Shown: piece after piece, positions 1-30,131 of the stretch
Numbering within the stretch: position 1 is the stretch's first letter
How the letters are laid out: every line of letters starts with the position of its first letter
DNA from: a virus
Length of the DNA: 30,131 nucleotides
Reading direction: 5' to 3' (one strand)
Virus genome (UHGV): UHGV-0095463
Program-made: the position numbers and the translations under genes
Notes under the pieces: model-generated
Seen by the model: only the letters and a program-made list of their open reading frames with translations
Told to the model about the DNA's origin: nothing
The model's database searches: none

Positions 1-49
1 GCGTCCATCTTGCCTGTCGCCATCTTGAAATCATGCAAAGAGGTTTCAC

Positions 50-532
50 ATGGAAGAACTTCACTTTGTTTACATCAATGCAAATGGTCGTATCGCTGTT
101 CACTCTATACAGAGCATCAGTTATAGCGAAAATCATATACAGGGCATTTGTAAGAACACCGATCGAATAAAAACCTTCCGAAAAGACCGCATTCTTAAAC
201 AGTACGATTCACCAGAACAAGCCATTCAGGAATGCACGTCATTCCTCCCCGAAAGCTACTCACATCTCACTAAGCAGTCTGGTCCGAAAAAAAATACATT
301 CGATGTGTGTTTCACCGGATTTAAGAAAGCAGATAAAGAAAGATTGGTTGATAAGGCGAATGAACAAGGATTAACGGTAAGAACCTCTATAACCCAAAGC
401 CTTCAGATGCTCTGTTGCGGTTACAATGCAGGCCCATCAAAAGTATCGGCAGCCAGGATGAAAGGCACAATCATCATAGATGAGCCTGGCTTTATACATT
501 TTCTTGAAACGGGTGAGATCCCAGATGAATAA
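50..532 (+). CDS. Hypothetical small cargo protein (160 aa) with a WYL-like N-terminal motif and a BRCT-like C-terminal half
   Basis: Complete ORF with GAGG Shine-Dalgarno about 7 nt upstream of ATG at 50. N-terminal segment ...SISYSENHIQGICKNTDRIKTFRKDRI resembles the WYL-domain C-terminal signature (R-x-F-R-x-D-R-I). C-terminal FDVCFTGF...GLTVRTSITQSLQMLCCGYNAGPSKVSAARMKGTIIIDEPGF resembles a BRCT fold as in the ligase C-terminal domain. Visibly more AT-rich than the adjacent phage genes. Confidence 0.6.
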   Translation: MEELHFVYINANGRIAVHSIQSISYSENHIQGICKNTDRIKTFRKDRILKQYDSPEQAIQECTSFLPESYSHLTKQSGPKKNTFDVCFTGFKKADKERLVDKANEQGLTVRTSITQSLQMLCCGYNAGPSKVSAARMKGTIIIDEPGFIHFLETGEIPDE

Positions 533-533
533 A

Positions 534-551
534 AACCTGCCGTAGCAGGTT
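534..551. terminator. Bidirectional rho-independent terminator between the convergent cargo gene and ogr
   Basis: Hairpin AACCTGC-cgta-GCAGGTT immediately after the stop at 530-532, followed by CTCTTTCTC on the plus strand and by TTTTATTCA on the minus strand (downstream of the ogr stop at 559-561). Confidence 0.5.
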
Positions 552-558
552 CTCTTTC

Positions 559-777
559 TCAAAAATTCATATGCCCCTGACCACCTGGCAATGGATGTGG
601 AGGAGCAGTAGCAATCAGTGCGGGTGTCACAATAAACCGGACCACTGTTTCATGAGTAACAAAAGTGCTCCCGCAGTTAATATTTTGGCACTGGCAGTAA
701 CGCTCTTTGGTGCTTTCAGTTACTTGAAAACTGCTCCTTGTGTGTGCCGCATGACCACACTTTGGACAATTCATCAT
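559..777 (-). CDS. ogr: Ogr-type zinc-finger late-gene transcription activator
   Basis: Translation MMNCPKCGHAAHTRSS...ERYCQCQNINC has the C-x2-C...C-x4-C arrangement and the length (about 72 aa) of P2 Ogr / 186 B. Start placed at the internal Met pair (777 or 774), not the 87-aa ORF-track start at 822. Sits directly downstream of D as in P2. Confidence 0.85.
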   Translation of the reverse strand: MMNCPKCGHAAHTRSSFQVTESTKERYCQCQNINCGSTFVTHETVVRFIVTPALIATAPPHPLPGGQGHMNF

Positions 778-845
778 ATCCAGATCCCTACCTTTGCTAT
801 CAGAATCATTGTAATGATACACAAAATATCAATATTGAGAACACT

Positions 846-1946
846 TTATTCCATTTCAAGATCATCAATCTTCACTTCGAGTTCAATACTGGTTGTAAAA
901 CCGTTATCCGGGCTGACGGTATGTGTCAGAGTCGTAATGGTCCATTCCGCATCATCTATCGGCTGTTTAAAACCACTGACCTTCACAGGCATTTCCGTGT
1001 AGAGATCTGCCCGCCCTTCTGCCAGTTGTAGCGAAAATGACGCAACGCCGCGTTGCAGGCGTTCCCACTGCATTTTCGCCGCTCGTTCGGCGTTGCTCCG
1101 GTTGGCATAAGTGCGATTAAGTACCAGCACGTTTTCATCCGTACCCACCAGGTAATCACCCTGCTTCGCTTCTGGCTCTTTCTTCTGCTTCTTAGTTCTG
1201 CGCTTACGCTTCACCGTGGTGCTTTCTTTCTTCGCAGGTTCGCGGGTATGCAACCAGCTGGCAATTACGCCCGTGTAGGCTCCGCGATCTGCCAGGGTAA
1301 ATCGGTGACTGTCGCCGTCCTTGCGTGTGATAGTGATCACTGGCAGAGGTTTACCAGTGGCGCTTTTGCCCTGCCCCTGCCGGATGAATAACAGATTGCC
1401 ATTTTTCACCGACGCGATGGCACCGTACTGTCGCGCCAGCCGCATCAGAAAACTGCCGTCACTCTCATTAGTCTGGTCTATATGCTCCACGGGCTTATCC
1501 GACAGGTCTTTACCCAGTGCCATCTTCAGCTTGTGCCGCGCGGCTATTTCCTTCACCACTTCCCCGACGGTGGTCTTATGCCACGATTTTTCACGGCGGG
1601 TATTCAGCGTTTCCCGAAAATCAGCACTTCGCGCCCGGATAGTCAGGCGGTCCGGTGCGCCAGTGTGTTCAATCTCGTCCACTGTGAATGCCCCTTTCGG
1701 GAAAAGCGGCTGCCCCTTCCAGCCCAGCGCCAGCGTAATAACCGCACCACGGCGCGGCAGCACGATTTTTCCGTCAGCGTCATCCAGCTCCAGATCAAGC
1801 TGGTCCGCTTCAAAGCCCCGGTTATCCGTCAGCGTCAAACTCATCAGGCGGTTATCCAGCACAGTGGTGATATCCCTGCCCTCAATACTGATGCTGAATG
1901 CGGGAGTTTTGTTGCCTTTGTTAAGCAGTTCAGAGCTGAAATTCAC
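846..1946 (-). CDS. D: Tail protein gpD (late control gene D)
   Basis: 366-aa ORF in the conserved position after U and before ogr; size and order match P2 gpD. Confidence 0.8.
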   Translation of the reverse strand: MNFSSELLNKGNKTPAFSISIEGRDITTVLDNRLMSLTLTDNRGFEADQLDLELDDADGKIVLPRRGAVITLALGWKGQPLFPKGAFTVDEIEHTGAPDRLTIRARSADFRETLNTRREKSWHKTTVGEVVKEIAARHKLKMALGKDLSDKPVEHIDQTNESDGSFLMRLARQYGAIASVKNGNLLFIRQGQGKSATGKPLPVITITRKDGDSHRFTLADRGAYTGVIASWLHTREPAKKESTTVKRKRRTKKQKKEPEAKQGDYLVGTDENVLVLNRTYANRSNAERAAKMQWERLQRGVASFSLQLAEGRADLYTEMPVKVSGFKQPIDDAEWTITTLTHTVSPDNGFTTSIELEVKIDDLEME

Positions 1947-2428
1947 GACAGCAGCCCTCCCACCGTTTTACTGATATCGCTTAAGGCAGACGTTGCCGTG
2001 TCCTGCAGATTATTCAGTTGCGCACTGAGATCACCGAACATATCGGACAGGGATTCATCCACTCGTTTGAGCGACAGGGTGAACTCAATCCGGCGCGGCA
2101 TACCGTCGCGGAAAAACTCCGTTTTAGTCTGATTCAGTCCCTCAATCACATACATGCCGTAAATCGTGCCGCTGCCTTCAATCAGGGGCCATGCTTTCCC
2201 CTGTTCTGCCATCTGCTCCAGTGCCAGCAACGACAGCCTGCCGCCTGTTATTTCCGGCATAAGAACACCGGAAAGCGTCAACATGTCGTTTTCCGGTCCC
2301 AGAAACTGCGTGGACGGACGTCGGTTTACCCGACTGTTTGCCGCATGTCGCCAGCTGCGTTGATACTGCAGTTCCTGATACGGAACGGTGCGCAGCATAA
2401 ACACGTACAATCCCAGCACCATCATCAT
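1943..2428 (-). CDS. U: Tail protein gpU
   Basis: Translation MMMVLGLYVFMLRTVPYQELQYQRSWRH... matches the P2 gpU N-terminus (MMVLGLFVF...APYQEL...). Overlaps the T stop and the D start, typical of translational coupling. Confidence 0.85.
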   Translation of the reverse strand: MMMVLGLYVFMLRTVPYQELQYQRSWRHAANSRVNRRPSTQFLGPENDMLTLSGVLMPEITGGRLSLLALEQMAEQGKAWPLIEGSGTIYGMYVIEGLNQTKTEFFRDGMPRRIEFTLSLKRVDESLSDMFGDLSAQLNNLQDTATSALSDISKTVGGLLS

Positions 2429-5400
2429 GCGTCGTATCCCCCCTGATCGCTGTAGTTACTCCTGGCTTTTGCCTTCAGCCTGCGTTCACGTTCATCAAGC
2501 TGGCGTGCCAACTCCCGCGCAATATCCTGCGCACTTTGTCCTGGCTGCGTCTGAATGATGATCTGCGTCGGTGCCTCAATCCGTTGAACGAGCGGCACAG
2601 TGGCTGCGCGACTCACAATTGCTTCTCCACCTTTCGCGGGAAGTGCCAAAGGGTGCAACGGTGGAAGCTCTGCTGGCGCGGCAGCAACGCCCATCATTCC
2701 GGCAACAACGGCAGCCAGTGCAGCTGTATTTCTCCGGCTGGTCACATTTGCCGGGCCGTTAACAATTTCCGGCCCGTTTTCACCGACGATGCCAAACTGC
2801 CCGCGCGGGATATACCCGCCGCTGTCATACATCCCCGCAAAGCCATATCCCCATGATGGAAAACCACCCGATGGCATCATCACTTTACCGTCTGCATTCA
2901 CCGTCGCAGGTTGCTGACGCGTCACGCTTTCCGGCAGTTTTGCCTTTGCGGCCTCTTTACTGACAATGCCGAGCTTCTCCAGCAACCAGGAAACGCCGGA
3001 TTTCAGGGAGTCCAGCGGATGCATGACCATATTCAGCCCTTCCGCCAGTGCCTCCCCGAATCGCCGCCCCATTGCCGCTGCGCTCTGCAGTTCGGCAGAG
3101 GTCGACTTAACGGGCGTCAGCAGATCAGTAAACCAGCCCCACAGCGCCTGCACTTTGTCGCCAATCCACTGGAACACGGGCTTAAGCGGTTCGAACGCTG
3201 CACTGATGGGACCTGCCGCCGCTTTGAATCCTTCCACCACGCCACCGAGAAATGCGGTGATGGGTTGCCAGTATTTCCAGACAACCAGCGCCACGCCCGC
3301 CAGTGCAGTAACCACAAGACCTATCGGACTGAGCAGAGCACCTAACAGACCAGATATGGCATACAGGGCAACGCGCAGCATCACCAGTGGACCAGATGCC
3401 AGTACTCGCAGCACCGTGCCTGCGGCGGCCAGTCCACCGCGCAGTACCGCCAGAGGATTCATAAACATCACAGCAACAGCACGTAAACCGGATAATCCAG
3501 ACCGCAAAAGTGCAACCGGCGCACCTGCTACAGTTTTCAGGACATTTCCCGTCAGTGATGCCGTGCGGCGCAAAGACGACAACGGCGCAGTAAGTAAACC
3601 TGCGGCGTTGCCCGATGAAGCAAGCCCGCGTCGCAGCAGTGCCAGTGGTGCGCCAGCCAGCCAGGACAACGCGCTGCTGGTTCGAGTTACTGCTGCCGTA
3701 ACGGAAGATAACGTTTTGATACCCAACACAGAGAATCCCAGACGGATCACTGCCAGCGGCCCCAGCACTGCAGCCAGCGCCACCGCTAAGGTGCCGAGGC
3801 CGACGGTAACCGCAGCCACAACAGCCGATGCTTTCATCAGTGTGCCTGTCAGTTCCGGGTTAGCTTCCACCCAGCGACGCAACGCCCCCGTGACGCTTTT
3901 CACCGTGTACAGAATATCCATCAGCGGCTGGCGCAGCGTTTCGCCCAGGCTGCTGAAGGTGTTCTGCGCTCCGGTTTTGACCAGCAACCACTGCGCAGAA
4001 AGTGAATCCTTGTTAATGTCGGATTCTTTCTGCATGGAGCCGAGCGCATCATTGCCCGCTGTCAGTTTTAACTGACGCTGCAGTTCCGGCAGGTTGTTTG
4101 CCAGTTTCGCCGCGTCATCGCCAAACTCTTTACCAAACAACATAGTCATGGCAGACAGGCGCTTGTCCTGCGGCAGCGCGTTTACCTTCTCCAGCACGCG
4201 CTGGATGGTTCCCATCGCATCCTTCGTCATCTGCTTTTCAATCACTTCAGGATTGAGTTTCAGCAGATTCATCCCTTCAAAGAAACTCTTGCTTTGCATG
4301 GTGGCAATGGACAATTCACGCACCATCGCGTTTGCTGCACTGGCTGCAACCTCTGGCGCAGCGCCCAGTGTCAGGAAGGTGGAACCCAGCGCCGCCGCTT
4401 TACGATAATCCAGACGGTCAGCCACACCGCCCAGACGTTGCATCACATCAATGATGTCTGCCCCTTTCGACATGGCGTTATCATCCAGATAGTTCAGCGC
4501 ATCGCCGAGCTGTTCAATATTGCGAGTAGGGATTTTGTAGAGCTGGGCGATTTTCCCCAGACTTTCTGACAGTTCATCCGCTGGCAGCTCAAAGGCTGTT
4601 GCCGCCTTTGCTGCCGTGCTGGCGAAGGCCAGCAGATCACGTTTCTGGTCTTCCCAGCTGTCGTCAGGGTTTGCGACGTTCATGCGCGCCCCACCTTCAA
4701 CCAGTGCAGCGAAGTCCACCGCACCGTTTTCCATCGGCAGCTGTTCGCTGGCAGCCTTGATGGCATCCTGCATTTCATAAAAACGTGCAGTGCGGTTGCC
4801 ATTATCGTCACGCAGACCATTGACCTGCTTTGCCACACCTTTCATGGCATCTTCCATGCTGGTATAGCTTTTTACTGCCGCCATCACTGGTGCGCCCATT
4901 GCCAGCCCTGCAGCCGTGGTGGTGGCTCCGGCTCCTGCGATGCGATCGCGCACCTCCAGCGAACGGGCATAACTGGCACGCGCTGCATTCATCCTGCGCT
5001 GAGCTTCCCCCAGTCGCTTCAGCCTCGCCTCCTGTTTCGACAGTTCCTGGTTATAACGTGATGTTTCACGGGCTAAACGGGCAGTTGCTCCCGCATCATC
5101 TTTCGCAGAAATTCCCGCCCGGTACAGTTCTGCACGCACAAGCGCCGTTTGCTTCTGTAAATATTTTTGTTGTTCTTCCAGGCGTTGGACTGCCAGCGTT
5201 TGCCGACCTAAAGCCACAAGGTGCCGTTGTGATGGTTGTTCCATCGCCTCCAGCTCAGAGCTAAGCAAATTAGCCTTCTGTCTGGCATAGTTCAGCCTGT
5301 CGCCTAACTTCTTGTTATCAGCCTGCAGCTTGCGAAATTTTTCCAGGCTGTTACCCGCCTGATTGAGTTGCTTTAATGCGTCACGGGATTTTCTGATTAC

Positions 5401-5502
5401 GCCAGCCAGCTCTTTCGAACTGGCCTGTGCAGCACGGAATGGGCGGGTGAGTTTGTCAACCGCATTAAGAATGACCTGCAGGCGCAGGTTATTATCACTC
5501 AT
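2425..5502 (-). CDS. T: Tail tape-measure protein gpT
   Basis: 1025-aa ORF with a coiled-coil-like N-terminal half, Ala/Gly/Leu-rich hydrophobic repeats in the middle, and position after E/E'. Size and order match P2 gpT. Confidence 0.9.
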   Translation of the reverse strand: MSDNNLRLQVILNAVDKLTRPFRAAQASSKELAGVIRKSRDALKQLNQAGNSLEKFRKLQADNKKLGDRLNYARQKANLLSSELEAMEQPSQRHLVALGRQTLAVQRLEEQQKYLQKQTALVRAELYRAGISAKDDAGATARLARETSRYNQELSKQEARLKRLGEAQRRMNAARASYARSLEVRDRIAGAGATTTAAGLAMGAPVMAAVKSYTSMEDAMKGVAKQVNGLRDDNGNRTARFYEMQDAIKAASEQLPMENGAVDFAALVEGGARMNVANPDDSWEDQKRDLLAFASTAAKAATAFELPADELSESLGKIAQLYKIPTRNIEQLGDALNYLDDNAMSKGADIIDVMQRLGGVADRLDYRKAAALGSTFLTLGAAPEVAASAANAMVRELSIATMQSKSFFEGMNLLKLNPEVIEKQMTKDAMGTIQRVLEKVNALPQDKRLSAMTMLFGKEFGDDAAKLANNLPELQRQLKLTAGNDALGSMQKESDINKDSLSAQWLLVKTGAQNTFSSLGETLRQPLMDILYTVKSVTGALRRWVEANPELTGTLMKASAVVAAVTVGLGTLAVALAAVLGPLAVIRLGFSVLGIKTLSSVTAAVTRTSSALSWLAGAPLALLRRGLASSGNAAGLLTAPLSSLRRTASLTGNVLKTVAGAPVALLRSGLSGLRAVAVMFMNPLAVLRGGLAAAGTVLRVLASGPLVMLRVALYAISGLLGALLSPIGLVVTALAGVALVVWKYWQPITAFLGGVVEGFKAAAGPISAAFEPLKPVFQWIGDKVQALWGWFTDLLTPVKSTSAELQSAAAMGRRFGEALAEGLNMVMHPLDSLKSGVSWLLEKLGIVSKEAAKAKLPESVTRQQPATVNADGKVMMPSGGFPSWGYGFAGMYDSGGYIPRGQFGIVGENGPEIVNGPANVTSRRNTAALAAVVAGMMGVAAAPAELPPLHPLALPAKGGEAIVSRAATVPLVQRIEAPTQIIIQTQPGQSAQDIARELARQLDERERRLKAKARSNYSDQGGYDA

Positions 5503-5566
5503 CGTTGGCCCCGCTTCTCTGAATCGCTTTATACCGCCATTCCAGCACTTCGGTCAGCGGCATAAC

Positions 5567-5931
5567 GTCAGTAACGGATGGCGGCCAGTGAAAGATGGTG
5601 GCGATATCAGCCACCAGATCGTCAACCGTCAGGCTGTCGGTAAACCGGCAAGCACCGACTTCTTCAACAAAAAAGTGACAACCTCAACCGACATAGCGGT
5701 GAGATCTGCCGGGTCCATCTCTGCAATTTCCTGTGCAGTCAGTGCCGGGCTGGAGATGCGGGGGATCACGGTCATCATCGCGTTCACATCCATATCCATA
5801 ATGGCCTGCAGGCGTGTACCGCGCAGTGCACCGGACTGCGGTTTACGCAGCACAATTTCGGTGATTTCCGTTTTACCGCGCTTGATAGGGGTATCCAGTT
5901 GAATAGTCTTTTCAGTCTGCTTATCGCTCAT
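5567..5931 (-). CDS. E': gpE+E' fusion made by programmed -1 frameshifting (about 121 aa)
   Basis: Hand translation of the -1 frame after the slippery site gives VEEVGACRFTDSLTVDDLVADIATIFHWPPIRY then a stop at 5567-5569. Mirrors the P2 E/E' arrangement (analogous to lambda G/GT). Confidence 0.6.
5629..5931 (-). CDS. E: Tail assembly chaperone gpE (zero-frame product)
   Basis: 100-aa ORF ending ...VTFLLKKSVLAGLPTA, positioned between FII and T. Contains the slippery heptamer near its 3' end. Confidence 0.85.
   Translation of the reverse strand: MSDKQTEKTIQLDTPIKRGKTEITEIVLRKPQSGALRGTRLQAIMDMDVNAMMTVIPRISSPALTAQEIAEMDPADLTAMSVEVVTFLLKKSVLAGLPTA
5668..5674 (-). other. Slippery heptamer T-TTT-TTG, the -1 ribosomal frameshift site for E/E'
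   Basis: Minus-strand sequence GTC ACT TTT TTG TTG AAG in the E reading frame. TTTTTTG is the conserved recoding site of P2-like E/E' genes. Confidence 0.7.
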
Positions 5932-5985
5932 TTTTCTGTCCTGTAAATTGGGTTCTGGCGCGGCATTCCGCGCCGTTCAGATACA

Positions 5986-6501
5986 TCAGAGGCCGAGTGC
6001 GTTGCGGTGCGCTTCCATCAGGTCCACACCGTCCACAATTTCCACCATGTTGATAAGGTCCACTTCATAGAGCACCTCACCATTGATAGTCAGCTTCGCG
6101 TAGCTGTTGGTACTGGTCACTTTGGTGGTGTTGCTTTCGCCCGTCTTCCACTCGCCGGAATCCACTTCTTTGTGACGTCCACGCACCACAAGCTCCACGG
6201 CCTGCACTTCTCCGGTATCGTCACGCTGGATAGAGCCGGTGAAGCGCAACTGGATGCCATCCACCGTGGCTTTGCCCATCTGTTTAAACAGCAGCAGTTC
6301 AGTACCACCAATGGAAAATTCTGTGTCCAGCGCACTGTCATCAAGCCCCAGATCCACATCCACTGCACCCGGCATTCCGCCGCCGCGATACTTCTCATAT
6401 TTGCGGGTAAATTTCGGCAGCGTCAGCGACTCAACGATCCCCTGCCAGTTGTTCCCGTCATTAAACAGGTTCAGGTGTTTTAATTTGCGTGGTAAAGCCA
6501 T
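5986..6501 (-). CDS. FII: Tail tube protein gpFII
   Basis: 171-aa ORF immediately downstream of the sheath gene; size and order match the P2 tail tube protein. Confidence 0.85.
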   Translation of the reverse strand: MALPRKLKHLNLFNDGNNWQGIVESLTLPKFTRKYEKYRGGGMPGAVDVDLGLDDSALDTEFSIGGTELLLFKQMGKATVDGIQLRFTGSIQRDDTGEVQAVELVVRGRHKEVDSGEWKTGESNTTKVTSTNSYAKLTINGEVLYEVDLINMVEIVDGVDLMEAHRNALGL

Positions 6502-6510
6502 GTTGTCCCC

Positions 6511-7683
6511 TTACGCGCTGACCTGGCTGGAGAAATTCACCAGGTACTGATCGGTGATGCGCTGACGCAGCATCAGGTTTTCAAGTGGCGGCACTGGCGT
6601 GTAGTCGTAGTCGATGGTGAGTTTTCCGGCTTTCAGCGTGTCTTTGTCGTTCACCGACTCATCCAGCCAGCAATCACCACCAATGAGATAGCCCTGACTG
6701 ACCAGGCTGCGCATTTTGGCGCGGATACCCTCGATAATGTCGCGGGCCAGCGACGGATTCAGCGGTTTATCCACCGCCCACATGTGCGCTTCTGCCATCG
6801 TGTCCGTCAGCACCTGCGCCGTGCGGGTGTAGTTTTCGAAGGCAAAGAGCGGGTCATCACTCAGGCAGCGGGACCCCCAGAAGCGGAAACCGTCTTTACG
6901 CACAAGCGTGGTGACGTCGTTCTGGTTCAGCAGACCTGCATCGGTTGCCGGGTCCTGCAGATCCCAGAACACATCTGCAGAAATTCCGGTGACACCGTTC
7001 ACGCCCACATTGGACAGGCTTTTGTGCCATCCGGTCTGCTCGTCAATTTTGGCGCGCAGACCAAGCGCACGGGCGGTGGCATATGCCGTTGCTTCTGCAT
7101 TCAGCACCGTGTCCCAGCCAGTAAAGTCAGGCCAGATCAGCATCCCTTCGCGCTGGCTGAAGTTTTCGCGGTAAGTGATCGCCTCCTGCACTGTCTTGCA
7201 GCCATACGCTGACAGGTAAGCAAATCCACGCAGGCTTTGCGCCACGCTCAGCAACTCAGTAGCTACCGCCTTGGTGTCGTGGCCTGGCACGCCGAGAATG
7301 CGCGGTTTAACGCCGAGCTGTGACTGGGCAGATAACAGGGCTTTCATACCTGTTTTTTTACCTTCAGCAGTCACTGCTCCGATGATATTGGTCGTGGTTT
7401 CTTCTTCCGTTTCACCCTGCGGCACACGCACAACAACGGTCACGGGTTTTGCCTGGTCAGCGATGGCGTCCAGCGAACGGGCCAGCGTACCGGACTCACC
7501 CGCTTTACCGCTGGCAGTCAGCACATCAGTGATCAGCACGGGTTTATTAAGAGGAAACATTTTTGCATCGGCATCATCGCCCGTGCAGACCATACCCACG
7601 ATGGCGGTGCTCACCGTGGTAATGGATCGGGTGCCTTCGTTGACTTCAACAACGCGCACCCCGTGGTGGTAATCCTGAGCCAT
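6511..7683 (-). CDS. FI: Contractile tail sheath protein gpFI
   Basis: 390-aa ORF that is the first gene of the F-E-T-U-D block; size and order match P2 gpFI. Confidence 0.9.
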
Positions 7684-7759
7684 AGCGGCGAACCTCCTGA
7701 TTGGATTAGGCTTCGCCCTATGTTGAAGTGATTGTGCCTGACAAACAGCTAAGCGCAGT

Positions 7760-7777
7760 TGTACCGTTATTCACACA
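7760..7777 (-). promoter_or_regulatory. Putative Ogr-dependent late promoter element (TGT-N12-ACA) upstream of FI
   Basis: TGTACCGTTATTCACACA lies about 85 bp upstream of the FI start codon in the 142-bp gap between the invertase stop (7826) and FI. The TGT-N12-ACA dyad is the recognised activator site of P2/186 late promoters. Confidence 0.5.
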
Positions 7778-7825
7778 AAATGACGGTATTTGTCTGCTTT
7801 CAGGGATAATCAAAATAAAGCTGAT

Positions 7826-8392
7826 TCAGGGAGATTTATTGCTCTTATTTGCCGGAAATTTTCGATAAATGGTAGAAACGCCTACATCAAAAATCAGTGC
7901 AATACGCTGTCTTGATTCTCCGGCCTCGAGTAAACGCCCAATCTGTGCCCACTGTTCGCTGGTCAACTTAGGACGGCGTCCACCTACTCTGCCTTTAGCA
8001 CGAGCTGCAGCCAGCCCCGCCCTGGTACGTTCAACTATCAGTTCGCGTTCCATTTCAGCCAGGGCCCCCATGACATGAAAAAAGAAACGGCCCATTGGGG
8101 TGCTGGTATCAATACTGTCAGTCAGGCTTCGGAAATTCACGCCACGCTGGCGCAGCTCTTCTATCAGCGTAACAAGATGCCGCATACTGCGCCCCAGTCT
8201 GTCCAGCTTCCAGACAACCAGCGTGTCTCCTGCCGATAGTGTCCTGAGCAGCTTTTTCAGCCCCGGTCTGTCGGACTTGGTGCCACTGATTTTATCCTCA
8301 AAAATCCGCTCACATCCCGCACAGTTCAGTGCATTGCGTTGCAAATCGGTGTTCTGGTCATTTGTTGACACGCGTACATAGCCAATAAGCAT
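7826..8392 (-). CDS. Serine recombinase / DNA invertase of the Gin-Hin-Cin-Pin family
   Basis: N-terminus MLIGYVRVSTNDQNTDLQRNAL with the catalytic Ser motif, and a C-terminal HTH (GVSTIYRKF). Start placed at the third ATG (8392), which has a G-rich Shine-Dalgarno 6 nt upstream. Lies next to an inverted-repeat-bounded tail-fibre segment. Confidence 0.9.
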   Translation of the reverse strand: MLIGYVRVSTNDQNTDLQRNALNCAGCERIFEDKISGTKSDRPGLKKLLRTLSAGDTLVVWKLDRLGRSMRHLVTLIEELRQRGVNFRSLTDSIDTSTPMGRFFFHVMGALAEMERELIVERTRAGLAAARAKGRVGGRRPKLTSEQWAQIGRLLEAGESRQRIALIFDVGVSTIYRKFPANKSNKSP

Positions 8393-8447
8393 GATCATCC
8401 CCCTGAATAAAAACCGGAGATGATGCCAGTTAGCCGTTATCTCTGCA

Positions 8448-8473
8448 TTTTCATAAACGTTGGTTTGGGAGAA
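8448..8473. repeat. hix/gix-like inversion crossover site (left)
   Basis: TTTTCATAAACG-TT-GGTTTGGGAGAA. Its half-site GGTTTGGGAGAA is identical to the half-site of the site at 10290..10315 in inverted orientation. Fits the Din-family pattern TTCTC..AAACC-NN-GGTTT..GAGAA with a central 2-bp crossover. Encodes ...NVGLGE... in the plus-strand frame. Confidence 0.7.
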
Positions 8474-8809
8474 TTATCTCTGGCTGGCACTGCATCGGGT
8501 GTCATTGGTCTGAATGGGTATGTAACGATTCCGTTAATTATTTCAGGTTCCCGGAGAACACTGATTATTCAGTGGGGGCAGGCGAGATTTGGTGGGTCTG
8601 GTGGTGAAGATGCCGGATATCTTAATGATTTTCCTTTTGCCTTTCCGTCAGCATGTTATGGAATGATAGTTAGTCATGTGGGGCATACACCTTCAGGCGC
8701 AGGAATCCTGTCGGCTTCTGCAATTACATCAAATCAGTTCCGCGGTTTTTCAAGCATAGCGACTGCTGCAAACGCTGTATTAGGTCGTTATATCGCTATA
8801 GGGGTGTAA
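8462..8809 (+). CDS. Silent alternative tail-fibre C-terminal segment (would be fused to the constant part of H after inversion)
   Basis: Plus-strand frame reads through the crossover site (GLGE) into about 113 aa ending ...RYIAIGV. No promoter of its own; the ORF-track start at 8420 lies outside the invertible segment and is not a real start. Confidence 0.6.
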   Translation, partial: GLGELSLAGTASGVIGLNGYVTIPLIISGSRRTLIIQWGQARFGGSGGEDAGYLNDFPFAFPSACYGMIVSHVGHTPSGAGILSASAITSNQFRGFSSIATAANAVLGRYIAIGV

Positions 8810-8810
8810 T

Positions 8811-9248
8811 ATGTTTTATAGTCCATCTTTAAACATTTTTGTGAATCCTGCACTTAAGGATGATTACATTAATGCAAATTCATGGCCAGATGATGCTCTG
8901 GCTGTCAGTGATGATGTTTATAATGAATTTGCAATAAATACGCCCCCAGATGGCAAAATTCGTGTTGCAGGAGAAAATGGATTACCCACATGGGCACTAA
9001 TACCTCCACCATCACATGAAGAACTTATTCAACAGGCAGAATCAGAAAGGCAATTATTGCTTAATCAGGCCAACGAATACATGAACAGTAAACAATGGCC
9101 CGGTAAAGCCGCTATTGGTCGTCTGAAAGACGAGGAACTGGCGCAATATAATTTGTGGCTGGATTACCTGGACGCACTGGAGCTGGTTGATACCCCCAGT
9201 GGGCCAGATATTGAATGGCCTACGCCTCCGGCAGTTCAGGCCAGATGA
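8811..9248 (+). CDS. Alternative tail-fibre assembly chaperone (silent orientation)
   Basis: 145-aa ORF directly after the alternative fibre C-terminus. Its C-terminal region (...DTPSGPDIEWPTPP) parallels the C-terminus of the minus-strand tfa (...DTSTAPDVIWPELP). The two genes converge and overlap by about 29 bp. Confidence 0.7.
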   Translation: MFYSPSLNIFVNPALKDDYINANSWPDDALAVSDDVYNEFAINTPPDGKIRVAGENGLPTWALIPPPSHEELIQQAESERQLLLNQANEYMNSKQWPGKAAIGRLKDEELAQYNLWLDYLDALELVDTPSGPDIEWPTPPAVQAR

Positions 9249-9822
9249 CATCCGGCGCTGTGCTGGTATCTGTTGCCGTCACCGCGTCAATGTAATCCAG
9301 CACAGTGTTAAGTCGGGTGGTCTCTGCCTGCATCAGCTGCCGCCCGGCCTGCAATTTAAGTTGAATCAGACTAATGGAAGCCATTGCAGTATTAATCAGT
9401 GACTGACGCTGTACTTCTGCCGCGTCTACTGCGGCGCTATGCTGTGCCTCAGTATCGGTCACCCATTTCTTACCATCCCATTTATCGAATGGCGTTAACG
9501 GGGCGATAGTGGTTGTATTTTCAGGATAATCACCCGGAGCTGTGATTTCTTTGGCGTCTCCCGTTTCGGTGTTATAGACGATTTCACCGCGATGGTCTGG
9601 CACATATTCCCATGAGTTTAAATCCATCGAACGGCAGATAGCATAACCCGCCTTATGTATACCAGGTTCATCCAGACAGGAATATGCAGGGATACCGACA
9701 CCAATGGCAAGATATTCATTTGAAGTAGAAATATATTCCCGAGTTTTACCATCATAGTTATAGACGGTAATATTCCCCGCCTTCGTGGCAATAAGCTCGC
9801 TATTTAATACGGCGTTATCCAT
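9220..9822 (-). CDS. G: Tail-fibre assembly chaperone (gpG-like, expressed orientation)
   Basis: 200-aa ORF immediately downstream of H with overlapping stop/start (ATGA); conserved position of P2 gpG. Confidence 0.8.
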   Translation of the reverse strand: MDNAVLNSELIATKAGNITVYNYDGKTREYISTSNEYLAIGVGIPAYSCLDEPGIHKAGYAICRSMDLNSWEYVPDHRGEIVYNTETGDAKEITAPGDYPENTTTIAPLTPFDKWDGKKWVTDTEAQHSAAVDAAEVQRQSLINTAMASISLIQLKLQAGRQLMQAETTRLNTVLDYIDAVTATDTSTAPDVIWPELPEA

Positions 9823-11351
9823 TATGCAGCCCTCACGATATAGTTAAATGCAATATTTCGTGGACGGGTTTCACTCCCGCCAGTATTACCGATACTCCCT
9901 CGTGAATGAAGTGTCGGTGATGGGATCAGACTCCCTCCTGTATTTGTGGCATCAAGTCCCCGTCCTTGTGTGTATGTCTTTTTGAAAATCGTAGCCAGTT
10001 CCCATTCATCTTTTGTGTCGTAACCATCATTGGCAACAACAATATGGCGGTGTTTTTCCAGCATCCCTGTCTGAATGCTCAATAAAACACGTCCTGCATC
10101 AATACCGCGCCCGTCATCCCAGCCACGAATAAACTCACCACGTAAATCAGGCAATTTATTTGTCGGATAAGCCTTTGCCAGTTCCGGGTATTCTTCAGCA
10201 GAAAAAGCCGCACCGTTGCATTTCAGCCAGCCTGTTGGCGGTGTGGCTGAAGGCCATGGAACAGGCACACCAACAGGTAATGCAGAGCCTTCTCCCAAAC
10301 CAAGGTATGCGAGAAGACCAGCTACATCCTTTCCACTCAAATTGGTAAGCGTATTGTCCAGCGGTTGTTTACCTGCCAGCGCATTAAGCATTGTCGTGGC
10401 AAAGTTCGGATCATTTCCCAGCGCCGCCGCCAGTTCGTTCAGCGTATCCAGTGCAGCAGGTGCTGACCCCACCATTGCTGCAATTGCCGATTTCACAAAA
10501 GCCGTGGTGGCAATCTGTGTATTGTTGACCGACTGTTCCGCAGTAGGTGCTGTTGGCGTTCCGGTAAGTGCCGGACTCGACAGTGGCGCTTTTAGTTCCA
10601 GCGCATTGTTAATGGTGGTGCTGAATTTCGGGTCATTGTTTATGGCCGCGGCTATTTCTTTCAGCGTGTCCAGCGTGGCTGGCGCACCACTAATCAGGGC
10701 TGTCAGTGCCGCCTGAACAAACGCGGTGGTCGCAAGTTGCGTGGTATTATTCCCCGCCGCTGGCGTCGGCGCTTTGGGGGTTCCGGTAAATGTCGGGCTG
10801 GCTTTTGGCGCGTACTGTGAATGCGGGTCCGGTGCGGCAAGATGTTTTGCCATCTGATCATCCGCGTACACCTTCAGCTCCAGTGCCTTGTCATCCACAT
10901 ACTTGCGGGTTGCCAGCACTACAGCAGGGTCGATTTTCAGGGTGATATTGTCCGTGCTGCTGGTAATCAGCACCATGCGCACGGTCTGAGTGCGCCCGCT
11001 ACCTTCAGCCAGTTGCGGCTTATAGCTTTCCGGGCAGTTGCCCACGGCAATCAATGCCCCGGACTCATCAAACAAGCCCACTTCACGTATCCACCAACCG
11101 CCCTCGTTTTCAGGGATCACCTGTTCGGCAATAATCTGGCTGCTGTTCTGCGGGTCGATATAAAGCATATTCAGCGCAGCCCGGCGTTTCTCATTTACCA
11201 GTGCCGTCTGCTTTGCGTCCGGCGTTGGCAATACTCCACCGCCATCGCCCACCGCCATATGGGTAATTTTTAGCGGCACACCGAGCGCGGCGGCGCTGGC
11301 AAGTTTCGCCGCGCCAATATCCGTCAGCAGGGTATAAAATTTTGTGCTCAT
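9822..11351 (-). CDS. H: Tail fibre protein gpH (constant N-terminal part plus currently expressed variable C-terminus)
   Basis: 509-aa ORF with Thr/Ala-rich repeats (TAFV.. recurs twice) and the phage tail-collar-like motif ...LRGEFIRGWDDGRGIDAGR. Residues about 346-354 (LLAYLGLGE) are encoded by the right inversion site. Confidence 0.85.
   Translation of the reverse strand: MSTKFYTLLTDIGAAKLASAAALGVPLKITHMAVGDGGGVLPTPDAKQTALVNEKRRAALNMLYIDPQNSSQIIAEQVIPENEGGWWIREVGLFDESGALIAVGNCPESYKPQLAEGSGRTQTVRMVLITSSTDNITLKIDPAVVLATRKYVDDKALELKVYADDQMAKHLAAPDPHSQYAPKASPTFTGTPKAPTPAAGNNTTQLATTAFVQAALTALISGAPATLDTLKEIAAAINNDPKFSTTINNALELKAPLSSPALTGTPTAPTAEQSVNNTQIATTAFVKSAIAAMVGSAPAALDTLNELAAALGNDPNFATTMLNALAGKQPLDNTLTNLSGKDVAGLLAYLGLGEGSALPVGVPVPWPSATPPTGWLKCNGAAFSAEEYPELAKAYPTNKLPDLRGEFIRGWDDGRGIDAGRVLLSIQTGMLEKHRHIVVANDGYDTKDEWELATIFKKTYTQGRGLDATNTGGSLIPSPTLHSRGSIGNTGGSETRPRNIAFNYIVRAA
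10290..10315. repeat. hix/gix-like inversion crossover site (right, inside H)
   Basis: Plus strand TTCTCCCAAACC-AA-GGTATGCGAGAA. Its left half is the exact reverse complement of the right half of the site at 8448..8473. Verified in frame with H codons L347-E354. Confidence 0.7.
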
Positions 11352-11953
11352 GGATTCACTCTCATTGTGTCAATAACATGGACCGCCCCGCCTTCATGCG
11401 CGGTGCCACCGGAAATAATCGTTTCGTTGATATACGGATAGATCGTGATTTCTTCGCCAAGATAGCTGGCGGCTCCCACCCAATGCGGGCCGCTGGTCTG
11501 CAGATTGATGGACATGCCGATCATGTGGCGGCTACATGGTTTGGCATCGCTTATCAGTCGCTCAAGTTCCAGATAGGTATCTTCAGTGATGCCCTGGTCC
11601 TGCACGCCGATATCCAGGCGAAACGTGCCCGGTGTTTCTCCGGTCTGCCACCACTCAATAATGCGGATCAGGAATCCGAACGGTTCCACCACCCGCCGCA
11701 CGGCACTGGTGGTTCCTTTATACTGATGAATATAAAAAGCATCCTTCACTACCTGGCGTTTGACGCTTTCTGTCCAGCCCTCGTCCCAGCGATCCACAGA
11801 GAACGCCCAGGCGAGATAAGGCAGGAAGCTGACCGGACAGGTAGCCGGATTCCACAAGTCACGCAGCGGCACCTGCAAATCAGAAATCCCGCTACAGGTT
11901 TGCGCCAGTCGGCGCTCCAGTGAAGTTGAACCCGGTGGCAGCAGACTATTCAT
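11348..11953 (-). CDS. I: Baseplate protein gpI
   Basis: 201-aa ORF between J and H; size and order match P2 gpI. Confidence 0.85.
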   Translation of the reverse strand: MNSLLPPGSTSLERRLAQTCSGISDLQVPLRDLWNPATCPVSFLPYLAWAFSVDRWDEGWTESVKRQVVKDAFYIHQYKGTTSAVRRVVEPFGFLIRIIEWWQTGETPGTFRLDIGVQDQGITEDTYLELERLISDAKPCSRHMIGMSINLQTSGPHWVGAASYLGEEITIYPYINETIISGGTAHEGGAVHVIDTMRVNP

Positions 11954-12854
11954 CCGTTCCTCCGTTGGTTACGCTCCACTGCGTACATGATGCCGCCTGT
12001 GTTTTGTTCAGGACCACATCCGCCAGCGGAGAAGCCAGTTCCACACGTTGAACACCCTCAACATGCAGAGCAGCAAAGATGGCGCTACGGCGAATATCCC
12101 GACCAAGCCTCGTCTGGCTGGCAATGTACTTCTGCAGACTGGCTTTTGCCGCTGCCATTACCGGCTCTGCTTCCGGTCCCGGATAGAGAAAAATGGTGGC
12201 TTCCACGCGATACGGGATGATTTCTGCGCTGCGAACCGTAAGACGGTCAGCCACCGGGCGGACGTTCTCACTGTTCAGAGCTTTTTCCACCACGTCCAGC
12301 AGGTCTTTTTCTGCAGTTCCATCGCCTTCGCGGCTAAGGACAGTCAGCACCACCTCTGCAGGTGCCGGGCTGGTTGCACTGGCATCCGCCACCCGACCGT
12401 CGGCGCTTCGGGCATGAAATTCATAAGCTGCAGTTGGCCCCGCAACAGAAAGCCCTTCAAAGGCTGCAGGCACACGCAGGCGCAACGCTTCATCGCTTTC
12501 CATCACAGCTGCAACGGGCGGCACAGCATCATTATCAGCAGGCGTCACCGTCAGGCGTGTCACGTTGTAGTTGGCAGCGAGCTGGTCAAGATCGCCGCCC
12601 ATCGCGTAAGCCACCATCACCGCCTGCGCGGCTTCGTTAATGCGCTGGCGCAGAAGCAACTCACGGTAAGCGTTCTCCTGCAACAATTTAGTGGCGGGTT
12701 CAGATTCCAGTTCCAGCGTGCGGATCACTGCTTCCTGCTCATCTTTCGGATGAAGCGCCACAAATTCTGCCTTGCGTTCGGCAAGCAGCGTCTCAAAGTC
12801 CGGCACATCCACAATCTGCGGTGCAGGCAACTGCGAAAGGTCAATCACTGCCAT
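11946..12854 (-). CDS. J: Baseplate wedge protein gpJ
   Basis: Start set at the internal ATG (MAVIDLSQLP...), giving about 302 aa as in P2 gpJ and a 14-nt overlap with the W stop. The ORF-track start at 12893 is probably an upstream extension. Confidence 0.85.
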   Translation of the reverse strand: MAVIDLSQLPAPQIVDVPDFETLLAERKAEFVALHPKDEQEAVIRTLELESEPATKLLQENAYRELLLRQRINEAAQAVMVAYAMGGDLDQLAANYNVTRLTVTPADNDAVPPVAAVMESDEALRLRVPAAFEGLSVAGPTAAYEFHARSADGRVADASATSPAPAEVVLTVLSREGDGTAEKDLLDVVEKALNSENVRPVADRLTVRSAEIIPYRVEATIFLYPGPEAEPVMAAAKASLQKYIASQTRLGRDIRRSAIFAALHVEGVQRVELASPLADVVLNKTQAASCTQWSVTNGGTDE

Positions 12855-13200
12855 TCTCTGCTCCTGTTGATACGGAAAGGGACACAGGCACACCGTTATT
12901 CCGCCGCCCGGTCAGCTCCACCACCATTGAACCGTCAAAATTGCTGTTGATGGTGATGGAATCCAGCGTCAACCGTGGCTCCCAGCGACTCAGCGCCACA
13001 TACACTGCCGACATGACCTGCAGGCGTAATGCCGGATTTTGTGGCTGATCTATCAGTGCCGACAGCAGGGAACCATATTCCCGGCGGGCAATACGGCTAC
13101 CCTGCGGTGTCAGCAGAATGTCCCGCACCGACTGGCGCAGATGATCAATATCAGTAATGACTTTGCCGCTGGTATTGTTCATCCCGCTATAAAGCGTCAT
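12841..13200 (-). CDS. W: Baseplate protein gpW (gp25-like)
   Basis: 119-aa ORF between V and J; size and order match P2 gpW. Confidence 0.85.
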   Translation of the reverse strand: MTLYSGMNNTSGKVITDIDHLRQSVRDILLTPQGSRIARREYGSLLSALIDQPQNPALRLQVMSAVYVALSRWEPRLTLDSITINSNFDGSMVVELTGRRNNGVPVSLSVSTGAENGSD

Positions 13201-13775
13201 ACCGGGCCTCCGGTTGTATCGCCGCCTTTCAGGACGCCAGTATGCTGATGCGCATCAACCACGATCCCGTTAGAACTCATCGCTCCGCCGCCCTGGGTAA
13301 CGCCACCATTGATCACCACTTCGCTGTTAATGCGCGTGCGGTCAGCCTCCAGTACAAACTCACTGGTTTTCATGGTGATGTTGTCAGCAGCCTCAATGAC
13401 CATTGATTTGATGCCCCTGACATACCAGCGCCCGGTGGCGGGTTCGTATTCAAACCAGCCACCGTCAGGATGTTCTGTCACGCAGGCGTCCGCCGACGTC
13501 GACGGTGGTGCGAACTGATTCGAATAGACAGCGGGCAGCGCAAAGGCGGTTTCCAGATTGCCGCCCAGACTCAGCAGCACCACCTGCTCACCTTCCGATG
13601 GTCGCCACCATGTACGGGCATTCCCGGCACGCAGCGTCAGCCAGCTGATCCAGTTGGTTTCAAGCTCGCCCGTTTTCACCCGGCAAAGCCAGTTTTCCCT
13701 GTCCACTTCGGTGACTACCCCTGTGCGGATCAGGTTGGTGATAAGGCGCATGATTTCGGTTAATTGTGCGTTCAT
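13197..13775 (-). CDS. V: Baseplate spike protein gpV
   Basis: 192-aa ORF; N-terminus MNAQLTEIMRLITNLIRTGVVTEVD aligns with P2 gpV (MNTLANIQELARALRNMIRTGIIVETD). First gene of the V-W-J-I-H-G block. Confidence 0.85.
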   Translation of the reverse strand: MNAQLTEIMRLITNLIRTGVVTEVDRENWLCRVKTGELETNWISWLTLRAGNARTWWRPSEGEQVVLLSLGGNLETAFALPAVYSNQFAPPSTSADACVTEHPDGGWFEYEPATGRWYVRGIKSMVIEAADNITMKTSEFVLEADRTRINSEVVINGGVTQGGGAMSSNGIVVDAHQHTGVLKGGDTTGGPV

Positions 13776-13821
13776 AGGGAAAGGTTGCCATCAGGGGAAG
13801 AAAGGCGGCAGTGCTGCAACT

Positions 13822-13839
13822 TGTATCAGTGCTGATACA
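13822..13839 (-). promoter_or_regulatory. Putative Ogr-dependent late promoter element upstream of V
   Basis: TGTATCAGTGCTGATACA, a near-perfect palindrome (TTGTATCAGT / GCTGATACAA), lies in the 68-bp S-V intergenic gap. It is TGT-N12-ACA as in P2 late promoters. Confidence 0.55.
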
Positions 13840-13843
13840 AAGA

Positions 13844-14290
13844 TCACCCCGCCAGCCATTGCAGAATCATGTCGCGGGTCATTGCCTCAACATCATCATT
13901 TACACCCAGAAGGCGACGCTCTGCGTAACGCACCTCCGGTCCCTTACGACTGACGCGATCTCGCAGGCCGTAATGGTGAACGCGGGCAATGCGCTGCACC
14001 TTGCCTTCAAACTGCACGCTGGCAGAGTCGGTGCTGGCGGCAGTTTTCAGGTATTTTGTGGTGCGCAGCTTTGCAAACATCTGACGTTTGATACGGCCTT
14101 TTTTACTGCGTGCTGTTACCCGTCGCGGTTCATAGCTGCTGCCGTCAGGGTTGCGCTGCATCCTGATATTCTGCTGCTGTGTCCGGCGAAGTTCCTGCGC
14201 CAGCTGGCGCATCATGCGGCTTCTCGAGGCTGGTTCCAGATTCGCCAGCAAGGCACTCAGCCAGTCGTCCACCTTCTGCAGTTCAGCCAC
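13844..14290 (-). CDS. S: Tail completion protein gpS
   Basis: 148-aa ORF between R and V, overlapping the R stop; size and order match P2 gpS. Confidence 0.8.
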   Translation of the reverse strand: MAELQKVDDWLSALLANLEPASRSRMMRQLAQELRRTQQQNIRMQRNPDGSSYEPRRVTARSKKGRIKRQMFAKLRTTKYLKTAASTDSASVQFEGKVQRIARVHHYGLRDRVSRKGPEVRYAERRLLGVNDDVEAMTRDMILQWLAG

Positions 14291-14735
14291 GTTTCACCGT
14301 CCACATTTCTTCAGGTGCATCAGGTTCCGCTATAGCTTCAACGCTCGACACACTGCCGTCAGTGCTGACCAGCACACGTTCCGTCAGTTGCAGGTTCAGG
14401 CTGATATCACAGACATCGTTGCGCAGAATATCCACCTCAAAGGTGAATAGCTTTTCCCGTAACGCCGGGTTATTGATGGCATCGGGCTGGTTATCCCTCA
14501 GCCACAGCAAAACCGGGGCCATCAGCAGATTCTGGTCGCCGCTGAAATCCTCAATCACCGCGTTCAGTGTGTAACGGTACTCCCACGACATGGAGCTGGC
14601 CCCCGTGGCAACCAGCGAACCGTTATCCACAAACAGATGCAGTTTGTCCGGGTTATTGCGGACATAAGGCACCGCTTTATTGAGGGCGTGGCGCAGGGAT
14701 TGTGGTTTGTTCACTGTTTCGCTCCTGACACGCAA
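14283..14735 (-). CDS. R: Tail completion protein gpR
   Basis: 150-aa ORF after the lysis cassette and before S; size and order match P2 gpR. Confidence 0.8.
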   Translation of the reverse strand: MRVRSETVNKPQSLRHALNKAVPYVRNNPDKLHLFVDNGSLVATGASSMSWEYRYTLNAVIEDFSGDQNLLMAPVLLWLRDNQPDAINNPALREKLFTFEVDILRNDVCDISLNLQLTERVLVSTDGSVSSVEAIAEPDAPEEMWTVKRG

Positions 14736-14967
14736 TAATCATGTCCACTTTGTCTGCACAGACCGCCCAGGCGGCCTCCGTTTCATCCAGCAACGCGTTC
14801 AGATCACCGTTAGTGCGCGGCGCTGCCTGATCCAGCCGACACGGCGTCACTCGCGGACAACCACTGACGGTAAGCCATACCTCCGGTGAGTGCCGGACGT
14901 TTCCGCAGCCGGATAATGTCAGCAGGCAAAGGAGTATCAGCCCAGCGGCGTAAATCCTCGTTCTCAC
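14677..14967 (-). CDS. lysC: LysC, Rz1-like outer-membrane spanin lipoprotein, embedded out of frame in lysB
   Basis: Translation begins MRTRIYAAGLILLCLLTLSGC: signal peptide plus lipobox LSGC, then Pro-rich. Starts inside lysB in a different frame and extends past its stop, as in P2 lysB/lysC. The exact start codon is uncertain. Confidence 0.6.
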   Translation of the reverse strand: MRTRIYAAGLILLCLLTLSGCGNVRHSPEVWLTVSGCPRVTPCRLDQAAPRTNGDLNALLDETEAAWAVCADKVDMIIACQERNSEQTTIPAPRPQ

Positions 14968-15238
14968 GTTTCAGTTCCTCGATCCGGTGTTGTCGTTGTC
15001 TCAGCAGCGTGCTGGTCTGTTCTGCTTCGGCATAGAGCCGCGCCTGCTCCCGGTTATTGGTTTCAGTCAGAATGGACAGGCTGATAAGCTGGCTATTGCT
15101 CTTTGCCAGTGCCTGGCTTTTGCTCTGCAGCTCGTCTGCCTGCGTGCTGATGGTCTGGCTGGCATCAGCCAGCCGCCACGTCTGCCAGCCCAGCGCCGCC
15201 AGTAATAACGTCAGCACAACCAGCAGCAACCGGTTCAT
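14810..15238 (-). CDS. lysB: LysB, Rz-like inner-membrane spanin
   Basis: 142-aa ORF with an N-terminal transmembrane helix (LLLVVLTLLLAALGW) followed by a charged coiled-coil-like region. Confidence 0.75.
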   Translation of the reverse strand: MNRLLLVVLTLLLAALGWQTWRLADASQTISTQADELQSKSQALAKSNSQLISLSILTETNNREQARLYAEAEQTSTLLRQRQHRIEELKRENEDLRRWADTPLPADIIRLRKRPALTGGMAYRQWLSASDAVSAGSGSAAH

Positions 15239-15612
15239 GCTGCTACCTGTTGCGCCATCTGATTACGGGTGATCCAGAAGGCAATAACGGTCAGTAGATA
15301 AAAGACCAGGGTAATAGCCCACCCCGTCCAGGCGAGACTTACAACAATCAGCAATCGCATCACCCAACTGGTAAATACGTTTTCTTTTCGGGTAATTGTC
15401 TTCAGCAAAGATGCCCTTAACTCCTGCCAGAGCGGGCCATTCTTAATTAACGCAGCCAGCGCTACCGGAATTACCGCCCATGTCAGCAAACAGGCTACCC
15501 AAACGCCGGACGCTGCCAGTACCGGAAAAATCCCCTGCGGATACATCATTGCTGCGATTAACAGCGCCATCCATAACATCAGAAACAGTCCGCTGATTAA
15601 TTTCTTTTTCAT
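15235..15612 (-). CDS. lysA: LysA, membrane lysis-timing protein
   Basis: Multi-transmembrane protein directly after K. Start placed at MKKKLISGLF (ATG at 15612, adjacent to the K stop) rather than the longer ORF-track start at 15684. Confidence 0.6.
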   Translation of the reverse strand: MKKKLISGLFLMLWMALLIAAMMYPQGIFPVLAASGVWVACLLTWAVIPVALAALIKNGPLWQELRASLLKTITRKENVFTSWVMRLLIVVSLAWTGWAITLVFYLLTVIAFWITRNQMAQQVAA

Positions 15613-15613
15613 T

Positions 15614-16126
15614 TCAGTTTGCTCCCTGTAAACACCAGGCCATCTCCCGCGCACGGCGGTTATCCAGCCCCTGATTAAAAACACCTTTCACATAAACCCA
15701 GCGCGGCAACTGTCGGCATGCATCCGCCCAGCGCCGCTGATTGAGCAATTTCACCAGCGTGGAACTACAGGCATTGCCCGTCCCCACGTTGAAGGCAAAC
15801 GATACCGTAGCGTCATACACCTTCTGCGGCGGCTGTTGCTTCACACACCTTTCCAGCGCCCGCTCCACTCGTAGCACGTTGGAGATCAGCCCTTCAGCTG
15901 CCTGTCGTTCCGTAATAATTTTGCCGGGAATGACGCCCGACGTATTACCAATGCCGTCGGTCCAGACACCCGCGCTGCACTGATACGGCTGCAGACGACA
16001 GCCTTCATAATCGGCGATCAGTTTCAGTCCCTCCTCGGAGGTGTGAAGCTGCTGAAACCCCGGCAGCGTGGCAGCAATAGCCAGCACGGCCCCGACAAGG
16101 CAGCGTTTAACGATTGATGGATTCAT
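15614..16126 (-). CDS. K: Endolysin gpK (lysozyme-like, with N-terminal signal-anchor-like segment)
   Basis: 170-aa ORF with hydrophobic N-terminus (LVGAVLAIAATLPG), positioned after the holin. Confidence 0.8.
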   Translation of the reverse strand: MNPSIVKRCLVGAVLAIAATLPGFQQLHTSEEGLKLIADYEGCRLQPYQCSAGVWTDGIGNTSGVIPGKIITERQAAEGLISNVLRVERALERCVKQQPPQKVYDATVSFAFNVGTGNACSSTLVKLLNQRRWADACRQLPRWVYVKGVFNQGLDNRRAREMAWCLQGAN

Positions 16127-16322
16127 AGTCCTCCCGCGAGATCTGCCCGTCGCGCAGAAGCTGGTAGGCTTTGTGTTTGTAGTACCAGTTGATAGCCAGC
16201 ATCAGCACACCGATCATCAGGCCGCCCAGCGTTGAGGCATCCTTGATGGACAAATCGCCCAGCCAGGCCAGCACGACGGCGATGCAATACGTGATAAAGG
16301 CGCTGATTCGCTCAAGCGTCAT
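16107..16322 (-). CDS. Y: Holin (gpY-like)
   Basis: 71-aa protein with two hydrophobic helices and a charged C-terminal tail (KHKAYQLLRDGQISREDYE), between X and K. Confidence 0.6.
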   Translation of the reverse strand: MTLERISAFITYCIAVVLAWLGDLSIKDASTLGGLMIGVLMLAINWYYKHKAYQLLRDGQISREDYESINR

Positions 16323-16325
16323 AAT

Positions 16326-16529
16326 TCAGTCCCATAGCTGGACGGTCTGCACGGTGGTGGTTGTCGGAATGTCCGGCAGCTCCACCTGCAGCCCGTGAGG
16401 TAAAAAGGGGCCGTATTCGGCAAGCCCCGGATTTGCCTTCAGTACCTGCTCCGTGACACCCTGCGTGCGCCCGTAATGACGCCAGCAAAGTGCGTCCACC
16501 GTGTCATACTGATGCGCACGCACTTTCAT
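16326..16529 (-). CDS. X: Tail protein gpX
   Basis: 67-aa ORF in the P2 X position between L and the holin. Confidence 0.75.
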   Translation of the reverse strand: MKVRAHQYDTVDALCWRHYGRTQGVTEQVLKANPGLAEYGPFLPHGLQVELPDIPTTTTVQTVQLWD

Positions 16530-16993
16530 CAGATAAGCTCCACTGTGCAGTGCGGCGCATCCTGCACCCGGCTGATGGCCCAGCGGGCGTCACGCCATAA
16601 ATCACCGCTTGCTTCCGCCAGTTCCTCGCCTCGCTTCGCACCGGATGCCGTAGCGTCATAGTCCTGGTAACGTTCGTTGAGCATGGCGCGTGCCCAGCAG
16701 TAAACCGCGTTGAAATAGTGCTGAATGCGCTCGCTTTTGCCGTCCAGTTGTTCCGCCGGGACTTCTGCCAGCGAGGCATACCCCAGCATCTGCTGGCGTC
16801 TGCGAAACTCATACAGCTCTGCGTTGACCTCCGAAATTGCCGACAGGGCAACCTGTTTTAAACGCGGCTGCGTCACCGTGCCGTCAGTGCGCATCACACT
16901 GCGAAACTCCGACAGGTCCACATCAGGCCAGAACGGCGTATTCCTGATGATTTCCGCCTGTTCCGGTGCCTGTTCTGGCGCAACAAACTTCAT
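16529..16993 (-). CDS. L: Head completion protein gpL
   Basis: Start placed at ATG 16993 (MKFVAPEQ...), preceded by GGAGA 7 nt upstream. The ORF-track start at 17056 is a GTG with no ribosome-binding site and reads through a GC-rich spacer. Confidence 0.8.
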   Translation of the reverse strand: MKFVAPEQAPEQAEIIRNTPFWPDVDLSEFRSVMRTDGTVTQPRLKQVALSAISEVNAELYEFRRRQQMLGYASLAEVPAEQLDGKSERIQHYFNAVYCWARAMLNERYQDYDATASGAKRGEELAEASGDLWRDARWAISRVQDAPHCTVELI

Positions 16994-17088
16994 GCTGCTT
17001 TCTCCTGAAATAGAGGGCGGTGGACGGGGTTTTGATGTGGCAGTGCCTTTCGCCACCCCGTGCCGCCCGTGCGCGGGGGCACGTTCTG

Positions 17089-17739
17089 TCAGCGGCTGTC
17101 ATTGCGCAGTCTGCGCTCCAGCTGCTGTTTGTCTTTTTTCACGCCACAGCGGGGATCGAGCTGTAACGCATGGTTGAGATGATTAAGGGCAGACGCCGGA
17201 TTTCTTTCACTCAGGACAGCGCCAATCGCTTTATGCAGACGCGCCCGTGACTGGTCCGGCATATCCATACCGTCTGTCAGCTCCAGGGTCTGCAGCAACA
17301 GATCGGCATCAAAGCCGGTGGCGGCAAGCATTGCGCTCTGGGCTGCATCTGCCATTTCCTCTGCCAGCACGGTCTGCACGTTGCGGTTACCTAACGGCAT
17401 CACCCAGCCATGACGCAGGGCGTGACGCCCGATCTCCAGCGCCCCGGCATAATCTCCGGCATCAATGCGCCACAGCATCACGTACATCAGCACGTCATCC
17501 TGTTGAGCGCCTCCGGCAGCCAGGACACCCTCCGCCCAGGCGGCGTACTTCGGCAGCAGCTCCACCTTGATTTCCGCTTTTTTGACCGTGGACTGAACGC
17601 CCTTGAGACGGCGGCGGTCTTCCGCCAGTTGCAGCAGCATCAGGTCATAGCCCGACGCGTGGCGAACGCTGCCGCCCTCGCGGGCGGCCTGTTCAGCCTG
17701 AACGCGCAGGCGATGCTGCCGTGCGGGACTCAGGCTCAT
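17089..17739 (-). CDS. M: Terminase small (endonuclease) subunit gpM
   Basis: 216-aa ORF between N and L; size and order match P2 gpM. Confidence 0.85.
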   Translation of the reverse strand: MSLSPARQHRLRVQAEQAAREGGSVRHASGYDLMLLQLAEDRRRLKGVQSTVKKAEIKVELLPKYAAWAEGVLAAGGAQQDDVLMYVMLWRIDAGDYAGALEIGRHALRHGWVMPLGNRNVQTVLAEEMADAAQSAMLAATGFDADLLLQTLELTDGMDMPDQSRARLHKAIGAVLSERNPASALNHLNHALQLDPRCGVKKDKQQLERRLRNDSR

Positions 17740-17742
17740 GAA

Positions 17743-18801
17743 TTACGCTCCGGTTTCTGCTGCTGCGGCGCTGAAGTCGCCAATCTGGATGTTTTCCACC
17801 AGTGCGGCGCAGCGGTAGTCCTCAACCACATAGGCTTCGTTAACGGATTCAAAGTTTTCAATCCGGTCACGTTTCGGGTTGTCGATAACTGAGCGGCGGC
17901 GGGTGTCTTCCTGCCAGTAGATGGACAGGTTATCCAGACGGGTGATCAGCAGTGCATTCGGCGGGAAGAACGGCGCACGCACGGCCTGCAGGCCACCCAT
18001 GCGTTTCTGACTGATGATCATATCGGCAGCCAGTTTTTCACTGTTTTCCTGCTCTTTGTTGACCAGCGGGAAATACTTGTCAGACAGCAGTTCACGACCG
18101 CAAATCACCACCAGATCGTCATCGTCCTGGTAGACCACATCGATAAGCTCATTGACGGCATCCATCACCACGGCGTCCAGGTTGGCATATTCGCCACCTT
18201 TCCCGACTTTCACCGCACCCGGTGTGGTTTCACCGCCCGTGGTGGTGCTGCCCATGACGTGATCCGGTGCATCTTCACGGATTTTCTGCAGCCAGCCTTT
18301 GTTCACATCCTGCAGCAGCGGGTTTTCGCTACGGTTGGAGGTTTTCGCACGCTTCACGCCGTTAAAGCCGATCATGATGCGGTCCAGAGCCTGACGTTTC
18401 ACGATGGCGTCACGGATGCGCACCTGGAAATCCTGAAACTTCGCCCACAGGTCCAGCTTCGCGTAGGTCAGCACCGTGTCAAAGTTGGTCTGCTCGCATT
18501 TATATTCCACATCGACCATCAGCGTCGGATCGACAGGTTCACGCTCTTTCGCGGTGGTGTCAGTGGTTCCGGCAATGGTGCTGCCAACTCCCAGCCCCAG
18601 CAGCTGACCGGACTGCTCAGTCACTGGCGTGACGTTAATCAGCGTCAGGAAAGCGGCGGACTGCTGGATCTGGTCTTCCAGCGTCTGCTGCACAGACGGC
18701 TCCACGGTGAACTTGCTGGACAGTTCTTCAACTGCCACACCGTTCAGACGCGCCAGCTGCTGCAGGTAAGCGTTAAAAGCAAAGCGGGTAATCTTCTTCA
18801 T
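17743..18801 (-). CDS. N: Major capsid protein gpN
   Basis: 352-aa ORF after the scaffold gene; size and order match P2 gpN. Confidence 0.9.
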   Translation of the reverse strand: MKKITRFAFNAYLQQLARLNGVAVEELSSKFTVEPSVQQTLEDQIQQSAAFLTLINVTPVTEQSGQLLGLGVGSTIAGTTDTTAKEREPVDPTLMVDVEYKCEQTNFDTVLTYAKLDLWAKFQDFQVRIRDAIVKRQALDRIMIGFNGVKRAKTSNRSENPLLQDVNKGWLQKIREDAPDHVMGSTTTGGETTPGAVKVGKGGEYANLDAVVMDAVNELIDVVYQDDDDLVVICGRELLSDKYFPLVNKEQENSEKLAADMIISQKRMGGLQAVRAPFFPPNALLITRLDNLSIYWQEDTRRRSVIDNPKRDRIENFESVNEAYVVEDYRCAALVENIQIGDFSAAAAETGA

Positions 18802-18817
18802 CGGGTTTTGTGCTCCA

Positions 18818-19651
18818 TCAGCAATTGGTCAGAGTGTCAGCGGGGGCGTTACCGCCTGTTGCACGCTGGCGGTAGTCCTGGCGACTGTCTTCATGACTCA
18901 GCTTGTCCACCAGTTCGTTAAAGGCGGTTTGCTGTGCCTGCAGGGCAGTCTCCAGCTCAGACAGGCGTTCTTCCTGCTCAGACAGGGATTTTTCGGTGCG
19001 TGCGCTCAGGTTCTGCTGCTCAGTGGCGACCAGCTCCACGGCCTTATGCACATCAGAGAACCGGGCGTCATCGGACTGCTCTTTTTTGGTAAACAGCGCC
19101 GTGACGCGGGCAAACAGGGACGGTTTGTCGTCCTGGATTTCTTCCAGTTCGATCACCGTTTCCTCTGCAGCGGTAAAGAGATTGGCAGGATTCTGCTTGC
19201 GGTTTGCCAGCGGGTTATGGGCTGCACTGGCGCTGAATGTCAGCATTTCCGTACCCAGACTGGCAGGGTCATCAGTGGCCGCCAGGCCGACCAGATAGGC
19301 TTTGCCCGTATCAGCGAACTTCGGGCTGACTTCCATAGAGGTGAATAATTTCTGGCCTTTTTTCACCAGTTCCACCAGGGACTCCGTTGGCTCAACGTCG
19401 GCATACAGCGCCATCTTGCCTGCCAGCGGACCTTCCGTGATTTCTTCAGCAAACAGCGCCGTCACCTTGCCGTAGCGGTTAAAGGTGCTGTCCGGCAGAT
19501 AAGACTTGATGTGCTCAAGGTTAATCAGCGCGGTATACACCGCCGGGTTGTAGCTGGCTGCCATCTGTTCCAGCCATTCACGCTGGATTTCGCGTCCGTC
19601 GGTGGTGGCACCTTCCACCCCGATGCGAAAACGCTTTGCTTTCACTGTCAT
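18818..19651 (-). CDS. O: Capsid scaffolding protein gpO
   Basis: 277-aa ORF with an acidic, coiled-coil-rich C-terminal half; first gene of the O-N-M-L block and divergent from P. Confidence 0.85.
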   Translation of the reverse strand: MTVKAKRFRIGVEGATTDGREIQREWLEQMAASYNPAVYTALINLEHIKSYLPDSTFNRYGKVTALFAEEITEGPLAGKMALYADVEPTESLVELVKKGQKLFTSMEVSPKFADTGKAYLVGLAATDDPASLGTEMLTFSASAAHNPLANRKQNPANLFTAAEETVIELEEIQDDKPSLFARVTALFTKKEQSDDARFSDVHKAVELVATEQQNLSARTEKSLSEQEERLSELETALQAQQTAFNELVDKLSHEDSRQDYRQRATGGNAPADTLTNC

Positions 19652-19729
19652 GAGCCGTGCTCCGTTAGAAAAAACTTACTGGAGCCTTATGGTTGCGGTG
19701 ATGGGGGCAGTGAAACAATGCGCGGTATT

Positions 19730-19747
19730 TGTACCGACAACCACACA
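19730..19747. promoter_or_regulatory. Putative Ogr-dependent late promoter element in the divergent O/P intergenic region
   Basis: TGTACCGACAACCACACA (TGT-N12-ACA), 46 nt upstream of the P start codon at 19794. Only one clean dyad was found for the two divergent late promoters. Confidence 0.45.
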
Positions 19748-19793
19748 AACCGCAGGCGGGGAAAGCCTTCATTCAAGGCTGTAGGTTTGTGCC

Positions 19794-21560
19794 ATGAACA
19801 CCACACTGACACCCGCAGATCTCGATCCCCGTCGGCAGGCCATGCTGCTGTACTTTCAGGGATACCGCGTAGCCCGCATTGCTGAAATGCTGGGCGAGAA
19901 AGTTGCAACCGTTCACAGCTGGAAGAAACGCGACAAGTGGGGTGACTATGGGCCGCTGGATCAGATGCAGCTCACCACCGCCGCACGCTACTGCCAGCTC
20001 ATTATGAAGGAGCACAAAGAAGGGAAAGATTTCAAAGAAATTGACCTGCTGGCGCGCCAGTCGGAGCGCCACGCGCGGATCGGCAAGTTTAACAATGGCG
20101 GTAACGAAGCCGACTTAAACCCTAACGTCGCCAACCGCAACAAAGGCCCACGCCGTCAGCCGGAAAAGAATGTTTTCACCGATGAGCAGATTGAGAAGCT
20201 GGAAGAAATCTTCCATTCCTCCATGTTCAACTACCAGCGCCACTGGTGGGAAGCCGGAAAAACCAACCGCATCCGCAACCTGCTGAAGTCTCGCCAGATC
20301 GGCGCAACCTTCTATTTTGCCCGTGAAGCCCTGATTGACGCCCTGCTTACCGGACGTAACCAGATTTTCCTTTCTGCCAGTAAGGCTCAGGCCCACGTCT
20401 TTAAACAATACATCATCGACTTCGCCAAAGAAGTCGAGGTGGAGCTAAAAGGCGATCCGATGGTGCTTCCTAACGGAGCCACGCTTTACTTCCTCGGCAC
20501 CAATGCCCGCACGGCCCAGAGTTACCACGGCAACCTGTATCTGGATGAATATTTCTGGATACCGAAATTTCAGGAGCTGCGCAAAGTGGCTTCCGGTATG
20601 GCTATTCACAAGAAATGGCGACAAACCTATTTTTCCACGCCATCCAGCCTGACACACAGTGCTTATCCGTTCTGGTCCGGTGCGCTGTTCAACCGTGGGC
20701 GCAACAAAGCCGATAAGGTGGACATCGACCTGTCCCACAGCAATCTGGCCCCCGGCCTGCTGTGCGCAGACGGGCAATACCGCCAGATAGTCACCGTGGA
20801 AGATGCGGTGCGCGGCGGCTGTAACCTGTTCGACCTTGACCAGTTGCGCATGGAGTACAGCCCGGACGAATACCAGAACCTGCTGATGTGCGAGTTTGTG
20901 GACGATCTCGCGTCCGTGTTTCCGCTCAGCGAGCTGCAGGCGTGCATGGTGGACAGCTGGGAAGTCTGGACCGACTTTCATGCACTGGCGCTGCGCCCGT
21001 TTGGCTGGCGCGAGGTGTGGATCGGTTATGACCCGGCAAAAGGTACGCAGAACGGCGATAGTGCCGGATGCGTGGTGGTGGCTCCGCCAGCCGTGCCGGG
21101 TGGTAAGTTCCGCATTCTTGAGCATCACCAGTGGCGCGGGATGGACTTCCGCGCCCAGGCTGACGCCATCAAAAAACTGACCGAACAGTACAACGTGACC
21201 TATATCGGCATCGACTCGACCGGCGTCGGTCACGGGGTTTACGAGAACGTGAAAGCGTTTTTTCCTGCCGTCAGGGAGTTTGTCTACAACCCCAACGTTA
21301 AAAACGCCCTGGTACTCAAGGCCTACGACATTATCAGCCACCGCCGTCTGGAGTTTGACGCCGGGCACACCGACATTGCGCAGTCATTTATGGCAATCCG
21401 TCGCGCTACCACTGCCAGTGGCAACCGCCCGACCTATGAAGCCAGCCGCAGCGAAGAAGCCAGCCATGCCGATCTGGCCTGGGCAACAATGCACGCACTG
21501 TTTAACGAACCGCTGCAGGGCGAGTCCGCCAATACCAGCAATATTGTGGAGATTTTTTGA
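19794..21560 (+). CDS. P: Terminase large (ATPase) subunit gpP
   Basis: 588-aa ORF divergent from O and followed by the portal gene, as in P2. Confidence 0.9.
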   Translation: MNTTLTPADLDPRRQAMLLYFQGYRVARIAEMLGEKVATVHSWKKRDKWGDYGPLDQMQLTTAARYCQLIMKEHKEGKDFKEIDLLARQSERHARIGKFNNGGNEADLNPNVANRNKGPRRQPEKNVFTDEQIEKLEEIFHSSMFNYQRHWWEAGKTNRIRNLLKSRQIGATFYFAREALIDALLTGRNQIFLSASKAQAHVFKQYIIDFAKEVEVELKGDPMVLPNGATLYFLGTNARTAQSYHGNLYLDEYFWIPKFQELRKVASGMAIHKKWRQTYFSTPSSLTHSAYPFWSGALFNRGRNKADKVDIDLSHSNLAPGLLCADGQYRQIVTVEDAVRGGCNLFDLDQLRMEYSPDEYQNLLMCEFVDDLASVFPLSELQACMVDSWEVWTDFHALALRPFGWREVWIGYDPAKGTQNGDSAGCVVVAPPAVPGGKFRILEHHQWRGMDFRAQADAIKKLTEQYNVTYIGIDSTGVGHGVYENVKAFFPAVREFVYNPNVKNALVLKAYDIISHRRLEFDAGHTDIAQSFMAIRRATTASGNRPTYEASRSEEASHADLAWATMHALFNEPLQGESANTSNIVEIF

Positions 21561-22597
21561 TGGGAAAGAGTAAGAAGAACCGCGCTGCGTCGACGAAACA
21601 GATCCAGCATAAAAGCCAGACTTCAGCCGAAGCATTCAGCTTCGGTGATCCCGTTCCTGTTCTGGACCGCCGCGAACTGCTGGACTATGTGGAATGCGTA
21701 CAGATGGATCGTTGGTATGAGCCGCCTGTGAGTTTCGACGGACTGGCGCGAACCTTCCGCGCCGCCGTGCATCACAGCTCACCGATTGCAGTGAAGTGCA
21801 ACATTCTGACCAGCACCTACATCCCTCACCCGCTGCTCAGCCAGCAGGCTTTTTCGCGTTTTGTGCAGGACTATCTGGTTTTTGGTAACGCCTACCTGGA
21901 GAAACGCACGAACCGCTTCGGTGAAGTTATCGCCCTTGAGCCTGCACTGGCAAAATACACCCGACGCGGGTTAGACCTGGATACCTACTGGTTTGTGCAA
22001 TACGGTATGACAACCCAGCCGTATCAGTTCACGAAAGGCAGCATTTTTCATCTGATGGAACCGGACATTAACCAGGAGATCTACGGCCTGCCCGGTTATC
22101 TTTCTGCCATTCCGTCAGCTCTGCTCAACGAGTCCGCCACGCTGTTCCGCCGCAAGTATTACATTAACGGCAGTCATGCAGGCTTCATCATGTACATGAC
22201 CGATGCTGCGCAGAACCAGGAGGATGTGAACAACCTCCGCAATGCGATGAAAAGCGCCAAAGGTCCTGGTAACTTCCGTAACCTGTTTATGTACTCGCCT
22301 AACGGTAAAAAGGACGGGCTTCAGATTATCCCGTTGTCAGAAGTGGCGGCGAAGGATGAGTTCCTGAATATCAAGAACGTGAGCCGGGACGACATGATGG
22401 CGGCGCATCGTGTGCCGCCACAAATGATGGGGATAATGCCTAATAATGTCGGGGGGTTTGGGGATGTGGAGAAGGCTAGTCGAGTGTTTGTCCGCAATGA
22501 ACTGATGCCACTGCAAAAGCGGCTGCAAGAGCTGAACAACTGGCTAGGTGAAAAAGTGATTTGCTTTGAATCTTACAACTTAGATATTTCTGAGTAA
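21557..22597 (+). CDS. Q: Portal protein gpQ
   Basis: 346-aa ORF, the last late gene before cos. The ORF-track start is a TTG at 21557; the first ATG is at 21560. Confidence 0.9.
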   Translation: MMGKSKKNRAASTKQIQHKSQTSAEAFSFGDPVPVLDRRELLDYVECVQMDRWYEPPVSFDGLARTFRAAVHHSSPIAVKCNILTSTYIPHPLLSQQAFSRFVQDYLVFGNAYLEKRTNRFGEVIALEPALAKYTRRGLDLDTYWFVQYGMTTQPYQFTKGSIFHLMEPDINQEIYGLPGYLSAIPSALLNESATLFRRKYYINGSHAGFIMYMTDAAQNQEDVNNLRNAMKSAKGPGNFRNLFMYSPNGKKDGLQIIPLSEVAAKDEFLNIKNVSRDDMMAAHRVPPQMMGIMPNNVGGFGDVEKASRVFVRNELMPLQKRLQELNNWLGEKVICFESYNLDISE

Positions 22598-22605
22598 ATT
22601 AAAGC

Positions 22606-22621
22606 GCCTGCATTTGCAGGC
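22606..22621. terminator. Rho-independent terminator after Q
   Basis: Hairpin GCCTGC-attt-GCAGGC followed by ATTCTATTATTCTTT. Confidence 0.5.
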
Positions 22622-22627
22622 ATTCTA

Positions 22628-22924
22628 TTATTCTTTAATTAGTGCCCCCCATACGGAGTCCATATCAACTTCCTCAACTACAATGCAAATGGAGCAATGA
22701 ACATGACCATCAGCAATGCGTAGGTAATTGAAAAGCCTTGTTTTCACCCGCCCATCAAATTGAGCACGCCCACCCTTATTCGTAATTGTTACGTAGTCTC
22801 CCACATTTGGAAGCATCAAAAGCGAGTTGTCTTCTGAATTACACCCTACAACCTCTCCATCATCATCAGGGCGATCCTGACCTTTGCGCATATATTGAAA
22901 ATCATAGCTATAAGTAGTTTTCAT
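22628..22924 (-). CDS. Hypothetical 98-aa protein between the portal gene and cos
   Basis: AT-rich ORF. No convincing Shine-Dalgarno upstream and no recognisable motif (translation ...GDYVTITNKGGRAQFDGRVKTRLFNYLRIADGHVHCSICIVVEEVD...). Confidence 0.4.
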   Translation of the reverse strand: MKTTYSYDFQYMRKGQDRPDDDGEVVGCNSEDNSLLMLPNVGDYVTITNKGGRAQFDGRVKTRLFNYLRIADGHVHCSICIVVEEVDMDSVWGALIKE

Positions 22925-23129
22925 AAATGTCTTACTATTCCAATTTTTAACTAACCCAGAAGTTATATCTTAGACCTAAACTGTCTCAGTCACCGTTAAC
23001 TTCATCACAACGATTTAACACATCCTGCATGCCTATCTAACGTGAGAGCCGTTTATACCTACAAAACTAACTACGTTCCTGAGCCAGTAAATTGCGGTGG
23101 ATTTTGACCATTTTACCCCAGAGTGCGCG

Positions 23130-23148
23130 CTCGTATCCCCGCCACGCC
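23130..23148. other. cos-like site (cohesive-end region)
   Basis: Minus strand reads GGCGTGGCGGGGATACGAG. The first 13 nt match the 19-nt cohesive end I recall for phage 186 (GGCGTGGCGGGGAAAGCAT; P2 is GGCGAGGCGGGGAAAGCAC). Location after Q is as expected. Confidence 0.45.
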
Positions 23149-23196
23149 TGCCCGCTTTATGTAGTGGTTTTCATGCGCCTGCATGACATAAGCAAA

Positions 23197-23218
23197 GGCC
23201 CGCCATTCCTAGCGGGCC
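23197..23218 (-). terminator. Putative rho-independent terminator downstream of the 290-aa cargo gene
   Basis: Hairpin GGCCCGC-cattccta-GCGGGCC. On the minus strand it is followed by TTTGCTTAT. Confidence 0.45.
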
Positions 23219-23240
23219 TCAGCTAAAACGATCCTCAAAC

Positions 23241-23273
23241 GATCATGCGGATTCATGCGGCATAGTCATGCAC
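23241..23273. repeat. Three tandem 10-bp-periodic repeats (ATCATGCGG / ATTCATGCGG / AGTCATGCAC) next to cos
   Basis: Direct repeats of core TCATGC(G/A) at one-helical-turn spacing, with a fourth copy at about 23171-23177. Candidate terminase (cosB-like) or other protein-binding array. Confidence 0.4.
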
Positions 23274-23320
23274 TTGTGTGGTTACGAAGGAATATAGTTG
23301 CGAAAATCGATTAAAATGTC

Positions 23321-24193
23321 TTAAGCTCTCTTAATCAACCCCTTATGCGTTGCTTTGGTAAGATAAGCTAATTCTTTAGGCCCCTTATCTCTAAAGCCCA
23401 CCCATTCTGGTTGGAATTTTATAAAACTTGGAATTGCGGTTGCCAAGGCTGTAACCATACCGGGAATAATACCGCCTGAATAACCAGCAATAGCAGCATG
23501 GTACAACGGTTTTAAAAATTCCATAACCTGCCCACCATCTACTTCTGGATTGGCTTTGACTCCCATTCTGATAGGATTTCTCCATTTCCCTTCGATAGCT
23601 TTATCAAGATTAACTACAGCCTCTTGTAATAAAGAAAAATTTTTAGCCCTCGTTAGATTAGGGTCTCTAGAATAAAGGACTTCAGTATACAGTTTTTCTA
23701 AGTACTCATGTAACGCATTAAGATCATCCTGACAATCATCTTTAAAACGTAATATATCTTCTATATGAGCATCTTTATCAGGAATTCTCAGAACATTAAA
23801 CAACTCCAATCTCAACTGAAGGGCCGTTTTCTGTGCTTTATCATATATTAAATTTTCCCCTGTTTGATGAAAGTGCCAATAAGTAGCAGGCTCGTTCTTC
23901 CTGAATTCATCCAATGTCTGCAACTGAAATTCCGTATATAAAAATGGAAAGTCTTGGATATTCAGCATCCCATCATGTTTCATAATAGGTCTACGTAATA
24001 CCCCATTATCTAATAATTCTTTTTCTTTAGGCACAATCGAGTGAATATTTTCACTATCTAGAATAACCACATCATCCCAGTAAAAGCAGAAATAATTAAT
24101 ATCCTGCTCAGTTAAACCTGCCCCAAGATAGACCGTACTATTATTTCTATGAAAACTCATTTCATTAGGATTAGCTACAATACCACGTTTCAT
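23321..24193 (-). CDS. Unrecognised AT-rich cargo protein (290 aa), a candidate anti-phage / abortive-infection gene
   Basis: ATG at 24193 with AAGGAG 5 nt upstream (the ORF-track start at 24217 has no ribosome-binding site). Strongly AT-rich relative to the flanking phage genes, with AT-rich intergenic regions on both sides and a terminator hairpin downstream. C-terminal Gly/Ala-rich hydrophobic segment LYHAAIAGYSGGIIPGMVTALATAIPSFI. Sits between the tum-like module and cos, the position of the P2 old/tin cargo locus. Confidence 0.7.
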   Translation of the reverse strand: MKRGIVANPNEMSFHRNNSTVYLGAGLTEQDINYFCFYWDDVVILDSENIHSIVPKEKELLDNGVLRRPIMKHDGMLNIQDFPFLYTEFQLQTLDEFRKNEPATYWHFHQTGENLIYDKAQKTALQLRLELFNVLRIPDKDAHIEDILRFKDDCQDDLNALHEYLEKLYTEVLYSRDPNLTRAKNFSLLQEAVVNLDKAIEGKWRNPIRMGVKANPEVDGGQVMEFLKPLYHAAIAGYSGGIIPGMVTALATAIPSFIKFQPEWVGFRDKGPKELAYLTKATHKGLIKRA

Positions 24194-24404
24194 TCTTGCT
24201 CCTTGATAAGCATACACATTTTAAGAATGACATATATTCTAATAATTTCAATACATTATGAGTTATAACTAAAAGTGCAGCATAGGTCTCGCCCTGATAG
24301 ATAATCAAGTGATTACTGTCTTTTTACTTATGGTTAACGCCTCTCAAGGCTCGCGGTTCAACCTTGCTGACGCCAGAAGCAGGTTCAGACGCCAGCAACG
24401 TTTC

Positions 24405-24638
24405 TTAATGCAGCCAGCTGTCGTCTTCCCACACCTTCTGCATAATTTTCATCACTTGTTTTCTTTCTTCGTCCAGTTGCAATCCGGTAAGTTCCACACC
24501 GTTAGAGCTACCTTTGCGGATACGAATTACCGTTTTGGGATACAGGGGGCGCAGATTGCGGTAAAGCTCGGATTCAAGGGCGTCCAGTGTAGACTGGCTA
24601 ATCTTCTGCTCTTTATCGATCATTATTTCAATGCGCAT
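24405..24638 (-). CDS. DinI-like protein (77 aa)
   Basis: From the internal start MRIEIMIDKEQ... the protein ends ...QKVWEDDSWLH, resembling E. coli DinI (MRIEVTIAK...ETWESADDWF, about 80 aa). GAGGTGA Shine-Dalgarno upstream of ATG 24638. Confidence 0.75.
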   Translation of the reverse strand: MRIEIMIDKEQKISQSTLDALESELYRNLRPLYPKTVIRIRKGSSNGVELTGLQLDEERKQVMKIMQKVWEDDSWLH

Positions 24639-24648
24639 AAAAGTCACC

Positions 24649-24837
24649 TCAGCTGATGACATCCATTGAGCGGTTGTATTCGTGGGTTCTGATTTTTGCC
24701 ATGAGTTCATCTGTCAGTTCAGAAACCCACTGCAGAGCCAGCCCCTTCTCTTCATCACTACACTCACTAGCCGCTACAAGCTTAAGAAAAAAATCAATGC
24801 GCTGGAGCTTCAAAGACTCCAAAAAATAGTCCTGCAT
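24649..24837 (-). CDS. Small hypothetical protein (62 aa), possibly the N-terminal module of a Tum-like antirepressor
   Basis: Strong ribosome-binding site (AGGAGG, 4 nt spacer). Lies immediately downstream of a LexA box and immediately upstream of the DinI-like ORF in a different frame. Confidence 0.55.
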   Translation of the reverse strand: MQDYFLESLKLQRIDFFLKLVAASECSDEEKGLALQWVSELTDELMAKIRTHEYNRSMDVIS

Positions 24838-24877
24838 CTTTCCTCCTATGACACCAAAACAATACTGTATACATAAC

Positions 24878-24897
24878 CACTGTTTATATTTACAGTA
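24878..24897. promoter_or_regulatory. LexA operator (SOS box) upstream of the tum-like/DinI-like genes
   Basis: CACTGTTTATATTTACAGTA matches the CTGT-N8-ACAG consensus (TACTGTATATATATACAGTA), about 40 bp upstream of the 62-aa ORF start. A partial box (TACTGTATAC) lies just beside it. Confidence 0.7.
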
Positions 24898-24989
24898 TAT
24901 AATAATCTTACTGATGTAAAACGTTTTTTTACGTTCATCGGCCTGATATGCCTGGTATTATTAAGAGCACGAATTGTTAACCCGCGTAA

Positions 24990-27404
24990 TTAATACAGGT
25001 TCCGCCACTTATCATCTTCCTTCAGACGCTGGTTCCGATAGAAGATACGCAGGCCAGCTCCTGACGGAATACTGCCGCCGCGAAGGAGCAAATCGACTTC
25101 TTTCTCGCTGCCATCAAATCCCCTGGACTTCAGTTCATAGACGAGCTGCTGTCGCTGATGGTCTGTAATTCGCTGTTTGTAGTCTTTACGCCGTTTCGGT
25201 TTCACCTGGCGTAACCTTGCAGCCAGTTCCCGGCGCTCTTTTTTGCTCATACTGTGCAGGTAATCGTGCAACTCCTTGTCATTCATACGGGTAATATCCG
25301 TTCTGGAGTCCCCATCAGCTGATTTGTCTTTCCCTTGTTGGTTCAAATTTTCAGCAAGGGGACAGTTATTGCCACGAGTCCAAGGGGCGCAAGCGCCCTG
25401 GTCGGCTGCCGCCTCCTGAACGTCAACGGCTTTACGAACCATTTTCCACTTCACTGCATGAGTGCAGATCTTGCCCTCTGCAATGGGTGACCAGATGCCA
25501 TAAATACGAATGCCGTGATCGCCATAGGCGGTCGGCTCTTCGTTGATTTCATAAGCGGTTCTGATGAGGTGATATTTACGGGGAACCAGTACGCCGCCCT
25601 GCTTCATGATGTAGGTGGCAAAACAACCAGCATCAGCAGCAGCCAGAATGGCATCAAGACGCGGGTTATCCAGTACCGGCGCACCTGCATTTTTGTCCCC
25701 CTGTTGCCTTGCCGCCTGACCAGCCAACAATCGCAGTTCACGGTAAGCCTGACGCCCCGGAATGCCAAAGAAGCGGAATTGCTGAACACGATGCAAAGAC
25801 GCCCAGGCATTCACGTATTCAGCGTTATCACGCAGAGATTTACCCGTTTCCTTGCTGATCTCGCCAGCCAGACCACGACCGTCAATGTTCTTACTGATAT
25901 ATTTCGCGATGTAGCTTGTCGGCGTTCCTTTGCGCGGGTTAATCAACTCAGACTTAAAGCGCGGCCCAGTGTTATTGCCCAGCTCCTCGCGGTCTTCACG
26001 GATGGCAAACTTACGCAGTAATGCAGTGATGGCACGGCGGTCTTTTTTGCGCATGAAACACAACAGGTGCCAGTGAACTGTGCCATCATGATGCGGCTCA
26101 GCCACCCGCACGCCATACCAGCGCAACCCGGCTTTGTGCATCGCCTTACGAAATGCAGCAAACATGCCGACCAGATAATCGCTGCTTTGTCTTACCGTCG
26201 CGTTTGTCCAGGTCGGGTTTGGTCTGCCGTTATTTAGCGTGGAATGGAAACGCGACGGACAGGTGATAGTGTAGAAAACGGCGCAGTCACCGCGCATTTC
26301 CGCGATAAGCTCCAGACCTTTAACACAGGCCATCATCTCATTGCGGCGATGCGCAGGGTTGCTGCTGCTGGCGTTTACCACATCCTCCATGTCCAGCGTG
26401 TCGCCGTCTTCGTTCACCAGTTCATGAGAACGGAAAAACTCCAGCGACTTACGGCGCTGCTCACGTTTATGCATCACGGCTTCATAGCTGACATAAGGAG
26501 ATGCTTTTTTGCTGACCAGGCAAACAGCGCGCAACTGCTCTTCCCGCCATTCGCAACGCATCTTCCATAATTTCCGATACCACCAGTCGGCGCACAACAT
26601 ACGCGCCAGCGAACCCGGAATGAGTTCATAGGGCACGGGTTTACGGCGGTTTCTTTTCCGACGGAGTTGCTCAAACGCAGGTGGGATGACATCCAGACGC
26701 AGGGTTTCCGCTGCCACCTTTTCCCATGTCTTGCGGATTTCTTCTGGCTTAACGTCATCGGTGGCATACAAATCACCACAAGCTGCATCAAGGCACATAC
26801 TCATATGCGCAGCTACCAGGGTGGACAGGCGTTTCACCTGATCCTGACTCATTTCAGGCAGGATCAGCAGGCCGTCCAGCCCTTCATGGCTTGCCATAAA
26901 GCGAAAAGATGCAGATAGCTGACTGTCGCGTACATGCTCCAGTCGTTCCAGACATGGCTTAATCGTCTCACGTAAATAGCGGGAATAAGCCTTTGGCCTG
27001 CCCAGGCTGCTGAAGTATTCAATACGTTGCATCAGCGGCTTGCTGATATGGGAAGGCTGGGCGTTGACGTCCGCCAGAATGACCATGTCTGAATTAAAAC
27101 GCTGCTGCTCATGCGCCAGCTTTGCCCGGCTAATGAGCTTATCCTGCTCCATTTCGCGCTGGACAGGATCACGTGATTCATTAAAGAAATAACGCTCCCA
27201 GACCTGATCACTCAGTGCCTCGCGGCGCAACTGTTCCTGCTCGTTATCGGCAGCGTACAGAGTGATCAGGTTTGAAAGCGTAGAAACCGGCGCAACTTCC
27301 GCCGGGTCCAGATAAGGGTTAATGGCCTTTTTCGGGCTGTTCCATGAGAATGCTGCGGCAGCCTCGTTAAAGCCGCAGCAGTTGTTCATATCGGCATGAG
27401 TCAT
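24990..27404 (-). CDS. A: Rolling-circle replication initiator protein A
   Basis: 804-aa ORF containing ...[18 protein letters not shown]..., the tandem-tyrosine active-site motif of Rep endonucleases. Position and size match the P2/186 A gene. Confidence 0.9.
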
Positions 27405-28258
27405 GCACGTACTCCGTACACGGCAGAACTATCCACGCCACGCGAATAATCAAATCCCATCCAGCAGCACGGCCCGGAAACAGCAATGATTTCTGTTGCT
27501 GATTTACCCTCGCCAGCTGCCACACCGATGCTGCGTTTTACCTTGATATAGTGGTGAGTAAAATTGCGATACAGCGAACGGATCAGGGATGTGTCACTGT
27601 TAGAAACAATGACTGGATGTCCTTCTGATGACCGATGTTCAAGAACGGATGCCAGGTGATACTGGTCATCTTCAGTGAAACCATCAGTGTGATAGCCGGA
27701 AAACGTACCGTCATACGGCGGATCGCAATACACCACATCTCCCGCGTGCAACATTGCCAGCGTTTCATCGAAGCTGGCGCAGATAAATGTTGCCCGCTGG
27801 GCTTTTTCTGCAAATGCACGAATTTCTTTTTCAGGGAAATACGGATTTTTATAATTACCGTAGGGAATGTTGAAATGCCCGCTCTTGTTATAGCGACATA
27901 AACCACGGTAACCGTGACGATTGAGATACAGGAAATATACCGCTTTCATGAAATCAGTAATTTCAGTGGAGTAATTAAACTCCTGCCTTATGTTGTAATA
28001 AGCCACCTCCCTGTTTGCGATCTCAAATAAAACTCTGGCGCGAGATATAAACGATTCACAATCAGCGGCAACCTTTTTATAGAGGTTGATTAAATCAGGA
28101 TTAATATCCGCAACCAGATAGCTGGGGTAATCCGTCTCCATCATCACAGCACAGGAACCCGCGAAAGGTTCAACCAGTCGCGGGCCAGCAGGAAGGTGTT
28201 TTTTCAGTTCGGACATAATGGCGGTTTTATTTCCCGCCCATTTCAGGATGGTGCTCAT
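27401..28258 (-). CDS. dam: DNA adenine (N6) methyltransferase, Dam family
   Basis: Start placed at [11 protein letters not shown] (the ORF-track start at 28318 would overlap the upstream gene). Motifs LKWAGNK, EPFAGS and DPPY; close resemblance throughout to E. coli Dam (e.g. [24 protein letters not shown]). Confidence 0.85.
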
Positions 28259-28482
28259 ACAGCACCTCCGTTGTAATGTTTGCCTTTCAGCTCTGCGATT
28301 TCCTGGCAGGTAATGCAAAGCTGCACTCCCGGAATGGCGCGGCGTCGTGCCGGCGGAATTGGCGCTTCACATTCAATACAAAGCACGCGAGACACGCCCG
28401 GTGTTTTGGCACGGGCAGCACGAATATGGCGCTGGCGTTCTTCTTCAACGCGCTGCTGTACGAGATCCATTGTATCAGCCAT
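28255..28482 (-). CDS. TraR/DksA-family C4 zinc-finger protein
   Basis: 75-aa ORF with CIECEAPIP...CITCQ (C-x2-C-x17-C-x2-C), typical of phage TraR-like proteins in P2-family early operons. Confidence 0.7.
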   Translation of the reverse strand: MADTMDLVQQRVEEERQRHIRAARAKTPGVSRVLCIECEAPIPPARRRAIPGVQLCITCQEIAELKGKHYNGGAV

Positions 28483-28721
28483 TAGTGGATCTCCTGCGCT
28501 TCGTTCTGGATTGCTTCAGCAGTTACACGCAGTAGTTCTGCCGCTTCGACGTGGTTTAGCTGGCGGGATGTGATATGACACGCCAGGCTATCAAGGCGAG
28601 CTGCCATTGCTTCAGCCCTTGCCCGGCGTTCTTCCAGACGAGCCTCTGTCAGTAAAATATTAAGCCCTGCGTCATCCGGTCCGGCTTTGGTTGTGAGGGT
28701 TTCAATATTACGCATAATCAA
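28482..28721 (-). CDS. Hypothetical early-region protein (79 aa)
   Basis: ORF in the same operon orientation with start/stop coupling to its neighbours; no recognisable motif. Confidence 0.5.
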   Translation of the reverse strand: MIMRNIETLTTKAGPDDAGLNILLTEARLEERRARAEAMAARLDSLACHITSRQLNHVEAAELLRVTAEAIQNEAQEIH

Positions 28722-28782
28722 TTCTCCTGAATTTAGATAAAGGGATGCCCGGCGGGTTTACGCCATTAATTTCATTAGTTGG

Positions 28783-29124
28783 TTAATTCGGCATGGTTAG
28801 CCGTCTTGGAAATAAGCTCACCACTGCACGAAAATGATTCATTGCTTTAATCAACTCCCGCTTTTCATCAGTGGTCAGCTCACTAATGCTGATGCTATGA
28901 CGTTCAGCTGGAATTTTTGCCATAAAGAATATGGCAGCCAGTGCCCGTTTATTTTGTTCATTATTGATATCCCGTGGATCACGCATATCTTTAATAAACC
29001 GCTCAAGCTCTGACTCAATATTAAGGCCAAAAACTTTCGCCCTTAATTCCGCAATGTGATTAAGTCCATTCAGGCGTTCGCCGGGGCTTAATGGAACAGT
29101 CGCCGCAGCGCCTTCAATAGCCAT
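28783..29124 (-). CDS. Hypothetical early-region protein (113 aa)
   Basis: ORF in the early-operon orientation downstream of the cII-like gene. This is the position of the 186 fil/dhr-type accessory genes, but it was not recognised by sequence. Confidence 0.5.
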   Translation of the reverse strand: MAIEGAAATVPLSPGERLNGLNHIAELRAKVFGLNIESELERFIKDMRDPRDINNEQNKRALAAIFFMAKIPAERHSISISELTTDEKRELIKAMNHFRAVVSLFPRRLTMPN

Positions 29125-29318
29125 TTGTTCCCCCGTTTTTTCGTTGATAGTTCTGCCAGCAATTCATCTTGTGAACGGCACGGATGCCAGCGTTTACCAT
29201 CCTTACCCATTATCCAGCCGTGACCGTAGTGCATTGCCGGACTTTGTTTTACCAGCAGCGATGCAAATGATGGTTCTTTCGTCAGCATAAGCACCTCACA
29301 GCAAACCGAATGAAGCAC
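29088..29318 (-). CDS. Hypothetical small early-region protein (76 aa or shorter)
   Basis: ORF overlapping its neighbours on both sides; the true start may be the internal Met (MLTKEPSF...). Confidence 0.4.
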   Translation of the reverse strand: MLHSVCCEVLMLTKEPSFASLLVKQSPAMHYGHGWIMGKDGKRWHPCRSQDELLAELSTKKRGNKWLLKALRRLFH

Positions 29319-29805
29319 CGAGGCCAGTCACGGTATCAACTGCACTCGCCATCGCAGGGTTAGCCTGTAAACGGGCCTGCAATGAAACAGCAGCCAGCGC
29401 CATCAGTCGTGTTACAGAGTTAATGCTGCTGATAGCATCACGACGACCTGCACTGGTTTTTACATCGCCAGATACCGCACCTGCAGCAACACGCCCGATC
29501 TCTGCGGTTGCACTCATGACGTAATGTGGCAGTTTCTCTTTTGCCACCTCATTAATCGGTACACATGGCAGGCAGTGAATCTGAGCCAGAAAACCATCTA
29601 CCAGCGTTGAATCTTCAGTCAGATCGGTAAGCAACCAGATTTCTGGTGCAGTTAATAAATGAGGTTGAGCTGGGTTCAGCTTGTTCCGCAGAATCTGCAC
29701 ATTCATGCCTGCACGTTCTGCCAGTTGCACCAGGTTGTGGCGCAGTGCAAAAGCCCTACAGGCTTCATCGAAATGCGGATGTTTGGAAATCTTGTAATCA
29801 AACAT
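29296..29805 (-). CDS. cII: CII-like lysogeny-establishment transcription activator (186 type)
   Basis: 169 aa, the length of 186 CII, located immediately downstream of the apl-like gene. Translation [45 protein letters not shown]... is consistent with my recollection of 186 CII, which I cannot verify here. Confidence 0.65.
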
Positions 29806-29838
29806 GGTGCCCCCCTTAGAAAGTTCCCATAATTGAAC

Positions 29839-30081
29839 TTACTTACCAACAATGACTCGGAAGTTGGAATGACCGAGGGATTCACGGACCTGATCGGTTT
29901 TGTACATCAGATAACGCAGGCTTACGCGACCTTTGTTTTTTTCTTTCTTGACCATGTACTTAGCAAGTTGACCATGGTGAATTTTTTGGTAAACAGAGCC
30001 GCGGGAAATACCCTCCCACTCTGCGAACTCTGCAGGCGTAGCCATCTCTTTTGGTACACGAATTGAAATATCAGTACTCAT
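29839..30081 (-). CDS. apl: Apl/Cox-like small HTH excisionase / lytic-promoter regulator
   Basis: 80-aa basic protein with an HTH-like segment (ATPAEFAEWEGISRGSVYQKI), first gene of the rightward early operon; the cI/int side lies beyond the window end. Confidence 0.6.
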   Translation of the reverse strand: MSTDISIRVPKEMATPAEFAEWEGISRGSVYQKIHHGQLAKYMVKKEKNKGRVSLRYLMYKTDQVRESLGHSNFRVIVGK

Positions 30082-30131
30082 AGTGCAGTATCTCTTACTT
30101 TGTGTGCGTGTTAGTTCGTTTTAGCCCGTCT

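Follow-up and report, generated by a model that had tools for sequence, protein, structure and literature searches.

A small WYL-BRCT protein encoded behind the immunity repressor or across the attachment site of P2/186-like prophages

The rexAB genes of phage lambda are the classic example of genes expressed in the lysogen from the operon of the immunity repressor. The protein described here comes from a comparable lysogeny-side position in P2/186-like phages, and it joins two domains that have been studied separately. The WYL domains of CapW and DriD bind single-stranded DNA (ssDNA), and in E. coli CapW the contacting residues are S158, R180, R184 and R200 (PMC11662680). BRCT domains of the LigA/RFC1 class bind 5'-phosphorylated DNA ends without partner domains. 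For instance, the isolated RFC1 BRCT domain binds 5'-phosphate DNA at ~10 nM, especially when it carries a 3' ssDNA overhang, and it inhibits clamp loading at gaps (PMC9293009). The WYL-BRCT fusion itself has been noted before: Makarova et al. 2014, with reference to Anantharaman et al. 2012, give it one sentence, in which the same two-domain combination as ours is listed. Our searches of the literature for BRCT together with P2-like, prophage, anti-phage and WYL, and for the RefSeq accession, returned no study beyond this one sentence (PMC4012209), and in the literature searched neither it nor phrog_2561, the protein family discussed below, comes with a function, a ligand or a genomic rule. 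The original prediction, made from the DNA letters alone, likewise named no characterised phage function for the combination. As a genomic setting, the nearest comparison is with the hotspots for cargo that Rousset et al. 2022 (PMC9122126) described in P2-like phages: as in those hotspots, the gene is a variable, AT-rich accessory gene with alternatives in the same slot, but it has no whole-protein match to a defence system in PADLOC. The terms "ogr", "attachment site" and "BRCT" are absent from the main text of that study.

We analyzed a window of 30,131 nucleotides, the whole stretch of virus genome UHGV-0095463 under study, in which the WYL-BRCT gene converges with ogr (Table 1). It is preceded by a Shine-Dalgarno sequence (AAGAGG, 38-43) with the ATG 6 nt further on. 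At 41.2% GC (GC3 39.8%), it is poorer in G and C than the window as a whole (52.7%) and than gpD (53.9%, GC3 59.9%). The stop codons of the WYL-BRCT gene (530-532) and of ogr (559-561) are separated by 26 nt, within which lies the hairpin AACCTGC-CGTA-GCAGGTT; it scores as terminator-like at the equivalent place of a 99.9% identical E. coli locus, and its T-run is better on the ogr (-) side. The complete AT-rich plus-strand gene, its own ribosome-binding site and the bidirectional terminator shared with ogr had all been proposed beforehand, and each was borne out. Because the protein has 112 homologues in a word-indexed search and 197 clusters at E<=1e-30 in an exhaustive search, and because its AlphaFold model has a mean pLDDT of 91, we conclude that the gene is genuine. 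The pLDDT falls to 67 at residues 71-80, in the linker region, where insertions and deletions are also concentrated in the alignment of the homologues.

Table 1. Features at the left end of the window, with positions in the window
Feature	Position	Strand	Description or basis
5' leader preceding the WYL-BRCT start codon (attP P' arm)	1..49	+	sequence; alignment with Cartapus attP
WYL-BRCT protein gene	50..532	+	ORF, 160 aa plus stop codon, ATG start
N-terminal WYL (Sm-like) domain	50..268	+	five strands (residues 3-52), two helices (55-73)
Motif K41-T-F-R-K-D-R-I48 in the WYL domain	170-193	+	
Flexible linker, residues 74-84	269..301	+	family-wide length variation
C-terminal BRCT domain, LigA/RFC1 type, residues 85-154	302..511	+	
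Conserved BRCT residues	T89-G90, 314-319; K96; K131, 440-442	+	
Hairpin common to the convergent genes, terminator role	534..551	.	sequence; terminator-like score at the matching position of E. coli locus L003
ogr, late-gene activator, convergent neighbour	559..777	-	PF04606, 1.5e-20; RefSeq annotation in L003
gpD, tail/baseplate hub gene	846..1946	-	PF05954, 2.5e-27

The N-terminal half of the model is an Sm-like five-stranded beta-barrel, which is the WYL fold, and its best structural matches are PafBC, CapW, BrxR and DriD. The R-T-F-R-x-D-R-I signature of these PF13280 proteins is kept as KTFRKDRI: the motif R-x-F-R-x-D-R-I on strands 4-5 is present as K41-T42-F43-R44-K45-D46-R47-I48, in register with RDFLLSRI of CapW. 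It is the most conserved stretch of the N-terminal domain, with T42 invariant and F43 and R44 at least 90% conserved among 43 homologues. The WYL-BRCT protein itself does not match PF13280 even at E<=10, and its link to the family is transitive: PF13280 is matched by 5 of the 43 close homologues (best 0.0018) and by 21 of 53 longer, more distant two-domain relatives (best E 1.2e-8). Searches of the N-terminal domain against PDB sequences, both as a single sequence and as a profile, returned no WYL protein (best E 0.26). Taken together, the barrel, the structural matches, the motif and the matches of the relatives uphold the WYL assignment of the original prediction.

In order to map the ssDNA contacts of CapW onto the protein, we used an hhalign alignment to the single CapW WYL sequence (24 columns, right register, probability 4.9%), which serves residue mapping and not homology. 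The CapW residues S158, R180, R184 and R200 correspond to N10, E27, Q31 and R47; the assignments of N10 and E27 lie beyond the hhalign block, were made by eye and are less certain than those of Q31 and R47. Only R47, the equivalent of R200, is retained, whereas the two arginines of the CapW RWHxR motif that contact ssDNA are E27 and Q31 here. Because only one of the four contact residues is kept, the ligand of the WYL domain may not be ssDNA.

Unlike the wHTH-WYL-WCX factors, the protein has neither a wHTH nor the WCX dimerisation domain and carries a fused BRCT domain instead. The barrel begins at residue 3, the BRCT domain lies at the end, and no HTH family matches. The original prediction had offered a sensor or regulator among its options, and a classical WYL transcription regulator of nearby defence cargo would agree with the WYL fold and with the variable cargo that lies nearby in several phages. 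However, the 160 residues are filled by WYL domain, linker and BRCT domain, and the E. coli gene has no companion in the interval from ssrA to ogr. The missing DNA-binding HTH speaks strongly against this option, which we consider very unlikely.

The C-terminal half has the alpha/beta fold of BRCT domains. Its score against the Pfam BRCT family (PF00533) is 18.6 bits, against a gathering score of 21.3, and the family is matched by 37 of the 43 homologues and by 43 of the 53 longer two-domain relatives (best 6.4e-46). When the family profile was compared with PDB sequences, the best matches were the BRCT domains of LigA (Thermus, 3.7e-5) and of RFC1 (human and yeast, 6e-5 to 1e-4). T89, G90 and K131 do not vary among the 43 homologues, and K96 reaches at least 90% conservation. 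These residues match, in the alignment, the TG and SK of the LigA and RFC1 domains, where phosphate-binding BRCT domains have Ser/Thr-Gly after strand 1 and Lys at the start of helix 2. The earlier reading of the C-terminal half as a BRCT fold is thus well founded. We take the TG...K positions to be the phosphate pocket, as in the RFC1/BRCA1 literature; judged by the conservation of these residues, the domain belongs to the phosphate-binding class of LigA, RFC1 (p140) and BRCA1, with the Thr-Gly ... Lys positions shared. Binding to DNA, as in that class, is predicted for the WYL-BRCT protein. Unlike LigA and RFC1, it has the BRCT domain without a ligase or AAA+ module.

This difference bears on the names under which the protein is found. 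It is a full-length member of phrog_2561 (E 4e-76), which PHROG and RefSeq phage records label "DNA ligase", and it is annotated as "putative exonuclease" in phage Cartapus; RefSeq also names it "BRCT domain-containing protein" or "hypothetical". What resemblance there is to LigA and a DEDDh exonuclease, which might favour an enzyme, is limited to the C-terminal BRCT regions of these proteins: the matches span residues ~34-153 of the WYL-BRCT protein and the last ~100 residues of proteins of 331-664 aa. The domain content refutes both identities, as there is no adenylation (KxDG), OB, Zn-finger, HhH or exonuclease domain. We therefore give an enzymatic reading next to no weight, and the "DNA ligase" label of phrog_2561 is a misnomer. 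More generally, the WYL domain, linker and BRCT domain account for all 160 residues and we found no catalytic, HTH or membrane domain. A search of NCBIfam returned matches to BRCT tails only, and PADLOC-DB 2.0 gave no match to the whole protein, only to the BRCT tail of PDC-S48 (4.1e-7, residues 83-153) and a marginal one to SspE.

The family is large. An exhaustive profile search returned 2,507 clusters (at 50% identity) with E<=1e-3, and most members are stand-alone proteins of 155-180 aa. About one third of the best 150 relatives are longer than this form; on visual inspection, the additions are membrane segments at the N-terminus, a second WYL-BRCT module in tandem, or either of two unassigned domains. 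Membrane-anchored relatives are P0164, P0186, P0190 and P0205 in our numbering, and tandem ones are P0157, P0159 and P0171. Five others (P0123, P0151, P0162, P0174 and P0185) have an extra C-terminal domain of ~200 aa that corresponds to the C-terminal half of phrog_36782. The extra domains fused in the longer relatives, examined for a Rosetta-stone clue to function, have no match in Pfam, in PDB or among annotated PHROGs (the function of phrog_36782 is unassigned).

To place the gene in its genomic context, we compared the phage Cartapus, which is circularly contiguous, with lysogens. The homology between phage and lysogen begins at the last 45 nt of ssrA (tmRNA) and, by way of a terminator hairpin and of TGGCGGCA and TGGCGACA repeats, reaches into the WYL-BRCT gene. 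This makes the gene part of the phage: it lies on the attP P' arm and, in the prophage, between att and ogr. The att core, which is these last 45 nt of ssrA, lies just beyond the left edge of the window and is followed, still left of the window, by the phage-supplied terminator hairpin with a 12-bp stem; the ATG lies 124 nt past the CCA end of ssrA. Searching this upstream flank for the core had been suggested with the original prediction, which supposed that the gene stood in place of the attachment site and that partner genes might lie directly upstream. Neither supposition survives: the attachment site is present, and the upstream gene in the lysogen is ssrA. A partner gene in the upstream position is accordingly rejected. 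In E. coli 4314, smpB is followed by ssrA, the WYL-BRCT gene, ogr and gpD; the order in the phage is cI, int, variable cargo, attP and WYL-BRCT gene, all in one direction, facing the convergent ogr.

The leader of the gene carries CTGTCGCCAT (15-24), an inverted copy of ATGGCGACAG located 7-16 nt left of the window. The two form a perfect 10-bp inverted repeat with 20-nt spacing (L003 5975-5994, 7-26 nt left of the window, and window 15-24), which is related to the direct repeats TGGCGGCA and TGGCG(A/G)CA. The latter repeats are conserved beside the ssrA core in an alignment of Cartapus attP with six other genera, and in the seven genera with the E. coli-type arrangement the leader abuts the TGGCG(G/A)CA repeats that flank the core. 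The leader repeats are probably arm-type sites of the integrase, and Int bound there could alter the expression of the WYL-BRCT gene.

Such proximity would suit a helper at att or cos, acting either as an accessory of Int at the P' arm or as a marker of nicks and gaps that, once the phage DNA has integrated, been excised or annealed at cos, brings in LigA or repair enzymes of the host. In Enterobacterales the gene is always in the cI-int-attP neighbourhood, its leader adjoins the repeats at the att core in the seven genera, and its BRCT domain is nearest to that of LigA. However, the loci of Mannheimia, Burkholderia, Marinobacter and Wohlfahrtiimonas have no adjacent integrase, P2, 186 and most E. 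coli P2-like prophages do without the gene, and to our knowledge tyrosine recombinases leave no 5'-phosphate nicks. We consider such a role a poor candidate.

How the gene is expressed in E. coli is less evident than in other genera. In the E. coli arrangement it lies behind the strong terminator hairpin in phage and prophage forms alike. A scan of the + strand from the ssrA terminator to the ATG found no sigma-70-like promoter, and the alignment of the seven genera shows no conserved -35/-10 elements in the ~90-nt leader. It might be transcribed there by read-through, either from the very active ssrA promoter or from the cI-int transcript. By its position in the sequence, the gene shares an operon with cI in most genera and should hence be expressed in the lysogen.

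To assess whether the gene belongs to the core of P2-like phages, we counted its occurrence among 5,426 complete E. coli genomes. The 3' end of gpD was matched by 1,312 of them, of which only 182 continue through the ogr allele of the window, and a query holding the gene was matched by 170-179 genomes, i.e. ~180 of the 1,312 with a gpD match. The 850 bp comprising the gene and ogr occur in 179 of the 5,426 genomes, and also in phages 500465-1 and Cartapus. In a typical P2-like prophage at ybjL, ogr directly adjoins host DNA. In the ssrA prophage of E. coli HS4, the slot of the WYL-BRCT gene is occupied by a different gene, which encodes a 237-aa hypothetical protein (WP_000347141.1; L021 2600-3313). 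In a collection of 50,697 phage records, tblastn recovered the gene in only 28. Because of this scarcity among gpD-matching E. coli, the alternative gene in the slot and the 28 phage records, we regard the gene as lineage-linked cargo and not as a core gene. A conserved core gene of all P2-like phages would have spoken against the original prediction, and comparing what occupies the site in related prophages, as had been proposed with it, thus pointed the other way.

A second variable slot follows int. It holds a 401-aa "RES" protein (phrog_7835) in Cartapus (L001 4557-5762) and a 222-aa hypothetical protein in E. coli 4314 (L073 12758-13426), so that two variable cargo slots flank attP in ssrA-integrating P2-like phages. 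The three cargo genes flanking attP (the HS4 237-aa, Cartapus RES and 4314 222-aa genes) have no Pfam or PADLOC assignment, and the same is true of the neighbouring cargo genes, with the exception of one TIR-like protein in Pectobacterium. We also observed variable genes elsewhere in these prophages. The slot between the portal gene and the replication gene gpA is the classical tin/old cargo position of P2; in the window (22631-24217, minus strand) it holds a DUF6236 protein (298 aa; phrog_23128) and a 98-aa ORF, both without a PADLOC match, and in the closely related prophage of E. coli 4314 (L073 3070-4669) a DUF4145 protein and a hypothetical gene. In E. coli CFSAN051542 (NZ_CP020835.1) an IS1B splits the 850-bp match in two, which means that the locus is disrupted in at least one strain.

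The context of the homologues in other genera is different. In six P2/186-like prophage lineages (Yersinia ruckeri, Xenorhabdus bovienii, two of Pectobacterium, Mannheimia PHL101 and Vibrio PV94) 3-34 nt separate the stop codon of the immunity repressor from the start of the homologue, which has the same orientation as the repressor and lies upstream of int, with zero to two cargo genes intervening. In Serratia and Burkholderia one small ORF lies between the homologue and an HTH repressor. Two unrelated kinds of repressor precede the homologues, 186-type CI and HTH with an S24 peptidase. A scan of one genome per species retrieved 43 two-domain loci. Six of these have the E. coli arrangement (att, gene, ogr) and 12 have a CI-like ORF as upstream neighbour; the remaining loci are mostly on metagenomic contigs, some with integrases, a McrB-like protein or AbiGi nearby. 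In an island of Candidatus Pseudothioglobus (L009 6001-7519) the homologue is convergent with the gene of an Mrr-type restriction endonuclease; the island also has a DNA methylase, AlpA and an integrase, a defence-island-like setting outside P2-like phages. In a Pectobacterium 186-like prophage (L018 5512-6444) the homologue is followed by the TIR-like gene, whose product matches a PADLOC TIR effector (1.1e-9) and, weakly, nucleoside 2-deoxyribosyltransferase. This gene suggests that the cI-int interval can hold defence cargo.

As with lambda rexAB, then, in most genera the gene lies directly 3' of the immunity repressor and on the same strand. The WYL-BRCT gene could, speculatively, be seen as a positional analogue of lambda rex. 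However, the protein has no kinship with the rexAB products in sequence or fold and has no membrane partner, and the E. coli gene has shifted across attP.

A position so close to the repressor also raises the possibility that the protein acts as its partner and tunes the SOS response or prophage induction, by sensing or masking ssDNA gaps or by contacting CI, and so sets the damage threshold. It might for example compete with RecFOR or with RecA loading at 5' junctions. In its operon the gene follows, within a few nucleotides, a repressor from either of two unrelated families, each of which answers RecA-dependent signals, and DriD, PafBC and CapW are WYL sensors of DNA damage and ssDNA. There is also a precedent for a sensor adjacent to a repressor, CapP+CapH, which is reportedly stimulated by ssDNA (PMC13228613). 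The prophage of the window has, in addition, invested in RecA-linked control through a DinI-family gene. However, that gene already supplies an SOS link, the WYL-BRCT protein has no domain able to cleave or modify a repressor, and the E. coli gene is set apart from cI by int, cargo and attP. On balance we hold this explanation possible and rather doubtful. The DinI-family ORF (24408-24710, minus strand; PF06183, 1.3e-22) adjoins gpA and may encode a Tum-like SOS-linked antirepressor, as in phage 186. If it is Tum-like, the prophage would be damage-inducible.

The kinship with the sensor domain of CapW and BrxR allows for a role against the host, which was another option of the original prediction. 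The protein would shield the phage's own DNA ends and gaps from host nucleases, or soak up the ssDNA signal that derepresses BrxR/CapW-controlled defence on induction. The protein shares its fold with the sensor domain of the CapW/BrxR-type repressors, for which ssDNA is the signal of prophage induction (PMC11662680), and a small protein without an effector domain would suit a decoy. However, R180 and R184 of CapW are not conserved, a BRCT domain is superfluous for a sponge, and placement in the lysogeny operon, not among early or lytic genes, speaks against a role during infection. We think counter-defence or self-protection of this kind unlikely.

The explanation that we tentatively prefer, with a probability of about 0.3, is that the gene is an accessory lysogeny-side gene of P2/186-like temperate phages and that its product, a small non-catalytic two-domain reader of nucleic-acid structure, serves superinfection exclusion. 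It is derived from the folds, the phosphate pocket, the preference of the RFC1 BRCT domain, ssDNA binding by CapW and DriD, the position behind the repressor and the status as cargo. The WYL domain would hold ssDNA or another anionic ligand and the BRCT domain a 5'-phosphorylated duplex end, so that the two together would read gaps, nicks or resected ends, working by occupancy or recruitment. More speculatively, the protein might be made together with the repressor, or in the same direction, and might occupy such junctions on incoming or replicating foreign phage DNA; sealing or processing would then be blocked and superinfecting phages excluded.

Several points count against exclusion. The protein as a whole matches no PADLOC defence model. 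A protein that caps nicks and gaps should harm the host too, and the position adjacent to cI suits several other roles equally. The main weaknesses are the partial loss of the ssDNA-contact residues of CapW and the putative nature of expression in E. coli lysogens.

A broader version would have the family represent a widespread, effector-less WYL-BRCT reader of ssDNA/5'-phosphate junctions and a new lysogen factor in the repressor operon. Such a reader would either set the damage threshold for induction by masking RecA-loading sites or exclude phages by occupying replication or cos-joining intermediates, and the membrane-anchored and tandem relatives would be variants in non-phage contexts. 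We consider this version rather unlikely.

The two-domain architecture had been listed before; the genomic rule (behind the repressor or across attP), the breadth of the family and the conserved phosphate pocket are new. Genes cotranscribed with the repressor are a classic source of exclusion, conversion and induction-control biology, and here a module built solely from a ligand or ssDNA sensor and a DNA-end binder turns up repeatedly after repressors of two unrelated kinds, in many genera and in hundreds of clusters. If the protein proved inert in phage and SOS assays, it would be an ordinary prophage gene without an assigned function. A demonstrated function would correct a widespread misannotation ("DNA ligase", "exonuclease" and "hypothetical") and define a role for WYL domains without the transcription-factor scaffold, and it could reveal a catalysis-free way in which prophages act on DNA intermediates.

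Follow-up and report, generated by a model that had tools for sequence, protein, structure and literature searches.

A probable invertase-driven tail-fibre switch in a P2-like prophage, most closely related to the P segment of e14

Genes and crossover sites of the locus

The window, by which we mean the whole stretch of 30,131 nucleotides that was analysed (virus genome UHGV-0095463), holds on its minus strand a serine DNA invertase of the Pin/Gin/Hin family (7826-8392). The open frame (7826-8398) reaches an upstream ATG at 8398, and the ATG at 8392, which gives a protein of 188 residues as annotated in relatives, is the likely start. The protein is built like other small serine recombinases: its N-terminal catalytic domain (Pfam Resolvase, 2.4e-53) carries the nucleophilic Ser9, kept within YVRVSTNDQ, and an HTH (HTH_7, 5.8e-16) lies at the C-terminus. 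It is 87% identical to PinE of e14 and 75% identical to Gin of Mu, which bears out the original prediction of a Gin/Hin-family invertase adjoining the segment described below, and it matches the Gin structures in the PDB (3uj3 at E 6e-93; 3uj3 and 4m6f both near 1e-92). The residues by which Hin contacts Fis and the enhancer are K47, R/K48 and K/R51 along with Q151, R154 and L155 (McLean 2013, PMC3798978), and their equivalents K46, K47, R50, Q150, R153 and L154 are present in the window invertase under a numbering (Hin = window+1) deduced by aligning it with Gin and 1hcr. Furthermore, the wild-type His is found at the position of Hin-107 and the wild-type Met where crystallised Gin constructs have Val. 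The invertase is intact and of full length with every tested functional residue kept, and the region of the catalytic serine is free of the inactivating change that had been named in advance as speaking against a working switch.

The 5' 100 nt of the invertase gene align well with Mu gin. A strict scan for two G-N13-C 15-mers with a centre spacing of 48 bp picks out two Fis sites in Mu gin, with centres 53 and 101, and none at the aligned positions of the window gene, although this criterion is perhaps overly strict. At codons 1-20 the synonymous variation is 0.11-0.20 as against about 0.3 elsewhere, a difference that comes from too small a set, eight distinct genes, and is confounded with the gene start. 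The switch presumably depends on Fis and an enhancer. Consensus scans for a sigma-70-like promoter were negative both for the invertase and for the plus strand upstream of the open reading frame at 8420-8809.

This latter frame opens the first of two cassettes that lie on opposite strands, each consisting of a fibre tip and an assembly chaperone. It opens with a leader of 18 residues from the ATG at 8420 and encodes, at 8474-8809 on the plus strand, a silent alternative C-terminal (receptor-binding) fibre part with a gp53-like C domain (Pfam Gp53-like_C, 1.3e-12) that is 37% identical to the C-terminus of e14 StfP. One base past its stop begins a likewise silent tail-fibre assembly chaperone of 145 residues (8811-9248, plus strand; Pfam Caudo_TAP, 7e-33), which is TfaP-like (50% identical to e14 TfaP) and cognate to the gp53-like tip. 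The minus strand carries the cassette in the expressed orientation, i.e. a TfaE-like chaperone of 200 residues (9220-9822; Caudo_TAP, 3.8e-31; 86% identical to e14 TfaE), and the variable C-terminal part of the tail fibre H that is currently fused (9822-10289, stop codon included). The two chaperone genes are convergent and overlap by 29 bp, and H is joined to the 200-residue chaperone gene by a TAATG stop/start overlap, so that tip and chaperone are tightly coupled in both cassettes. The fused tip is StfE-like (61% identity to e14 StfE over H residues 350-509) and has a Collar domain (Pfam, 4.5e-15, residues 361-408), and the two tips belong to unrelated domain families. The constant N-terminal part of H (10316-11351, minus strand) is P2 H-like, with a match to the N-terminal Phage_tail_fib family (6.9e-65) and 54% identity between H residues 1-332 and P2 H residues 1-329.

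The two cassettes are enclosed by an inverted repeat, the arms of which (8448-8473 and 10290-10315, 26 nt each) are separated by 1816 nt and complementary at 21/26 positions. Both arms are built 12+2+12 and are imperfectly palindromic, with identical non-palindromic 2-bp cores, as is found for the sites of Fis/enhancer-dependent serine invertases. The invertase-proximal or left site reads TTTTCATAAACG-TT-GGTTTGGGAGAA with the core dinucleotide at 8460-8461, whereas the distal or right site, located inside H, reads TTCTCCCAAACC-AA-GGTATGCGAGAA with its core at 10302-10303; its reverse complement is TTCTCGCATACC-TT-GGTTTGGGAGAA, such that the TT core is the same when the sites are compared inverted. 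Core to core, 8460-10303, the segment spans 1844 bp, in keeping with the 1.84 kb first estimated. The shared half-site and core also hold good, since the 14-mer TTGGTTTGGGAGAA, common to both sites, has two copies in the whole window, one on each strand, with 0.03 copies expected from shuffles and two or more matches in 0/100 of them. A scan with a degenerate palindromic Gin/Hin-type 26-mer likewise returns the two sites only, with one mismatch apiece and 0.01 expected, and neither the 14-mer nor the 26-mer scan of the window finds a third site of the kind expected for a shufflon-like multi-state switch. The outer half-sites have diverged. The sites are furthermore read in frame: H translates through the distal site as LLAYLGLGEGSALPVG and the frame at 8420-8809 through the left site as IFINVGLGELSLAG, both giving GLGE as had been claimed. 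The locus thus has an in-frame site inside a fibre gene and alternative tips with cognate chaperones on opposite strands, as in the phage tail-fibre host-range switches of the Mu G, P1 C and e14 P type.

Orientation of the segment in other genomes

When the segment is flipped in silico, the constant part of H is fused to the gp53-like C-terminus with the 145-residue chaperone directly behind. The product has 465 residues, the gp53-like part being residues 351-465, and this part is 115/115 identical to annotated tail fibres of E. coli ST95-32 and PSJ-12, while the whole product is identical to these at 456-457/465 positions. Both genomes hold the segment in the opposite orientation (1847 nt; 99.84% identical in ST95-32 and 98.70% in PSJ-12), the homology breakpoints fall at 8460-8473 and 10290-10306, inside the sites, and the flipped sequence aligns with them end to end over 3701 nt. 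The prediction that inversion would exchange the C-terminus of H along with its cognate chaperone is thereby matched by naturally occurring P2-like prophages, and annotated full-length fibre frames are known in both states.

The junction of invertase and gp53-like tip, i.e. the orientation seen here, occurs in about 48 complete E. coli genomes, that of the H constant part with the gp53-like tip (the opposite orientation) in 19, and that of the H constant part with the Collar tip in 393. The junctions of the H constant part were counted because the flipped left junction, present in 867 genomes, probably takes in loci of the e14 type, which have stfE beside pinE, and this number was dropped as evidence on P2-like prophages. 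Most of the locus is collinear in at least 255 complete E. coli genomes, and the best match to 6500-12900 in that collection is 97.1%. The orientation differences are snapshots across diverged prophages with flanks 94-97% identical rather than sister clones, and a search of the complete E. coli genomes with the ST95-32 locus as query turned up no relative at least 99% identical across the locus. On comparative grounds the segment appears to be one that inverts, as both orientations are found among genomes and a homologous locus and an identical site flip. The window itself presents a single orientation, and inversion presumably takes place in this strain too.

Relation to known invertible segments

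As judged by sequence likeness, the nearest relative of the switch is the P segment of e14 with its invertase Pin rather than the G segment of Mu. The P segment and PinE reportedly go back to work by Plasterk and van de Putte in 1985. In addition to the similar invertase, the left site is identical at 26/26 positions to the pinE-proximal site, TT core included, and the layout is the same, with a gp53-like tip and TfaP-like chaperone facing a TfaE-like chaperone and a Collar-type StfE-like tip in a segment of 1797 bp. The e14 segment inverts at TTGGTTTGGGAGAAGG under PinE or PinQ (Kirigo et al. 2025, PMC12529663). The element differs in being defective and lambdoid with truncated fibre genes, whereas a full-length P2-type H is found here in an apparently complete prophage.

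The original prediction of a Mu G-type switch in a P2-type module stands as regards the mechanism class and the module, but not as regards the closest kin. The gix site of Mu, TTATCCAAAACC-TC-GGTTTACAGGAA, lies in the same frame at the boundary between constant and variable parts (LGLQE in Mu, LGLGE here), convergent tip-plus-chaperone pairs are found in both, and the distance from the site centre to the invertase ATG is 67 bp in Mu and 68 bp here. Mu however has 34-bp perfect repeats, a TC core and a segment of roughly 3 kb, and BLASTP of the variable tips against Mu S and S' gave no match, so that the segment does not qualify as a G segment proper; the chaperone C-termini alone match those of Mu (31-36%).

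The tail module is that of P2-like phages (Peduoviridae), with homologous proteins in the order V-W-J-I-H-chaperone ... FI-FII-E-T-U-D. The FI, FII, D and gpA families are present in the window, I is 56% identical to that of P2, and the closest phage records are Wadgaonvirus and Elveevirus. As stated in the original prediction, reference P2 runs H-G-fun(Z)-FI and lacks the invertase, the second cassette and the partner site, its H having kept, at the corresponding boundary (EYLGLQET), a single gix-like 26-mer. In the window there is no fun(Z) between G and FI, and the invertase, lying between the chaperone genes and FI, fills the slot. The slot is known as a variable hotspot that often contains an invertase (preprint 10.1101/2024.10.15.618418). 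The idea that a switch in a P2-type module is out of the ordinary does not hold up, since such loci are widespread and already described. In EPEC E2348/69, inversions in P2-like prophages were proven by sequencing and PCR (Goldberg et al. 2014, PMC4272514), and in clonal cultures the two orientations of a homologous cassette, carried by a P2-like prophage remnant, exist side by side (PMC4272514 Table S1). The site at this homologous locus is identical to the left site at 25/26 positions and the DNA identity of the cassettes is 87-93%, although the remnant lacks the constant part of H. Another EPEC P2-like locus has three repeats and four states (PMC4272514), as against only two sites here. Fin of Salmonella Fels-2 is likewise a known tail-fibre invertible locus of a P2-like prophage (PMC7953296). 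The gene layout, including an invertase between the chaperone genes and FI, is shared by EPEC E2348/69, Fels-2 and phages 500465-1, Cartapus and KP12, in phage records of this layout the invertase and the two assembly genes are annotated already, and cassette contents vary from phage to phage.

Proposed mechanism, alternatives and meaning

Very probably the locus works as a two-state tail-fibre switch, driven by an invertase of the Pin/Gin/Cin/Hin type, in an apparently complete P2/186-like (Peduoviridae) prophage. The sequences show its anatomy and its reading frames, an intact invertase, sites identical to ones proven to invert elsewhere and the natural occurrence of the segment in two orientations. 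Invertase dimers would bind both 26-bp sites and, with host Fis on an enhancer that should lie within the 5' portion of the invertase gene, form a synaptic tetramer, which would cut both sites at the TT/AA core, rotate by 180 degrees and religate, leaving the 1844-bp segment inverted. The constant part of H would stay in place and take either C-terminus, and since the distal site lies in frame at its boundary with the variable part, expression would be confined to the cassette that faces the side of the H promoter. The present orientation would express the Collar-type tip and the TfaE-like chaperone, and inversion would yield the 465-residue fibre with the gp53-like tip along with the TfaP-like chaperone. 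A lysogen population may in this way give rise to two virion types of different adsorption specificity, the two tips presumably recognizing different receptors.

An improbable alternative is that the layout is inherited and inversion has ceased, because the outer half-sites are weak, the enhancer has decayed or the invertase is not expressed, such that the alternative cassette is permanently silent. The divergence of the outer half-sites, with arms agreeing at just 21/26 positions, and the failure of the scans to detect a Fis-site pair or a promoter are in agreement with this notion, and locked relatives do exist: the invertase of CP019275 is frameshifted, and the lone gix-like sequence in H of reference P2 is a relic. 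However, the full-length invertase with its functional residues, the identity of the left site to the functional e14 site, the intact frames of the silent cassette, identical to versions expressed elsewhere, and the occurrence of both orientations among relatives all speak for a working switch.

It is very unlikely that the switch instead, or in addition, toggles a host defence against phages, with the frame at 8420-8809 providing a free adsorption blocker. The notion stems from e14 StfE2, which is reported to block adsorption of T2 (PMC12529663) and has the same layout, a leader (MPFACYFFIFINVGLGE in e14, MMPVSRYLCIFINVGLGE here) followed by an StfP-like gp53-type C-terminus. The C-terminal part is however only 37% identical to StfP, the plus-strand upstream region is devoid of a promoter-like site, PADLOC gives no match save a marginal Cas5b (E 0.0046), and the prophage appears structurally complete, so that an ordinary host-range role suffices. 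That the frame is expressed at all as a free StfE2-like protein, which occupies a surface receptor and blocks the adsorption of competing phages, is itself a slim prospect, if a slightly better one; if true, the switch would toggle, along with virion host range, a defence phenotype that the prophage confers on its lysogen. Finally, although inverted repeats can mislead assemblers and static assemblies were compared, the idea that the opposite orientations elsewhere are assembly errors or products of RecA-dependent recombination between short repeats, with no part for the invertase, can practically be dismissed, since the exact common repeat of 14 bp is too short for efficient RecA action or for confusing complete long-read assemblies, the breakpoints fall on the cores of canonical invertase sites, full-length fibre frames are annotated in both states, and inversion at the same sequence has been proven experimentally.

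Under the preferred reading of a working two-state switch, the frame at 8420-8809 and its neighbour should be annotated as the alternative half of an invertible cassette rather than as independent genes, and two fibre variants should be counted for the prophage. Which fibre sequence appears in an assembly is decided by the orientation that was captured, with consequences for host-range prediction, for prophage typing and for the comparison of assemblies. Switches of this kind are not new, having been described before, and they are frequent in E. coli prophages; the locus adds one more instance of a textbook bet-hedging device, widespread in E. coli, but no new concept.

Crossover sites and gene layout of the tail-fibre locus

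The repeat finder returned a single 26-nt inverted pair in the window, with arms at 8448-8473 and 10290-10315 that match at 21 of 26 positions and are 1816 nt apart. Divided 12+2+12, the left site reads TTTTCATAAACG-TT-GGTTTGGGAGAA and the right site, as its reverse complement, TTCTCGCATACC-TT-GGTTTGGGAGAA; the two thus share the inner half-site and the 2-bp core but not the outer half-site. This bears out the original prediction of two inverted 26-bp sites with a common half-site and core bounding a segment of about 1.84 kb, the length core to core (8460-10303) being 1844 bp. The 14-mer common to both sites has exactly two copies in 30 kb, one on each strand, where shuffled sequences give an expectation of 0.03, and a degenerate Gin/Hin-style 26-mer matches the window at these two sites only. 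Since neither the 14-mer count nor the degenerate 26-mer scan found a third crossover site in the window, the device is a two-state one.

The tail fibre gene H (9822-11351, minus strand) encodes 509 aa that include an N-terminal Phage_tail_fib domain and, at residues 361-408, a Collar domain; beside it is P2-type I (11348-11953, minus strand), and at its other end it overlaps, as TAATG, the gene of a 200-aa assembly chaperone (9220-9822, minus strand, Caudo_TAP). Within the segment on the plus strand are a 129-aa ORF (8420-8809) whose C-terminal domain is gp53-like and, separated from it by 1 base, the gene of a 145-aa assembly chaperone (8811-9248, Caudo_TAP), the two chaperone genes being convergent with an overlap of 29 bp. 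The invertase ORF (7826-8398, minus strand, Resolvase and HTH_7) is outside the segment, its ATG 68 bp from the centre of the proximal site (67 bp in Mu), and the sheath and tube genes FI and FII follow past the segment on the minus strand. H reads the distal, right site in frame as ...AYLGLGEGSALPVG... and the plus-strand ORF reads the proximal, left one in frame as ...FINVGLGELSLAG..., so that the GLGE reading proposed for both sites is seen in each.

The four cassette genes (8474-10289) have a G+C content of 0.44-0.49, lower than that of the constant part of H (0.556), FI (0.571) and the window as a whole (0.527); this base composition would fit cassettes of foreign or shuffled origin. A terminator-like hairpin with a T-run, a weak consensus match only, is found at 8412-8431 (minus strand) between the proximal site and the invertase start, and this candidate could shield the invertase from late-operon read-through.

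The two orientations

Reverse-complementing 8460-10303 in silico gives an uninterrupted 465-aa fibre, H', consisting of the constant part of H, GLGE and the gp53-like C-terminus, with the 145-aa chaperone gene directly after it and the Collar-type part left as the invertase-proximal fragment; inversion would thus, as had been proposed, exchange the C-terminal part of H and its chaperone for the silent pair on the opposite strand. The E. coli genomes ST95-32 (NZ_CP043950) and PSJ-12 (NZ_AP027622) have the segment in this opposite orientation, with 99.84% and 98.70% identity, respectively, over 1847 nt. The strand changes relative to both at 8460-8473 and 10290-10306, that is within both sites, and the flipped sequence aligns with both from one end to the other, over 3701 nt. 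Their annotated fibres, likewise 465 aa long, share 456-457 residues with H', including 115 of 115 in the swapped part.

Among 5426 complete E. coli genomes, counting matches over 80% or more of a 500-nt junction query, the invertase stands beside the gp53-like tip, as in the window, in 48, and the constant part of H is joined to the gp53-like tip, the opposite state, in 19 and to the Collar tip in 393. The 867 genomes with an invertase/Collar junction were left out of account, since this number probably takes in e14-type loci where stfE adjoins pinE. The compared genomes are snapshots of diverged prophages with flanks 94-97% identical, not sister clones; at the level of sequence they demonstrate past inversion of the segment at these sites, while inversion in the window strain itself is a prediction.

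In ST95-32 the segment (8460-10306) is 99.84% identical but its flanks (7700-8473 and 10290-11400, comprising the invertase and the constant part of H) only 94-95%, and it therefore seems that P2-like prophages exchange the cassette, with the crossover sites as its limits. CP019275.1 (p13P477T-2, 37,446 bp, circular), deposited as a plasmid and listed in a phage collection, carries a P2-like tail module in which the invertase is annotated as frameshifted (locus 2127-2685) and the segment is opposite to that of the window; it is probably a naturally locked variant. Several homologous E. coli loci (e.g. NZ_CP047277, NZ_CP060065, NZ_CP095856 and NZ_CP101920) are interrupted in the tail-fibre/invertase region by IS421, IS1A or ISCro1.

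The invertase and its relatives

Counted from the ATG at 8392 the invertase has 188 aa, the length annotated in its relatives, and is 87% identical to PinE of the E. coli element e14 and 75% to Mu Gin, matching Gin crystal structures at E about 1e-92. Ser9 lies within YVRVSTNDQ. Fis/enhancer-dependent invertases are marked by K47, R/K48, K/R51, Q151, R154 and L155 of Hin (McLean et al., PMC3798978), and with the numbering offset inferred from alignments all are found here, as K46, K47, R50, Q150, R153 and L154; positions where mutation makes Gin or Hin Fis-independent are likewise wild-type. The assignment to the Gin/Hin family thus stands. The first 100 nt of the gene align well with Mu gin; a strict scan of the gene found no pair of Fis sites at the positions aligned to Mu gin. 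Synonymous variation dips at codons 1-20 (n = 8 sequences only), and a consensus scan found no sigma-70-like promoter for the invertase.

By sequence, the nearest relative of the switch is the e14 P segment, and the system is of the Pin/e14 type. The pinE-proximal site of e14 is identical to the left site at 26 of 26 positions, with the same TT core, and identities to the e14 proteins are 86% for TfaE, 61% for the StfE part, 50% for TfaP and 37% for the StfP C-terminus. The e14 segment is inverted by PinE and PinQ at TTGGTTTGGGAGAAGG (Kirigo et al. 2025, PMC12529663), a sequence equal to that of the window. That the locus is a locked fossil is unlikely, since the invertase and the silent ORFs are intact and the site is identical to a functional one. 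A host-defence role of the invertase-proximal ORF is suggested by its configuration, a short leader and a gp53-like domain as in e14 StfE2, but the consensus scan found no sigma-70-like promoter for this ORF either and identity to StfP is only 37%, and the role is very improbable; an assembly or RecA artefact can practically be disregarded.

The original prediction likened this invertase-driven switch to the Mu G segment, and the class is indeed the same, since the reading frame through Mu gix (TTATCCAAAACC-TC-GGTTTACAGGAA) is the same, giving LGLQE; the variable tips, however, have no match in Mu S or S', and the e14 P segment is closer.

Invertible switches in P2-like prophages

The window is a P2/186-like prophage, encoding CII (CP76), a Dam-type methyltransferase, gpA and gpD, with the portal, terminase, capsid, lysis and baseplate positions filled by candidate ORFs through matching size and order. 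The methyltransferase is an orphan D12-class adenine enzyme (27401-28318, minus strand) immediately upstream of gpA with a 4-nt overlap, and a DinI-like protein (24405-24710, minus strand) is encoded downstream of gpA. The old/tin hotspot, the place of defence cargo in P2-like phages, is occupied here by the gene of a 298-aa DUF6236 protein (23321-24217, minus strand), which stands between gpA and the portal gene, gave no PADLOC match and is possibly an uncharacterised cargo gene.

Reference P2 has the order H-G-fun(Z)-FI and no invertase, in agreement with the claim that canonical P2 is without such a switch. Its H gene nevertheless contains, at about 13857-13882 of NC_001895, a single gix-like 26-mer, TTATCGAATATCTCGGTTTACAGGAA, which agrees with Mu gix at 22 of 26 positions and is read EYLGLQET at the boundary at which likeness to the window H ends; since P2 has neither a partner site nor an invertase, this 26-mer looks, from its sequence, like the relic of a lost switch.

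An invertible switch in a P2-type module is already known. P2-like phages often encode a DNA invertase in the fun(Z) hotspot, with adjacent genes inverting (2024 preprint 10.1101/2024.10.15.618418), and the tail-fibre region of Fels-2 inverts beside a pin/fin homologue (PMC7953296). In EPEC E2348/69, whole-genome sequencing revealed two invertible loci in P2-like prophages, one PCR-confirmed and both quantified (Goldberg et al. 2014, PMC4272514). The simple one is homologous to the window locus, its site being 25/26 and its cassette DNA 87-93% identical; here (NC_011601.1 2977243-2980112) cassette and invertase persist in a remnant where, next to the distal site, a truncated tyrosine-integrase pseudogene stands instead of the constant part of H. 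Inversion is still measured at this remnant, 93% forward (Goldberg 2014, PMC4272514), and flipping is thus maintained without a complete fibre gene.

The layout, with invertase and both assembly genes annotated, is shared by Escherichia phage 500465-1 (Wadgaonvirus), Cartapus (Elveevirus; invertase annotated as 'Mu phage Gin invertase homolog'), Klebsiella phage KP12 and a P2-like phage from O157:H43, and 80% or more of window 6500-12900 is present collinearly in at least 255 complete E. coli genomes. The tail-fibre switch as first observed is confirmed and its interpretation as invertase-driven supported, with the refinement that it is of the Pin/e14 type and common in P2-like prophages.

Follow-up and report, generated by a model that had tools for sequence, protein, structure and literature searches.

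In phage lambda, cosB is composed of R3, I1, R2 and R1, gpNu1 binding sites that are combined with an IHF bend. Phage P1 packages by a headful mechanism, and its pac site carries two clusters of TGATCA/G boxes with a spacer between them and is cleaved under the control of Dam methylation. For P2, the deletion study of Ziermann and Calendar from 1990 reportedly found that more than the 55-bp core was needed, mostly to the right of the ends. A 55-bp cos core common to P2 and P4 is the usual description of this site (PMC3931495; PMC5694545; PMC2231350; PMC9594776) and is attributed to Ziermann and Calendar 1990 (as cited in PMC3931495; PMC5694545; PMC9594776). Cosmids with longer flanks on a short P2/P4 cos fragment were transduced more than 1000-fold better (PMC9594776). 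Monomeric circles are the packaging substrate of P2-type phages (PMC2231350), in contrast to lambda. P4-like satellites depend on the terminase of their helper, with which they share only the cos region (PMC9122126). A mention of cosB is found in PMC4669245. Our literature search for cosB or for repeats in P2-like phages returned nothing specific, and the supplement of PMC9594776 contains no cos sequences. The distal triplet of boxes and the fixed 72-bp spacing reported below are not described in the accessible literature (PMC3931495; PMC5694545; PMC2231350; PMC9594776).

The DNA studied here is a window of 30,131 nucleotides (UHGV virus genome UHGV-0095463), which is the whole stretch that was analysed. 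Pfam assignments and gene order identify it as a P2/186-like prophage whose orientation here is opposite to that of the P2 map, with the tail and head genes on the minus strand. With a probability of about 0.8, the segment between the portal gene and the cargo gene (Table 1) can be read as a complete cos site of the P2/186 type, the TCATGC boxes of which would be its accessory recognition elements. As the best reading of the sequence comparisons, these boxes would serve as recognition sites for terminase and would be cosB-like in role. The site lies shortly beyond gene Q, close to genes P and M, and is bordered on its other side by the variable region and gpA. This is the order of P2, and the flanking genes gpM, gpP, gpQ and gpA thus count towards the cos reading.

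The 19-mer at the cut site reads CTCGTATCCCCGCCACGCC on the plus strand and, as the reverse complement, GGCGTGGCGGGGATACGAG on the minus strand. It matches the G+C-rich, 19-nt cohesive-end form of P2-type phages, GGCGNGGCGGGG(N7), of which the P2 cosR sequence is GGCGAGGCGGGGAAAGCAC. In a BLAST comparison the deposited right end of Salmonella phage SEN8 aligned to position 23149, the base that adjoins the 19-mer and that is counted as +1 throughout. BLAST against phage records revealed a conserved block shared with 186-like phages of Salmonella, Klebsiella, Yersinia and Escherichia at 83-95% identity. This block covers the entire module, running from immediately left of the 19-mer through the third box, with limits of 23122-23271 in some records. 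P2-type phages matched 23134-23187 only, a segment that includes the proximal dyad. In the core of approximately 55 bp that is common with P2 and P4, the stretch of high information content began about 7 bp left of the 19-mer and extended to +36, and an alignment with P2, P4, 186 and PSP3 showed the same core to be conserved. The columns of the short inverted repeat and T-run inside this core were conserved family-wide with the consensus GCCCGCTT..GGGxCGGTTTT.

Table 1. Features of the cos region and its gene context in the window, and box positions in related phages. Positions with a plus sign count from the first base past the 19-mer (+1 = window position 23149).
Feature	Position in window	Strand	Remarks
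Whole conserved cos module (core, spacer and distal boxes)	23125-23274	.	limits from BLAST spans and E. coli similarity breaks
cosN, 19-nt cohesive-end sequence	23130-23148	-	fits the P2 cosR 19-mer pattern
Short inverted repeat followed by T-run, inside the core	23152-23170	+	terminator-like on the + strand in the terminator scan
Proximal dyad TCATGC-gcct-GCATGA	23171-23186	.	ATGCR at +25, inverse at +32
GC hairpin in the spacer	23196-23219	-	stem 23196-23203 / 23212-23219, 8 bp; 8-nt loop
Two 11-bp direct repeats CTMAAACGATC	23223-23244 (starts 23223, 23234)	+	each with GATC
Distal array TCATGCG, TCATGCG, TCATGCA	23243-23272	+	ATGCR at +97, +107, +120
gpM-like small terminase subunit	17089-17739	-	Pfam Phage_term_smal, E = 1.5e-40
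gpP-like large terminase subunit	19794-21560	+	Pfam Terminase_6N and Terminase_6C
Extra N-terminal HTH domain of gpP	aa 11-68 of gpP		Pfam Terminase_5; weak Sigma70_r4_2 and HTH_23 matches in the same stretch
Portal gpQ	21557-22597	+	Pfam
Cargo gene, cos-proximal variable region, outside cos	23321-24217	-	Pfam DUF6236, E = 3.9e-21
DinI/Tum-like gene, upstream of the cargo gene	24405-24710	-	
Replication protein gpA	24990-27404	-	Pfam
Boxes in this window			ATGCR +25; +97, +107, +120
Boxes in P2			ATGCR +25; +97, +107, +119
Boxes in 186			ATGCR +25; +97, +107, +120
Boxes in P4			ATGCR +25; +97, +107, +120
Boxes in PSP3			ATGCR +25; +97, +107, +116
Boxes in Erwinia ENT90			ATGCR +25; +98, +108, +118/121
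Boxes in Pseudomonas phiCTX			CTGCR +25, +34, +80, +96, +106

All boxes are located to the right of the 19-mer, on the right-end side of the genome, and none to its left. TCATGC occurs on the plus strand at 23171, 23243, 23253 and 23266, and an inverted copy at 23181-23186. The first and the inverted copy constitute the dyad, which sits 22-38 bp from the cut and inside the part common to P2 and P4. The remaining three form a head-to-tail triplet that starts 72 bp beyond the dyad box, with spacings of 10 and 13 bp, and the cores of these distal boxes are the best-conserved columns in the window's own clade. The 19-mer, the GC hairpin and the three tandem repeats of the original prediction were all recovered at their predicted positions. 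It had also described a further copy of the repeat across the hairpin; this copy is present, but it is half of a dyad whose inverted partner had been overlooked. The spacing of one helical turn ascribed to the tandem repeats holds for the first gap and is only approximate for the second.

A search of viral contigs with a cos-core pattern yielded 120 loci, 98 of them true cos regions with 93 distinct right flanks; the flank counts that follow are based on n = 94, including one locus (L093) that proved to be a false positive. ATGCR was present at +21-25 in 91/94 right flanks, at +96-100 in 86/94, at +106-110 in 80/94 and at +116-120 in 85/94, and the inverted copy (YGCAT) at +31-35 in 64/94. Between +36 and +90, ATGCR was nearly absent from these flanks. 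Grouping by similarity of the 52-bp spacer resulted in 32 lineages with mutually unrelated spacers, 30 of which had ATGCR at +24 to +26, 27 at +96 to +98, 24 at +106 to +108 and 21 at +116 to +121. The background rate of ATGCR was 0.0018 per position; as the 32 lineages share ancestry, binomial P values derived from these counts are overstated. Relative to the window, the portal and large terminase proteins of the lineages were 57-84% identical and gpM 45-49%.

The information content dropped to about zero in the spacer and went up again at the boxes. From the proximal to the first distal box the distance was 72 bp in 73 of the 93 sequences, and the distal spacing was mostly 10 bp, then 10 or 13 bp. 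The spacer of about 60 bp between dyad and triplet tolerates any sequence at a nearly constant length. A consensus of approximately aaTTcATGCA described the boxes, the flavour of which varied by clade (ATGCA, TCATGCR, CTGCR in phiCTX and GATCC in LPM4). Aeromonas phage LPM4 (L127, 430-560) retained the cos core and the ATGCA box at +25. Its distal ATGCR copies were replaced by GATCCTTT repeats at about +92, +104, +122 and +135, so the distal motif is not universal. LPM4 may represent a switch of the recognition motif; as a single case, it would be consistent with a specificity element and a reader that evolve together.

The interpretation of the repeats as part of a packaging site was already contained in the original prediction. 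A comparison with the packaging regions of P2 and 186 showed that the boxes of both phages are laid out alike and equally far from the cut site, and the layout recurred in PSP3, ENT90, phiCTX, P4 and two further P4-like satellite lineages, which supports this interpretation well. The cos sites of the 186 and P4 types possess about 35 extra conserved bases past the third box, from +125 to +165 (GGCT, an A/T run and AAAACGGG..TTCG.GG), that are absent from the window's clade.

In one satellite group (L008) the boxes were accompanied by an adjacent Psu gene. Another (L123/L089) encodes, according to Pfam, an integrase, a SIR2/HerA hotspot, Ogr/Delta, Psu and a Sid-like protein, and combines a window-type 19-mer and window-type boxes, TCATGCGATTTCATGCAGTATAGACATGCAC, with an unrelated spacer. 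These boxes suggest that satellite L123 would exploit helpers of the 186/window type rather than P2. The SIR2 and HerA pair of L123 (1-8092) is situated in the hotspot left of cos. Erosion of the site was observed in a single prophage remnant (L006, cos at about 9358), in which the portal gene is reduced to its last 114 aa (7202-7543) and gpP and gpA are absent. The remnant kept the 19-mer; the distal boxes, the dyad partner and the hairpin were eroded.

The 56-nt spacer of the window folds at -21.2 kcal/mol. Stems of differing sequence occupy the place of its GC hairpin in 186-, P4- and window-type loci. In P2 and many P2-like loci no hairpin was found there, and a role of the hairpin as a core part of cos was rejected for this reason. 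In most clade members the stem is preceded by AAAA, which corresponds to TTTT after the stem on the minus strand; in the window only TTT follows on that strand, and the terminator scan did not list the hairpin. Past the cargo gene there is no further terminator, and the hairpin probably ends transcription of the minus-strand cargo/SOS operon. This assignment is tentative in view of only three T; the hairpin would take the role of the annotated 186 terminator t95b, which lies further out and outside the array at +162 to +189. The GATC motifs of the two 11-bp direct repeats, at +82 and +93, were common among the 93 sequences and corresponded to about 2/32 lineages. Being confined to the window's clade, the GATC pair was rejected as a feature of the family. 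A pair of Dam GATC sites before the boxes recalls Dam-controlled pac sites. An Rfam search of 22600-23400 gave zero matches and no sign of a structured RNA.

Matches to the region were obtained in 1249 of 5426 complete E. coli genomes. In prophages that share the cargo gene, the similarity ran rightwards from 23093-23125, and in prophages that share the left side it stopped at 23272-23275, which is 0-3 bp past the third box and directly precedes the exchangeable cargo region. The left break was found at or just left of the 19-mer, whichever cargo followed. E. coli LR-50 agrees with the window on the left side and through the cos module, diverges 3 bp past the third box and carries a different cargo, a P-loop NTPase. 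The boxes adjoin old in P2, orf97 and its terminator in 186, psu in P4, the P-loop NTPase in LR-50 and DUF6236 in the window.

The neighbourhood of the site contains further variable elements. In some E. coli prophages the side between portal gene and cos is shared and the cargo side is not. A 98-aa ORF (22628-22924, minus strand) without Pfam or PADLOC match occupies a second variable region, on the portal side of cos, and a two-way terminator-like hairpin follows the portal gene at 22605-22622. The DinI/Tum-like gene upstream of the DUF6236 gene is arranged as in the SOS operon of phage 186 (p95-tum-orf97), with the DUF6236 gene in the place of orf97. Many E. coli isolates, frequently of poultry origin, carry copies of the DUF6236 gene with more than 99% identity at this position. 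PADLOC returned zero matches for the cargo gene and the small neighbouring ORFs. Given its location in the hotspot, the DUF6236 cargo may be a candidate for an uncharacterised anti-phage gene.

The sharp edge past the third box could also indicate that cargo cassettes are swapped by site-specific recombination with crossover in the boxes, particularly as this region is known as a hotspot for gene exchange (PMC9122126). A sharp junction is, however, expected wherever selection on a functional site stops. A matching box set is absent at the other end of the cargo region, and in P4-like satellites cos separates the variable hotspot from the boxes, which renders such a crossover site very unlikely. 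The original prediction had considered an operator for the cargo gene or for SOS-module read-through to be equally possible, a view suggested by the location of the array between cos and the cargo gene. Additional support might be seen in P2, in which the third box (33452-33461 of record L001) overlaps the -35 element TTGAAT of the old promoter, as judged from the annotated starts at 33424 and 33426. This view did not hold for the window. The cargo gene and the tum/DinI-like gene are both on the minus strand and read toward cos, and the array is at least 49 bp downstream of the cargo stop codon. Since the cargo ORF ends before it, the array is 3' of the cargo gene and is not its operator. Moreover, the boxes remain constant beside unrelated genes, and the promoter scan found no promoter-like site near the array. 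Transcriptional control of the cargo gene or of the SOS (tum-like) operon is thus extremely unlikely, and the overlap in P2 is a local coincidence. In P2, a putative occupancy by terminase and the transcription of old could interfere with each other.

The five TCATGC copies within 101 bp form the densest hexamer cluster of the window (Poisson P = 1e-8 for that hexamer), yet 29 of 100 Markov-simulated windows held some hexamer at five or more copies in 101 bp, so that the window alone cannot exclude chance. Chance is excluded by the family-wide conservation and not by within-window statistics: the positions were kept in 32 lineages with unrelated intervening and following DNA, and the boxes were lost in the decayed remnant. 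The probability that the repeats are a chance cluster or a functionless neutral relic is therefore virtually negligible. An unlikely explanation is that a factor other than terminase, either a nucleoid protein of the host or a further phage protein, binds the boxes and shapes or protects the cos DNA, so that packaging would depend on the boxes only indirectly. The fixed spacing suits any architectural complex, neither terminase subunit could be assigned as the reader, and the phiCTX record has annotated IHF sites as well as R repeats around cos. On the other hand, the box sequence drifts with the phage lineage, as is predicted for a phage-encoded reader and not for a conserved host protein, and satellites copy the flavour of a particular helper clade. 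The IHF consensus WATCAANNNNTTR was absent from 23149-23245, and the nearest match (23333-23345) is inside the cargo gene. The spacer thus offers no indication of an IHF bend as in lambda, and the analogy to cosB is one of role and not of detail.

If the boxes are recognition sites of terminase, as we prefer to read them, the enzyme (gpM and gpP) would recognise ATGCR, with the dyad accommodating a symmetric pair of DNA-binding domains and the triplet an oligomer through three neighbouring subunits. From the fixed length and free sequence of the spacer we infer that it would form a loop or a wrap in which dyad and triplet are contacted simultaneously, and the gpP nuclease would thereby be placed on the 19-mer. 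In the window's clade the spacer would also house the terminator of the SOS/cargo operon. Either subunit is a candidate reader of the boxes, gpM as a member of the small-terminase family and gpP through its N-terminal HTH. Such an extra N-terminal HTH is unusual in a large subunit. For gpM no PDB homologue was found, and a single-sequence AlphaFold model was weak (pLDDT 68.6), with only generic helical, TPR-like Foldseek matches at E > 0.1, and yielded no assignment of a DNA-binding domain in gpM.

More tentatively, the dyad and the distal triplet at a distance of 72 bp may constitute a family-wide landing pad for terminase that extends beyond the '55-bp cos' and is copied box for box by satellites, a proposal which we consider possible rather than probable. 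In that case, the constant spacer would reflect DNA looped or wrapped once round a terminase oligomer before cutting, and the box flavour would help to set which helper packages which satellite. The landing pad would also account for short cos fragments being poor P2/P4 cosmids. The distal boxes would be stimulatory at most if the minimal functional cos fragment ends before +97.

For the window, the location of cos, the affiliation of the repeats with cos and the start of the exchangeable cargo region are settled. The comparisons suggest a working cos of about 150 bp, and not of 55 bp, with a fixed internal geometry in P2-type phages and P4-type satellites. This is of use for the design of P2/P4 cosmids and transducing particles, for bounding defence hotspots beside cos and for predicting the packaging of satellites by helpers. 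The 150-bp module further provides a defined DNA for structural studies of this terminase type, which lacks a solved small subunit.

The site shares with the cos of P2, 186 and P4 the 19-nt end pattern, the core with its box at +25, the place between gene Q and the variable region, and the distal boxes at +97, +107 and about +120. It differs in the TCATGCR boxes of the window's clade, the probable terminator hairpin in the spacer and the two GATC-bearing 11-bp repeats. The cos of phiCTX (NC_003278), from the same virus family, has the same box geometry, and its depositors annotated a 'region3 containing R4, R5, R6 repeats'; it is distinguished by cohesive ends of 21 nt, the CTGCR flavour and annotated IHF sites further out.

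The resemblance to lambda cosB consists of short boxes on one side of the nick, a cut-proximal box that is inverted relative to the outer ones, a spacer between the groups and a role in terminase recognition, which is inferred for the window. Sequences and proteins are unrelated, the boxes of the window measure 5-7 bp instead of 16 bp, its spacer lacks the IHF consensus, and the large subunit gpP has an HTH domain of its own. P1 pac likewise has two clusters of short boxes and a spacer of fixed size, and in the window's clade GATC occurs in the first distal box and in the preceding repeat; here, too, the proteins are unrelated, and the GATC pair is clade-specific. In HK97, a defined site adjoining the cut is read by the small terminase, but this is a single site, read as the DNA emerges from the central tunnel of the ring, and a phased repeat array is missing (PMC11331095). 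Compared with these systems, the array of the window is a standard feature of a well-known type of site, an ordinary packaging site and not a cargo switch. What may be under-described is its geometry, which is fixed throughout the family, and the copying of the distal boxes by satellites.

Follow-up and report, generated by a model that had tools for sequence, protein, structure and literature searches.

In P2-like phages, the interval between the replication gene A and the portal gene Q (gpA-gpQ) is a hotspot of cargo genes, in which P2 itself holds old and tin (Rousset et al., 2022). Exclusion activity has been demonstrated for old/tin, Old being an ATPase-Toprim nuclease. Among hotspot genes without a prior function, protection was observed for 3 of 8 P2 systems (Rousset et al., 2022) and for 6 of 8 P4 loci. 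About a quarter of the P2 hotspot loci hold non-defence cargo, e.g. partition systems (Rousset et al., 2022). Pseudogenes are described as rare in such hotspots in a published report.

Here we analyzed a window of 30,131 nucleotides, i.e. the whole stretch of DNA under study, which holds a gene of the Pfam family DUF6236. Like old/tin, this gene is an accessory, variable and prophage-borne gene of the gene A-to-cos/portal Q locus, and in Hafnia an Old-family gene adjoins a DUF6236 copy. However, there is no sequence relationship between them, the DUF6236 protein matches no PADLOC model, and exclusion is a candidate role for the DUF6236 gene whereas it is demonstrated for old/tin. A second point of comparison is Rst_DUF4238, which protects against T7 (Rousset et al., 2022) and is also a single DUF-only gene from the same hotspot and the same Table S5. 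The two genes belong to different Pfam families with no detectable similarity, and DUF4238 was validated, whereas DUF6236 appears in the catalogue table only. In this Table S5, DUF6236 is the P2-hotspot system #125, with 23 occurrences and the window sequence; its sequence and accession are restricted to the catalogue and absent from the table of tested systems (Rousset et al., 2022).

The DUF6236 gene also resembles lambdoid morons such as bor, lom and rexAB of lambda, which are low-GC single genes at operon boundaries near cos, dispensable and patchily distributed, but whose proteins are unrelated to DUF6236. Expression in the lysogen is documented for bor, lom and rexAB. With the CARF effectors of type III CRISPR signalling (Csm6, Can1/Can2, Cad1), the likeness is one of resemblance only, DUF6236 being devoid of a nuclease or deaminase effector domain. 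Furthermore, no cyclase or CRISPR neighbour of DUF6236 was found in any locus examined.

The family has also been scored by machine learning. In the DefensePredictor study (Science 2026), a mean log-odds of 8.32 and the label "predicted novel defense gene" were assigned to WP_053901735.1, whose locus is 99.8% identical to the window gene. In the same study, 94 candidates were cloned with their native promoter regions in MG1655 and challenged with 24 phages, and 42 of them protected; among the Table S6 rows consulted, 21 of 39 candidates with log-odds of 6.3-10.3 were validated. One randomly chosen candidate was a 289-aa E. coli DUF6236 protein, WP_097421955.1 (working id '6236', log-odds 8.56), the sole member of the family for which we found a test, and it was scored as defensive = FALSE against the 24 phages. 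According to the authors, negatives may stem from the phage panel, the expression or the host. This protein shares its Pfam family and its label of predicted novel defense gene with the window protein (8.56 vs 8.32). It is nevertheless a different protein; the window protein has its own cluster id in Table S10. In a full-text literature search, no paper text mentioned DUF6236 or PF19749, and the family was present in supplementary tables only. Two published candidate lists thus already include the gene, one as a catalogue entry and the other as a flagged prediction. To these lists, the present analysis adds the module boundaries (23275-24334), a structural outline, the conserved position of the gene, and neighbours that speak for or against defence.

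The window gene is a low-GC member of the DUF6236 family

The DUF6236-family coding sequence occupies positions 23321..24193 of the minus strand, from an ATG at 24193..24191 to a TAA at 23323..23321, and encodes 290 amino acids. The open reading frame listing gives a longer frame (23321..24217, minus strand) with a GTG start and 298 amino acids. Since all the homologues begin with M-[KE]-R-G in the alignment, we retained the ATG at 24193 as the true start. A Shine-Dalgarno sequence AAGGAG was read 5 nt upstream of this ATG (24204..24199, minus strand) and is kept in the homologous loci L079 and L077. The 290-aa frame and the AAGGAG site proposed in an earlier note on this DNA are therefore both borne out.

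The same note had described the gene as unrecognised and had been unable to assign its protein to a family by eye, which no longer holds with profile searches. The window protein matched Pfam DUF6236 (PF19749) over residues 35-281 (E = 3.8e-21, 76 bits against a cut-off of 26.2), and so did 84 of the 84 aligned relatives; it also matched PHROG 23128. It is identical to WP_053901735.1 at 289 of 290 positions, the single difference being A120 for E, and the near-identical protein is named DUF6236 family protein in RefSeq. No NCBIfam match was obtained for the window protein. With PADLOC-DB v2.0.0, we observed 0 families for the window protein at E up to 1 and single chance-level matches for the 84 relatives (best E = 0.0055). 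No known defence family is thus matched by the protein or its 84 relatives, a question that the earlier note had left to profile searches. A comparison of the sequence with PDB chains returned a chance match only, to a 31-residue stretch of SAMHD1 (E = 0.26).

As the note had also proposed, the gene is markedly richer in AT than the phage backbone. Its GC content is 36.3% compared to 52.7% for the whole window, and its GC3 is 29.2% compared to 57-70% for the backbone genes (gene A, 57.5%; terminase, 69.6%; portal, 63.4%). The neighbouring phage genes have a GC content of 52-56% and a GC3 of 58-70%, against 36.3% and 29% for the DUF6236 gene.

The gene is under purifying selection. We obtained a dN/dS of 0.13 in comparison with an 83%-identical copy, and of 0.13-0.16 at moderate divergence; the ratio climbs to 0.60 at low divergence (dS 0.10; window protein vs P0002, from locus L079). 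The amino acid changes between the window protein and P0002 are concentrated in the N-terminal beta-hairpin and the hydrophobic C-terminal segment (residues 10-30 and 223-250), and these two stretches may be specificity regions.

The gene is the sole gene of a cargo module in the cos-proximal hotspot

The element around the DUF6236 gene is a 186/P2-like E. coli prophage. The best phage match showed 96% identity over 90% of the first 25 kb of the window, and a near-identical E. coli locus runs on into Dam methylase, Fil, cII and CI. The terminase ATPase (19794-21560) and the portal (21557-22597) are encoded on the plus strand, and the replication endonuclease A (24990-27404) on the minus strand. 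The upstream context of the DUF6236 gene (24405..24895, minus strand) consists of a LexA box, a 62-aa ORF and a DinI-like/tum-like ORF. The LexA box is perfect, with 0 mismatches (CTGTTTATATTTACAG, 24880-24895, minus strand), and precedes the operon formed by the 62-aa ORF (24649-24837, minus strand, the strand of the DUF6236 gene) and the DinI-like/tum-like ORF (24405-24710, minus strand; DinI Pfam E = 1.3e-22). This is the arrangement of a 186-type SOS-inducible antirepressor. The LexA box overlaps a promoter-like TTACAT/TATACT pair.

The DUF6236 gene is located between gene A and the DinI/tum-like operon on one side and cos and the portal on the other. It adjoins cos in the gene-A-to-portal-Q position that serves as hotspot criterion in Rousset et al. 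(2022), so the earlier assignment to the cos-proximal P2 hotspot, the old/tin locus, holds. The idea that the gene is variable cargo was likewise supported by its distribution: of 5426 complete E. coli genomes, 22 contained the gene and about 1260 contained its flanks, around 98% of the related E. coli P2-like prophages lack it, and the site is empty in the otherwise similar prophage L009.

The cos of L009 abuts the DinI gene, and we set the limits of the module by blastn of the window against this prophage. Homology stops at 23274 and restarts at 24335, which delimits an insert of 1060 bp relative to the empty P2-like hotspot (23275-24334). Besides the DUF6236 gene, the module contains just the 46 bp that follow it and the 141 bp that precede it. 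In over 1200 E. coli genomes, the match is limited to the cos block (23122-23274). This conserved cos region (23125-23274) is kept in prophages with or without DUF6236 cargo. It contains a probable 19-nt cohesive-end sequence, which we putatively assign from the P2/186 cos sequences as GGCGTGGCGGGGATACGAG (23148..23130, minus strand).

A second cargo gene is present on the portal side of cos, a 98-aa ORF (22628-22924, minus strand; PHROG 12676; GC 41.8%) for which no match was found in Pfam, PADLOC or NCBIfam. The block that holds this ORF (22598-23124) was detected in just 2 of the 5426 complete E. coli genomes. We rejected a two-gene system of DUF6236 and the 98-aa ORF, the ORF accompanying 0 of the 22 E. 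coli copies and being restricted to 2 genomes. The earlier description of the DUF6236 gene as single-gene cargo thus agrees with both the empty-site comparison and the absence of co-occurrence. Directly after the portal gene and before this 98-aa ORF, we noted a bidirectional terminator-like hairpin (22605-22622). An Rfam scan of 22500-25100 gave no match.

Candidate transcription signals

A strong terminator-like hairpin followed by UUUGCUU is located downstream of the DUF6236 gene (23224..23191, minus strand; -25.6 kcal/mol, z = -4.99). Its stem is kept in L009, with changes in the loop and in stem bases. Because it is part of the cos block, whose conservation does not depend on the cargo, we assign this hairpin to the phage backbone rather than to the DUF6236 gene. 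The downstream hairpin described in the earlier note therefore exists, but it is not a terminator of the gene's own: it was the sole hairpin found downstream and it sits in the cos block. Terminator-like hairpins do follow the DUF6236 gene in some homologous loci. In the window, the cos-block hairpin probably stops any transcript heading toward cos.

Upstream of the gene, a strict sigma-70 consensus scan called no site. The leader contains a conserved block that may be a cargo-borne promoter (24218..24251, minus strand), composed of TTGAAA (24251..24246), a 16-nt spacer ending in TGT, CATTCT (24229..24224) and TAAAAT (24223..24218). This TTGAAA-N16-CATTCT/TAAAAT block is common to the window, L077 (83% amino acid identity) and L075 (72%), while the remaining leader has diverged, and as a sequence pattern it is consistent with a cargo-borne promoter. 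The terminator scan called none between the LexA-box 62-aa/DinI operon and the DUF6236 gene. Since this operon is on the same strand and no terminator was called between them, SOS-driven read-through into the DUF6236 gene would be possible.

A small upstream partner ORF was considered and rejected: the candidates encode 45 aa in the window and 42 aa in L079 and L080, and the peptides are unrelated. In this upstream region, the window and L079/L080 share just about 30 nt before the ATG.

Predicted structure of the DUF6236 protein

We built an AlphaFold2 model of the window protein with an 84-sequence alignment. Residues 1-205 were well modelled, whereas the C-terminal 85 residues (206-290) had a pLDDT below 50; the N-domain modelled by itself reached a pLDDT of 84.5. 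In the prediction, a Rossmann-like N-domain of generic type is followed by a helical core that is conserved and by a Gly/Ala-rich, moderately hydrophobic C-terminus of low model quality. For the window protein, the structural match scores did not separate CARF from other Rossmann-like folds. Across 136 representatives, the conserved positions were R3, G4, Y38-W39-D40, W106, LPxP 135-138, F150-K151, R154, Y169, D177 and Y277. Within the close clade, the 140-165 helix was the most conserved stretch, and residues 10-30 and 223-250 were the most variable.

The earlier note had seen in the Gly/Ala-rich C-terminal stretch a membrane-inserting or glycine-zipper helix. Using a Kyte-Doolittle 19-residue mean and the usual transmembrane cut-off of 1.6, we observed a maximum of 1.55 at residues 240-258 of the window protein, just below the cut-off. 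The hydrophobic stretch is thus present, and its position is constant family-wide, about 50 residues from the C-terminus, though its sequence diverges; as a membrane helix it is borderline. It reaches 1.6 in 34 of 84 close relatives and in 23% of the 136 wider representatives, without any shift in position. Across the family, the maximum has a median of 1.45-1.52, with 23-40% of the members reaching 1.6. The C-terminal region shows two short hydrophobic peaks and no single long helix, followed by a basic tail, and a regular GxxxGxxxG pattern was not seen in the window protein sequence. With such a two-peak sequence, the protein would more plausibly associate with the membrane peripherally or in a re-entrant manner than through a classical transmembrane helix. 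Both the membrane helix and the own terminator are therefore weaker arguments than they first looked.

Distribution and neighbours of DUF6236 genes

A profile search of 1.84 billion representatives returned 1005 DUF6236 clusters at E up to 1e-3, almost all of them standalone proteins of about 285 aa. The named members belong to Enterobacterales, Vibrio, Acinetobacter and Paenibacillus. Two distant members (P0155 and P0261) have an N-terminal SEC-C zinc-binding motif fused to the DUF6236 body, and the Acinetobacter chromosomal members are 425 aa long, with an N-terminal extension of about 130 aa without a Pfam match. A scan of genome contigs returned one locus.

Copies that are 58-87% identical occupy the same P2-like slot as in the window, after DinI and transcribed toward cos. 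Copies of about 30% identity belong to lambdoid prophages, where they separate the lysis cassette from the terminase; three terminase systems are represented (HNH with Terminase_4/TerL, Terminase_2/3 and Nu1/GpA). In an IMG/VR survey of 57 viral loci, the P2-type arrangement of the window was found in 4. Lysis genes upstream and/or a terminase downstream were found in 44 of the 57, the recognised neighbours all being on the DUF6236 strand, and 9 loci had no recognisable neighbour. One exception in this survey, L047, has an HNH-like match upstream of DUF6236. The packaging-end position is thus common to P2-like and to several lambdoid prophage types. The GC content of DUF6236 was below that of its flanks in 30 of 30 loci, by about 13 points (38.8% vs 51.8%). 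In L010, terminator-like hairpins are present on both sides of the gene. From the distribution, the GC content and the dN/dS, we therefore consider DUF6236 as a moron of low GC content that is conserved and functional, and that typically has no other gene between itself and the packaging site.

Other settings were also observed. In a Vibrio P2-related phage, DUF6236 is located at the end of the element, after the tail-fibre genes, and a copy of 87% identity, outside any recognisable prophage, has a resolvase and IS110 as neighbours. On a Hafnia alvei chromosome (L006, 9151-10836), an Old-family ATPase-Toprim gene (PADLOC Old E = 2e-19) adjoins DUF6236 in a decayed P2 remnant, of which only portal, Ogr and integrase fragments are left. 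On the Acinetobacter lwoffii plasmid pALWED1.3 (L082, 6934-8882), a HEPN gene is located 21 bp upstream of DUF6236 on the same strand. Its product is a RiboL-PSP/Abi_2 protein (PADLOC PD-T4-5 E = 7e-10, AbiD E = 2e-5). The same arrangement was found in A. indicus (NZ_CP094256.1), the Acinetobacter plasmids being of 16 kb, and HEPN and DUF6236 may form a two-gene unit there.

In several lambdoid prophages, DUF6236 is directly followed by a gene encoding about 485 aa, which gives a weak Glycos_transf_2 match and precedes HNH/terminase (L038, 10285-11742; L053, 9061-10518; L045, 9476-10939; L081, 6958-8415).

Possible roles of the DUF6236 gene

We favour, with a probability of about 0.4, the reading of the DUF6236 gene as a moron for phage exclusion or abortive infection, whose product may act at the membrane. 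The genomic context, the base composition, the selection, the defence neighbours and the published machine-learning score argue for it. Against it stand the negative test of one relative, the lack of homology to known systems and the late-operon orientation in lambdoid phages. This co-orientation with the late operon would be just as compatible with a role in lytic growth. A gene that benefits the phage in its own lytic development (counter-defence, host takeover, lysis timing or packaging) would be expressed on induction and not in the quiescent lysogen. The 44 of 57 viral loci in which the gene follows the lysis cassette and precedes the terminase on the late-gene strand agree with this, since late read-through would transcribe it there. 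The window gene is in turn downstream of and co-oriented with the LexA-box tum/DinI operon, from which no called terminator separates it, and the relative assayed as a defence gene was negative. We nevertheless consider a lytic role unlikely: the gene is dispensable, being absent from about 98% of the related E. coli P2-like prophages, and the lysis genes of P2-like phages are distant from it. Its own AT-rich leader of 140-290 bp and the flanking hairpins in L010 correspond to a moron architecture and not to operon membership, and the 87%-identical copy is found outside any recognisable prophage.

Two further explanations were considered. One is a lysogenic-conversion enzyme, i.e. a membrane-associated Rossmann-like binder of nucleotides or nucleotide sugars that modifies the envelope or the metabolism, any effect on phages being indirect (receptor masking) or absent. 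The GT2-like gene of 485 aa after DUF6236 in several lambdoid prophages points in this direction, but the scores are generic and at the Rossmann level, with Foldseek probabilities of 0.06-0.10 for GtrB and mannose synthase. In addition, the alpha/beta domain has just about 136 residues, the conserved polar residues R3, D40, K151, R154 and D177 form no recognisable DXD or nucleotide-binding motif, and a Pfam glycosyltransferase match was found in 0 of 84 members, which makes such an enzyme improbable. The other is selfish or neutral cargo, either a toxin-like/addiction element or a passenger without benefit that is kept through hotspot turnover. It would account for the rarity of the copy (22 of 5426 genomes), the scattering of the family over prophages, small plasmids and IS/resolvase-flanked sites, and the lack of a phenotype in the one published test (WP_097421955.1). 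We regard it as improbable too, given the strong purifying selection and the constant length over about 1000 clusters (Enterobacterales, Vibrio, Acinetobacter, Paenibacillus). Moreover, no conserved antitoxin-like partner was found, the small upstream ORFs not being homologous between loci, and pseudogenes are reported as rare in these hotspots.

We explain the DUF6236 gene as a self-contained moron that was acquired horizontally and is carried by a 186/P2-like prophage in its cos-proximal gpA-gpQ hotspot. Under the phage-exclusion reading, it would encode a single-protein exclusion factor acting by abortive infection or superinfection exclusion, to the benefit of the lysogen or of the resident phage. 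The N-terminal Rossmann-like domain (1-136), with its hypervariable beta-hairpin 10-26, may bind a ligand or a phage-derived cue, and the conserved helical core (140-200) may couple sensing to action or mediate oligomerisation. The Gly/Ala-rich, moderately hydrophobic segment pair (226-259) and the basic amphipathic tail (260-290) would provide inner-membrane association, where the protein would perturb the membrane or block the entry of an incoming phage. Membrane action is the mode that we favour, though weakly supported. Expression would probably start from a promoter in the gene's own 141-bp AT-rich leader, with possible read-through from the LexA-controlled tum operon on induction.

A broader and more doubtful proposal, which we put forward tentatively, is that DUF6236 represents a new effector family, whose single-polypeptide members act against phages or by superinfection exclusion. 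Such a family would combine a Rossmann/CARF-like sensor with a membrane-associating C-terminus, would have been disseminated over at least four enterobacterial packaging lineages as the final gene ahead of cos/pac, and would be paired with an AbiD-like HEPN protein in Acinetobacter. If so, the published negative test would reflect limits of the phage panel or of expression. If the proteins are protective, about 1000 clusters (Enterobacterales, Vibrio, Acinetobacter, Firmicutes) that resemble no characterised system would be added to the defence repertoire, and protection would explain the steady position of the family at the packaging-site end of unrelated prophages.

Other cargo in related prophages

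Two P2-like prophages that also carry DUF6236 hold a cluster of three genes (285, 233 and 295 aa) between cos and portal (L074, 7237-9706; L073, 8392-10861). No Pfam or PADLOC match was found for this cluster, which may be another candidate hotspot system. In a further P2-like prophage (L072, 1-284), a SNIPE/T5orf172-domain gene adjoins the CI repressor, and because of this gene beside CI we consider the second hotspot of that prophage as filled by a defence-type gene.

Follow-up and report, generated by a model that had tools for sequence, protein, structure and literature searches.

A two-gene form of the LexA-controlled 186-type induction module in a Fels-2-like prophage

Tum-type modules in 186, PSP3 and Fels-2

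In phage 186, induction of the prophage depends on Tum, a LexA-repressed protein (PMC7708051, PMC3121763) which inactivates the CI repressor by sequestration (PMC7708051). The 186 record describes tum as a LexA-controlled gene of 146 aa and annotates its promoter, p95, with a -35 hexamer TTCACA, a spacing of 18 nt and a -10 hexamer TACTGT located inside the LexA site. Shorter products from internal starts are listed in the same record, and the one beginning at GTG codon 71 is described as “truncated Tum” that “modulates SOS induction”. Lemire et al. (2011, PMC3121763) described Tum as resembling a fusion of an antirepressor with DinI and, citing Bunny et al. (2002), noted that tum is split in two in Fels-2 and PSP3. 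According to a personal communication, cited second-hand in the same paper (PMC3121763), the upstream gene of PSP3 is the antirepressor. In the PSP3 annotation, tumA is “similar to 5' end 186 tum; UV induction of prophage”, and the entry for tumB reads “similar to dinI and 3' end of 186 tum”. The tumA/tumB split as such is thus already known, being annotated in PSP3 and published for both Fels-2 and PSP3. The title of the 2002 study by Bunny, Liu and Roth reportedly ascribes the lethality of lexA-null mutations in Salmonella to the Fels-2 prophage.

A comparable division of labour is found in Gifsy-1, -2 and -3, where a prophage operon under LexA repression specifies two distinct proteins, a homologue of DinI and a small antirepressor (PMC3121763). 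The Gifsy antirepressor targets a repressor that cannot be cleaved, and in some cases does so in trans, against other prophages (Lemire et al. 2011, PMC3121763). The dinI-gfoA/gftA operons differ from the Tum-type modules in that dinI comes first, i.e. the gene order is reversed, and in that the Gifsy elements are lambdoid phages with unrelated repressors.

Here we describe a pair of small genes on the minus strand of a 30,131-nt stretch of DNA (the window) from virus genome UHGV-0095463. From the letters and open reading frames alone, an earlier sequence-only reading had offered three explanations for the pair, namely a naturally two-gene SOS-induction module, a frameshifted (possibly pseudogenised or recoded) tum, or a sequencing error. 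The module is the ordinary two-gene form of the LexA-controlled 186-type induction switch, and neither a broken gene nor the product of a sequencing error.

The closest relative is Fels-2 of Salmonella LT2. The product of the first gene (ORF1) is 98.4% identical to STM2728 (62 aa), and that of the second (ORF2) is 100% identical to STM2726.1, which carries the record note “similar to TumB of PSP3”. Fels-2 has the same LexA box, TACTGTAAATATAAACAGTG, the same 10-nt gap and frame offset between the two ORFs, and the same placement downstream of gpA. As Apl is 100% and CII 91% identical, and the gene order A, dam, CII, Apl is the same, the window is assigned to a prophage of the Fels-2 immunity type. 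The two elements differ in their downstream cargo, which encodes a 243-aa hypothetical protein in Fels-2 whereas the window carries a DUF6236 gene. The module follows directly behind replication gene A on the same strand, a position that matches Fels-2, 186 and PSP3 and is that of the module in P2/186-like genomes. The window ends before cI; the identical Apl of Fels-2 adjoins a 186-family CI, and near-identical modules of other prophages are all accompanied by a 186-family CI. No Rfam or tRNA match was obtained anywhere in the window.

Compared with 186, the locus shares a LexA box that overlaps a -10 hexamer TACTGT, the site after gene A, and the combination of an N-terminal antirepressor part with a C-terminal DinI-like part. 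In 186 the DinI-like part is also made alone, from an internal Shine-Dalgarno sequence and GTG codon. Conversely, the two parts are joined by a linker of ~25 aa in a single protein of 146 aa in 186 and form two genes here, and the N-terminal part of Tum is only about 19% identical to ORF1. PSP3 provides the annotated precedent of a two-gene tum split behind a LexA box (perfect in PSP3), with a tumB that is a close homologue of ORF2 and a tumA of the same superfamily as ORF1. Differences to PSP3 concern the subfamily of tumA (phrog_1993, matched by ORF1 at only E 2e-3), the arrangement of the genes, which lie in the same frame and are parted by TAG plus one codon whereas the window ORFs lie in different frames, and the distance from the box to the start codon, i.e. 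20 nt versus 40 nt in the window.

Control region and homology of the two products

The anatomy of the module (Table 1), its homologies, conservation and selection, and its identity with Fels-2 are direct observations. The plus-strand text of the LexA box is CACTGTTTATATTTACAGTA, corresponding to TACTGTAAATATAAACAGTG on the coding strand. The box deviates at three positions from the 20-nt palindromic consensus, TACTGTATATATATACAGTA, and retains an intact CTGT-N8-ACAG core. No other position in the 30 kb window matches with at most three mismatches, and 100 shuffles yielded no such match; the bare core is not significant alone, as 0.40 occurrences are expected per window. A near-consensus SOS box about 40 bp upstream of a 62-aa ORF with a strong ribosome-binding site had been noted in the sequence-only reading, and both elements are present: the distance from the box to the ATG of ORF1 (24837) is 40 nt, and GGAGG precedes this ATG. 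The AGGAGG of the leader is invariant in the family alignment. A putative LexA site of the form TACTGT-N8-ACAGT(A/G) is seen 5' of the tumA-like ORF in 13 of 13 related loci irrespective of their architecture. The arrangement in the window, a predicted LexA box overlapping a candidate promoter directly 5' of the module, is that of the 186 Tum and PSP3 TumA-TumB modules.

Table 1 Coordinates of the module and neighbouring features in the window
Feature	Position	Strand	Remarks
Strong hairpin, no U-tract	24360..24402	-	Just 3' of the tumB stop; from RNA folding
ORF2, tumB-like, 77 aa, DinI-family protein	24405..24638	-	10-nt spacer to the stop of ORF1; frame +1 with respect to ORF1
Shine-Dalgarno GAGGTGA of ORF2	24644..24650	-	Overlaps the ORF1 TGA stop; 5 nt before ATG
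ORF1, tumA-like, 62 aa, predicted CI antirepressor	24649..24837	-	Homologous to the N-terminal domain of 186 Tum
Shine-Dalgarno AGGAGGA of ORF1	24841..24847	-	Read from the sequence; GGAGG at 24842-24846, 4 nt before ATG
Weak second LexA-like site	24863..24882	-	5 mismatches to the consensus; 5 nt common to the main box
LexA (SOS) box TACTGTAAATATAAACAGTG	24878..24897	-	First six bases are the -10 hexamer TACTGT (24892-24897)
-35 hexamer TTTACA, putative p95-like SOS promoter	24915..24920	-	17 nt upstream of TACTGT
gpA	24990..27404	-	Module directly downstream
Apl	29839..30081		

The hexamer TTTACA is invariant among the seven family members of the promoter alignment. The assignment of a putative p95-like promoter rests on this conservation and on analogy with the annotated p95 of 186; a consensus promoter scan for sigma-70 sites called none, and TACTGT fits only three of the six positions of TATAAT. 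In the same seven-sequence alignment the outer half-site of the weak second LexA-like element, TACAG on the coding strand, is invariant as well. This element may simply be 5' UTR. At the other end of the module, the hairpin behind tumB occupies the position of 186 t95a and is not a canonical intrinsic terminator. The one terminator-like call obtained lies within the ORF1/ORF2 junction and is probably not meaningful.

The identification of ORF2, which the sequence-only reading had taken for a DinI homologue 10 bp further on in another frame, is straightforward. Its product matches Pfam DinI (PF06183) with E 6.6e-23 and 81.3 bits, well above the gathering threshold of 24.2, over the whole domain (profile positions 1-63 of 63), and aligns full-length with the solved structure of E. 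coli DinI (1GHH, E 2.7e-6). Membership of the same fold family does not extend to the chromosomal DinI equivalog, NCBIfam NF007893, for which ORF2 reaches 42.7 bits at a cut-off of 111 bits. Hence, it is regarded as a phage DinI-like paralogue and not as an orthologue of host DinI. The alignment of ORF2 with residues 71-146 of Tum (41% identity, E 3e-24) begins exactly at the internal GTG start of 186 tum, codon 71. This GTG is preceded by AGGAGG and 5 nt, and the start of ORF2 by GAGGTGA and 5 nt. The length argument of the sequence-only reading, 139 aa for the two ORFs and 146 aa for Tum, agrees with the 186 record, which gives both the 146 aa and the control by LexA.

Homology of ORF1 is less readily apparent. 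BLASTP returned no match between ORF1 and 186 Tum, and the relationship, which extends over about 42 residues, is visible only with profile methods. An alignment of the ORF1 family was compared by hhalign with a target alignment made up of the Tum N-terminus, the ENT90 protein, two Yersinia proteins and PSP3 TumA. This gave a collinear match of columns 1-42 on columns 1-42 at 95% probability and E 3.4e-8. Among the PHROG families, ORF1 matches phrog_698 (E 3.6e-38), phrog_8554, which holds a Yersinia “tum protein” (2.4e-8), and phrog_1993, which holds PSP3 TumA (2.2e-3). Residues 1-70 of Tum in turn match phrog_698, the family of ORF1, with E 5.9e-6, and in tblastn a Yersinia phage “tum protein” gene was found with ORF1 as well as with the N-terminus of Tum as the query. 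The common motif reads roughly L-[EQ]-R-[IV]-x-[LMF]-[IF]-x-[RK]-[LM]-x-A-x3-C-x3-[DE]-[RK]-x-[IL]-A-L-x-[WL]-[IV]-[AS]-E-[LI]. As judged from these profile comparisons and cross-hits, ORF1 is a true homologue of the N-terminal (antirepressor) region of 186 Tum.

An AlphaFold2 model of ORF1 (pLDDT 89.8) shows a two-helix hairpin, H2-23 and H28-61. With this model as the query, Foldseek retrieved nothing from PDB or BFVD at E <=0.001, which is expected for so simple a fold, and a profile of ORF1 relatives found only chance matches in the PDB (E >0.7). ORF1 matched no family in Pfam, NCBIfam or PADLOC. An HMM search of 1.84 billion representative proteins resulted in 85 ORF1 matches, almost all of them stand-alone proteins of 50-75 aa, and no fused Tum of about 146 aa was among these 85. 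Thus, a separate small gene is the common state and the 186 fusion the exception. One long HMM match, P0173 (1205 aa, NACHT and HEAT-like repeats), was rejected as spurious, the similarity being that of helical repeats. The usual label of the small gene is “hypothetical”, and in some cases it is misnamed “levan regulatory protein”; by analogy with 186 and PSP3 it is predicted to be the tumA antirepressor gene.

Three architectures are found behind the conserved LexA box. The fused form is that of 186 and close relatives, the split form includes PSP3 (in frame) and the Fels-2 type (any frame), and a tumA-only form with no DinI gene is present in Cronobacter phage ESSI-2, in ESSI2_ev040, Erwinia phage ENT90, and Yersinia phages YenM_324 and 06.16-2. 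It follows that the LexA box and the small helical protein are the conserved core of the module, with the DinI moiety as an optional addition.

Proposed mechanism and alternative readings

We consider it highly probable that the locus represents an SOS operon of two naturally separate cistrons, carried by a prophage of the Fels-2 type (186-like, Peduoviridae) and corresponding to tumA-tumB of PSP3, and that it operates as follows. In the undamaged lysogen, host LexA would occupy the box that overlaps the p95-like -10 hexamer just downstream of gene A and keep the operon silent. DNA damage would activate RecA and trigger the self-cleavage of LexA, whereupon the operon would be transcribed. The 62-aa helical hairpin would then act as the antirepressor, i.e. 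bind the non-cleavable CI and block its DNA binding, resulting in lytic growth. The DinI-like product, translated from its own ribosome-binding site, would play an accessory part and probably modulate RecA filaments and, through them, how strongly or when induction occurs. The binding of LexA, the activity of ORF1 as an antirepressor and the part of the DinI-like protein in this scheme are inferred from 186, PSP3 and Fels-2. The role of TumB is uncertain and the weakest step of the mechanism, as deletion of the Gifsy dinI homologues had no detectable effect on induction (Lemire et al., PMC3121763). That the prophage is SOS-inducible like 186, as the sequence-only reading had proposed, appears reasonable given that module and Apl are essentially those of Fels-2, which has been treated as regulated by a 186-like antirepressor (PMC3121763).

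The alternative that survives best keeps the two genes and questions the function of the first. Here, ORF1 would not be an antirepressor; the operon would amount to a phage-borne dinI plus a short leader or accessory protein for tuning the SOS response of the host, and the prophage would be induced by another route. One and the same ORF1 accompanies CI proteins that are only 36-60% identical to each other, and the lack of a Pfam or NCBIfam family for ORF1 points in the same direction. We nevertheless regard this reading as improbable, because ORF1 is homologous to precisely that part of Tum which is absent from the non-inducing truncated forms, and because the upstream gene of PSP3 has been reported as the antirepressor (PMC3121763). 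Moreover, the tumA-only phages keep the LexA box and the small ORF and drop dinI, which argues for the small ORF as the conserved core, and the N-terminal domains of CI co-vary with the type of TumA (see below).

The remaining alternatives concern the junction between the ORFs. Programmed frameshifting or stop-codon readthrough might add a fused, Tum-like protein to the two separate products, in line with 186, which makes a full-length and a DinI-only form, and with PSP3 and Yersinia phage MLG42, in which the ORFs are in frame and parted by a stop and a few codons. However, the junction contains no slippery motif that is conserved among the relatives compared, the frame offset varies (0, 1 or 2) within a set of proteins of 84-100% identity, and the codon before the stop (AGC TGA G) does not constitute a known +1 shift site. 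Among close relatives, then, neither a conserved frame relation nor a slippery site was found. Phages with tumA and without any DinI gene likewise speak against this reading, and we consider recoding very improbable.

Still less credible, and refuted by the comparison with relatives, is a recent frameshift in, or pseudogenisation of, a single 186-type tum. The reading draws on the combined length and collinearity of the ORFs with Tum (139 aa versus 146 aa) and on the frame of ORF2, which in the window contains no stop for 25 codons 5' of its ATG, so that one +1 shift, of the kind that the sequence-only reading had suggested looking for, would fuse the two ORFs. Among six relatives, in contrast, the distance from the ORF1 stop to the ORF2 start is 10, 11, 12 or 13 nt, the relative frame is 0, 1 or 2, and the open stretch upstream of the ATG of ORF2 is reduced to 4-22 codons and not conserved. 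In each relative, ORF2 begins with its own ATG, and a G-rich Shine-Dalgarno sequence for it follows immediately on the stop of ORF1. The C-terminal tail of ORF1 is its own and unlike the linker of 186. Both ORFs are under strong purifying selection (dN/dS 0.02-0.12 overall), with pairwise Nei-Gojobori values of 0.03-0.12 for ORF1 and 0.02-0.10 for ORF2 in comparisons with relatives at dS up to about 1-2. The layout is also kept across many genera, the two-cistron region being present in 67 phage records.

An error of sequencing or assembly, splitting a single gene, has nothing specific in its favour except that the related record of phage 500465-1 contains indels that break its DinI ORF, and it is refuted by hundreds of independent assemblies, among them the finished Fels-2 sequence from LT2, that contain the two ORFs in identical or near-identical form.

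The naturally two-gene module is the one of the initial explanations that was borne out, by the alignment of ORF2 with Tum, the profile homology of ORF1 and the conserved two-cistron layout. The module was found in 1125 of 5426 complete E. coli genomes, where PGAP labels the pair “DinI-like family protein” and “hypothetical protein”.

CI partners of TumA and significance of the module

TumA proteins that are 98-100% identical occur together with CI proteins that are 100, 62, 58, 43, 42, 38 and 36% identical to Fels-2 CI, and with Apl proteins that are unrelated; in E. coli S163-2 the same TumA is accompanied by an Apl that is only 20% identical to that of the window. From an antirepressor strictly specific for one immunity, pairing with such divergent CI proteins would not be expected. 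This combination is the only side observation of this analysis that may be new.

For a comparison by domain, the CI proteins of eight partners of the invariant TumA were aligned with those of ev040, 186 and PSP3, and mean identities were calculated. The N-terminal DNA-binding domains are 73% identical among the partners (range 59-84), with 61% to ev040, 42% to 186 and 45% to PSP3. In the linker the corresponding values are 20% among partners, 18% (ev040), 14% (186) and 18% (PSP3), and in the C-terminal domain 42% among partners, 34%, 36% and 32%. The TumA of ev040 is 49% identical to the invariant TumA. Identity in the N-terminal domain thus drops with the divergence of TumA, whereas the C-terminal domains show no gradient, and the N-terminal domains of the partners share an invariant SKST-A-R--RD-FPA-W-IQC-LETG block. 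This pattern is consistent with a contact between TumA and the N-terminal domain of CI, a contact that would accord with the way Tum is known to affect DNA binding, and also with an activity of TumA across heteroimmune prophages. Tentatively, TumA of the Fels-2 type could be a generalist, i.e. an antirepressor directed at the conserved DNA-binding domain in the N-terminal part of CI, although we would put the chances of this below even. The sample behind the co-variation is small and confounded by phylogeny and by ordinary helix-turn-helix constraint, and the proposal is meant as a hypothesis and not as a result.

About one in five complete E. coli genomes, and many genomes of Klebsiella and Salmonella, contain a Fels-2-type P2-like element such as the one described here. 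By analogy with 186, it is very likely that this prophage is SOS-inducible through an antirepressor and not through cleavage of its repressor. Recognition of the module is useful for annotation and for the prediction of antibiotic-triggered prophage induction, and adds no new biology. If a generalist TumA were confirmed, the split architecture would be ancestral and common, and the fused Tum of 186 the exception. That a single TumA sequence is found with many CI immunity types leads one to expect cross-induction among P2-like prophages that share a host: on the generalist reading, SOS induction of one of them could set off heteroimmune relatives in the same cell.

Sequences bordering the tumA–tumB module

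The main LexA box upstream of the tumA-like ORF, which encodes the predicted CI antirepressor, is accompanied by a second, weaker LexA-like site (plus-strand TACTGTATACATAACCACTG) with five mismatches, which has 5 nt in common with the main box. Its outer half-site, TACAG, is unchanged in the seven family members aligned, with variable adjoining bases. The site may represent either a tandem operator or simply a conserved 5′ UTR.

At the other end of the module, the tumB-like ORF (DinI family) is directly followed by a strong hairpin without a U-run. The hairpin is not a canonical terminator, and it differs in this respect from t95a, the terminator located after tum in phage 186. The homology of Klebsiella phages to the window stops at approximately this hairpin. 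Beyond it lies an AT-rich island, occupying the same variable cargo position as orf97 in 186, in which PADLOC returned no match. The island carries a DUF6236 gene that also occurs in E. coli S163-2, where it adjoins an AIPR-family gene.

Coordinates of features in the window and in related loci
Feature	Sequence	Position	Strand	Remarks
Weak LexA-like site	Window	24863-24882	(-)	Between main LexA box and ribosome-binding site
Hairpin	Window	24360-24402	(-)	Stem of at least 11 bp; directly 3′ of tumB stop
AT-rich island	Window	22550-24350		Between portal gene and tumB; GC 0.33-0.42 (flanks ~0.52)
DUF6236 gene	Window	23321-24217	(-)	298 aa; in AT-rich island
ORF	Window	22628-22924	(-)	98 aa; in AT-rich island
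Broken DinI-like ORF	Escherichia phage 500465-1 (L010)	1100-1340		Single-base indels
Prolonged tumA-like call	Related locus L008	796-1089
Prolonged tumA-like call	Phage 500465-1 (L010)	799-1089

DinI-less, broken and apparently misannotated forms

Several Peduoviridae have kept the LexA box and the tumA-like ORF in the absence of a DinI gene, namely Cronobacter phages ESSI-2 and ESSI2_ev040, Erwinia phage ENT90, and Yersinia phages YenM_324 and 06.16-2 (loci L003, L004, L011, L012 and L013). At its C-terminus the ENT90 protein still carries a linker of the 186 type (FSVFFSAVPLEKQP), which would fit loss of the DinI part.

With the window as reference, single-base indels break the DinI-like ORF of Escherichia phage 500465-1, probably reflecting an assembly error or a pseudogene. 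Many gene calls, including some among proteins P0001-P0120, place the start of the tumA-like ORF further upstream, so that it measures 84-109 aa and spans the LexA box and promoter. Some sources also give its product the name “levan regulatory protein”. The longer calls and this name both appear to be artefacts of annotation. The TumA profile was also matched by nine repeats (AIDALVKLIADSNVDD...) of P0173, a 1205-aa protein with NACHT and HEAT-like repeats, but this match was judged a chance helical-repeat resemblance and rejected.

CI repressors accompanying TumA

The CI comparison drew on E. coli S163-2 (L015, 7526-14125) and the CI genes of related phages in L014 and L016-L021. Across these loci, a near-invariant TumA/TumB pair is found with CI repressors of only 36-100% mutual identity and with unrelated Apl regulators. 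The N-terminal domains of the partner CI proteins are ~73% identical and vary together with TumA type, whereas the C-terminal domains show no such co-variation.

The cI frames of ST11-VIM1phi8.4 (L018) and PSP3 (L023) each encode the N-terminal helix-turn-helix domain twice in tandem. In 4LV2017 (L020), an open frame upstream of the CI domain ends in a similar segment, WLAFG; as this frame is cut at the edge of the locus examined, a duplication is here only suggested.

The occurrence of one TumA/TumB pair with divergent CI proteins, together with the co-varying CI N-terminal domains, suggests that TumA may be a generalist antirepressor, with possible cross-induction between prophages.
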